DNA of 58,039 bases, counting the filler, from Thelocarpon superellum (lineage: Eukaryota), in assembly GCA_026025795.1 (NCBI GenBank). It is 2 parts of 2 records of this genome, joined end to end, with 100 filler letters (N's around TTAATTAATTAA, not from the genome) between each part and the next. Parts side by side here need not be neighbours in the genome. Positions count along the whole stretch, not along the records: positions 29,128 to 58,039 come from JAPEUG010000228.1; 1 more part is not named here. One strand, given 5' to 3'. Shown here piece after piece: positions 1 through 58,039 of this stretch (within the stretch, counting starts at the first letter, position 1; each line of letters begins with the position of its first letter). The position numbers and the translations under genes are program-made. The notes below the pieces were generated by a model, which was given only the letters and a program-made list of their open reading frames with translations, was not told the DNA's origin and ran no database searches.

Positions 1-2949
1 GATGGGACATCCTCGCCATCGCTGAAGCGGATCGGCCTCTCGCCCATCGGTCGGGGCGACGTATGACAGATCATGCGTTGGGCGGCCGGCACCCTCACCA
101 GCGGTGAAGCTATTGGTCGACGGGAAGATTGGAATCGATGGGCCCGAGGCAGCATAATTCAACGAGGCGGAGCGAAGGAGTGGTTCTGGTCGGCTCGCGG
201 ATTGCACCGGACCCGGATTTCCTCGAGGTGAATGACTCTGTGGCCGTGGCGGCGACGTATTGGTCGATGGGATCGAGGAGGGTCCCGCCGGCGGCGGGAG
301 GCCCGAGAGCGCGGAGACGACTCGTTTAGGGGGGGATGACGTGAGGGGAACCGTCGGACCAAGCGGCGATGCGCCCAGGCCTGCGTTGGATCGTCGTGGT
401 GCGTACGGCTCGGCGGAAGCCGTAGAAGAGTCCGGTCCGGGCTCGTAGTCGGAGGTGTTTGGTCCCATGCTCTGCGGTAGCGTCGCTCTTGAAGGCAGCT
501 GAGCAGGTTGGTGATCCAACGGCCCGGGTTGATAGGAGTGTGCGACTGGCTGAGCAGCCGGGTGCATGGCCTGGTAAGTGGGCTGCGGATCCGAGGACTT
601 GGGCGATACCTGTTGATACGCCAGAGGGCTTGACGTTCGCGGCCGGTGTGGCTGAGCCATGATTGGTGCCGCATATCTCGACGGACCCTGCGCACCACCC
701 TGCGGAGGAGGCGCGGGGGAGTATCGTGATGTCGTGGAAGGGGGAGGCAACTGATGCAACGACTGTGGATGCGGTGCATAGGGACTGACGCGCTCTGGAG
801 CGCGGAGCTGTTCGGCCTCCATCGTACTCAAATTTGCACCGGCGAAACCCGGGGGGCCCGGGGGTAGCACGTTCCGCGGAGTAGGGTCGGTGAAGGTGAG
901 AGGCATTACTCCAGTGGCCGGATTTGGTAGTGATGCGTGCGCGCCCGGCTGAGTTGCGTAGCGGCCAGTGGCCAGTGACTGACGGGGCTTCGCGGTTACG
1001 GGAAGATCTTCAAAGAAATTGGACGAACTGGGCTTGGCTTTCAACGACGGTGCCATGGCCCCGGGACCGACAGACTTGGACTGTTCTCGAGGAGGATTGC
1101 TGGCAGGAGGTCCCAAAGACGAGGCGACGCTAGGCATGTCTCCAACTTGCGGACTCGGGGGTGCGAGGGGATAAGTATCCTGTGACCGGCTCGAGTACAT
1201 GCTCGTACTACGCGGTGGCATCCCCATGGGCAGAGGTACGCTCCGTGGTTCGAGGCCACGTGCCAATTGTTGTACGCTGGCTCGTTTCCGCGGGCGGGAG
1301 ACATCCATTGGGAGGTCGTATGGTGATTCATAGCCTCCCTTGGACTTATCGGCGAAGCTCTGGGCACGCGCCGTCTCAGGGTTGGGTAGCGGCCTTACTG
1401 ACGGCGCATTCCACGGATAGGATACTGCTTGTTGTCCTGGTAGCGATGGTGGCGAATGGAGAGATGATGAGAGTGACATGGTGGGAACGTATGCACTTGA
1501 AGACTGCGGTCGTGCCACGGTCTGTGGCGTGTACCTGCCTTGGAGCGAGTCTGAGATAGCGGTTCGCGCACCAGCGACGGTCAGGCTGCTGAAACCCTGA
1601 ATCTGTCCGTCTTGGTTGATGACCGGCATCGGTCCGGGCGGACCGTTGGTGACCTCTGGCGTGAAGCCGGCGCTCTCGCCGGGAAACAGATTTGTGGGTT
1701 CGTCGAGCGCTTCCTGCTCGTCAAGAAAGTCATCATCATCGAGCGCTGCTTTCCACATGGCCGCCAGGTCCTCTCCAGGTGCGGGAGCATCAGACTCCGG
1801 GGGCGTTGAGTCAATCTCGAGGGCGTCAAGTCTCTTTTCCGACAGAACTTGTGAGATAATGGTGCTTCTTGAGACCGCAATGCCACCACCCGTCGTATTC
1901 ACCGACGGACTTTTTGATGCTTGTGACTCGATATTTTCCTGGCTGGAAGACTGGTAGAGTCCGCCCAATACTTGCTCTGTCGATTTCCGCTCCAACGGAT
2001 GTGGGTCACTGGCATAGCTCTCGGCTGGTGTAATCCCATTGACCTTGGCTGGCAAAGCCTCATGCTGCTTGGTCTTCCGGGCGTCGCCCTCAGCAATCAA
2101 CGGGAGTCCTTCCTCGTAGCGGGCTTGGTCGTCAGAAATCTCTGGTCCCCCCGATCCGTTCACCGGGGCGAATGGTGTCGTCGCGCCCTCAGCGCTGCCA
2201 CCCGGCATACTAGGAAGCACTTGATTCCACTCATCGTCTTCCGGCCCTGGCTGGGTGCCAAACCAATCACGATTTTCGCTCTCCAGATTCTTCTCTTCTC
2301 GCTTCAAGATCGGCTCGGCTTGTGACCGCGACGGTTCTGGGCTCGGGACAAGGTCGGCGGGTTGATGGAGCTCGGGAACATCGGGAAAAGAGTTGGTCCG
2401 GTGGGGGTCGCTAATGAAGTCACGCGGATCCAGGGCGGCTGGGCGAGAGTCCCAGGGCAGCGGCTCGGTAGATTCATCTTCACCCCAGGAGACACCTTGG
2501 GAAATGGTCCGCGCGAATGAGGCCGATGTCGAAGGGTCGCCGTGCGGCGCGGGGGGGTCCTGCGAGGGTCGGGGGGCCGGAAAATCCGATCGGACCTGGG
2601 TCAACTTTGTCGGCGCCGGCTGTGCGTGATCCTCGGTCGAGAGATGATCGTGCTCGGCATGGTCGGCGTGGATCGGATTCTCCTCCATCTCACACCCCCC
2701 GGGACTGGATAGGGATCGGTTCAAGGCTTCTCGCAAATTGCCCAGGTCAGGATGATTCTCATTCCCACCCTGTACTCCTGGTGGAGGGGTGATGGGGCGG
2801 TCATCGAGCTGGCTCGGTAGACTTGGCGAAGCTGCTGGCGGCGGCGCAGAGGCGTCCGTGGAGCGGTCGTTATCTGGCCTCCAAGCTGGATTCCATGAAC
2901 GCTCTCCCGCTGGGCCGATGCCGGCATAGACCCCATCGGCCATGGTCAT
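1..2949 (-). CDS. SEC16: COPII coat assembly protein Sec16, N-terminal ~983 codons; runs off the left edge
   Basis: Absent from the ORF track, consistent with no stop inside the window. Manual minus-strand translation of segments in one frame gives MTMADGVYAGIGPAGERSWNPAWRPD, EDLAAMWKAALDDDDFL, AQSFADKSKGGYESPYDLPMDV and PTDGREADPLQRWRGCPI, motifs typical of filamentous-fungal Sec16. 2949 nt is a whole number of codons. Confidence 0.88.
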   Translation of the reverse strand, partial: MTMADGVYAGIGPAGERSWNPAWRPDNDRSTDASAPPPAASPSLPSQLDDRPITPPPGVQGGNENHPDLGNLREALNRSLSSPGGCEMEENPIHADHAEHDHLSTEDHAQPAPTKLTQVRSDFPAPRPSQDPPAPHGDPSTSASFARTISQGVSWGEDESTEPLPWDSRPAALDPRDFISDPHRTNSFPDVPELHQPADLVPSPEPSRSQAEPILKREEKNLESENRDWFGTQPGPEDDEWNQVLPSMPGGSAEGATTPFAPVNGSGGPEISDDQARYEEGLPLIAEGDARKTKQHEALPAKVNGITPAESYASDPHPLERKSTEQVLGGLYQSSSQENIESQASKSPSVNTTGGGIAVSRSTIISQVLSEKRLDALEIDSTPPESDAPAPGEDLAAMWKAALDDDDFLDEQEALDEPTNLFPGESAGFTPEVTNGPPGPMPVINQDGQIQGFSSLTVAGARTAISDSLQGRYTPQTVARPQSSSAYVPTMSLSSSLHSPPSLPGQQAVSYPWNAPSVRPLPNPETARAQSFADKSKGGYESPYDLPMDVSRPRKRASVQQLARGLEPRSVPLPMGMPPRSTSMYSSRSQDTYPLAPPSPQVGDMPSVASSLGPPASNPPREQSKSVGPGAMAPSLKAKPSSSNFFEDLPVTAKPRQSLATGRYATQPGAHASLPNPATGVMPLTFTDPTPRNVLPPGPPGFAGANLSTMEAEQLRAPERVSPYAPHPQSLHQLPPPSTTSRYSPAPPPQGGAQGPSRYAAPIMAQPHRPRTSSPLAYQQVSPKSSDPQPTYQAMHPAAQPVAHSYQPGPLDHQPAQLPSRATLPQSMGPNTSDYEPGPDSSTASAEPYAPRRSNAGLGASPLGPTVPLTSSPPKRVVSALSGLPPPAGPSSIPSTNTSPPRPQSHSPRGNPGPVQSASRPEPLLRSASLNYAASGPSIPIFPSTNSFTAGEGAGRPTHDLSYVAPTDGREADPLQRWRGCPI

Positions 2950-3730
2950 GTCGTGACGCTACAAGGTCACCGCGCGGTTTAGCCACGGATCCAGCGGTGA
3001 CGACTCAGTCGAGTTGAAGGCCAAGGGTACTCATACCTGAAGCGCTCCTCAGCGACGGAGCATGCCGGTGTCCAGGAGTGAATCGCTGGGAGACGGTATC
3101 ACGGACGGGGACCAAGTAAAATACAGAAGAAGACTTCCGACTGCCAAACGGAAGGGTGGGTGTCGGAATCGAAAGGGCATCAGAGGACTCGGGATCATTC
3201 CTCAAGAGCCTGACGATAAACACCAACGAGGACGCTAGCTAACAATGATGGCCATGAGGTCAAGTCAGGGCTGGAGTCGAGCTGTCACCGACGGTCATTG
3301 GATCCAAAGTTGGCTTCTTGGCCTCTATTTCTCCGTTGCGAGACCTCTCGCCCCCCGTAAAATGTTCGCCAACGGTCCAGGGAGCCGGAAGCCATAAAAA
3401 AGAATGACGACAGCTGGCCGACAAGCACGTGACGGGAGTTCTCCTTTGGCTCGGATCCAGATCACGTAAGCGAAGGACAATTCTCCCGGATCGTCCGCCG
3501 TAGTAACTACGTTACTGGGATCGTTCCCGAAGGAAAGCGACCCGGATTATGTATGCACCATTCAATCCGACGGATTCAAGAGCCAGATGTGCTTCTTGTT
3601 GGTATCAGGCAGCAGTCGTCACGTTGCATTCAGCTAGCCCTCGTACATGAAGCTCGTCAAGGAAAGGCCATGACCACCCCACTGAGGCCGGACAGCTGCT
3701 GCAACCTGCGTCTTCGTCGGTTGTCGAGGC

Positions 3731-6700
3731 ATGTCGCGCTCGCAACGCTCCCACCGTCCACTTGCCCCGGCCGGCGTGTCCGATGATTCCGACTCCGATC
3801 TCGAGCTCGACCTGCAGGAGCTCGATCCAACCACCACCACCACCGCCTCGCCCTGGACCACCACGCGTAATCCGGGACGCGGCAGTCGACGCACGGCTGG
3901 TAACGACGACCGTCATGGCCAGATCGCGCTGCGACACTTGCGCCTGGCGGGCCGGGGCCGGAGCTCGGGTCAGAGCGATAGACACAATGGGCGACGTCCG
4001 CGGGCGGCCGGGGGGCCCACGGATATGAACGGGGATAATGAGATTGACGGCCAACCTCGCAACTCCGACCTCGGTCTGCAGAGTGGCGATGATGAAGCCC
4101 CGCTGCTTCAAGGCTCATCCTCTATACGCCGGCGAGATGCCAGTCGAGAGGCCGGCCGAATGACGAGGTGGATCGCTCACCTCCCGCTACCAACCTTCCT
4201 ACGATCATCCTCGACGTGGCGTGACGGCGGTTCCCCTGACGATCACAATGAAGGGACGGCGCCGGAACACGGGGCCTCCCGGACGGTGGGAATCGGACAA
4301 GTGCAATCAACTCGCTATCCGGCCAACGCTGTCTCCAACGCCAAGTACAATGCCTGGAACTTCCTTCCCCTTACCTTGTACAACGAATTCTCCTTCTTCT
4401 TCAACCTCTACTTCCTGCTCGTCGCCTTGTCGCAGATCATTCCCGCCCTCCGCATCGGATATCTTACCACCTACATTGCCCCCCTGGCCTTTGTGCTCTC
4501 CATCACGCTGGGCAAAGAGGCCCTCGATGACATCAGCCGGCGACGGCGGGATGCTGAGGCAAACGCCGAGCCATACCACGTCCTGCGCTTTGACCCGCTA
4601 CCCCCGCCGTCCCCTGGATCCCAAGGCCCCAAGGGCGACCAGCAGAATGGCTCCACCTTGGGCCCCACGGACGCCCCGGAACCGGTGTCATCGCGAGTTC
4701 GGCCTGCGATCGTCCGATCACGCGATCTGAAAGTGGGGGACGTGCTGCGCATGGGCAAAGATCAGCGCGTGCCAGCCGACGTGGTCATCCTCCAGAGTCA
4801 CCCTATTGAATCGTCCGTGCTTCCCGTCGATCTCGCAAGTGACCCGACTCTCGCCCGGCACGAAAACGGAAACGACGCTCACAACGCCGCTGAAGTGGAC
4901 GCTGAAGCGGGAGGAGTCGGCGAGACGTTCATCCGGACCGATCAGCTTGACGGCGAGACGGACTGGAAGCTCCGGCTCGCCAGCCCTTTGACCCAATCCC
5001 GGCAAGTGGGCAATCTGACCCGATTGCGCGTGTTGGCGGCCAAGCCCGACCGCAAGGTCAACGAATTTGTCGGCACGGTTGAACTCCTTCACGCTGGGGA
5101 TCCCACTGCGCCTGCGATCCAAACGTCGCCGCTCACCATCGACAACACCGCCTGGGCCAACACGGTACTGGCGTCCAATGCTACTATCCTCGCCGTCGTC
5201 ATCTACACGGGCCCGCAGACGCGTCAGGCGCTTTCGACATCACCCTCACGCTCCAAGACCGGCCTCCTGGAGTATGAGATCAACGCCCTCTCCAAGATCC
5301 TCTGCGTCTTCACCCTGGCCCTGTCTGTCATCCTCGTGGCGCTAGAAGGATTTGAGTCGACCGAGGAGCGGAAATGGTATGTCGCCATCATGCTCTACCT
5401 CATCCTTTTTTCCACCATCATCCCCATCAGCCTGCGCGTCAACCTCGACATGGGTAAGACGGTGTATGCCTGGTTCATCGAGCGAGATCGGGGCATCCAG
5501 GGCACCGTCGTCCGCACCAGCACCATCCCCGAGGATTTAGGCCGGATCGAGTATCTGTTGAGCGACAAAACCGGCACTCTGACCCAGAACGAGATGGAGC
5601 TGAAGAAGATCCACGTCGGCACCGTCTCCTACGCCAACGAGGCCATGGACGAGGTCGCCGCGTTTGTGCGGCACGCTTTTGGGCCTTCCGGCAACGCTGC
5701 GGCGGATCGATCGCCCGCGCTGATGACGCCTACTTCGGTCTTCCCTGCCCCGGTCGCTGCCGCCAGTACGAGCACGGCCACACGCACGCGGCGTGAGATT
5801 GGTTCGCGCGTACGCGACATCGTCCTCGCCCTTGCGCTCTGCCACAACGTCACGCCGACGGCGGAGAAGGACGGTGGCACGACGGTGACAGACTACCAAG
5901 CCTCGTCGCCCGACGAGATCGCCATCGTGCGTTGGACGGAGAGCGTCGGCTTGCGCCTGCTTCATCGTGATCGCACACGCATGACGCTGCAATCGACGGA
6001 CAGCGAGCAGGTCGTGGTGCGCGTTCGAATCCTCGACGTCTTTCCCTTCACCTCCGAGGGCAAACGGATGGGCATGCTGGCCCAGTTTCTTGACGGTCTC
6101 GAGGATGCCGCCGCCCCCGCACCAACTGGGGCGGGGCTGGATGGCGCTGGCGACATCTGGTTCTTCCAGAAGGGCGCCGACACGGTCATGAGCGATATTG
6201 TCGCGGCCAATGATTGGCTGGACGAAGAGACTGCGAACATGGCGCGGGAAGGCCTGCGCACGCTGGTCGTCGGCCGCAAGAAAGTCGCACGTGCCCGATA
6301 CGAGGAGTTTTCGGCCGCTTATCAGCAGGCGTCAGTGGCGCTGCACGGGCGCGACGCCAGCATGGCCCGGGTGGTGCAACAGTACCTGGAGTGCGACCTC
6401 GAGCTGCTGGGCGTGACGGGCGTCGAAGACAAGCTACAGCGCGACGTGAAGCCTTCGCTGGAGCTCCTGCGCAATGCCGGCATCAAGATCTGGATGCTGA
6501 CGGGCGACAAGGTGGAGACGGCGCGATGCGTAGCCGTGAGCGCCAAGCTGGTGGCACGGGGCCAGTACGTGCACACGATGGCGCGTCTGACCCGACCCGA
6601 GCAGGCGCGCGACGCCCTCGACTTCCTGCGCAGCCGGACGGACGCCTGTCTCTTGATCGACGGCGACTCGCTCGCACTCTGCCTCAGCCATTGCGGTGGT

Positions 6701-7685
6701 GCGTTCATCGCCGTGGCCGTGCGGCTACCGGCCGTCATCGCCTGTCGCTGCTCGCCCACGCAAAAGGCCGAGGTGGCCAGCCTGATCCGCGCCCACACGC
6801 GGAAGCGCGTGTGCTGCATCGGCGACGGCGGCAACGACGTCTCCATGATCCAGGCCGCCGACGTTGGCGTCGGCATCGTGGGCAAGGAGGGCCGCCAGGC
6901 CAGCTTGGCCGCCGACTTCTCCATCCTGCAGTTCTGCCATCTCACCAAGCTCCTCGTGTGGCATGGGCGGAACAGCTACAAGCGAAGCGCCAAGTTGGCT
7001 CAATTCGTCATGCATCGCGGCCTCATCATCAGCGTCTGCCAGACCATGTTCAGCATCGCGAGTCGTTTCGAGCCCAATGCCCTCTACAAGGTTGGCTCTT
7101 CTCCCCAGATCGCCGGCCTTCGTCCGTAATATATCGCTGACCCGCGTCCGGCCGTAGGACTGGCTCCTGGTAGGATACGCGACCGTGTACACCATGGCGC
7201 CCGTCTTCTCGCTCGTGCTGGACAAGGACGTAGACGAGGATGTGGCGAATCTTTACCCAGAGCTGTACAAGGAACTTCGCACGGGCCGCTCGCTGAGCTA
7301 TCGCAGCTTTCTTGTCTGGGTGCTCGTGTCCATCTACCAGGGCGGGATGATCCAAGGCCTGTCGCAGATCCTGGTCGAGGTGGAGGGCCCCCGCATGGTG
7401 GCGGTCAGCTTCACCGTGCTCATCATCAACGAGCTCATGATGGTGGCCTTTGAGATCACCACCTGGCACCCGGTCATGATCTTCTCGCTGCTCGGCACCG
7501 CGGCGTACTACGTTGGCAGCGTGCCCTTCCTCGGCCGCTACTACGATCTTGAGTATGTGGTGACCATCGGCTTCGTCTGGCGTGTCGCCGCCATCGCGTC
7601 CATCGCCCTCATCCCGCCCTACGCCGCCAAGATTATCCGGCGCACGTGGAAGCCGCCCAGTTACCGTAAGGTGCAAGGTCTGTGA
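3731..7685 (+). CDS. NEO1: P4-type phospholipid-transporting ATPase, Neo1/ATP9 class; exons 3731-7090, 7158-7685; ~1295 aa
   Basis: Motifs DQLDGETDWK, IIPISLRVNL, TIPEDLGRIEYLLSDKTGTLTQN and GDGGNDVSMIQ. Intron GTTGGC..GCTGAC..TAG (7091-7157) joins NALYK to DWLLVGYAT in frame. Confidence 0.95.
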
Positions 7686-8159
7686 GCCTTCTTCTCGGAA
7701 TGTGTCCATTGCCGTCCATCCTCCTCTCTTGGCCCGGCGTTTGTGCGCGTGCCGGCTGGTGTCATGGCGATTTACATGGTGGCGCCTGGCGTACGGGCAC
7801 TCAGACTTCTTGACCTGACTCGTGACTTGCTTGCCTGGCCCGCCGAGGCTCTCATCTCGTGCCGCTTGATGTAATGTATGCGACGACTTCGAACGTCATG
7901 AGCATTCCCTCACTTTACCTGATCCTCCCCGATCTCATTCTCGTCGTATGCCTGCGTTTGGTGACTGGGCATCAGCGTCACCGACCGTTGAACCATTCAC
8001 CGCCCTGTCGGCCCTCGTCTCCTCTCCACTCCGGACAAATTCACCGTGAGTGCGGCGCCCGGAGTCATAAGGCCCCATGAAGAACCATCTTGGGTCGACT
8101 TCCATCCTCAAGCGTCTCCTCTCCGTCGTATCCCGTCTCATCGTGAAGTCCAGCCGCTC

Positions 8160-10020
8160 ATGATGTCGCACTCACGCTCCAACTCCTTCATGCCTACCCC
8201 GCCGGCTCGTCTGCCCCTGCCTCGACCCAGCGCCGTCAAGTCCCGGCGTTCTTCGAGTGCGGCCACGCCGCCAGAACAGGACCCGGCTGTGTTGGCCAGC
8301 AGCATCAACACTGTACTTTCGAAGCTCTCGTTGGAGCAGATCACGGCCATCTCGGAGGAGAAGGCGTCCTTTGAGGCGCAGGTCGAGCATCTCGTCTCCG
8401 TTGGCGCCGACGACTCCACCCTGGCGGAGTTCGGCAAGACCTTCGATCGATGTGCCGCCAGCGTCGATGCCGCCATCTACCCTACAGTGCATGACGAGCA
8501 CAAGGTCCTGGTCGGTGGGGACTCGGTCCAGCCGCTGACCATCGAGCCCGAGGCACTTCATCCCATCCCTGAGCATGCGGTATCTGAGGTCAAAGCAGAG
8601 CTCACGCGTGTCTACGGCTATCGCCATCTGTCAGACGCCTCCATCCCCACCGTCACGGTGGATCGGCCGTCCACTGGGCCCGTCCGCTTTCCGCTGGCCT
8701 CTTTCCCAGCCGGCACGCGGTCGCTCAGCGAATCCAATCTGTCCACCAACCTGACTTCCTGGCCGGCCTACACTGCTGTCAGCGGGGCTAAACATGCCTC
8801 CGTCCACGATGAGGCTGATGAGGCTGACGAGGTGGATGAACGCTGGATCATCGGATCCCCGGTTGGTTTTGCCCACTCTCCCGGGAACTTGAGCGAGGGG
8901 TCTCCGCTTTCAAGCGGCCCCGCGAGCCCACGCTGGTCCTTTCCCCTGGACCCTACGTCCATGCGTGACGATCGTGGAGGTGAGTTCGATCGAGGTCCGT
9001 GCTCCTCGACGAGAACCAGCCCTTCTCGACGGCATACTGACCAATTTCACAGGCCATCCTACGTCAACCCTTCCTCCTGTCAGCCCTGATAACTCCGTGA
9101 CAGGCAATCGTGGTAGCCCGAGCCCCGACCAAGCCAGCATCACGGTCGGCGCTCGAAGCGTCTCGTATGATTCGGGCCTGAATGCAGCCACGACCACTTG
9201 CCCACACTTCCTGCCCCATCCTCCCCCAGTGGCAACGCCGAGCGAAGAGGAAGTATCCGGTCAGACCACGACCGATCGACCCAGCCTAACCGGGCACCGT
9301 CGTAGCGCGACCTTCTCTCTCGGTTCCCCGGCCACGGCCCTGCCCGTGCCGGTCCACGGCCCCTTCACCACCACTCACACGATCCATGGGGTGACGAACT
9401 CCTTCCAGGTGCACCTGCCTGCCGGGGCGCCGCCGGGGCCGACAGTGATTGCGGTTCCAGCCATGTCCACGCCCGTGCTCAAGGGCTCGGCGAATGCCAC
9501 CACGCCAGCTGCGCCGAGTTCTGGATCGGTGGGACGTTCGGCGGAGGCCGTCTATCAAGGATCCTGTACCACTCACTATTACAGCTACGCTCAGGACGTC
9601 CACGCCTTCAAGGCCGGCCCGTCGGCGCCAGTGACCATGCTGCACGCAGAGCAAGACTACCCTGCCTCATGGCCAGTAGAGTTCCTCACCTACCGCTTCC
9701 CCGCCACGGCGAGCCAGGCCGCGCCCAGCATGCCATGGTACGAGTCCAACGATGCTAGCTTCTTCGCGTCGCACGTGCCGTCATCGACGGCTGCAGGGTC
9801 CCCCATGGCCACCACCATCCCGCATCACTACATCCGGGGCGTCCATGGCCACTACAGCCCTTCGCGGAGACATGCGGCGCCCGTGGTTCCCGTGGCGACG
9901 ACGGTCCAGCAAGACGGTGAGGGAGGGATGCGCGTAGTTCCGGTGAACCCTGTCGGGCCTTTGGCCACGTTGCCGACCCCTCGTCGACAAGACTCTGGTA
10001 TGGACGACTTTGAGGTGTAG
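8160..10020 (+). CDS. Hypothetical Ser/Pro/Thr-rich protein; exons 8160-8979, 9053-10020; ~595 aa; 5' end uncertain
   Basis: Two long overlapping ORFs (8046-9089, 8965-10020) are joined exactly in frame by a canonical intron GTGAGT..TACTGAC..CAG at 8980-9052. No family recognised. Confidence 0.7.
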
Positions 10021-10671
10021 AGGTGGAACTGACGACCGCTACAGAGCACTAGTGTGCATCAGGAGGACGAGAGGATGCAGGTGAAGAGGCAGATGCAGGT
10101 GGAGAGGGATGCAAAATTGAGGCGCAACAGACGGAGGAACTGGGCCCCGTCTGCCGGTCACGCCATGCTTGACCGGACCGGTAATTCACGCTGCGGACCC
10201 ATGACCATCGCCGACCACTTTCCCTTCTGGCCCTGGAATAGCTAGACCGAGCATAGACCCCTGATCACATCAGTCGACCATGGCAGTCAGCACGTAGTGT
10301 CTGGTAAATCTGGCATCGTCGCTTGGATGGAGCTGACCATGAGGGTCGAGAGAGAGGGTGAGGGGATCCGAGACGGGAGCACGGAGAATTGTTTCGCCGA
10401 TGCCAGATCGCACGGAGATGGAGACCCGAAACTCATACAACCTCGACCTCGACCAGGTTATTGGCCGGGTGCTCTCAACTCTCAAGGGCTTGGTCGTTTC
10501 AGTCTCAGCTAGCCCTCTCAATGAACGATTCAGCGTCGTCTGAGAAGACTAAGCCGACTTGGCATCAACGCTCAAAAGACCAGCTCAGTTGGCGTTAAGG
10601 CCTTGCTCGACCCCCACCCGCCCAACGGCAGCACAGACTCGCAGGCTGGGCCCCTCCACCTCAGCGTCGAG

Positions 10672-12678
10672 ATGAAGGTCACCACGCACTCATCTGTGCC
10701 GGTGTATACCATCTCCGGCTCGTCTACCGCACGACCCCTCCCGGACTGGTTGGCGCGAAAGCGAAAACGCAGCCTCAAAAATGATGCCGACTTTGTCAAT
10801 CGCATCGAGTTACTACAGGACTTTGAGTTCGAGGAGGCCAGCTGCTGCGTCCGAGCCAGCGAAGATGGCCAATGGGTCATGAGCACGGGTGAGCCCATCT
10901 CCGTCTAGGCGCTGTGCGGCAGGCATTGACCGCGAGGGACAGGCACCTACAAGCCGCAGATCCACACCCACTACCTGCCCCACCTCGCCCTCTCCTACGC
11001 CCGCCACACCACCTCACTGAATCTCACCTTCCTCCTCTTAGCTGGCGATGCGTCCAAATCCTTGCACCTCCAGACCGACCGATCGCTCGAGTTTCACACG
11101 CTGCAGGGCTGCCACTACCGTACGCGCATCCCTCGATATGGGCGTGACCTGCAGTACGACCGGCGCGCGGCCGAGGCCTTGGTGCCATCAGTCGGCGTGA
11201 ATGAACACGGCCAAGGCGAGGTGTTTCGGCTGAACCTGGAGGTGGGACGGTTCCTGCGTGGCTACGAGGTCGACGTGGGTGGGGACGATCGCGGCCTGAC
11301 CGGCAGCGGTGCGTTGCAGGGCGGCATCGCGGCGGGTAGCGTCAACACGGCGGCCATCGCGGAAGAGAGCCATAACATGCTCGCCTTCGGCACGTCCATC
11401 GGCACGGTGGAGCTCTGGGACGGTCGAAGTCGGAGTCGTGCGGGGCTGCTGTCGACCCCGGCCGACGGCGGATCGCGCGCGGGGGTGACGGCGCTGACAT
11501 TCCACCGGAGCGGACTGACCCTGGCCGCGGGGTCCTCGACTGGGCTGGTACATCTCTACGATCTCCGGTCACCGGTGCCGTTGCTCCAGAAGGACCAGGG
11601 CTACGGCTACCCGATCCAGACGCTGACCTTCCTCACGCCCTCAACCACGTCGCGAGCGCAGGAGGCGGAAGCCAGGGTCTTGTCGGCCGACAAACGCATC
11701 ATCAAGATTTGGAGGCAGGCGGACGGAGCGCCGTGGACCAGCGTCGAGCCGGCGGTGGATCTGAACAGCGTGGCGTGGTGTCCCGACAGCGGCATGTTGC
11801 TGACGGCGAACGAGGGGCGGCAGCAGCATTCCTTCTTCATCCCCGACCTTGGACCCGCGCCGGCCTGGTGCTCCTTCCTCGATTCGGTGGTGGAGGAGCT
11901 GGCGGAGGATCCGGAGGATCCGAACGCCTTTGCCAAAACGGCCGAGGTCTACGACAATTACAAGTTCTTGACGATGGCGCAACTCAAGCAGGTCAATCTG
12001 GCGCATCTGATCGGCACGAGCACGGTCAAGCCGTACATGCACGGCTACTTTGTGCATTCAGGCCTCTACGACCAGGCCAAGGCCATCACCGATCCGTACG
12101 TGTGGGAGGCGGAACGGGCGCGACGGATCAAGGCCAAGGTGGAGCAGGAGCGCGAGAGTCGCATCCGGGGGAAGAAGCACGTGGCCGGGGCTGGGGTCAA
12201 GGTCAACCGGAAGCTGGCGGAGAAGGGGATCGCAGACGCGCGGTTCGCGCAGGCGTTCGCGGATGAGGACTTTGCGGTGGATGAGCGATCGCAGACCTTC
12301 CGCCTCATCAATCCCAGCACAGCCCCGACGGACCCGACGGACGAGGCTCGTCCTCACGCATCGGACTCGTCAAGGCCGTCGGAGCAGGCAACGGGGCCGC
12401 AGATGCAGGTGTCGTCATCATCCTATCGTAAATCGGGCCACCGCGGCAGCGGCCGCGACCGACAGGATCACTCCTTCGGCGCCAAGGTGGACCGGACCGG
12501 TGCAGCCCGAGGAACGCAGGGGTCGGCCAGGGGGGCGAAGGAGGTTAGCTGGACGGTCGGAGATGCATCACGCAGGGCCAAAACGGCCCCGACGGCCACG
12601 ACGGAGCGCCCATCGGCGGGGTCGCGACGAGATCAGGGCCGTCGGTTGGCGTCGAAACGACATCTTGGCGGCGTATGA
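10672..12678 (+). CDS. ENP2: Ribosome biogenesis protein Enp2/NOL10 (WD40 plus NUC153); exons 10672-10888, 10943-12678; ~650 aa
   Basis: N-terminus VYTISGSSTARPLPDWLARKRKRSLK..IELLQDFEFEEAS, then TG|TYKPQIH across intron 10889-10942, LGPAPAWCSFLD, and NUC153-like DARFAQAFADEDFAVDE. Confidence 0.95.
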
Positions 12679-12741
12679 GGTTGAAGGAGCACGGGCCCAG
12701 TGTCATGCATAGGCCATGAAATGTAGTTGAAGACGCCATGA

Positions 12742-12777
12742 CGGTCGACACGGCGGTCGACACGGCGGTCGACACGG
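12742..12777. repeat. Perfect tandem repeat (CGGTCGACACGG)x3 downstream of ENP2
   Basis: Read directly from the sequence. Confidence 0.9.
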
Positions 12778-13610
12778 CTTCCACATCTTTGCATGCAGCG
12801 GTCTACGGAGAACCCATCATGTCCCTGTTGACTCTGCAGGTGTGTGCATCCTGGGAGGCTCGGTGGCACAGACCCCACGGAGACACGTGACTTGCGGGTC
12901 GAGTGTTGTGGGCAGGACGAGTTCCAGGCGTCCGTGGGGTCTACTTCTCGTGCATGTACCCCTAACGATCCCCACCTAAAAGCTTGGTGCGTTTCTGGGA
13001 ACTCCGACGCTTACGTACCGGCGGCAGAGGTTCTCTCGACCGTCCCCCGGTCCGTCTCGCTCTGTGCAACGTGCATGCAAAATCAGCTGCCCTTGGCCCC
13101 AGCCCATGACGCTTCCCGTAGTCAGCCACCAGCTCGTGCCAGCCTCAGCTTTTGAGTTTGGCTCAACTGGAAACCGGTGACTAGCGACGGTTAAGGTACG
13201 GCCCAGTTACGCCGTAGCCGCGTGGTGAACCACTGCGATCTCTAGCCACACAGCCATACCATCATCGCCGCCGTGACCGAGTACAGACCATCACCGACCC
13301 GATATTGGTCATCCCACGAGACATTGAGATCGACGAGTGACTCGCATCACTCGAATTACCCGCCCTTGGACGACTGTCGCCTCCCCCACCACATCATGGC
13401 CCTTGTATGGTCGACGTCGCGACGAAAGCTCCCGCCTGCATCCTCGTAGGACGTGCCCGCGGTGAGCGGCCATCCGGAGGGATGCGCCTTCACCTCTGGC
13501 CTTTCCGCATCACTGTCCTAGACTCCCTCCGCCCGACCTAGACCCGCCCGGGCCATCCCGCGTCGTGCTCGATCCGTCGCCCTCCGTGACCTCCACGACC
13601 TCATGAAGCG

Positions 13611-16600
13611 ATGGCGTTTCCTGGGGCGTGTCTCACGAATGTCCTAAAGACCGTAAGTTGAGAGCCCCTCCCCACGCACAGTGAGCGTGTACTGACGTGG
13701 CGTGGCCCAGGAACATCTTTCCTCCATCCCCTATCACGTTTATACCTTCTCCACCGACCCGCCCGGCGACAATGACCTCAGTCTCCCATCACCACCCACC
13801 AGTGCGTCGCTGCGACGACAGCGCGAGCGCATCCTCCGTCGGCTGGAACAAGCTGGTAGGGATCATGACCTCGTCGTGACCGCACTGCTCCCGCGACTGG
13901 AGCTGTGGTTCTATGACGTGGGACGGACGACGCGTTCTGTCGCCGACGTGGTGGCCGACGGCCTGGAAGCGGCGCAGAGCGAGGGCGTCGACCTCCCGGA
14001 CCAGCAGGGTCTTCGAGCATCTTTCACCGGCACCTTTGCTGCCTCCGCCCTTGAGAAAGAGCGGAAGGCTACGGGGCCTTTGTCTCGTCGTGCCGCACCA
14101 ACCTCCGCGCCGCCTACATCATCCTCCTTCGACCAGAGCCTGCTCGCCTTGAAGCAAGCCAATGCCGAGGTCGCCCATGCGAATCGTGCTCTGAGCGCTA
14201 CGACGGCCTCACAGCTCGGCACGGCCGTCGCCGACGCCCTCTTCCCCACGCCATCCGATGATCGAGGGAACCCTGTGTGGGTCTACCAGGTCTTCATCAC
14301 GGCGGTGGTGGCCTCGCTCTCCTACCACCTAGCCAAGCTCTATCGCTATCGACCCCTCAACTTTCGCACCCTCCTGAACCCCGAACCCTCCCCGGTTTCG
14401 CTGCTCCGCGATCCCGTTCGCCCACGGGAGTCCAGCCATATCCCCTTGACGACCCTCTACGTCTACTTGACCTCATCCGGCACGCTCGTCGTTCGTCCTG
14501 CCGTTGCTCATCATAGTGGTCTCACCACCCTGACGACGGACACCGCGGCTGAGACGGACAAGGACCTGTCATCAACGGTGGACTCTCGCGATGTCTGGTT
14601 GGCGCCGGGAGGGACAATCGCCCGCTACGTGGGCCCAGAGGATGACGTCGGCCTCGACCACCAAGGATCGCCAACTGCCGCCTCGCAGTCACGGGAGGAT
14701 GAGCGTGAACTGGCACGCCAGCGGTTGGTGGCTAAACGAGCGGATGCTCTCTGGAAGATTGACGTCGCAGTGTGGCTGAACCAAAAAGGCATCGACTTGA
14801 CTGAGGTGAACGGGTCCATTGAATGGGTGCGGGTGCAAGTCAGGCAGCCGGCCGACCAGCCCACGGATACGGCGACACCGCGCGACCATACGGCCGTTCA
14901 AACCATCTTGTGGCCGCGCAGCCTCTCCTTTGTCAGCGCCGGCCCCAGCTCTGCCGCGGATCGCATCCGACTCGACGGAAGCGATACGGAGGTGGACGGT
15001 ATGACCTGGTTCTTGCCGAACCGAGAACGAGGGGCACAGGATCCCATGGGTTTTGCCCAAGACTGGTTCCGGGGCCGGACCGAGCGTGCCACTATACTGG
15101 ACAGGATGCGACTGGCCCGCGAAGCCGAGGCGGCCGCCAAGGAGAAAGCCGCCGCGTCCGCCGTGGCCACCGCGAATGCCACGCTTCCTACGGCCCCTGG
15201 GTCGACGAGACCTATGAATCCGGCCGAAATTCAGGCGGCGAGCGCCGTCTATCCCACCCCACCCGACGGTGTCCCCCCCGCCAGTGCCGGCGGCGTGGCG
15301 TCGTCCGACACCGGGGCCAACGCCCAGCGGGCGCTAGGGGCGTCGACCGACGGGCATCCATCCCCACAGAACGACGCGCTCGACATGGACCTAGACCTGT
15401 GGAATGGGCCCGGCGAAAATGATGCTGAGTCGGGCATGCGGAAGCAAAGCTCCTTGAGTGCCTTTGACCTGCCGTCGGGGGCGGATCTCGATCCTACCAG
15501 CGGCGGGAACATGTACGGCGACATGGACGAGGACATGTTCAACGAGACAGGCGTGACCGAGGCGGACTTCAGCTTCTTTGATGGCCCCGGCGGCGATGAT
15601 CTGTTTGGAGGTGACGCCGATGCCGGTCCGGACGAGAGTAGCGCTGTACCCGAGCCAGGCGTCGATGCGAGCATGCTCGAGGATGAGACGAAGCCCGAGC
15701 CGCCTCCTGCGTCGATCGAGCCCATGATGTCAGAGTCAGGCGTGCCTGGGCATGATGACTCTTCACCGGCGACGCTGGGCCACGGCCCGAGCCGCGAGTC
15801 CGTCTTCTCGCCCGACATTAAGCGTGAGGGCAGTGCGCTGGGATCGACTCCTGCCGTTCCGGCGGTGACCCAAAACGGCTTCACGATGAGCCCGCCCCTG
15901 AGTCCGACACAGATCATGAAAAGCATCCTCCCCGACACGACCGAGACATCGCTGTCGCAGGCTCGGACGAGTCCAACGACGCGGCGACGGAAGCCGAGTA
16001 GCTTCGACCCCGTCGCTTTCAACACCGTCATCGAGGCCACGACCAACAAATACGATGCGCCGGGGCCTTTTTGGTTCTCGCCCATCGAAAGTCCACGCGT
16101 GGATCGATCATCGACGCGGGATGGACGGGCGCGTCAGAGCCACATCCCGCGCATTGGCATGCCCGCGTCGGGACGCAAGCGACCACGGGTTCGCCGTTCG
16201 TCCACCGCCGAGGATGCGGGAAATGCAGACGGTCACGAGCGATCCGTCCCGCCACGGAAGAGGCGATCGGGCAGCGAGACGGATGAGGAGGACCGTGGGC
16301 ATGATAGATCGGATGAGTCTGACTCGGACGACTCCAGCGACAGCTCGGACATGGTGCGCAGTCCGTCGATGAGCACGAAACGGAAGCGATCGTCCAAGGA
16401 CGGTCATGAGGCCATGACGTCGTCCATGGACCTGCTGGGACTGGAGCCCACGGATCTGTCGCATGAGGCACCCCAAGACGCCCCATCCCTGCGTCAACTT
16501 GGTCCTGACCCGTCTGATTGGTCGCTGGAAGGATACTGTGACGCCGGGGTTCCTGGACACGATGTGATGCTGAACTTGGTCGATCGCGAGTGGATCGATA

Positions 16601-19181
16601 CGGCGCAGATTGTCGCCGACCAAGTGGTGTCCGACTCGTTGTTCCAGCGGAAAATACGTGGACAACCCGGTGCAGACGGGAGTATAGGAGAGGCGTCGTG
16701 TGATCAGCAGATCACCAACGCGGTGGAGCATCTCTTCCCCCACATCACCGCTTGCACTTTGCTCGACTACAGCGCCGTCGAGGGGATTGCTCCGGAGCCT
16801 TGGGCCGCTTCCGCCCGACCCTCCCCACAAATCAGCCTGCATCTCAAGCGACAACAGGAGTCTTGCGCGACCACGGACACGGACGTTTCAATCGCTGCCA
16901 TTGCCAAGGTGTCGCCGCCCCACGTGTCCATCCAACGCGGCGATTCGGGCATGGAGATTTTGCCGCCAGCGCTGAATTTCTGGGAGACGTTTGGGTTCGG
17001 TCCCTGTGGCGGCAGCAAGGACGTTACGGCCTTTTGCGTCTATCCGTCGGGCGATGGGGTCGGCGAGAGGATCGGCGGGTTTCTGGAGCGGGTTGGCAGT
17101 GTCTACCGCGGCTGTCGGCTTGGAGAGCACGTACGAGGAGAGTTGGACGGCATCGACAAAGGGCTTGTGCCGGTCAGGGCGGGCGCATGCAACGCCCCTT
17201 TGACGCTGCAACGGGTCATGACGGCGGTGAAGGAGGCGTGTGTCGCGTTGGGTATGCAGTCAGTGACGCGTGCGTGGAAAGTTCGACGGCTGACGTGTCA
17301 GGTAACCTCCTCCCGAACCTCTCGAGCCGTCTCCAGAATATCGTCATCTACATGGTCAACCCGTTTTCTCACAGCGGCGCGCTCGTTGACCTCTGCGCCG
17401 CCTTCTCGGCGCTCTGTCAAACGTACGTGTCGTCGCCGAAGCTGCAGCAGTTTGAGCATATCAACGAAGTGGTGTTGCAAGTGGTGCCGATGGGCTTCAT
17501 CGCCGACGAGCATTTCCTGGCCGTGCCCAGCCAGGTGGACCATACGCGACTGGCCCTGCAGACCTACGAGCGATGCGCCTTGACCGAGGGCAAGACAGTG
17601 GAGGAGTTTCCCTGTCGAGAATCGGCCCCGGCGGTGTTACTGGCGCCCACGATCCCCAAGAGCATCGACTTCCGCCTCACGCCCGACCCGTCCTCGTCCG
17701 TGCTGCAGGAGAACCGATGTCTACACGTGGCCTATTCCCGTGGCCTCAACGACCGATGGGTCTCGGCGGCGTGGACCGACAATCGGGGCGATCTGCAAAA
17801 CTGCACGTCCTACTGTCGGTCGATGTTGAGCGGGTCATCCGCGAGCCGGTCGTTTGACGAAGTGGCCAAGGAGATTTGGGAGACGACGATGGAGATGATC
17901 CAGATCAAACGCGTGCAGTGGCATATAGTGGTGGTGAAGGCGGGGGTATTTGAGACCGACGAAACGGACGTTTGGATAGCCCTGTCGACGCAGACCACGC
18001 AGCCCTCGACGACGATGAGTCTGTTCTCGGCCGAGACGGCACAACACAGCGCGCCGCTGTCGCTGAAGGTCCGGCTCGCGGAGCATGAGCCAGAGCCCGG
18101 ACTCGATGGAACGATGGACTCCGCACCGCCATCATCCCTGCCGCCGGCGGGATCGCAGCTTACGCCCGTCTCCACCCCCCAACCGCCATCCACACAATCG
18201 CCGGATCAGTCCGGCACCAATGCCGCCACGCCGACCGCCAACGCCCCCACGCCTGGCGTCCGGACCCCAGGCGGAGGAGAAACGGCAATGGACACGCCGG
18301 GCGACGGCACCAGTGGAGGGACGGAAGAGACGCACACGACGCTGGTGGATCTCGCGGACGACACGTGGATGGTGACGCTCGCTCATCCCCTCCCGACTGC
18401 TCCTAGCGTGGTGGAATACCGGCCGGCGCTGGCGAGTGGATATTTGATCCGACGGGGAGTGTCGATGATGATGCCGGTGGAGGAGACGGGGGACGAAGAT
18501 GAGGTGGTGTCGGTGGTCAATCGGGGGGGAGGGGTGGGAGGAGGGAGAGGAGAGGTGGGGGAGGTAATGGGGCTGTCGCTGGTATATACCTCGTCCCTAA
18601 CCCATCCACCTCTTCCTCCCCCAACATTAACATCGACATCGACGGGCCATCTTCAGTCTGAGAGTCAGGCGGACGGGGCATCTGCGAGCACCCCTTCGAC
18701 GTCGACATCAAATCTCAACACCAGCGTCACATCGACATCGACGACAGCAAGCCAATCCAACAACAGCACCAACGCGACGAGCAGTGCGACCCACAGCGGG
18801 ACCCGGCAAGCAAACAATGCAAGCACGGCTCTGCTCCGAGAAATACTCGTGGTATATCGTGGACTGGCTACCCTGGCGCGGCTAAAGGGAGTTTTCCTAC
18901 ATTCCCCTCCCTCCACAACTTCCGCGACAACCCGGACCTCTTTTTCTTCGCTTTCTTCTTCGGATCCGTCTTTGGATCCTTCTACTGCTGGTGCTGGTGC
19001 TGGTGCGGGAGGTCAGAAGGCGCTGGGCGGTACTGGTGTCAGACGAGCGGGAGGACAAGGACGGGAAGACGGAGTTGGAGGAGGAGGAGGGGTGGGTGAC
19101 GGGCCGGGTGAAGGATTTACCCTTCCATGGCATATTGTGGCCGCTATGAAGGCTCAAGAGGGGTTGAGTCGATTGATGTGA
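13611..19181 (+). CDS. MED13: Mediator kinase-module subunit Med13 (Ssn2/Srb9); exons 13611-13652, 13711-17251, 17302-19181; ~1820 aa
   Basis: Motifs VYPTPPDG, VTEADFSFFD, LPPALNFWETFGFGP, IVIYMVNPF, LHVAYS..WVSAAWTD and terminal LPWHI. Introns 13653-13710 (GTAAGT..ACTGAC..CAG) and 17252-17301 (GTATGC..GCTGAC..CAG) join the ORFs in frame. Confidence 0.9.
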
Positions 19182-19185
19182 TGTG

Positions 19186-19224
19186 ATCTGACGCTCCAAT
19201 CTGACGCTCCAATCTGACGCTCCA
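19186..19224. repeat. Perfect tandem repeat (ATCTGACGCTCCA)x3 immediately after the MED13 stop
   Basis: Read directly from the sequence. Confidence 0.9.
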
Positions 19225-22200
19225 TATCATGATATATTGTGGTGCGCTGTCTTGTGTTGTGTGGTGGGGTGGTGTGTGGCGATCGGTGGTCGGTGGTGGG
19301 TGTACTGAGCCATGCTATATCATCATCAATCAATCGATCGACAATCAATCAAAAAGTCCGTCCCTCTCGGCTCCGGCGCTAGCCAAAACAGCCGCTATGG
19401 CTCGTACTAACGCGAAACAATATTGCGTCGAGTTCTCCTTGAGACGCGGGCGGTGCCCGATTAAAGGTTGGTGAAGTGGAAAAGGGAGAGAGAAAGGCAG
19501 CTTGATTTCATCATTGGAATAGACAAGAAAATGACCCTGGCTGGTCGCAGGTCCACAAACCCCCTCCCTCGCACGACGTACGAACGAACGAATGGCGGAA
19601 TCCAACTACCCATCTGCGTTCGCGGGAACCCCATCCCTCTATGGTCGGAGCGGCTGTGAACAATCTATTCTTTTCCTGTCCCGATGGATAGAATTCATGT
19701 CAGATTTCGTCTCTTGGTCATGTACGCCCAAACCCCTCCATGTCGTAAAGCTCGTGTCAGACGAGCCGGGTCCATGTAATCACCAATAACAAAGCCGTCG
19801 AATACGAAGAGAAATATTTGCAGTCCGGCCAGCTGCGGAAAGTCGTCCTGGTCTCGAGCAGGTCAAGCGCCGAGAAAGCGGAAGGCATCGTCGACCAGGA
19901 CGAGCTCCTGTCGCAGCCACGCGTCCTCTCCCTACTCCGAGCCGATCCAGGCAGACTCTCATCCTGGACTGATGCTCTCGGAGCTGCATAGACACGTGTC
20001 GGGCTCAGCGCCCACCGTCATGGTGTCCACCGTCATGGCGTGCCCCCTAGGCTTACATCGACATTGTCTCGTCTGCGCGTCACCTCGATGGCGTGCAAGG
20101 ACGGAGCTGTGCGCGGCTTCTTTTCCCACCATCAGGCTGGGGATCACCGTGGCTTTGTTCATCCGTCGGGATGGTGCGCGGAGATGCCCCTCCCCTTCGC
20201 GATGCCCAGCCTCGACCGGTCGCGCCGGTGGCGGCGCCGGCGTCGTCCCACGATTCCGGGATGATGGTGGGCGTAGAACTAGGGCGGAGGAATAGACCCT
20301 TCCATCGCATTCGGGACAGGGGAGAATGGTGGAAAGTCATGCAGGTCGGATGCCGCGATGGAGATTGAGGTATTTCGAGCAAGCCACACGTTGGTCGAGT
20401 GGACCGTGCACATTTTCTCGGCCATCACCCCATCGCAATCACATGTCAACCGCCCTCGCCAAGGAGAGAAACAAAGGTACGCGACGCTCGAGAACGGTGG
20501 TCGCCATCCGGACGAGCCGGTCAGCGAGATCCCATGGAAACACCAACGGAAGGCCAAAAGCTCGCGTTTGGAACAATGACGTCGATGGAAAAAGTGGAAC
20601 GGGGAGCGTTGCTAAGCTTGTCAACCTCGTGATGGGACGAGTCAGACAACATCCCTTGGTCAGCAACGTCCTCATCCTCCGCCTCGTCCTTCACATGTCG
20701 GGCCCGACATAGGAGGCCGTCGTCTTGTCGCGCCATCGCATCGCCGCGCCGCCACACCGTCACCCCTCGTCCCGTCGCTTCGTCCAGGGTCTTTGCACCA
20801 AGGGCTTCACGACTTAGGTCAGTTCGCGGCAGACAAAGGTAGCGACACCGTGCCGTCAGAGCAGGGGTGGGATGACATGGGTCAGGGTAGGCACGACGTT
20901 GAGGCGATTTCGATCCGATGCGGGGAAGTCGTGCGGCGTGGGCAGGGAAGGCCTGGTGGGGAGACGCTCGCCCACCGTCACATGGCCTCATCCCCTACCC
21001 GGCACTGGGAGCATCGAGCGCCGGCCGATGGGACAGAACGCACGGCCGGCTCGCCAAAGGATATATGCGTGCCGTGTCTGAAGCTGAAGAAGGTTCGCAG
21101 GCGACGCTGGATGATGAAGCACGGGTGCTTTGACCATCTTGAGGGACTTGAAAGGTTATCGATTGTCTCCCGTGGTACTTGCTCTCGGTAAAGCGTTGCG
21201 CGCAAAGTCCAAGTACCGCCCCAGGTATCGCGGCGCCCCCATCGATGCACCATCACATGGAAAGGGTTCGAGTTCCTGTTCCAGCTGCACAACAGCTCAC
21301 TCTCACGATGCATGGGTCCCTGCCCGGCCGGGATGGGCCTGCCAAGTGCGATGTGGTAACACGGTACCAGAAGCAAGCGGGAAATGCTAAAGGATCGCCC
21401 TGACCACGCCGAGGGACTTGTGCGCTCGTAACCTCATCAAGTCCTCGAGTCCCCAAGTCCTCAAGTCCCATGGTGGATCAGTCCGCAGTTGCGTTGGTCG
21501 GCCCTCGGTGGGGTGGATGATAAAGCCGACCAGCCTGGGCCCATGACATCACGCATGACAGCGTGCCGGCACGTAGAGAGCACGGAAGACCTGCACCATC
21601 GGGGGGATCACTCCGTACCTACCGAGGAGCCCTGTACTGTAGAGGCGCATCTTACGCCTTGGTCAGCATCGTGGGAGTTATCCCATCAAGTCGTTGAAAC
21701 ACTTCGCACGAGGCGGAAGCGATCGGTGATGATGAGACGGCCAAAGTCAATTAGAGTGGTCTACAGGACACACTAGACTAGAAAGCCCGTCGCCTTGGCC
21801 CGGACACGAGGTGTTGAGCTGGTGAGGGGGCGAGAAGCAGCGTCGGGCTCGTGTGAACCTACCGAATGCACGAGGAGGATCAGGGGGCCGGGATGCGACC
21901 GGGTTGACGACGGCACCGGCGCCACGACGGTCCTACGTTCGTCGCATTGCTGGGGGCGATTGTGGGGTATAGTTCCGACTATCGGATCATGCTCTTTCTG
22001 TTCTTGGTACAATGCCCATCTCCCATGTCAAACGTACCTTCATCGAGATCCGGTTCAGCCGTCGGAGCTCGTGTTTCGTCTAGACGCCCGTCAGGACAAG
22101 GTGGGATCGGCCGGTAACGGCTGGCTGCGAGAGGCTCCTAGCCGACCGGACTCGCAAGAGTATCACGGGGGCCGGCGAAAATAGTCACGGGGCAGACGCC

Positions 22201-22983
22201 GTAGCCACCGGGCACCAGCCGTTGCCCCAAGACCGGCCAGGGCATCGCACTGGCTGACCGTGAGGCCAACACGCCCTGCTGGACAGGGAGGACATAGGGG
22301 CCAGGGGAGAAAGGGATGGTCAGCCTACCGTCGCACGGTCCTATGACTAGGTGGAAGAGTAATCAAAGGTTCGGCCTCGCGGCTGTGCGTGGCCGGGTGA
22401 GTAAAGAGCATGTCGTAAGGACCGGTGATGCGAGCGGTGAAGTTGGCACCCCTGTCGGCTGGATCCACGGTCGGGGGTGGCGACTAGGCTCAGGCGGGGC
22501 AAAGTGGTGAGGCCGCACCCTGGGATTCTTTGCGTGCTCTTCTCACCTCCCAGGTCATGCCCATGCCACGCGCACGTCTAGACCAACGGCTCCGTCACCG
22601 AGAAATGGGCGGAGTCCACCCGCACACGCTGCAGCGCGCGGGGGCAGAGAAAGCGGTGGGCGAGTGGGCGGTCGGCTGTGTTCTTGGCCAGGCTAACGTG
22701 GTGCCGCCAACTACGACTGCCGAGTGCGCAACTAACTCGCCCTCGACCAAGGCTGATTCGACCGTGCGCGCTCTGCTGCTGCTGGCGCGCCGTCGACAGC
22801 CGCGCTCATGACCGGCATCCGTCGCCGCAGAGTTTCATGCATTGTTCCGTACACCGCTTGACCGGGGTCCCTCCTGGATAGCTCGTTGACCCTGCATGCG
22901 CTAACCATTTCCCACTGATGCCTATGACTGGTCGCCAGGTTGCTGTCCGGGTGCCTGAATCACCCTCGTTTGTAGCGGCAAGA

Positions 22984-22988
22984 TATAA
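22984..22988 (+). promoter_or_regulatory. Candidate TATA element upstream of the 23189 gene
   Basis: TATAA about 200 bp upstream of the ATG, in GC-rich DNA, followed by a pyrimidine-rich leader. Confidence 0.4.
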
Positions 22989-23056
22989 GTTCTGGCTTCC
23001 CTCCCTCGAAAGGGGAGGATAATCATGGAAGCAAGATCTACTCTACCACTGAACGC

Positions 23057-23084
23057 TGACCATTGACCATTGACCATTGACCAT
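23057..23084. repeat. Tandem repeat (TGACCAT)x4 in the presumed 5' leader of the 23189 gene
   Basis: Read directly from the sequence. Confidence 0.9.
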
Positions 23085-23188
23085 CGTGCACTGCGCTGCC
23101 CGCGGCGTGGCTCGTCCATCCCCATCTCCCATTCATTCGAGCATCTTCCTCGCGCTCCCCACGAACCACCCCCCACCCGCCGCCCACG

Positions 23189-23794
23189 ATGACGTTCGAC
23201 CGTCATGTGGGCTTCGTGTCCACTCCAACGGTCTCCCGTGTGGTCAATGAGAACGAACTCGTGGCCATCCACAACTTTGCCGTCCACGCCTCCCATTGCA
23301 CTCGATGCGCCGACCCCTATCGCACCCACCTCGAGGGCAAGACGCTCTGTGACCGCGGCCATCACCACGCCCGCGAAGTCGCTCGATACGTCTACAACCG
23401 CGCTGGTCGAGCGTGTTCCGCGCTGGAGTACAACGAGCATCAGCCCATCCAGGTCGAGATCCCCGTCGGCTACGAGGCCACGCGGGGTCTGCTGAAGGCC
23501 ATGGAGCGGGGCCTCCGCGTCCGCGCCATCAAGGCCAAGGCCGCTCCCGTCGTCAGCTACGACCGCACATACTGGGTGGAACGGCGAAAGGTCGATCGAC
23601 CGGTGCGGCCGCCGGTGCAGATTGTCGAGCCCACTCGGCGGGACCACCGCTTCGAGAAGATCGTCTACGTGGGACCCCATCGCCGAGACTTCCCCGCCCT
23701 TCGCCCGCATGAGAACATCGTCGTCTACGCCGCGCCCCGACAGCATCGGCCGATCCGTCCGAGCATGTTTTTTGACGACCAATTCTTCCGCTGA
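23189..23794 (+). CDS. Uncharacterised fungal protein, 201 aa, with a Cys/His cluster
   Basis: Intronless ATG-TGA ORF with strong C/G third-position bias. HASHCTRCADPY..LCDRGH and QVEIP..GLLKAMERGLR resemble a hypothetical Pezizomycotina family as I recall it. Confidence 0.8.
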   Translation: MTFDRHVGFVSTPTVSRVVNENELVAIHNFAVHASHCTRCADPYRTHLEGKTLCDRGHHHAREVARYVYNRAGRACSALEYNEHQPIQVEIPVGYEATRGLLKAMERGLRVRAIKAKAAPVVSYDRTYWVERRKVDRPVRPPVQIVEPTRRDHRFEKIVYVGPHRRDFPALRPHENIVVYAAPRQHRPIRPSMFFDDQFFR

Positions 23795-26700
23795 ACCATC
23801 CGGGTTGCCGTGAGTCACCACCTTCTACCACCACCTTCCAACGATCCCCCTCAACGGCCTGAATCCCAGGCTGCCCTCGAGCCACGCTCAGCAGGGCACG
23901 CCGCTCGGAATCCTTATCCACCCTCCTGGCACGGCCACGGCCGTGCCGTCTTCCCATATCTTTCCGCTTATTCCACATACCTATCGTTGTGTGGATGGCG
24001 CAGTCGTCTGAGATGTTCGGCAACCATGAGCAGGGCAGGGCGAGACACGCGGCGACGGAATTCGCCGTGTGGAGGAACAGGAGAGAGCACCGAGAGGTGT
24101 GGGAACCGGCCGGAGTCTACGATCTCTTCAGCGAGAGAATCAGGAATAGGCAGGACCCATATCACGAGCAACGATACTTTATGACCCTTACGCAGACACG
24201 CAGTCATGTCTTCGGTACGGAATATCTGTATGTAGCCACAAGAGACATCCTCAATGAGGACTACTACTAGACTACTACTACTAGTAGTATTAATCATTCA
24301 ACTGCTTAGAAAATAAAGACGTCATACCAGAGACTAATCTGAGCTTCCGCCAGCAAGGCCGCGATCCATATTGTTCTTGTCCACCAAAGACTCATGGCGG
24401 CTGCCTGACGTGCAGCGTTGCCAAGCACGCGCCAAGTGGAGCATCCGCCGTCATTGGTCTACGGATGTGACACATCCTTCCGTCTGGGATCTGATCACCC
24501 AATTGGCCAATGAACATGATCCCGACGCTCACTTCGGCGTACGAGTAATATTCAGAGGGTCTGCGGATTGATACTATGACTAGTGGCAGTTGTTAGTAAC
24601 TGACCTTCATGGCATCCTACGCACATGGGCCATTTTGAGGCTGTGCAGACCGCGCGCTCCGCAGTCGCTTCTGTCCACTACCTGGCTATTCGACGACTGG
24701 GGAGTAGTAGTATGTCCTCGCCGGAGACGGAACAAAAGCTACATCTGTGACTCTGACGCCCTACCCAGGATCAAGGCATCGTCATCCTGGCGGTCCACTG
24801 CTTTCCGGTCCGCGTTGCAAAAAGTGCGAGGCTTATGCACGTATGACTCGACGGAGTGCGCGGAGTGGGGAAGGCTTTCATCGTAGAGGTTCAGGTGCGG
24901 GGCAGGACGGGGCGAGGAGAGGGAAGTGGAGACGAGATGACCAAGGTATTGTGGAGACTCCATACGCGAGCTCTAGGCTTTTGACTAAGCTGCCGCACGT
25001 GACCCACCATAGCTGTATCTTAGAGCGACCGATAGCTTCCGTAGAATAGACGACCCATTCCAGTCTGTTTTATGGGGTGCATCAGTATGTTAGGTCGAGA
25101 CGAGGCCAGGAGGGAGACGAGGTAGCTTATGTCATCCAACCGTCGAGCATCGAGGATAGAAAGCGTAATCGTGGAAATAAGCCGTAACGATCTCTTTTCC
25201 GTGTGCTTGAGCTGAGCAACTTGAATCTACATCATAACCAGCCGAGATGGTAAAGAAAGGTGAATCATGCCGTTCAATGATGACAACTTTACTACCTTCC
25301 ACTCGTCATCATTCTCATCATTACCGTGCTGACTCGATCACGTAGCCAAATCACGTACGATCGCCGTGCGGCTCATCTCACAAGCCATGACGGGCTACTT
25401 CAAGACATTCATCCGGCCGCGGCAGCACCGTCCGTTATCCATGCTGAAATATGACCCCGTCGGTACGATGCCTCCTTCCGTCGACTGGCGTGGCGAGATT
25501 CTCTCAGAGGCCACTAACACCACGGTCCCCAACGCTCGCGAGAAGTTAGATCTCCTCGGGAACGGAGCTTGCTGACGATGCTTTTCACAGTTCGCCGACA
25601 AGTCCTCTTCCTTGAGCAGAAACGCGGGGGATCGCGATGACGAGGGATCGAGATCTCTGGATCGTCGATGCAGGTATTCGAGCATGCGAAGCACACCAGA
25701 CACGGCGGGAGTGGATCACAACCTCTCGGGATCTGACTAGGGAATAGCTGTGACCCGATGGCATTTGATGCCTGGGGCTTGCCAGGCATTTGGGTTGGAT
25801 CCCAAGTCTTCGCATGTGGGCACATCGTTGTCATTGAGCACAGCTCTGGCGTACGGGACAGCGCAGCGGGAAATCATTGTACTTTTCTATCCACGGCTAC
25901 GGAAGAGGAGATTAGTATCATGGACGGATCTACAGAGACGCCATCCAAGATTGAAGAAGACATGGTTTCCGAGTGGGTGGTTGATGTCTCTCTTCCCTGA
26001 GCAAGGCTCCTAAGCCCAAGCGGGGGATTTCACCATGGTTGCGTTAGCAATGTTGCTCTCGAGGCGCTGATCAGAATATGGAAGACTGTCTCCTCCATCA
26101 TCCCACATGCGTCTCGCCTACATCGTTGACAGACTGGCTGAAAAGACACGATGCGCTATGGTGATACAATGAACGAGACCACCCCAGCGGGCTCAATCAA
26201 TGGATCAACTGGAACTGATGGCGCGTAGTCGAATCTCGTGATCACCGTGATCAGACAGCAGGATGAGGACAAGCCACGCAATTACATCCCACCAGGTGCA
26301 GACGTTTATCCCTCCAAAGCAGGCTACGATGTGATGGATCATCGACCGTCCTCCAGCCGCCAATGTTCGGGATTGCCTCGCAGGCGCCCGGGGACGAGAC
26401 TTGATCGAGCCCGGTAGGTTACTCGAGCATCCACCACGACCAATCACGGCGCTTAACCGCTTCTCGGCTGCTAACGCGCCCCCGCCAACTGACCGAGCCC
26501 TAGCCATACGCGCCCACCACACCACGATTCAAGCGCCCGCGAACCCATCACACCGTGTGGTCCTATCTTTGTCCCGTCGCGACGAGGGAGCCAAGTCGCC
26601 AGACCCCGGCCTGGTTGGTCCACGATCTCACCGTGTCACGTCCGCGGCGGTCCATTCGACGCCATTCAGCGCCGTGCTTCTTTCCGACCCGATCGTACCG

Positions 26701-27120
26701 CGTCTGATTGGCCCCTCGGTGGCCCTGATGGAGCATGAGATGTCTCTTCAGCGACTGGAGAGGTTGGACAGGACTGTGCGGATGGGGCTCGATGGATGGG
26801 ATGGAATGGGGTGGGAAGTCAACCATCGATGCGTCTTGCTTCTTGGCTGGCCACACGTGCACGCCCATCGAGGTTGACGCGCGAGCGGGCGCGTGTGCTT
26901 ATGAAAGGGCGTCGTCGTCGTCGTCGACGTGCTGCGTCTGCTTCTGTCTCTGCTTCTTCTGCTTTCCTGCTTCTGGTCTTGATTTGGTCGTTCGAAAAGT
27001 GCCGACTACCAGACAAAATACCCATTCCACCGCATAGACCATCATCATTGTGACGTCGTCCCGTGGGCTCCCGCTCGACCACTTTCTTCCTTCCGTCCGG
27101 TCCATCTACTAGATCATCGT

Positions 27121-27907
27121 ATGATCCCGATGGTGGCCATGACGAAGAAGTTGCTCGTCGACGCGACCGCCCTCATCCTGCTCGCATGTCTCTGCACGCC
27201 GGCGCCGGCCCTGGCCCAGAATCCAGGCGACGCGGGCTCCGGCAGCTCGGTGCCCAACACAGCGGCGGGCAACGCGGCCGGTGCATCGGGCGATAACGAC
27301 TCGTTCAATCTGCCCAAAGGCGCCTTGATTGCTCTCGTCACCACCGCGGCCGTGGTGGCAGTCATTGGAAGTGCGTCCGCCGTGGCCACCTATTCCCTTC
27401 CCCCCTGCATCCACCCCGAAAACCCCACCTCCAGTCGAGTCGCGTCGGCAATGCTCCTCTCGATCTCCTCACTGACGATACAATCATCTTCCAGTCGCGT
27501 CTGCAACGCTCTTCTACATTGCCAAGAAACGCCAATGGGAGATCCGCAAGAGTCTGCGCAGGTCCGCCCGCCGCTTCACCGGCTCCCTTGCGCCTCCGTC
27601 CTCCCAATCCCGCCGTGCCTCGCGCCACCAACGAGGCGTGGCGCGCATCGTCGACGAGCCTGAGACATCCCAGTCCAAATCCCAGTCCAAACTCTCCTCC
27701 AAGTCCGGCCCCGCCCCCGTCTCCGCCTCCCAGGCACCCTCCACCCGCGCTCCCGCCCCCGCTCCTCTTTCCGCTTCCGCTCCGCGTGATCTCGAAAAGG
27801 GCGAGCCGGTCGTCACGAGCAGCTTCGAGGTCGAGAGTCCACCGCCCCAGAAGTTCTGGAACATGTCCGTCCCCCTCTTTTCGAAGAAGCGAGATGGCGG
27901 CCGATGA
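27121..27907 (+). CDS. Small single-pass membrane protein with signal peptide; exons 27121-27370, 27495-27907; ~220 aa
   Basis: Hydrophobic leader ending PALA. TM helix LIALVTTAAVVAVIG|IASATLFYI spans intron 27371-27494 (GTGCGT..ACTGAC..CAG), followed by basic AKKRQWEIRKSLRRSARR. The exact start ATG is uncertain. Confidence 0.8.
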
Positions 27908-28481
27908 GACCTGCGCGTCTTTCCAACGTCCGCTGTGTGTCTGCTGCTGTGAATGTACAGTGGACGATGACGATGGTGATGATGGTGGTGGGGCGTTTGG
28001 GAGACGGGAAGAGAAAGAGAAGGACAGTTCCGCGGAAATTCCGGTTCTACGTTCGTCGGTCTTCGTTGCGGCTTCATTTCGCTAATCGCGTGCATCTTGA
28101 CGCGATGTGGCTCTGATCGCTTCACTTCTCATCGGATATACGCACTCTTTGTTCCTTTCTCTGTACGATATATCACCGTTCTTTCTTATGGTCGACTTCC
28201 AGTAGTGTGGTAGAGGAAATAGAGCGAACTCGACTCCGACATCCATCATCGCGACGCGTGAAGACGTCAACTGCTCTCCGTACAGCAGTATTGTCACTTA
28301 TGAAGAAGAGGAACGCAACCGCAGCAAAAGCGCTGGGTCGGGGCGTTGGAGTCGCTCGGGACTGCGGAAGGAAGAAGTGGACAGTACTACTGTAGTATTG
28401 GTTTCAATCTCTCGGGTCGTAACGATCCCATCCCCAAACACCTGCATCCCTGCCCTTATCATCGTCTAACCCCTCCATCAT

Positions 28482-29027
28482 CTACTTTGCAAATTCGGCC
28501 ATGAACCCCTTGTGGAACGCGACGATCCGCGCCACCCAGTCCGTGCCAGGAGCCAGGAACGTCGTGCGGAAATGCAACGTCCCCTCCTTCTGGCCGAAGC
28601 CTGATCCCGGAACGACGCAGACCCCTGTGGCATCGAGAAGTCGTAGACAGTACATCTCGTCAGGCGATTTCCCATCTTTCTTTGCCTGCTCGATCGCGCC
28701 CGTGGGGAGTGTGATGGTGGGGAAGAGATACATTGAGCCCTGTCGTCCAAGTCAGACTGGCCGGGTGTGGAGCGGGGGGCAGAGTCGGAAGCATACCTGA
28801 GGATCCTGGCACTCGACTCCTTCCATCTGCTGAAAGGCTTGGTGAAGCGCATGGGCGCGCTCTTTGAGGCCATGGAAGATGCCGTCGTACTCGGCTCGAT
28901 AGAGGTCGTAGCTCGGATCGCCGGGCTTGGGCGGGTTGACCATCATCTCCACCACGCATTGCCCGATGACGGGCGCACACAGCATGATGCTGACGAACTT
29001 GTAGATCTGCGCCGCCACCTCGGGATC
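28482..29027 (-). CDS. ALT1: Alanine aminotransferase, 3' portion only, truncated by the spacer; exons 29027-28797, 28739-28482
   Basis: PQ|GSMYLFPTI..YCLRLLDATGVCVVPGSGFGQKEGTLHFRTTFL is the ALT C-terminal signature. Intron 28740-28796 is GTATGC..CTGAC..CAG. Confidence 0.92.
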
Positions 29028-29127
29028 NNNNNNNNNNNNNNNNNNNNNNNNNNNNNNNNNNNNNNNNNNNNTTAATTAATTAANNNNNNNNNNNNNNNNN
29101 NNNNNNNNNNNNNNNNNNNNNNNNNNN
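29028..29127. other. Artificial contig-joining spacer: 44 N + TTAATTAATTAA + 44 N
   Basis: Exactly 100 nt and symmetric. The central palindromic 12-mer puts stop codons in all six frames. Confidence 0.95.
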
Positions 29128-30253
29128 CCCGACCAGGATACCACTGCCAACTGCAAGTCGAGCCCCGCAGCACGCCAAGAGGGCTTTGAGCTGTCGTCGA
29201 GGGTATCCGAGCAGTATTATGGGCAATCGGAGGGTGGTGCCCTTCCTACTCCTACGGTTGATGGTCGAAGTCGCCCAGTCCTGCCAAAGCATCGAAGCAT
29301 GGATCTGCCCCGCACTGGTGGTTGCCATCGATGCGATCCAGACCGCGGAGATTCGATACGCCCATGTTTACTTATGCGGGGAGCGATGATGCGTGTGTCA
29401 CCGCAATGATCGTGGTACCGTGTAACTTGCCTCTGGGTGCGAGAAGTCGCCCTTGCTAATGACCCTGCGGTGGCCCCTTGCGGGATGAGGACAACGACGC
29501 GTATGCCTCTGCGCACGACTTGAATACTGTGGTGAAAGTGGACATGTGGAAAGTGGACGAGCGGGTCTTGTGCTCTGGCCGGTGATGTCGTCTTTCTGTC
29601 GTCGTAATCTACTTCATGTACGGTGGTGGGGCCTCATCTCACGCAGTGCTGATGTTTCAAACCAAGCACGTGCCGGAAGAGGGCTTCGGGCGAATGGGTG
29701 ATCCAACGCACTGATCCAAGATGCAAATGTTCCTTTCACCAGCTCTTGACCCAAGCATGGGAGGCCGAGCCCCAAAACGCCATGCGATCGCTCCCAACCG
29801 TTCTAAAAGTTGTTCAATCCTTCAGCCGACACCCCGTGACGCACGCAAACCAGTAACGCAATCCAAACCACCAGGGCGAAGAGGAAGTCCCGACGGACAT
29901 GAATCGAAAAGCCAGGGGCGACGAAGCGAGGCGAGGAGGTGGCGATGAGATATGCGACGCAGGCGGGCAGCATTGCACAGCCCATGACTCCCAGAGGGAG
30001 GAGGGGCGACGTGCGAGCGAAACGGTGACGTGGACTGGGTCAGGACGGCTTCTGCTGCGCATCCCAAAAGCCTCGTGAGACTTGACGCGGCGAGCGCAGG
30101 CGTGTCCCGTCGGCCTCCTGCCCCTGCGCGCCACCCTCGACGCCAAGACCCCGGATCCAAGCCATTCAAGCCATCCGTCCATCCATCCTTCGTCGGGCTC
30201 GGCGACGCCGTGGAGAATCAGAAAGGCACAATCCCGGTCCTTCCAATGTCGGC

Positions 30254-31717
30254 TCAGTCAAACGAGCCATCCTCAAAGAGGGCGCGGTAGACGGTCCGGG
30301 TGGCGTCGCACACGCCCGTCTTATTCTTCCACGCGTCAAAGTCGTGCTCAAGCTCGCACGCGGTGTAGCGCAGCTCGTCCCAGAGATCCTTCTCCAGGTC
30401 CGTGCCGAACTTGGCGATCATCGCCTCGGGCGGGCCCCACATACGTTGCTTGACGTCCTTGGAGTATTTCAACGGCATCTTGGCCGCGTCGGCCTTGATC
30501 GTCTGGCAATGCACAAACATCTGCCGCGGCTTCGCGTCGGGCGTGTTCAGCGTCTTGCCGAGCGCGTGGTGCTCATAGTCGTCCTGCGGGTGGTGCTGCA
30601 AGGCCGCCGTGCCCCGGAACTCGCCATTGCTCTTGCGCTGGTAGCCCGCGGTGCCGATCTTGCTTTGCACCGTGTAAAAGGGAGCCGCGAGCGCCTGGGC
30701 CGCCGCGACAAACGTCTCCTTGTCGCCCTGCCCGATGGCGCCCTGCGACAGGAGGGGATAGAAATGCGAGGGCCCATAGTAGTTGTAGTAGGCCATCAGG
30801 AGCATCGTCGTCGCGTGCACGCGTTTGGAGATGAGCAGCTGGCCCGACTCCGACGCCGCTCGATCCATGGGTGACGGCGCCGGCCGGATGGCGGAAATGG
30901 TGTAGTAGTCGGCGGATGCGGTGGTGCCCCAATAGTCGGGCCAGGCGACCAGGCCGTGTTGGCGGTAGACCTCCGTCTGGAAGAGCCGCTCCGGCGGCGA
31001 GACGGCGATGTTGTCGGCGTCGAGCCAGAGGATGTCCTCAAAGGTGGAGAAGAGAAAGGCAAAGGCCTTGATCTGGTAGTGCGTCACGTCCTCCGGGATG
31101 GGCGAGATGGCGAAGAAGGGGGCCATGGGCACGCAACGGGCGTTCAGCTTGGGCAGCACGTTGACGCAAATGTCCGACTCGGCGTCGGCCGTGGCAAATT
31201 GCTCGAGGAAGACCTCGACCGGGAGGGTGGAGCCGGTGCGCCGCAGCAGGCGGAGCGAGACAACGAGCACGGGCAGGAAGTTGCCGGCGGCGGAGGTGAC
31301 GATGCCTTGCGTGCCCGCCACGTACGGCGCCGTGCTCAACGCGCCCGGCCGCAATTTGGCGACGAAGCGGGCGTGCGCGACCTGCATCTCCGACACTTTG
31401 GCCAGCGGCATCTCCAGCTGGTTGGGGAGGGCATAGGACGAGTCGATTTGGTCGAAGCCGATGAAGTGCGCCCCATCGAATCCTGACGGCACGTCCACCG
31501 GCGGTTCGGTCTCGACCAGCGCCTGGGCAAACGGGCGCCAGAAGTTGACGAACTCGGGCGAATAGGCCGTCGGCGCGCGAAGGGCGGCGGGATGGAGGGC
31601 GGAGATGTCTAGGTGGGAGATCTGCACCCATGAGACGTGCGTCCAAGTGACATAGAAGATGGCGAGGATGAGGACGAGGGTGAACCACTGCCGCCGCACA
31701 CCGGGATGGATGGACAT
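30254..31717 (-). CDS. Golgi alpha-1,2-mannosyltransferase, MNN2/MNN5 family (GT71); intronless; ~487 aa
   Basis: Type II signal anchor WFTLVLILAIFYVTW, GIVTSAAG..LRLLRRTGSTLPVEVF, YQIKAFAFLFSTFEDILWLDADN (DxD), WPDYW, ESGQLLISK and QGAIGQGDKETF. The start could be at 31729 instead. Confidence 0.9.
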   Translation of the reverse strand: MSIHPGVRRQWFTLVLILAIFYVTWTHVSWVQISHLDISALHPAALRAPTAYSPEFVNFWRPFAQALVETEPPVDVPSGFDGAHFIGFDQIDSSYALPNQLEMPLAKVSEMQVAHARFVAKLRPGALSTAPYVAGTQGIVTSAAGNFLPVLVVSLRLLRRTGSTLPVEVFLEQFATADAESDICVNVLPKLNARCVPMAPFFAISPIPEDVTHYQIKAFAFLFSTFEDILWLDADNIAVSPPERLFQTEVYRQHGLVAWPDYWGTTASADYYTISAIRPAPSPMDRAASESGQLLISKRVHATTMLLMAYYNYYGPSHFYPLLSQGAIGQGDKETFVAAAQALAAPFYTVQSKIGTAGYQRKSNGEFRGTAALQHHPQDDYEHHALGKTLNTPDAKPRQMFVHCQTIKADAAKMPLKYSKDVKQRMWGPPEAMIAKFGTDLEKDLWDELRYTACELEHDFDAWKNKTGVCDATRTVYRALFEDGSFD

Positions 31718-33133
31718 GTTGGGCAGCATCGGGCAACAAGGCCCTGGGCCCGAGGTGCGATCGCGATGGCAGCGAGGAGGACGACAGACAAAGGGTGGAG
31801 GGCGGCCGTCGAATGGCGTGGAGGGGGTTGAGGCAGCGATGGCACGTCGTGAAGACGAGAGGGATGATTCAATATTGGCTGCGCTGGTCCTTATACTGGG
31901 AAGCGAGTCAACAGACGCATTCTTGCCTGCGCTCTGAGTGCCCGGCGGCGGCAGGTCCAACCTCCGTCATCCGCCAAGGTTCGAGGCTCCTTGCTGGTGC
32001 AAAGGACTCTGGTAGCGCTGCCGCCACTCCTCCAGCCACGAGCAGAGTCGACGCACTGAATCGGCGGAGCACCAGGCAATCCTCGGTCCTCCATATGGCG
32101 TCTCCGTACGTCGCACCCCGTACCGCGTACCGGGCCCTGCCCTGCAAAGGGCCTGGCTTCGGGCGCCGTGCGCCGTGCGCCGTCTCTCGTCCCGGGCCCT
32201 ATGCCAGGCCATGCAAAGGGCACCCTATCTCACCTAATGCTACGCGGGATCGCCGAGCACTACTCGCGACTGATTGGCGCCTTCCGACACCACCCTAACA
32301 TAGCTCCCCTCTGTCAGCTCCACAGTGCAACGTCGCCAAGCTCGTCCCGGCGCTAGCGCCCAACCCTTGTGTGGAACAGCATAGGACGATGGCGCAAGGG
32401 GGCGATGCGTCGGTTTGAAGAAAGGGCCAGCGAGGCACGCTGCAGCCCCACGGTGCTGAGATGGACACCTCCCTTCGTGCCGGGCCTCCGAGGCGTTGGC
32501 ATCGCGCTCCGCTATCACTCGCCCCGGTGCATCTTCGTAGCTGTCCCCGATACGGTGGGAGAGAGAGAGGGAGGGACATGAGGCCAGAGCCACCAAGCGC
32601 GCGATGGTCAGGGACATGGTGAATTGGCCCGTTCATTTGCCGAACGCGACCGGCCGCCTGACCGGTCCCTTGTTTCGACTGAAATGATTTAGCCGAGCAG
32701 GATCTGGTAGGCTTCAGGCCCTGTTTCCGTGCCCGCCTCGGAGGATAGTGGCCAGGGTCTGGATCGTTACGGCGATCGAGGCCGCTTATGCTCTACACAG
32801 CCGAGCGAGGCTGAGGCAGGTCTTGGTCGCACCATGATGACTACTCCTTCTGGTACGTGGGACTTCTGGAACCAAAGAAGGCCGCCGAAGAGACGATGGA
32901 CGCCAAAATGAATGTCGAGATGGATGCCAAGATAAGTCCGCTCGCCGTCGAGATGGCGCCCGCATACATCAAATATAGAACCAGGCTGTAGCGTGCGTAG
33001 CGTGCGGCAGAGAGCATGTTGACCGCAACGACCAGTTGACTCGGCTTGACGGGACTTGTCCTTGGTACCACCAGTGTGCAGATGAGAATTCATGCTGATC
33101 CAAAGAGCGGGCTTTCGTCTACAAGGATGGCAT

Positions 33134-34241
33134 TTACATGAAGTCGTCCAGAAAATCGTCCGGCCGATCCTGGTTACTGGACTGCGCGATGCTCTCCTCG
33201 TTCAGCAGATCTTCATAGGCGTGGTCCCGCTGCCACGCCTTTTCCTTCCGCTCTCGCGCCACCTTCGCCTCCTCCTTCCGCTACGGTCTCGCGTCAGTCT
33301 TGCATCATAGTCACACTCCGCGCCCCTCTGGCCCTGAGGGAGCCAGCCACTCACGCGTTCCATCTGCGCCGCTTGGTCGCGCCGTCGCACTTCTTTGAGC
33401 CTCGTCTCCTTCTCTTGTCGCAGATCCGGGAATTTCTCAACCTTGGTCCTGTTCAACCGGTTTACCATTGCGTTTTCTCGCTGCGACACCAGGATTTTCT
33501 TGACCTGGCCAACATCATGGTGGAGTGTCAGCCCCGCGCGAGACTGGTATTGCCTGCGATGACGACGCGGGAGGAAGAGGTGTCACCTGCTTCGGGTCTT
33601 TGAACGAGACCTGACCCACCGCCATACTTCCATCCTTTTTGAGATTCGACCAGGGCGTATAGATGACGGTCTGGTTATCTTTCTTGTTCCCTACGCGTCC
33701 AGATGGTCAATCGTAGGACACGAGCTCGGGGCCGCCCGCGCGCAAGCACCTTCGATCGAGTTGGCCTTGGTCAATTGGGCGCAATCGTCCAGCAAGGCGG
33801 CGGGGATGGCATCCCACCGATCGCCTTCGTTCATCCGCAAATAGACATGCGCACTGGACAGCTTGTCGACGTGGAACTGCATGCATCGAGTTGGCAACAC
33901 GCCTCACGTCGCCGCCCGCCCTCGTGCCAGCTTACCCTACAACACACACCCGGCGAGCTTAGCTACCGCCGCAACAGACGTCGTGTACTTTGACAGCAAG
34001 ATGTAGATGACCATACCACACATCCTCGTCCAGACCATATTTGATGAGTTCTTCATCTATTCGCTTTTTTCAGCATCGCCCTGGGCAGGATCATGACCAC
34101 ATCCATCATCGTGGCAGTGCCTGGGCCGGGGCCTGGGCCGGGGCCGGGGCCAGATGGAACGCGCTCACTTTCGACTTTGTCCTTGCCCACGTAGATGAAG
34201 GCCGCGGGCTGCACCGTATTGGAGGTGAAGTAGAATACCAT
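33134..34241 (-). CDS. CCDC25: CCDC25 / DUF814 (NFACT-R domain; yeast Jlp2-like); exons 34241-34169, 34056-34017, 33936 (1 nt), 33876-33750, 33690-33587, 33504-33355, 33280-33134; 213 aa
   Basis: Spliced product [85 protein letters not shown]. Exon lengths sum to 642 nt (214 codons) with the 1-nt exon included. Confidence 0.92.
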
Positions 34242-34518
34242 GGCGATGTCGACCTGGTCCTGGGGCGATGGAATTGACATATGTACCGCGAAGCATCGGC
34301 ACAGTGGAGAGGCACCGCTTGAGTCGGCGCGGGACGACCCGGTCATCGGAACTTGCCGCCATTTCCCTCGAAGTGTAGTCCGATGAAAGAGCCCGATGAA
34401 GACCGCGAAAGATGTTGCGATGTACTTAATTCCACCTACCCCTACGCCCAGCGGCTTTGCTACGTAGTCTGCTATGCGAGCTATGCCGGTAGGGCACAGT
34501 TGAGCATCGAAAGCTACT

Positions 34519-35163
34519 CTAGGATTGACCGCTTGATGCGTGCGCTGCGAACGGATCAGGCATGTTAGGTTCCAGCAGCTCGACCCTCGTGCCATCCTTG
34601 GTCTCGAGGCTCCACTCCACCGTATCGAACTGGAGATGTGACGTCGTCAGCACAGTGATTTCTTCGTACCTGGACAGCCAGGTCCCCACGACGCAACTCA
34701 CATGTCCCATCCGTCCCCTCCTCAAACTCTTGAAGCGCATCAAGCCCTCTCCGCTCTTCCCCTTGACCCAGAAACGGATATCGATTCTGCCATGTAACTG
34801 GTTCATCTCGCCGCTGATCCAGGGGATCTTGGAGCGGAAATAGATCTCATCGCCGAGAATGGCGCGGGCCTTGGGTGAGGTGCGCAGCGCGTACAGCGTG
34901 CTGCTCACGATGGAGGAAGAGGACTTCTGGTAGTTGAAAATGGCCAAGGTGGAGGCGCCAAGGATGACGAGGAAGAGCGGGAGTGTGCGCAGGAAGCGCC
35001 GCGGTGCTCGCACGGGGGGTAGCGCGCGGTCGGGACGTCGTTCCATGAGCGGGCCTGAGCCGGGTGCCGGAGGGGCGATCAGGCGTCGGATTATCTGCTG
35101 GCCGTGGCGCCGTGGACGCATCATCGTGGCCAGAAGGGACCGGGTGGGTGGTCGAGGAAGCAT
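34519..35163 (-). CDS. COA1: Cytochrome c oxidase assembly factor Coa1 family; exons 35163-34702, 34629-34519; ~190 aa
   Basis: Arg-rich presequence, one TM helix, and FNYQKSSSSIVSSTLYALRTSP..LGDEI..PWISGEMNQLHGRIDIRFWVKG. Intron 34630-34701 is GTGAGT..GCTGAC..CAG. Confidence 0.85.
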   Translation of the reverse strand: MLPRPPTRSLLATMMRPRRHGQQIIRRLIAPPAPGSGPLMERRPDRALPPVRAPRRFLRTLPLFLVILGASTLAIFNYQKSSSSIVSSTLYALRTSPKARAILGDEIYFRSKIPWISGEMNQLHGRIDIRFWVKGKSGEGLMRFKSLRRGRMGHVSCVVGTWLSRYEEITVLTTSHLQFDTVEWSLETKDGTRVELLEPNMPDPFAAHASSGQS

Positions 35164-35419
35164 GTTGGAGTTTAGCAGTGTGCCAGAGACAGCATCGCAA
35201 AGGATATGGTATATGGTGAGAGTATGGCACGGATGATTTGAACGTGGTTGAGATATCGCGACACCAGCGACGCATAGCGGGAGAGGGAGATTCCGTGAGG
35301 AATCACTACCGCCCGGCGAGATGTAGCAACTCTTGGCGAGTCCATGACGAATAGCCCTACAAGCTACGGGTCATCGTCGATGTCGACATGAATGTCCGCC
35401 CATCCACAAGAACGACACC

Positions 35420-36159
35420 ATGGCCGCAGCCAGACTTCGACGGACCTCTCGACATCCTCTAGATGGTGAGGATGACGACGACGATGAAGCAGAGCACCTA
35501 GACGAGGAAGGTACGTGGTCCAGCCACGAACAAAACCTTGACGCTCAAGCCACGCTCACAACCGATGCAGAACAGGAGAAGCTCATTGACACCTTACAAG
35601 CGACGAATGACGCCCAGAATGCGCTCTACACCGTTAGTGTGACTTCCGACATAGTCAAGCTGCTCGGACAGGGTGGCTGATGAGCTTCGTTTCGATGCCA
35701 GAAAGCCCTCGTGGCCATCTCGGTCTTGCTCGTGATCCCCTATCTCTTCGTCCTTCCGCATGACCCCCTCCTGGCCACGCTCTCGACGACCTCCCTTCTG
35801 AGTACGGCTTACATCTTACTCCGCATCCCACTCACCGGCATCTCTGCCTTCTCTGCCCTCAACACCGTCCTCTCGCCCATCGAGCGATATCTAGCTTCTC
35901 TGAATGGAGCACTGAGCGCTCTCGTCTTCCTCATTGGCACTGTTCGCAAGAATAGGCTGCAGGAATGGGCGGATGCTAGAAGCTGGCTGGGTCTTGTCCC
36001 CGGAGGTGAGTCTGAACCCTTCTCCTGGCTTGGTACTGGTCATGTTACGGCGCTAACGGCTCAGTCCTCTTTGCCCTCGTCATGCTCGCAAGGAGAGAGA
36101 TGCGCGCCGTCGACGTTCGCGGGTTAGAGGCCTTGCGATATGAGTACAAGGGGGCTTGA
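35420..36159 (+). CDS. Uncharacterised multi-pass membrane protein; exons 35420-35510, 35571-35632, 35702-36005, 36065-36159; ~183 aa
   Basis: Three GT-AG introns give a continuous frame: acidic N-terminus LDEE|EQEKLI, about four hydrophobic segments, and C-terminus LEALRYEYKGA*. Confidence 0.82.
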
Positions 36160-36241
36160 ATTTGAATCAGATGGGGTACGGGCGGTTTGTGAGGCACATG
36201 GTACATACAAGAAGTAGAAGTATGCTTGATGTATTCGTCAA

Positions 36242-37277
36242 CTATACCACCGCCCTCTCACCCTCTGTCGTCGCGTCACTCGCCGGTGGCGCGGTGGCGG
36301 AGGCAGATGGGTCCGAGGCAGTCTCGGCCTCGGGCCAGGGCTTCTTGATTGCGTCCTGGATCTTGACAATGGCGCCCTTCTTGCCACTGATGGAGCCATG
36401 TAAGACGATGATGCCCGTCTCGGCGTCCACCATCAGCACTTTGACGTTCTGCGTCGTCACTTGCTGTCCGCCCATGCGCCCAGCCATCCGCTTGCCCGGG
36501 TAGACACGCGATCCACCGCCCTGCGATTGGCCAGCGGAGCCCATCGCGCGATGCGTCAATGACACACCATGGCTGCGCGGCTGCCCCTTGAAGCCGTGTC
36601 GCTTCATCCCCTACGCACGAGAGACCCCATCAGCATTGACCCGTGACGCGTGAGGGCCGCGATGGAGCAGGGAGACCTACTCCTGCAAATCCCTTGCTGG
36701 CACAGTTCGCTCGAGCATCCACGTACTGGCCTTCCTGGAACCAGCCCGCGCCCAACGTCGTTCCGATCTCCACCAATCCGTCTTCGCCCCGGACCCGGAA
36801 CTCGGCCATATGTCGCTTGGGGCTCACCCCGGCGACGGCAAAGTGACCCAGCATCGGGCGCGTGACGTTGCTGGGATGCTGCCACCCACAGCCAACCTGA
36901 ACGGCGTAGTAGCCATGGCGCTGGCGCGTCTTGTGCGCCACGACCTGTGCGCGGTCGACCTGTAGCACGGTGCAGGGCGTCCGGACGCCGGTGGTGGGAG
37001 AATAAACGCCGGTCATGCCTTTCTTGACAGCCAGCACCCCCGCTCGTGGCGGTAACGTCTTGGCTTTCCGTTGCAACGCGGCGGCGCGGCTGGTGGTGAG
37101 GACGGGCAAGGATGGACCGACATTGAAGCGGTCGGGTCGAGGCGCGAAGACGGACTGAATCCCTCGCCGGATGATGCTGGGGCCGAGTGGATGACGACAA
37201 CAAGCTGACGGCCGTTGAGGGAGGAGAAACCGGGGAGGTAGTTGCCGTGCCCAGGTCAAGCTCGGCTTGACGGGCAT
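36242..37277 (-). CDS. MRPL9: Mitochondrial ribosomal protein uL3m; exons 37277-36681, 36610-36242
   Basis: GVLAVKKGMT..PCTVLQVD..GYYAVQVG..SKGFAG|GMKRHGFKGQPRSHGVSLTHRAMGSAGQSQGGGSRVYPGKRMAGRMG; N-terminal presequence. Confidence 0.95.
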
Positions 37278-37731
37278 GATGAACGAATGGCCGGGTCGGG
37301 TGGATGTGGTCGAAGTTCTCGGTGGATGCGATGGAAGGTTGGAGGGCAAAGAGAAACGAGACGCGGGAATTTCGGTTGTGCTTGTCCGTGCTCTTAACCT
37401 TACGGAGCCCTTCACCCTAAACGGGGGGCTACCCGAGTGACCATGATCCCGGCAGAGCTCGCCCGGAGCGCCCCTGCCTCCGGGCGGACTCCCATACCCC
37501 CAGATATCCTACGTTAGTGGCACGCTCAAGGAGGGCCGCCAAACGCAACGAGAAACACCACGAGCGTTATATTCCCCATCTATCATCTCTCCCACCAGAT
37601 ACCCTGACGTCCTCTCTATATGCAACAGCGCCATGTCCAACTAAACACCAACGAAGCAACGCCAGTGCATGTCCATGACCGTGTCTTTCATCTGTCCACG
37701 GTGCGAGTAAGAGCATGCCATCTACAAATCT

Positions 37732-40700
37732 CTACATATCAATGGTCTCGTGAAAGGTCAAGACGCCATTCCCACGCAGAATACCATCGACGCCATCGCG
37801 CTCATGCTGAAAAGGATTCAGCGCCGGCGCCATTTGACTCGACGTCTCAACGTCGCTTGGCGCATGACCCGACGTGTCCTTGACCAGCACCAGACCGGCC
37901 ACCTTGATTGACTCGAGGAGCGCAGGCACCATATTCTATTTGCCGTGAGTGGAGTGCGCGGTGCGGACGGCTAAGCGGTAAGGCGACTCACCAGCAGCTG
38001 GGAGCAACAGATCAGGCCCATGAAATTATTGCTCTGCGCAATCCGTACGGCCTCCTTGACCGAGAGTGATCCGCGTCCGCTGAGGTGGATCGTCTCTTCC
38101 TCCGTCGTCGCTGCTACTTCGTCCGCCTCTTTTCCGAGATCATTGCACAAGAACACGGGATCTAGCATGCGGAATGGTCAATAAATCGGCCACGATGAGG
38201 CGCCCGCTGCCGGATGGCTCACTCACAATTGGGCTGCTTCCAATTCAACGCCGTGCACACATCGGAATTGTAGGAGCTGAAGATGATGGACCGCATGAAA
38301 TCTGGCGACCCCTCGCGCACCTCGCGCGCGTGATCAAAGACCTCCTTCAAGATGGCGTCGACGCCGACGTTGAGGTTCGGCGTCGAGCTGAGACGGTATG
38401 CTTCTTCATCAGCCGCGGTGGGATAGAGCACCTGAAGGTCCACGTGCACACTGGGCGGGAGATGCGCCAGTGCGTCTTGCAGCGTCAGGAACGATGTGGC
38501 CAACAAGCGGTGAAGCTGGGTGATGTCCCCGTCGCCGACCCGATGAATCGCGGCCAGAGTCGCCTCCCGTCGCCCCACGAGCGCACCGATGAAGACAAAT
38601 TGCTGATGCGTTAGGTGGCCGATGGGAAGCTCGATTCCAGCATGCGAAACGGTCCATGAGGGGTAGAGCACGGGGACGAGATCCAGCGTCAGCTGCACGA
38701 ACAGGCGTACGTACTCCCCTGACAGGCTCGAGCCCGTGATGAGTGCGGTCGGGTGGAAGTCGAACTGGCTCGTCGCCTTCCAGTACGTGGCGAAGTCGGT
38801 GATCTCAAGCGGCGGTCCGGGAAAGGGCTTGATCACATGGAAGCGGAAGCTGATCTGTCCGATGGCTCGGAGGCGGGGGTCAAAGAGCGGGAGGCAGCAG
38901 TGCCCGGCGCTGTTGCCTTCCGCTCCGAAGACACTGGACAGCGCCACCGTCTTGGCGATGACCTTGGAGCCAAACGTGGGAAAGATGTCAAAGTCGATGG
39001 CAAAGGAATCGAGATTGTTGATCTGAAAGGATATGATGCGCGATTCTTCTTGGATCGGGAGGAGCACGTTGCGTGGGATCAAATCTGACAGCTTGGACGA
39101 GATGGTCAATCGCGCGGCAGGGTACTTGCTATCATGATAGAAGACGATGGCGCCAGCGTCGGTCCCGTCGAAGCTGAGCTGCACGAAGGTCTTGGTGTCA
39201 AGGAAGTTGTGCCCGTAGCGACGTAAGGGGATGATGGGCGGCGGGAGAGAGAGGTCAGGGATGCCGTCGGCGTCCACGGGTCCCACGTCTGCGGAATGGC
39301 CCGTCGGCACAGCGGTGATGGACGGGCCCGAGATGGAGGGTCGGGCCAGGCCCGACGTGGCGCCGGCCGCGGCCAGCAAGCGCATGCATTCGAGGTGTCC
39401 TTCCCACGCGGCGTAGTACATGGCGGAGAGCTCCTTCTCGTCCACAATGTCGACTCGCGCTCCGCAGTCGAGGAGTGTCTTCAAGCACACGACGTGGCCC
39501 TCGCTCGCGGCGTGAAAGAGCGGGGTCCACTGGATCAGCCGGTCGATCTCGTCCAGGTTCGCACCAAAGTCCTTAAGCAGCAACAGCAGCTCGGGCGCAC
39601 GCCCGGCCCGCGCCACCAGATGCTGGGGAAAAAGTCCTTCGGCGTCTGGGAGGATCTTGGCGCCCTTCTCAAGTAAGAGCTTGACCGGGGCCATGGCACT
39701 CTGCTGACACGCCATGTTCAAGGGGATGTGATCCGCCTCCCACGTCGGATCGATGCGGGCGTCCCGCTCGAGAAGGTGCGCGACGGAGTCGACCTCGTGG
39801 TGCACAATGGCGTGGATGAGCGGCGTGAAGTTATCGTGGTCGAGCGCATCGATGGTCCCAGGCCCAGCCTGAAGCAGGGTCTCCAGCATCTCCACCCGTC
39901 CGTGCATACTGGCGTAGTGCAGCGGAATACGCCCATAGACGTCGACCCGGGCCACGTCCACCTTCCACGCCAAACCGGTCCGCAGCACGAAGTCGCGTCC
40001 GGAAATGGCGGCTTCGTGCAGGCAGTTGCGCTCATTGATCTCGTCCTCGGAGTGGATGTCCACCAAGTCCGTCTCCAAGAGGAGAGTGAGCGACTCTTCC
40101 GGAGCGTCGGTAATGGCGGCGAGGAATGTCCGGGTGAGCCGGTCGCGGGCGTCGGCCGAGTCCTTGAGCCGGCCGATCCAATCCTTCAGGGCTGGCAGAT
40201 TGCCCGCAATAACGGCATTGAGGAACTGGGCGTCCGTATCATTGTCGTCGGTGCCCATGGTTTGATTGGTCACCATGTGATCCGAGCCGCGCTGGTAGTG
40301 GACCCTCTCGCCCTCGGCCCAGGCACCCAGCTCGAGGAGGCTAGTGGTGGCTTGGTCGGACAGCTCCGTGATGACATCGCGATTGAAGCAGGGCTGCACC
40401 TCGACAGCGCGCGAAAGATAGAGCTCTTTGGTTCGCGACTTGGGAAGCGTTAGTGGGCGTCGGGCGCACTACGACGGACACAACTGACCTTGGATGTTTT
40501 ATCCCACTTCTTCAGGATCTTCGAAAAGGCCGTCGCATTGATCTCAACGTATTGCTGCTGCCCATTAGCCCGCCGTCATGCCCAAACACCCCGCTCGGAC
40601 CCACCTGCAACTTATTTAGATCATTGATGAACAGCTGGAAGCCTTCCTCGAGCGTGATGAAGGTCGCCGAAGTCTTGGAGGCGGTCTCGCTCCGGGCCTG

Positions 40701-41261
40701 CATCACGCGCTTCTTGTCGAGTAACGTCTTCAAGCGGAGCTCCAGCTCGGCCTCTTTCTGGAGATAGAAGGCATTGACCTTCTCGAGCTCGCGCTCCTAT
40801 GATTTCCCGTCAGCGCCAGGCGCGACCGCACCCGGACACAAAGGGGGGGTACCAGATGGAAGAAGAAGGTCGCTTTTCGGGCTTGGAGCGAAGCCTGCGG
40901 GTCCCGCAGACTGGCGGGGGGTAGCGGGGCATTCTGGGCCTGGAGAATGGGGGTGTGGCTGAGCTTCTTGATGAGCTGTGCACGAGTCAACGTAGCCCGG
41001 TCCTGGTCTGAGAGGGGTAGAGCGGAGCGGAGCGGGGCGGGGCGGGCGTCGGGCGAGACGGGGCGAAAGCAGGGTTTAGAACCTTCTTGAGAGCCTTGTA
41101 GTTGACGAATTTGGCGGCATATTCAGGGATGTCCAATTGGCGCTTTTGAAGGTGCTTCCCAAACTTCCTGCAGGTGCCAGTCAGGTCAGACGGGGACTGC
41201 CGCGGGGGCCGCCGGTGTGAGGCGGAGCATCCCCGCGTCTTGAACGGGTTCGCACATACAT
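37732..41261 (-). CDS. PHO81: SPX-ankyrin-GDPD-like CDK inhibitor Pho81/NUC-2; exons 41261-41260, 41167-41083, 40975-40853, 40796-40605, 40554-40489, 40438-38227, 38161-37992, 37935-37732; ~1017 aa
   Basis: SPX start MKFGKHLQKRQLDIPEY..VNYKALKK, ERELEKVNAFYLQKE, AFSKILKKWDK, ankyrin repeats, IPDLSLPPPIIPLRRYGHNFLD and ALNWKQPNYPV. All seven introns keep the frame (3054 nt total). Confidence 0.93.
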
Positions 41262-41765
41262 AATGAGTGAGGCCGAAGATCAGGGGCAGCTCAGGCCCTT
41301 TCTCGATCGGTCTCGTATGGGGAGCTCACTCGGGGAGCTGAGGGTAGGGGCGCGGCACAGGGAACGAGACATTCGCACTTGCAATAGCGTCCGTATCGAA
41401 GAGTCGCGGTCGCGATTGCATTCGCGTTGGCGGTCACACGATCCGAGAAGGAGAGGGATGTCAGTGACAGGTGCCGAAGCCCGAGCCACAGCGAGGGGAG
41501 TTCCGGTCCTTCCGACGGTCGCCGTGAGGGGCGGCGAGGATCAAGCAGTACAAGGTTCACCCGGTGCAAGCCACGGGCCAAGTGGCGGCGGATGTACTCC
41601 GAATGCGCAGGGGCAAGGGCAGGGTGACGCAAGGATCCGTGACAGCGTCAGGTGAAAGCGGATGGAATGTTGAGAGGTTGGTGAAGCGCGTGGGAGCGGG
41701 AGTGGAAGTGGTCAGCGGTTGCTGAAGTAGGAGAAGCCGTAGCGGCTTTCTACGAGTACGGTGGC

Positions 41766-41792
41766 GGTGGTGGTGGTGGTGGTGGTGGTGGT
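41766..41792. repeat. (GGT)9 microsatellite upstream of PHO81
   Basis: Read directly from the sequence. Confidence 0.9.
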
Positions 41793-42632
41793 GGGGCACT
41801 GGGGCGGAGGGGAACGCCCGACTCGGCAAAAGCCTCGACGCGGGCTGACGAACTTTGGACCCCGGGGGTTATTTGGATGATGGCAGGACCGCAACGGCGA
41901 CGAAATGATTCGAGGGTGGACCAGGTCGGACTTGAACGGTGGCTTGCACTCAGTTGGAGTCAAGGTCCGCGGGTGACCGAGGAACGACAATGAAGCAAAA
42001 TCCTTCGCCGTCGTCGAGTGGTGGTCCACCCGTTCTGCGACGGCCGGCACGTTGTCGTGGGTCCGCCTACGCCCCGCCGCGCGCCACAACCAATCGATCC
42101 GGCACACGGCCCTCCGCCAGCAACACCCGACCAGCAGCAGCCACGGACTGTGCTCGCGCGTTCGTCGGCACGCTACAAAGCTACGACACGGCTTGGCGTG
42201 CTCCCGCAGCGCATGCGCTGAAGGTCACGAGAAAGTGGCGAGGCCGTAGTTCTTCAATTTGAACGGAGTTGGGTGAATCCACGAAGGTGAACGGCGGTGA
42301 ACATGGTGGACAAGGTGGACATGATGAACATGTAGTAGAAGATGGACGGTGGGACGTGGGAGATGGAAGACGGGAGATGGAAGTGAGGGAACCACGCGGA
42401 AAGCGTCCAGCAAATCAAACAGATCCCGTGTTGCGAAGATGTCGATGGATGTCAAGCCACGCGTCACCCACGTCGATCCGGTCCACCCCCGGCTGGACGA
42501 TGCATAAGAGATATGTCCAAAGAGAAAACAAAGCGATGGAAGCGTCTGCGTGTGGAACTTAGGATTATCGAATGCTAAAGTAGAAAGGCCCGATGACGCC
42601 CGAATTCACCCCACCCGCTGCCACGGCGACCG

Positions 42633-43892
42633 CTAGAAGTTCTGCGCGATGCCGGCATTGCCCTGCTGCGGTACGACGCTCGGATTTTCGATGCGCGTAT
42701 TCCGCCGCGCCTGGACGTCGCGGATCACGGGCTGGCCGCCGCCGTACGTGCCGTCGCCCGTGTATGAGCCCGGGTGGGGGTAGGAGATCTCGTCGTACGC
42801 GGCGTCGTTGCTGTAGTAGTTGGCCGAGTGCGGCACGGCGGGGATGGGCGCGTTTTCGCCCGAGCCCTCGGACCGGTTGCCGGCGGAGTAGGAGGAGGAC
42901 GCGTTGGACGGGCCGCGATTGATCTCGTTGCGTTTGGCGCCGGCCGCCGGGGCACCTCCCAGCGCCCCGATCGTCTCCGAATCGGCGGTCGTCGGTCGGT
43001 TGGGGCTGTTGAGCAGCGGATCACCCGAATGCACCTCCGACGCCGTGCCACGTGTGGGCGAGGGCGTCGGTCCACTGATGCCATTCTCCGACACGGCCAT
43101 GCCGATTCCGCCGTTGTTGCTGGATAAGTTCGTCGACGGCTTCCGGGCCATGGTGGTCGCGCCCCAGCCGCGATAGCCGGCGCTGCCTGCCTCCGTCATC
43201 TCTCCATCGCCCGTGCTGCCGGTGCCACCAATGTTGGGCAAAGTCGGGTCGTGATTTGGATTGAAGCCGTACTCCTCCACCTCCTTCCGTCGCAGCTCTT
43301 CCGCGTCCTTGCGCTGTTTGCGTCGCCGCCAGAGGTACAGCAGCGCGAAGACGATCAAGGCGACCGCAACGACGGGCACGACGACGGCGATGGCGATTTT
43401 ACCGCCGCTGGACAAGCCACTCTGCGACGTGGACGCGCTTGGATTGGTTTCGAGTGACGCTGGCGCCGATGAGGACGAAGTCGACGATGAGGTGGTGGTC
43501 GTCGGAGTCGAGGCAACGGTCGGGGCCGACGAGATGGATGTCAAGGTCACGGTGGTTGGGGCCAAGGTCGCGCTATCCGACGTCGGCGTTGTGATCACGA
43601 CGGACGTGGACGGAGCAGATGTGGTCGGCGGGAGGGACACAGAGGAAGTGGAGAAGAACGACGTCGTCGTGGAGGGCAACAGGGTCGTCGTCGGTGTGGA
43701 TGCGATGGACGATGTCACCGTTTCCGAGCGGATGGAAGACAGCAGTGAGGTCGACGCGCCGGAGCTGGATGGGCCCGTCTCGCCCGCTGTTCCCGTCGAG
43801 GCTGAGAGGACAAAGATTATGTGAGCTGGAGGCTTGCGATATAGGAGTCGGGGCGGAGGGATCCATCACGACATACCTGTTGAATTCGACAT
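42633..43892 (-). CDS. Ser/Thr-rich single-pass membrane protein with Mid2/Mtl1-like sensor topology; exons 43892-43877, 43801-42633; ~394 aa
   Basis: S/T-rich ectodomain, TM IAIAVVVPVVAVALIVFALLYLW, basic stop-transfer, RRKEVEEYGFNPN and C-terminal VIRDVQARRNTRIENP..GIAQNF. Intron 43802-43876 is GTATGT..CAG. Confidence 0.85.
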
Positions 43893-46423
43893 GCTGAGTG
43901 AATGGGCCGCTCGTCAGGATGAGCGACGAGCGACGAGCAGATGGCCGTAGGCGGGGACGACCGGTGTCTGGACGCCCTGGCGAGGTTGCCGATGGAGCCG
44001 AACCGGGGAATGTTAGGGCATGAGAAGAATGCCGTCGGTATACACAAGCGGGCGAGCGTCGTCGTCGTCGTCGCCGTCGGTTTGACCGTTGGAGCGTCGA
44101 GGCGTCAGCACCGCCGCGGAGTGGATGTCAGCTCCCCACTGATCCCTCGGGCTCCGTGGTGGCAGCGAGATGTGCGGAGTGGTAGGGTGGTAGGTGCAGA
44201 GGTGCAGTGGTGCCGTTGAGCACTGGACGACCGATTGGCCGCGCCCGGTCGTGGTTGAAATCGTGGCGACGGAGCTGTCCCTTCGTCCTGCCTTCTCCGC
44301 CTCTCAAGCGGTGCGGTCAGACGCTTGGCGGGAGCAGCACTCTAACCGGCACAGCATCAGCAACACAGGCCGTCAGCGAGCCTGACTAAATTTGCTCGCC
44401 GGCCCGTAGTGGTCGATGTGGTCAATGCAACCAGGATGTGGCTGCAGGTTCAACGGCGCGACCGTGCGAAGGAGAGGATGGCCGGTGAGGCGTCTTTCGG
44501 GCGAGGGAAAAATAGGTATTTACGCCCCTCGTGCCGGTCATTAACTATTGGCAGCTTCGACTTACTCCCACGAGTACTCATACCTCCTCTGGTCGGTCAG
44601 GCCGGTTTCGTCGGGTCGGCCACACTCGGTCGATCGAATCGAAAATAGAAAATTAAAAGGGGGGCCGCCTGCCAGCGACCCGGCACTGCCAGCGGACACA
44701 GGGCGAACCAGTTACGGCTGCCACTTGCTCCACGGCCATCACACCACCACTACGGAGGCCTCGCTAGCTGACCATGCCCCAAGGGTGCCACCCTAAGCCG
44801 TCTTTGGGCTGGTGGAGCTGCTCCGTCCGCCGGCTCCGTGGCCACTACTGCTGCCATCTGGTATGGAATACTGGGCCTGGCGTAGCTGCCACCGCTGCCA
44901 GCGCGACCGTCGTCATTCCTACGAGTTCTCGTACCCTACTCGTACTGCATGCTGGACTGCCGCACCCTGGCGACCTGGTCGCCCGGGACGTGTTTGGCCT
45001 GGCACGACGCGACCAGGCTGCTGAGCAGTGGTCTATCGTGCCGGTTCCAAGCAGGTATCTGGCCCGCAACAGAGTAGTAACGCACCTCTGCACATTCCCC
45101 CTTGCCCCTTGGCGTCGATCACGGCTGTTTCTTCCGGAAGGTTGATCGCTCCTCCCAGACAGCGCCCACTTCGTACTTCGTGAGCAAGGGCGGGATGCAC
45201 CATGAGCTCGCGTGTCTGTGCTCCAGGCCACGGAGCTGCAGCAGAGGGGAGCACCCCACCAGAATGTGCAGATGCATTTGGTGGGCTACCGGATCGTCCC
45301 GCGCATGTGATTCGCCAGCGCGGTCTTCTCATCTCCCGACCGCATGTGTAATCGGTCGGCAGGCGGGCTAGACGAGCCACCAACGGTTCCGAGGCAGTCT
45401 ATGGGGACCTTGTGGGACAAAATGTCATAAGATCCCGTCCAATATGATTACTTGACCACAGGAGGCCTGCACACAGTGAATGATGGTGAGTCGTGGCTGG
45501 GTGATCGCCTGCAGTCGCTCCGTGAACTCGTGCCCGCACCACTTTGTGTCGCCATCGCCCCGCCCGCGAAATCCCGCGACGCGGGTGGAGCACGTCCTCG
45601 CTTGTGCTACTGTGGCCGCGGCTTTCTCCCCTCCTTCTGGCCGAGGAAGACGCGCCGAATTCCTGTTACCGTGCACTTGGCGAACCATGGATTCGATGGG
45701 CCGGCTTCCCTGTTGCGGTATCTGCAGGCGACTGCAACGCTGCCCGTAGAAGTCCTGACCATTAGTGACAGACACATGCCAGAAGGATGAGAGCGGTCAA
45801 CCTTTTTGGTGAGTCAATTCTCGATGTAACGCGAGTGGTGGCGATAATGCTTCGCTATCTACTAAGGTCCTGCGAATCACATTCTGTGCCGGACAGCTTC
45901 TGCTTACTCTAACCTAGGCCGTAACAACTGGCAGACCCTGGTCAGCGCACCCCCAGCTCTTCCATCTGAGAATGGAACACATGTTGTGCTTGGAGGCAGC
46001 TTATACTACTTTGAACCTCTATGCTGATATGATTGGAAGGATTACTCCAGACTACCCACTGAGTAGATGGGGGAGCCTCCAATTGCTGTGCTCGTGTGCC
46101 GATAACGAGCGAGGTTAGTCTAGGCCGTAAGGGTATCTAGCCCAGTGTCTGCCAGTCGTAAGGGTCTGTTTACATTTCATACGACCAGTCAGTACAAAAT
46201 ACCATTCGAGATAGGCTCCTGGGCATTGCAGCGGAGAGCCGGGTGTGCCGGCGAGGAAACGTCGGTCCGCCCCTCCGCCGCTGTCCTACCACCACATCTG
46301 ATGGAAATGGGAGCTGGGAGCTGCAAATAGCGCATCGTCTTTAATAGTATGAATCTCCGAGAGCTCTAACATCATACGACAGGTTTTCTTCGCTGTAACA
46401 AAGTAAAGTCCTTCTGCGTCAAA

Positions 46424-48034
46424 ATGTCAACTGAGAACGCTCCGTCACACAAGGACGCAGGAGACGGCCACGTGCCCCAATGGATTGACAATGAGGCCGT
46501 GGTCACCAGAGAAGCACTGCACTTCCGAGTCGAGAGCACCGCCACCGAGCAAGTGTGGACAGCGTCAGGCGCAGATGAGGCCGTCGCTCGCCATGCGGTG
46601 GACTCCGCTGCCGCCGCGTTCCCCGCGTGGTCGCAAACGCAGCCGTGGCATCGGCGGCGACTCTTGATGAAAGCCGCCGAAATGGTCCGGGCACGACGTG
46701 AGCTCTTGGTTGCAACGATGATGGCAGAAACGAACGCAAGCCACAATTGGGCCAGCGGGCTCAATCTCGAGATGGCGGCCGACTTCATCGAGGAGCTGGC
46801 CTGCCTGGCCGCCTCATCGGCCGTGGGCTGGCTCCCCCCCACAAACTCGCCCGGTGAGTATGACGGTCGTCCAGGAAGGGGGGCCCTGACTGAGAAGGTT
46901 CTCTTCCACGCATGTAGATCGCATGGCGCTGGTCCTGAAGGAGCCGTATGGCGTGGTGCTTGGGGTTGCGCCGTGGAACGCTCCCTTCTTCCTCGCCGTC
47001 CGAGCTGTGATTACGCCCATTGCCTGTGGAAACACGGCGGTGCTGAAAGGATCGGAGCTCAGCCCGCGCACCCACCACCTACTAGGAGAGGTCCTCAAAG
47101 ATGCTGGCTTTCCCCCGGGCGTACTGAACATCATCCAGGCCTCGCGGACGCAGGCGCCAGAGGTGATGAAGACGCTGATTGCTCATCCTGCGGTCCGAAA
47201 GGTCAACTTCACCGGCTCGACGGCCGTGGGCAAAATCGTCGCCCAGCAGGCCGGACTGTATCTCAAACCGGTGCTGCTTGAGCTGGGCGGGAAGGCGCCC
47301 CTGATCGTTCTGGACGACGCAGATCTGGACAAAGCCGCTCAGGCGGCTGTGGTCGGGGCTTTCCTCCATGTATGCCCTCCCCCGTCCCCCTTTCTCCCTT
47401 TCCCGTCCTCCCACCTCCATCCACGTCGCCCATCTCACGCGCCTTGCCCCCTCCGCAGCACGGCCAGATCTGCATGGCGACAGAACGCGTGGTCGTGATG
47501 TCCACGGTCCTGTCGGCCTTCACAGAGCGACTCCGACACTTCGCTGCGACCTTCGACGCCGGCACTGCCGCATCCCATGAGAGCGCGGTGCGCGCCTCAG
47601 CGCTGGTGTCGTCCGCGCTCGCCGCGGGCGCACGGCTTGTCTTCGGGCGGAATGAGCGCCGCGGCGCCAAGCTCGACGCCACGATCCTGACGGACGTCAA
47701 GCCGGGCGTGGATCTGTATGGCGAAGAGAGCTTCGGCCCTACGCTGACGATCATCCCGGTGGCGTCGGTCGACGAAGCGGTCGAGGTTGCCAATGATACC
47801 GCGTATGGTCTGTCCGCCAGCATCTTCTCGCGCGACGTGATGAAGGCTGTCCAGCTTGCGCGCCGTCTCGATACTGGCGCGTGCCACGTCAACGCCATGA
47901 CGGTGCATGATGAGCCGTCGTTGCCCCACGGTGGGTCCAAGGCCAGCGGATCTGGTCGCTTCGGGGCCCAGTGGGGCATGGATGAGTTCCTGCAGATAAA
48001 GACGGTGACGGTGACGGCGACAGCAGACGGATGA
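46424..48034 (+). CDS. NAD(P)-dependent aldehyde dehydrogenase, salicylaldehyde/vanillin dehydrogenase-like; exons 46424-46853, 46918-47369, 47459-48034; ~485 aa
   Basis: APWNAP, LKGSELSP, NFTGST, catalytic LELGGK and GQICM, EESFGP and LPHGGSKASGSGRFG. Two introns join three ORFs in frame. Confidence 0.92.
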
Positions 48035-48617
48035 GGACCTTGTTCCAGCCTTGCTGGGCGCGTTGTTCTGTCCAGGGTAGAGTGTCCTGCCTTGTCCTTG
48101 AAGTGCTCTAAGAGCAAGTATTCTCTCATAAGTATATACCGTGGGTCAGAGAGAGCGCGCGCGCGCTTGCACAGCATATAATTGTACAGCGAACATCCAT
48201 CCACCAAGGCTCTAGAGGAAAGGTCTATAGCATACAGGAAATTGGTATTCGCGCCAGCTCACATGCGAGCTCGATCTTGGCTGCTGGAGCATCAGGAGGC
48301 AAGATGACAAAGTCGGCGCTCCCAAGCTCCCGAAGCGGTCGTGACGAGACTTACCCCGACATGACGGCAACGGCGTGGAGATCGGTGACGAAGAAAGATG
48401 GCATGGGGATGATGGGCGCTAAGCAGAGAAGGCGAACCACGCCACGCCTGCGCCGGGAAAAGGAAGAGTCCGTGTCGTGCGCACTATGACGCCCGTACCT
48501 GTTCGCTGACTTGAAAGAGCAGATTGCGGTCCGTAGAGCGAGATTCGAGGGGTATGTCGCCGTCGTGAGATCTAGATGGGTCCGTAGCCAGAAAGCAAAA
48601 GCGTCGTCGACGTCAAA

Positions 48618-51118
48618 TCAGGTCTTCATGTCCCACGTCGGCCGTAGCGACTGCATGAGATCGACCTTGGTGCCCACAACTTCCTTGGGGATGCGGCTGA
48701 CGCGGTACGCGCCTGCCCGGATGCTGTGCAATTGCTTGGCCGACATGGCACTGCGGTTGCTACGGATACTGCCCGCGTCACTTGCCGTGTCGTTGGTCTT
48801 GAAGCGCGGTGGCGGCGCGAAGTCCAGTGCTGTGAAGGTGCCCGATCTGCGGAGGGCGTGTCTAGGACCACGTTAGCACGGACGTCATCACGGAAGGCAT
48901 TGTAGCAGGACTCACGGGCTAGGCATGACGGAGAGATCATCAAAGGCCGAGGCCAGGGGCAGATGGGCGGGAATGTTGGCCATGCCCCGCGGGCTATCCG
49001 GACGGCCCGCAGCCCGGTCCTTGAACGTCTTGGGCGGGGCGAATCCGATGGGCAGGGCAAATGCGTCTTCACTGAGCGCGTGCGGGGTCGGCAGCACGCG
49101 GAGAGGCGAGGGAGGAGGTAGCGCTTTCCGTGGGGGACCACGACCACCCGGACCCATGGGTCCAAAGCGGCCAGAGGCAGACGAGTAGGCCCGCGGCCCC
49201 GGCGGCGGCGCGAGTCCGCTCATGGACGAGCCCTGGCTGCGCGGCGGGCCGCGGAACCGCGGAGGTGCTCGCGGTGGCGGTGTCATGGCGCGGCGCGTGA
49301 TGGGCTCGGCGTAGGGGGCGCCAGCCATGACAAAGTTGCCGACGTCGGGGTCATAGTAGGCGGCGTCGCGCAAGTACTCTTGACCGTAATCCTCATAATA
49401 CGCGCCGTCCTGAGGGAATGGGCCCGGTTTGGATTCATCGAAATACTCCTTGTAAAAGGACCGGATCCGGTTCGCCCGCTGCTCCGGATCGTCGGAGGGA
49501 TCCTCCGGCGGCAGCGGTCGAAACCCCATCGACAGCCGGCGAAGATCGAACCCTGCAGCAGGAACCTCATCCGCACCGTGGGAAAAATCCTGGGCAGAGG
49601 GCATCATGATATCCAGAGATCGTCGCTGTGCCGGCGGCTCCGGCAAGGGCTTGGCGACGTTCTCGAATGCAGGGTCGCCCATCTCCTGGTGGGCGTCATA
49701 GTCTTGCACGTTGTACTGCGGCACGTCGTACTGTGGCACGTCATACTGCTGCTCGTCATATTGCTGCTCGTCATATTGCTCTGGTTCGTAGTGGTGCGAA
49801 TCGTCAACGAACTCGTGGGGTTGTGGCATCTCGAGGGCTGCGTCTCGGGAAGCTTTGCGTTCTGGATGGGCGGGCGGCGGGGTGACATCGAAGGTGGGCG
49901 GGGACGTTGGGTGGTCGATCCGCGGCGGAGACATCTGTCGATCGTTACGCGGCGGAGACGTCGGCGGAGACGTTGGCGGTGCAACATCCATCTTAGACGA
50001 CGTCGGCGGGTCGGAGGGTGCTTGCTCTCGGCTCATGCCGGAGTCGCGGGGATTGATAAAGGCTCCGAGATAATTGTTGCTGCGGCGCATGTCTCCTCCG
50101 TCGCGGTCAATGTAGGAATCGCGAGGCGCGTCCGAGTCGGCCGTTGGCGGCATCAAGCCATTCGGACGAGGCGTGGTCGGAAGACCCTTATTGGCCATGG
50201 AAAGCACCGGGTCAGGCAGGGGGGTCGATGGGCTCATGGGAAGGCCCGGCACGTTCCTATCCGCTGGGGTGGCGGGTGTGGTGATACGGCTTGGCGGGCT
50301 GGATCGCGACATGCGTGAGGCGTGCTTGAGAAGCTCCTGGTCCATGTGGTCGGGGCCACCGCTGGAGCTGGTATAATTGGACGCGTTGTCGGGGCCACGG
50401 TGGTAGCTTGGAGCGAAGGAGCGTCGAGTGGGATCATTGTTGATGATGGCGGTGGCCGGTCGATATCGGTCGTCGCCGCTGGGCATGGTGCGGGTGAGGG
50501 AGTGCAAAGACTCGCGCGAGCTCTGCAAGCCTGGGGGCAGGAGGTAGGGGCTCCCCATGGTGCCCATGTCCATGGACAAGCCCCGGGGCCGGCGCGGGAG
50601 CTTCTCTGACAGATCAAAGGGATTCGCACTCATCTCCGGCCCAACTTTGGATTTCCTCCCCGCCCGGCCTGGCGATTTGCCCGCTGGCCGCTCCATCCCA
50701 TAATCGAGGGAGGCATGCTTATCGTTTGCATCCTCCGTCCGAAGTTTCCGTACGTGTCGTCGGTGGAGCACGAGGAAGATGGCAATGGCGATGACAATCG
50801 GGATGCTACCGGATCGAATGGTCAGCACTTGGGCAGCATCAGCATGGGGGGAACCACCTACACAACGCCAAGCACGATGGGAAGGGTGGTGGTGTTGGAG
50901 GAGGATTCCGTCGGTTTCTGGCATCGGGCCGAGTTGTCATCGGGAGCACAGGAGGTGGAGGCCGTCGTGGTCGTGGAGGAAGAGGAATCGGACGTGCTAG
51001 TCCGCTTGATCAAGGCCTCCGCAACGTGGAAGAGGCGCGAAGGAGAGACATGTTTACGACGATGGACGGACCGCAGCGCCAGCGCGGACCGTGGAAGGCC
51101 ATCAATCCGTGGTGACAT
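48618..51118 (-). CDS. Single-pass membrane protein with a long Pro/Ser-rich cytoplasmic tail, Skg6/Tos2-like; exons 51118-50862, 50805-48916, 48861-48618; ~796 aa
   Basis: Two-Cys motif CAPDDNSARCQKPT before TM LPIVLGVV|IPIVIAIAIFLVL, then MGFRPLPPEDP..RANRIRSFYKEYFD and GAYRVSRIPKEVVG. Introns 50806-50861 and 48862-48915 are canonical. The Skg6 relationship is inference. Confidence 0.82.
49695..49790 (-). repeat. Degenerate 15-bp coding tandem repeat encoding YEPEQ-YDEQQ-YDEQQ-YDVPQ-YDVPQ-YNVQD-YD
   Basis: Visible in the DNA and in the ORF 48912-50924 translation. Confidence 0.85.
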
Positions 51119-53242
51119 GGTTGGCGGGTCGACGAGTCTCTGGGCAGAGCTCCGCTCCAGACGACGGCATCCGTCGCCCACTTGGCGACGTCGTGGTCGT
51201 CGTGGAGGGCGGAGGCGGCGAGTGGACCTGGCCGGGCGTGGTTGTGTTCCGTCCAGGCGATGACTGCACCGATGAGTCTGTGGCGACCAAGCTCACGATC
51301 GTCCCTGCAATTGATGCGTGCTGCTTCCGGTCGTCCACCGCGTTACAGCGTCGTTACAGGACTGGGGTGAATCCCAAATGAGCGACGCGACGCGAAGTCG
51401 TTCACGTCCTAAAGCTGGTGACAATTTCATGCGCCGACCGAAAGGAAAGATCGACGGGCTTGAGGCGGGTAAAGGAACGTCGTGGAAGGAGAGGAATGAG
51501 AAACCACCACTCCGTGAAAGAGATAGGCCGATAGGAGAGAAAGACAGACTATTCCGATCGAAAGATGAAGAGGGCGAGGACGAGGGCGTGGCAGAGCGAG
51601 GTACCGCTCGTCGAATGAGGCCTCTCGTGGTCGAGAAACACGGACGAAAAGGGAAATGAGAGCGTTCAGGTGCTGCTCCGAGCACCCGGCCTACCCTGAG
51701 CGCTCGACCGGCCCTCCGGCCCTCCAACTTCCACCAGTCCGAGGGCTCGTACGACTACCAGGATGCCTTCTACTCGTCCTCCCCCCGCGCGCCCAGGCCG
51801 ACTTGGCCCTACCGCCGTGCCAATTCCTCCGTGCCCCTGCTGCAGCGCGATGGACGCTGTCCAACTGGGGCAAGTGGACACCGCGTCGGCGTGGGTCCAA
51901 CGCAGGTACAGCCGTGGGCCCAATCTCGCTAAGTCAGGGGACCAACCAGCGTGCACCCACACGGGCGGCGCTCAGCACCACTGGGCCTACTACGCCCAAA
52001 GGGGGCTGGCCGACCAGCGACGGCTCGCTCTTGTGCCTGGCCCGCTGCCCTCGCCCAAGATAGGCGTGTCCGGCGTGCTTGGCTTGCCCGCCACGCTGTC
52101 TCCTGGCGCCCGACGTCCCTTGTCCCGTCATTGCTCCACGATAAGTCTCCCGACGTCCCCGTCCGCGGCGACCAGTCTCTTTCTGACGCATTGCGTTGGC
52201 GCGTTGAGACATGGTCTTGACAGCGGCCGCAGGCACAGCCGGATCATTTTGCCCGTCCAAGCTCCCTTCGCTAGGCATTGGGCCGACCGCGCGGGTCGAG
52301 AATGTTACGAGGACTCGCCGCCCCGGTAGCCGCCGAGCAGATCTCGGCGGCCTCGCTAGAATGATTTTTCAAAGGACAACCCACTCTAGATAGCGTGCTC
52401 GCGTGTGCACTGGCCACGCTCCTTCACGTGAGGACCAGGGTAATGACTGGGTATCCACTTTCACCAGCACAGTGGGAAGGCCTGCTCGAGTCCGTGGTAG
52501 TGGGGTTCCCACTGGTTGAGATACGAGAACCATAGTCCGAGTCTGACGGACGCACCGCCGTCTTCCTCTCCACCACTGTGCACGACCACCGCTGTCCTCT
52601 TGTCCTACTCCATTTGTGTCACGGGTACCAGGCACACGTGAGGACGGCACGGCTGCGCGACAGCGTTTTTGAAACGGTTTCCTGCCGTCGACGATCTCTG
52701 TGTTCCTAGATCACGTGATGCTGATCCGCCCGAGCGCACGTCAGATTGTTCATCCCACGGCGAGAAAGCGGCTCCATCGCTTATACGCTTCCGAGATGCG
52801 TGATCCAACTGTGACGCGCCTACGCGCTCACCGATCCAGTACGGGTGGGGCGAGCTCCGTGGCTCTCGCATGTCTATCCACCTACCATGTCTAGAATGCG
52901 GGACTTGAGCTTTGCACTCCAAGGTTCCCATGCAAATGTGCCTCTCATTTCACTCGTGGCGCGTGAAATGTGCGCCGCTCGTGGCGGGCTTCGCGTGGCC
53001 CGTCGCTCATAATCTTGCTCTTGCGCCTACTTCTTGCGCCGGACTCATTTCGATCCGACGAAGCTGCCCGAGTCCGATGGGCTCGTTTGCAAGCTACTCA
53101 AAGGCTTGAGGGCAATCTCGATCGCGTTGTCCACGTTGTGCCCCCTGCCATGGCTCGCCGCTGAATCACCGCGGCACATTTCTCTTGACGGCGCTCGGCG
53201 ACGGACCGCCAACGCCGGTGGGAGCACCGAGCACCGAGCATC

Positions 53243-54025
53243 ATGTTGCCAGTGATTATCGGCGTCATCTTGGCGCTGATGCTCGGTCGGTCCGCCTGGG
53301 CCGTGTCGGTGATAATGAGTGCTCCCTTGTACGCTCAAGTGATGTACCCTTGGCGGCCACCGGAGAGGGTCGTCTGCACCAACTTGCCGACCGGATTTTG
53401 TTGCAACAACCTGTTCGGGTACGCCGATGTGACCTTCACGGACCTCTTGCAACACGATATCGCAGCAACGTTTAGGAATCAGCAGATCTACGCTCCCTAC
53501 AACTGGCTGAGAAACATTCAGTCACCGACGATGGAACGGCAGTACGCCTGCACCGGCGTGGTCACGTCGTACGGCGGGGGCTCAGCATACGGTCAATATA
53601 GGTTCCGTGACAACGTCACGACCGGGGCGATGTGGACCTCGTGCTCGGAAGAGGAAGAGCCATGGTATGCCGTGCAGCGAGCATTGCGCCAGCCGCACCC
53701 TGGCGGCCGTTGGCGAGCGACCTACAATCAGCTCTTCAATCTCTTTCACCTCCCCGACCTGACGGCCGTGTGCGACTTCCGGTTGAAACGGAGAGGAGAC
53801 TCGGCACCAGCGGCTCCCTCCCTGGACGGTCCTGGTCAATGCACATACGCCGATCGGGTTGGCCAACATTGTCGCAATCGCCGCGTGCCTCATCGCTCGC
53901 CCTTTCCCCAGGTCTATCCCGATATCATCACGGTCAACGGGACGGATTACACCCATGTGAGGACACATGGCCGGCAAAACAAGCTCGCATACGTCAGCAC
54001 GATGGGCGATCGGATCGAGTTTTAG
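53243..54025 (+). CDS. Secreted cysteine-rich protein, 260 aa, unknown function
   Basis: Signal peptide MLPVIIGVILALMLGRSAWA, 8 Cys including CTNLPTGFCC, basic LKRR site, N-glycosylation sequons NVT and NGT; intronless ATG-TAG ORF. Confidence 0.78.
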   Translation: MLPVIIGVILALMLGRSAWAVSVIMSAPLYAQVMYPWRPPERVVCTNLPTGFCCNNLFGYADVTFTDLLQHDIAATFRNQQIYAPYNWLRNIQSPTMERQYACTGVVTSYGGGSAYGQYRFRDNVTTGAMWTSCSEEEEPWYAVQRALRQPHPGGRWRATYNQLFNLFHLPDLTAVCDFRLKRRGDSAPAAPSLDGPGQCTYADRVGQHCRNRRVPHRSPFPQVYPDIITVNGTDYTHVRTHGRQNKLAYVSTMGDRIEF

Positions 54026-55675
54026 TCGTCAACCACCACGAATCTCCACGCGCCCCTGTACGGCCAGACCCGATGAGTCAGTGTGGGCTTGTGCGAAATG
54101 GCTTCTTCCCACGTGAAGAGCTTATCCATGCCCTTCGTGCAGTACTGAGACCCTGTACATATGATACATATATGAGAGCAGCCACCCTCAACTTTCTGAG
54201 CTGGATGGTATACGTACGCAACAAGGTTTTGCCTCGCACTGTGGCTCGTCTTTTCTCTGGCCCTACTGCGTTGTGGTAGGTCTTGAGGATGGTGTCCCTG
54301 GGTACGGTGCTTAGTTAGTCGCCGCCGGGGTAGCGCTTAGAGCTGAAACGGCCCGGGCGTGGGTGCACGGTCGGGATATCCAGGCCGTCTGTGCCCCATT
54401 CTCCCGGCTTGATAGGGCTAGGAAGTGATCTCAGATCTTCCCCGCTCGCCTTGCAGCAGGCGGATACGACGGTGTGCAAGTCATCAAGGCAGTCCATTTC
54501 CCCACGTGATCATCCCACGGCAGATTGCGAGGGCATTCCATTGAGCTTGACGAGATGGCGAGGATGACGGGCACGATCTTCCTACATATGCTCTGGAATA
54601 ATGGGCGTGCTCCGCAATAGATTATCTAGAACGGTACATATTAGCGGGAGCGCTCCATGACGGGCTGTCTTGCAATACTGGAATGGAGGGGGGTGCTCCT
54701 TAGTCGCTCTCTCAGGGTGTCTAGACCTTTGTCTGCTGGTTGTCACTTGGCTACCTCGTCCGGTCCTTTCTGCAAACCCTCTCCCCTACTCCGTACGTCG
54801 CCCTGGCTACAGCGAGAGAGCGAGAGGACGAAAGTAGGCGAATACCGGCAGACTCGGAGCATTTCATCATCCAAAGACCTCCAACAACATCAAAAGGCTC
54901 CATTGATGGATTGCTCCCAGAGTGCAGATGTCTTAGAGGTAGGCCGTTTCTCTAGACGAACGTAACCACAGCATGCACTTCCATCTGAAGCGCTGCACTA
55001 CGGTAAAGCAGCTGCATGGTCTTGCGTGGCGTTGATCGTTCACTATTATTGTCCGCTGGCCGTACCGACACCGCTCTCTGCGGCAGTTAGGCGGCCCACT
55101 GAAGAGGCGGCCACTGAAGCGACGGCCCCGGCACAGCGCCACACACCATGCGCCACCGCCGCCTGTCTGCTTTGTGCCCATGGGCGACCTGACTCACGGC
55201 TCCTGGTTTATTCATCTATTTCAGAGGGATTATGGAAGCCAAGCGCTAGACAGCGATGGCTCGTCGGCCCGTCTTCATCCTCGTTCTCGCTTTGACTCGC
55301 GACCGCCGATGTTGATCGGCGAGGGTCTGTCGGGACGTATTCCTGTGCTGCCGTGAGAGGACGAGGTACGCGATACCTGCCGCCGTAGTGAGGCAGGGCC
55401 GGGCAGCGAAAGTCTAAGGTACCTCCAGGCTACCGTGGTCGACTCCTAGCACGTCGGTCAGTATCGTATCTGCCCCACCACGAACGTCAACTACTCTCTC
55501 CAGCCACCATCCCATCCTCCCACACCCGCGCCGCAATCGCCCCCTCCTCGTTACGAGTTGGCCATCGGTGGCACGATTGATCACTCTTGACTCGACTGAG
55601 TCTTCCTCGGCCTGAGGCTTCGTGCCCGTCGCACTGTGGCGTTCGACGCGGTGAAGGGTACGGTACACGCTCAAC

Positions 55676-57986
55676 ATGTCTATTTCAATAGAGGAGCTGG
55701 ACAAGACCGTCCGGGCCTTCTATGAGGATCGCGGCGAGGCGGTATGCTCCTCCAACCCTCTCCCGGCGGCGCATTTCCCGGCTAATCCTCACGACCGATA
55801 GCAAAAACAAGCCCAGGCCACGCTGAACCAGGTACGGACGGCGCTGGCTCGTGCCTGGCCCATCGTCACGAATCCTCGCTGATCAGACGCACAGTTCAAA
55901 GAGAATCCTGATGCCTGGTTGCTCGTCGATAAGATTTTGCAAGAGGCCTCGTATCCCCAGACCAAATGTGCGTCCTCCACTCTCCGAGTTCGACGTAGGC
56001 GGATGCGCGGGCTAACCAGCTGCAGATCTGGGCTTGCAGGTGCTTGACAATGTCATCATGACCCGGTGGAAGGTGCTTCCACGAGAACAATGTCAAGGTG
56101 CGTCGGTGGCGCACCCCCCCCCCCCCCCCCCCCCCCTCCCTCCCGGCCCCGAACATGCGCTCATCCCGCGACCCAGGCATCCGGAACTTCGTCGTCAACT
56201 TCATCATTCAGAGCTCGAGTTCGGAGGAGACGCTCAAGAGCCAGCGCACCCTCATCAACAAGCTCAACCTCGTCCTGGTCTCGATCCTCAAGCAGGAGTG
56301 GCCGCACAACTGGCCCACGTTCATCAACGAGATCATCTCCTCGTGTCACACCAGCCTGTCCATCTGCGAGAACAACATGGCTATCCTGCGCCTGCTGTCC
56401 GAGGAGGTCTTCGATTACTCCGCCGAGCAGATGACCTCGGCCAAGACCAAGAATCTCAAGACCACCATGTGTGCCGAGTTCTCTGCCATCTATAAGCTGT
56501 GCTCCGAGGTTCTCAACGACGCCAATCAGGCGAGCCTCATCAAAGCCACGCTCGAGACTTTGCTGCGCTTCCTCAATTGGATCCCGCTCGGATACATCTT
56601 CGAGACGCCGCTCATCGACACGTTGCGCAACCGCTTCCTCGAGATGCCCGACTTCCGCAACATCACGCTCAAGTGTCTGACGGAAATCGGCGGCCTTCAG
56701 ATCGGGCCGCAATATTCCTACGACGAGAAGCTCGTCGAGATGTTCACCGGCGTGCTCACCACCATCTCCAAGATCATCCCGCTGTCCCTCGATCTCAAGG
56801 GCACCTACGGATCCAGCAACTCGCGCGATCAGGAATTCGTGCAGAACCTGGCCCTCTTCCTTTGCAACTTCTTCTCCATGCATCTCTCCCTGATCGAGAA
56901 TCTCCCCAACCGCGACTACCTCACCCACGCCCACTTCTACCTCATCCGCATCAGCCAGATCGAAGACCGCGAGATCTTCAAGATCTGCCTCGAGTACTGG
57001 ACCAAGCTGGTGCAAGAGCTGTACGAGGAGATGCAGCAGCTGCCCATCACCGACGTCAACCCCCTCGTCAACATGGGCGTCACCGGACTCTCCAACGGCG
57101 GGGCGCCGCATCCCCACGTGCTTGCCAACTACCCGCTGCGCAAACACAAGTACAACGAGGTCCTCTCCAACCTCCGGCAGGTCATGATCGAGTCCATGGT
57201 CCGGCCCGAGGAGGTGCTGATCGTCGAGAACGACGAGGGCGAGATCGTGCGCGAGTTCGTCAAGGAAAGCGACACCATCCAGCTCTACAAGACGAGTCGC
57301 GAGTGCCTCGTCTACCTCACCCACCTGGACGTTGTCGACACGGAGAACATCATGTCCGACAAGCTCGCACGGCAGGTGGACGGCACCGAGTGGTCCTGGG
57401 CCAATTGCAACACCCTCTGCTGGGCCATCGGCTCCATCTCCGGCGCCATGAATGAGGAGACGGAGAAGCGATTCTTGGTGACGGTGATCAAGGACCTGCT
57501 CGGGCTGACGGAGATGAAGCGCGGCAAGGACAACAAGGCCGTCGTCGCCAGCAACATCATGTACATCGTCGGACAGTATCCCCGCTTCCTCAAGGCCCAC
57601 TGGAAGTTTTTGAAGACGGTCGTCAACAAGCTCTTTGAATTCATGCATGAGACGCACGAAGGTGGGATTGCTCGCCCGCCGCTCCACGGGTGCGTGTCCG
57701 CGCGGGCAAGGCATGCTGACGCGCCGCAGGTGTTCAGGATATGGCGTGCGATACCTTCATCAAGATCGCCAACAAATGCAAGCGCCACTTTGTCGTGCTG
57801 CAGCCGGGCGAGACGGAGCCCTTCATTGAGGAGATTGTGCGAACGATGCGCAAGATCACCAACGACCTATCGCCCCAACAAGTTCACACCTTCTATGAGG
57901 CGTGCGGGTACATGATCAGCGCGCAAGGCCAGAAGAATATCCAAGAGCGACTGATCCAGGAGCTCATGTCGATCCCGAACGCGGCG
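55676..57986 (+). CDS. CRM1: Exportin-1 (Crm1/Xpo1), 5' part; exons 55676-55741, 55802-55831, 55895-55967, 56026-56097, 56177-57661, 57730-57986; continues beyond the window
   Basis: [127 protein letters not shown]. Confidence 0.97.
56114..56136. repeat. C23 homopolymer in CRM1 intron 4
   Basis: Read directly from the sequence. Confidence 0.9.
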
Positions 57987-58012
57987 GTAAGTGGCGAGGT
58001 GCCCGGTCGGAC

Positions 58013-58039
58013 CGATTGTGCGATTGTGCGATTGTGCGA
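58013..58039. repeat. (CGATTGTG)x3+ tandem repeat in a CRM1 intron, cut by the window edge
   Basis: Read directly from the sequence. Confidence 0.85.

Follow-up and report, generated by a model that had tools for sequence, protein, structure and literature searches.

A probable one-nucleotide exon supplies the last base of a conserved tryptophan codon in a fungal CCDC25/Jlp2-family gene

The window analyzed here, a stretch of 58,039 nucleotides (filler included) from the Thelocarpon superellum assembly GCA_026025795.1, carries a fungal CCDC25/Jlp2-family (NFACT-R) gene in which the G at position 33936 is very probably a real and constitutive one-nucleotide exon, lying between two self-sufficient introns. 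The gene is encoded on the minus strand, as are all of the features described below, and from start to stop codon occupies positions 33134 to 34241, with seven exons including the 1-nt exon and a spliced translation of 213 aa. Exon 1 (34169–34241, 73 nt) opens with the ATG at 34241 and ends with one nucleotide of a split codon; the 112-nt intron which follows (34057–34168; residue 25, phase 1) reads GTGAGC..AATAG and contains a GGCCCC/GGCCCA repeat. Exon 2 (34017–34056, 40 nt) has the 3' end ...GAG GAT GTG TG and is followed by the upstream flanking intron (33937–34016, 80 nt, GTATGG..TTGTAG; position 38, phase 2), the single G (33936, a C on the plus strand), which is the third base of the Trp codon, and the downstream flanking intron (33877–33935, 59 nt, GTAAGC..ATGCAG; position 38, phase 0). 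Each flanking intron has a branch-like motif one mismatch from CTRAY, namely CTAAG at 33962–33958 in the 80-nt intron and CCAAC at 33894–33890 in the 59-nt intron, with the branch A located 22 nt and 14 nt, respectively, from the 3' splice site. Exon 4 (33750–33876, 127 nt) starts with TTC CAC GTC GAC AAG and its last nucleotide belongs to a split codon. The remainder of the gene consists of exon 5 (33587–33690, 104 nt), exon 6 (33355–33504, 150 nt) and exon 7 (33134–33280, 147 nt with the TAA stop included), which are preceded by introns of 59 nt (33691–33749; residue 81, phase 1), 82 nt (33505–33586; residue 115, phase 0) and 74 nt (33281–33354; residue 165, phase 0), respectively. The two GT-AG introns around the single G (34016–33937 and 33935–33877), described in an earlier sequence-only reading of this DNA, were confirmed on the minus strand. 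Both introns are complete and of workable length, and the one nucleotide between them is needed for the reading frame and for the conserved Trp of the DVWFH motif.

Membership of the CCDC25/Jlp2 family was established with PF05670 (NFACT-R_1), which matched exon 4 alone at 39.6 bits (E 8.6e-10, cut-off 29.8). The best database match to exon 4 was P0001, a hypothetical protein of a Thelocarpon superellum MAG which is 211 aa in length and reads GLDEDFHVDK at the junction; PF05670 matched residues 1–110 of this 100%-identical database protein at 103.6 bits (E 1.2e-29). The family is characterized by this domain over the N-terminal ~110 residues with a charged coiled-coil tail behind it, and is described as a solo NFACT-R_1 domain plus coiled coil in PMC4075521. 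The orthologue P0124, introduced below, matched the solved CCDC25 (7eof) with an E value of 1.7e-60.

Three ways of processing the junction were compared. In model A both introns are removed and the G is kept, and the seven exons amount to 642 nt encoding a 213-aa protein with DEDVWFHVDK; the spliced translation bore out the earlier proposal that TG plus G gives Trp and that the product has 213 residues. Model D, to which the public P0001 model corresponds, removes a single 145-nt intron (34021–33877) by using the donor GAT/GTGTGG (the slash denoting a splice site; GT at 34020–34021) with the ATGCAG acceptor, which remains in frame and deletes V-W. Model C joins the weak internal donor AAA/GTACAC (GT at 33987–33988, from 33988) to the same ATGCAG acceptor and produces 222 aa, with YGHLHLAVK inserted after the Trp. 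With respect to these in-frame alternatives, the sequence-only reading had correctly described the internal donor and the nine residues which it adds, but its list was incomplete in that the V-W deletion was overlooked. Its statements on the other outcomes held: removal of the 140 nt as one intron shifted the frame, with a stop (TGA by eye) reached after 15 codons, and stops were encountered on translation of each option in which either or both introns were retained.

In a single genome, the same picture could result from an assembly error of one base at a splice junction, and the gene might then be broken, through an assembly indel or as a pseudogene, with the AG/G/GT sequence being coincidental. 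Logan contigs of four DNA runs were compared with positions 33600–34300. A 498-nt contig of depth 160 (X1) spans 33600–34058 with 0 differences and 0 gaps, although it may derive from the window's own source sample, such that the agreement is a check of the assembler and not of the reads and is not independent. The missing base at an outer splice junction, which had been raised earlier as a way in which the exon could prove illusory, was not seen in this contig over 33600–34058. A relative from a moss metagenome (X2) provided two contig pieces, covering 33641–33928 and 33931–34084. Variation in X2 falls in the introns of the model, with substitutions at 33992 and 34000 and a 3-nt deletion at 33979 in the 80-nt intron and substitutions at 33717 and 33725 in the residue-81 intron, save for one exon-4 base (33792, CTG to TTG), which is synonymous by hand reading. 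The X2 piece at the junction ends 5 nt beyond the G and keeps AG/G/GTAAG. Since the X1 and X2 contigs agree at the junction, an assembly indel there is unlikely. All other exons of the gene are open and conserved, and 16 distinct junction sequences of foreign origin (described below) show the same layout; a broken gene is, on this evidence, scarcely credible.

It had been suggested in the sequence-only reading that the AG-G-GT arrangement be sought in orthologues. An alignment of 23 family proteins was used to fetch 80 fungal loci from metagenome contigs, and both introns were present, as TG/GT..AG/G/GT..AG/TTY, in 20 of the 80, representing 16 distinct junction sequences and 18 distinct gene sequences. 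The downstream intron only (TGG/GT..AG/TTC) was present in 3 loci (L043, L044 and L077), no intron was found at the Trp codon in 55, and the Trp-codon site was not covered in the remaining 2. One of these last two is L009, in which CAG/G/GTATGAG is still visible at the cut end. Among the 80 loci there was no case of a Trp codon split after TG but lacking AGGGT. In the 16 distinct metagenome junctions the upstream introns were 49–67 nt and the downstream introns 52–111 nt in length, both introns started with GT and ended with AG in every instance, and a CTRAY-type motif was located 8–43 nt from the 3' end of both introns in 10 of the 16. By eye, the flanking intron sequences were not alignable between lineages.

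When the window was included, AGGGT was present in all 17 distinct junctions with a split Trp codon. The control consisted of 119 distinct introns, 8000 nt in all, taken at the four further intron positions which these genes share; AGGGT occurred in only one of these, and in none did it divide the intron so that both parts measured 45 nt or more. Because AGGGT was found at 17/17 split-Trp junctions versus 1/119 control introns, the pattern exceeds chance, and it is a pattern which models C and D leave unexplained. A dynamic programme for spliced alignment, in which residue matches (BLOSUM62), gaps and GT-AG introns of any phase were scored, settled on the two flanking introns for the window gene and likewise for 18 of the 20 both-intron loci; the two misses (L058 and L059) were a scoring artefact in which an inserted stop codon was accepted. 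The codon before TG encodes Val or Ile in all 17 distinct junctions, and its third base is G in 6, C in 7, T in 2 and A in 2. This variation fits codon wobble; in model D the same base would be position +3 of the donor, and C or T was present at +3 in only 18% of control donors. In L061 the codon is ATA (Ile), which leaves no GT donor, and model D is therefore impossible at that locus.

Donor strength was scored using a matrix without exon positions, as the four homologous exon contexts would bias those positions. Relative to the 119 control donors, GTATGG of the window scored 5.2 bits (17th percentile) and the GTGTGG donor of model D, 5 nt upstream, scored about the same at 4.9 bits (11th percentile), and in the window the donor score consequently does not discriminate model A from model D. 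As GTATGG hardly outscores GTGTGG there, a minor V-W-deleted isoform is possible in T. superellum. Over the 17 junctions, median donor scores were 6.1 and 6.3 bits for the two introns of model A versus 2.9 bits for the position used in model D. A local profile built from 17 VW-containing alignment rows gave 414.3 bits for model A, 398.5 bits for model D and 396.6 bits for model C, that is, scores 16 and 18 bits below that of model A. Model C is in frame and open, but its donor lies at the 8th percentile of control donors and its insertion splits a motif which is contiguous in all intact homologues, and we give this model very little credence.

The public annotation was also examined. From the 215 family proteins gathered, 108 were full-length-type models, of which 83 have the Trp and 25 are without it. 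A two-residue shortfall at the junction accounts for 16 of the 25 Trp-lacking models, and in 15 of these 16 it is an exact V-W deletion; models with this deletion are named for Thelocarpon impressellum, Caeruleum heppii, Sarcosagium campestre, Lophium mytilinum, Glonium stellatum, Trichoglossum hirsutum, Coniosporium apollinis and Cenococcum geophilum 1.58, among others. Model D, which is in frame, is thus the structure given by P0001 and by at least 14 other annotated genome models. All 25 of the Trp-lacking models have NCBI genome annotation as a source, with 0 from Logan, JGI or ENA alone, and the layout is usually rendered incorrectly in public gene models. The contiguous D-V-W-F-H motif which the sequence-only reading had attributed to the family was likewise found, with Trp present in 83/83 full-length proteins having an intact junction and the motif uninterrupted in the solved CCDC25 (7eof); it is this Trp which model D would remove.

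An orthologue of Cenococcum type allowed the annotated and the uninterrupted forms to be set against each other. The locus L037 shares six intron positions with the window (25 phase 1, 38 phase 2, 38 phase 0, 81 phase 1, 115 phase 0 and 165 phase 0). Its model-A protein minus VW is identical over 211/211 residues to P0121, the annotated 211-aa protein named for Cenococcum geophilum 1.58, which in a search using the L037 last exon was the only NCBI-sourced protein with a Cenococcum name. The same query recovered P0123–P0126, which are uninterrupted ORFs of 213 aa from Logan assemblies, on contigs of 2.8 kb or less, and all of them have VW. One of these, P0124, is a single residue (H182Q) apart from the L037 model-A protein. 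The sole ground for taking these ORFs as RNA is that none of the six intron positions interrupts them, and they are best explained as spliced RNA products. A further protein, P0122 (199 aa), starts with MLSSLSDIIPD, a stretch translated in frame from the 3' end of intron 1, exactly as in L047, and past this read-through it reads DEDVWFHVDN, with both introns around the G gone and the G kept. P0122 looks like partly processed RNA of the Cenococcum-type locus with intron 1 still in place, which speaks against a retro-copy lacking introns. Among the 80 metagenome loci, no pair of cDNA-like and genomic contigs from the same species (≥95% identity) was found for the 1-nt-exon loci. A search for RNA from this organism returned seven sequencing runs, none of them on record as RNA; by homology with the Cenococcum-type locus, we infer that the G is also kept, with both introns removed, in T. 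superellum mRNA. With uninterrupted ORFs carrying VW in the very gene for which the annotation lacks it, and with every model lacking the Trp having genome annotation as a source, the view that the public annotation is right and that a single 145-nt intron yields a 211-aa protein appears highly unlikely. The claim of a true 1-nt exon with its G retained was upheld by AG/G/GT in 16 distinct orthologous junctions, by L061, by the VW-containing ORFs and by the profile difference of 16–18 bits.

Under model A, two short U2-type introns would flank the G, each provided with a GT donor, a branch-point-like motif and an AG acceptor of its own. The upstream 3' splice site would be followed directly by the G, which would also directly precede the downstream 5' splice site; G is the consensus base both after AG/ and before /GT. 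Removal of both introns would join TG, G and TTC, restoring the Trp of D-V-W-F-H in the 213-aa product, and the expected dominant mRNA junction would be GATGTGTGGTTCCAC. In fungi the unit of recognition is the short intron itself (intron definition), and a 1-nt exon would therefore need no exon-based recognition and would be subject to no minimum length. The two introns would probably leave one after the other, in either order, because with splice sites 1 nt apart two spliceosomes could hardly fit together. Either order would leave a canonical second intron, TGG/GTAAGC...CAG/TTC in one case and TG/GTATGG...TAG/GTTC in the other.

Two mechanisms to which the junction had been likened in the sequence-only reading were rejected. 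With GT, branch-like motif and AG intact in both introns of the primary sequence before any splicing, with the 140-nt unit causing a frameshift when removed as a whole, and with the G staying in the mRNA, the structure is not a stwintron. Neither is it recursive splicing at a zero-length exon, for which the sequence would be AG/GT; here it is AG/G/GT, and the reading frame depends on the middle G being kept.

Skipping of the 1-nt exon, in which the 140 nt leave as one intron, could operate in addition to model A as a regulated off switch coupled to NMD. The frameshift and the stop 15 codons later would suit such a role, and the outer donor and acceptor are compatible with each other for skipping. 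No ORF of the skipped form was present among the 215 database proteins, although such short products are rarely called, and predicted RNA structure was unremarkable, with no conserved structure bridging both introns in the 17 loci (MFE z −0.9 to +1.8 against mononucleotide shuffles). A switch of this kind is speculative and we consider it unlikely.

One-nucleotide exons have already been published, and the CCDC25 case stands out by its apparent conservation across several Pezizomycotina classes together with its systematic mis-annotation. A 1-nt exon in CCDC25/DUF814/Jlp2 genes was not found in the literature searched, the Coprinopsis gene list lying outside that search. In Fusarium, the P450 gene CYP621A has a 1-nt exon with an AGGGT core in 20 orthologues of one genus, supported by orthologue comparison and SRA reads (Nelson & Syed 2026, PMC12940212). 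That paper gives the fit of G to the consensus on both sides as the reason for the AGGGT exon and styles the CYP621A case as the first fungal one, and the CCDC25 gene is therefore not covered there. The two cases have in common a filamentous ascomycete host, a nuclear protein-coding gene, AG/G/GT, a codon within a conserved motif and a failure of predictors to find the exon. They differ in gene family and in the place of the G, which is the middle base of a Gly codon in CYP621A and the third base of a Trp codon here, and also in breadth, as the CCDC25 loci group with Eurotiomycetes, Sordariomycetes, Dothideomycetes and Thelocarpales and the Fusarium exon is reported within the one genus.

More distant cases are also informative. 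Arabidopsis APC11 has a constitutive 1-nt exon, the splicing of which was shown with GFP fusions (Guo & Liu 2015, PMC4674806). Like the exon described here it is needed for the frame and was earlier mis-annotated; in contrast it is a plant exon with experimental demonstration, and the fungal CCDC25 exon is known from sequence comparison. Long-read annotation of Coprinopsis cinerea includes thirteen 1-nt exons (PMC12230235), indicating that such exons recur in fungal genes once full-length cDNA is used, although Coprinopsis, unlike the fungus of the window, is a basidiomycete. Candida snoRNA host transcripts contain single-base exons between snoRNA-bearing introns, with processing seen by RNA-seq (PMC5033589). 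There too, two introns are parted by one G, which in Candida can serve either neighbouring splice site, but the host transcripts are, unlike CCDC25, non-coding with no frame at stake, and some of their processing routes are truly nested or recursive.

Stwintrons and a model of 1-nt intron shift have been described for Pezizomycotina (Fekete et al. 2017, PMC5587772). Parallels to the shift model as it is set out there are the short abutting introns, the shared central G and the outcome of a single loss, which leaves canonical introns 1 nt apart; the downstream-only loci L043, L044 and L077 (TGG/GT..AG/TTC) provide such a parallel here. In a stwintron, by contrast, one intron sits inside a splice signal of another and the two are excised together with nothing left in the mRNA, whereas the CCDC25 introns are each complete and the G stays. 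A term search within the stwintron papers returned no mention of micro-exons.

The breadth of the 1-nt exon was assessed with a single-protein tree of 98 rows, comprising 35 named references and the spliced translations, in which deep forks are weak. The 1-nt-exon locus L048 grouped with Penicillium and Aspergillus references (SH-aLRT 98), L071 and L009 with Coniochaeta (SH-aLRT 97), the 1-nt-exon locus L022 with Candelaria (SH-aLRT 84), L037 and L047 with Glonium, Lophium and Mytilinidion, and the window gene with Thelocarpon. By NCBI taxonomy, the lineages with the 1-nt exon fall in Eurotiomycetes, Sordariomycetes, Dothideomycetes and Thelocarpales, all of which are leotiomyceta. Parsimony required at least 5 changes among the three junction states, with 8 intron-free rows that are possibly cDNA left out. 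The simplest reading is of an old paired state from which many lineages would have lost both introns, repeatedly, and at least one only the upstream intron, by precise loss; the paired layout probably dates to an early leotiomyceta ancestor. Independent gains of the paired layout are the alternative history. We lean towards the fuller proposal of an ancient constitutive 1-nt exon which arose by the time of that early ancestor and was kept in Eurotiomycetes, Sordariomycetes, Dothideomycetes, Thelocarpales and others, and on this proposal it would have been retained for perhaps hundreds of millions of years.

If the ancient-exon proposal is true, no 1-nt exon described so far would be as widely conserved as this one. 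Introns lying 1 nt apart in different lineages could then arise naturally wherever either flanking intron alone was lost, and the gene would be a natural test of intron definition with the smallest possible exon. The conservation of a 1-nt exon amid very different introns suggests that intron definition in fungi copes with splice sites separated by 1 nt, and the natural variants are well suited to the study of removal order and of skipping. Paired, downstream-only and intron-free states at one codon also provide raw material for models of 1-nt intron shift.

With respect to annotation, the case serves as a warning that alternative donors which rescue the frame can hide micro-exons. The models affected include those of Cenococcum geophilum 1.58, Glonium, Lophium, Trichoglossum and several lichen fungi, and a rule recognizing AG/G/GT at the Trp codon would correct the Trp-lacking models. 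Odd junctions (DVC...R/FH) were also observed in annotated models of Aspergillus and Penicillium.

Three metagenome orthologues (L043, L044 and L077) carried one phase-0 intron directly after an intact TGG codon, in the layout TGG/GT..AG/TTC with an intron of 59-61 nt. Such an arrangement would remain if the paired state, in which introns flank the 1-nt exon on both sides, lost its upstream intron precisely. With respect to the opposite state, the upstream intron alone was found in 0 of the 80 metagenome loci. Among the database family proteins, five models or open reading frames (P0113, P0115, P0054, P0078 and P0074) had an R residue immediately N-terminal to FH. An R at this position would fit the junction AG/G TTC, and so gives a hint, from protein sequence, of the upstream phase-2 intron occurring alone; if this reading is right, these proteins might represent the counterpart single-intron state to L043, L044 and L077. 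A further intron was observed close to the junction in metagenome loci L050 and L051, three codons 5' of the Trp (GAG/GT..AG/GAC ATC TGG TTC, 53-57 nt), while the Trp codon itself was without an intron. This intron is lineage-specific and distinct from those at the Trp codon.

An exact deletion of the V-W residues at the junction was present in the annotated genome models P0001, P0004, P0005, P0028, P0044, P0049, P0065, P0086, P0095, P0107, P0109, P0121, P0138, P0139 and P0147. The ascomycete names attached to these models included lichen MAGs, Cenococcum, Glonium, Lophium, Trichoglossum, Coniosporium, Penicillium chermesinum and Bathelium, among others. The Trp was missing in other ways from 10 more full-length-type models (for example P0019, P0022, P0039, P0054, P0113, P0115 and P0198), and in most of these the junction carried spurious inserted or substituted residues.

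In P0122, a protein derived from a Logan contig and apparently representing a partly spliced Cenococcum-type transcript, the first intron was kept while both introns around the 1-nt exon were gone. As the pair had been removed while the first intron remained, this hints that removal of the pair is not the slowest splicing step.

Within the 112-nt first intron of the window gene, a GGCCCC/GGCCCA hexamer repeat was located at about 34120-34151 (minus strand). Contig assemblies of the DNA sequencing run X1 were interrupted at 34109-34159, and the hexamer-repeat stretch was flagged as a skipped repeat when these contigs were compared with the window. At window position 34059 two X1 contig variants were observed, A (depth 140) versus G (depth 53), which on the minus strand change the first-intron acceptor from TAG to CAG; the sample probably contained two alleles of this site, or two strains. 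Immediately 5' of the CCDC25 gene, also on the minus strand, lies a long open frame of 283 aa, stop to stop (34519-35370), which is probably the neighbouring gene.
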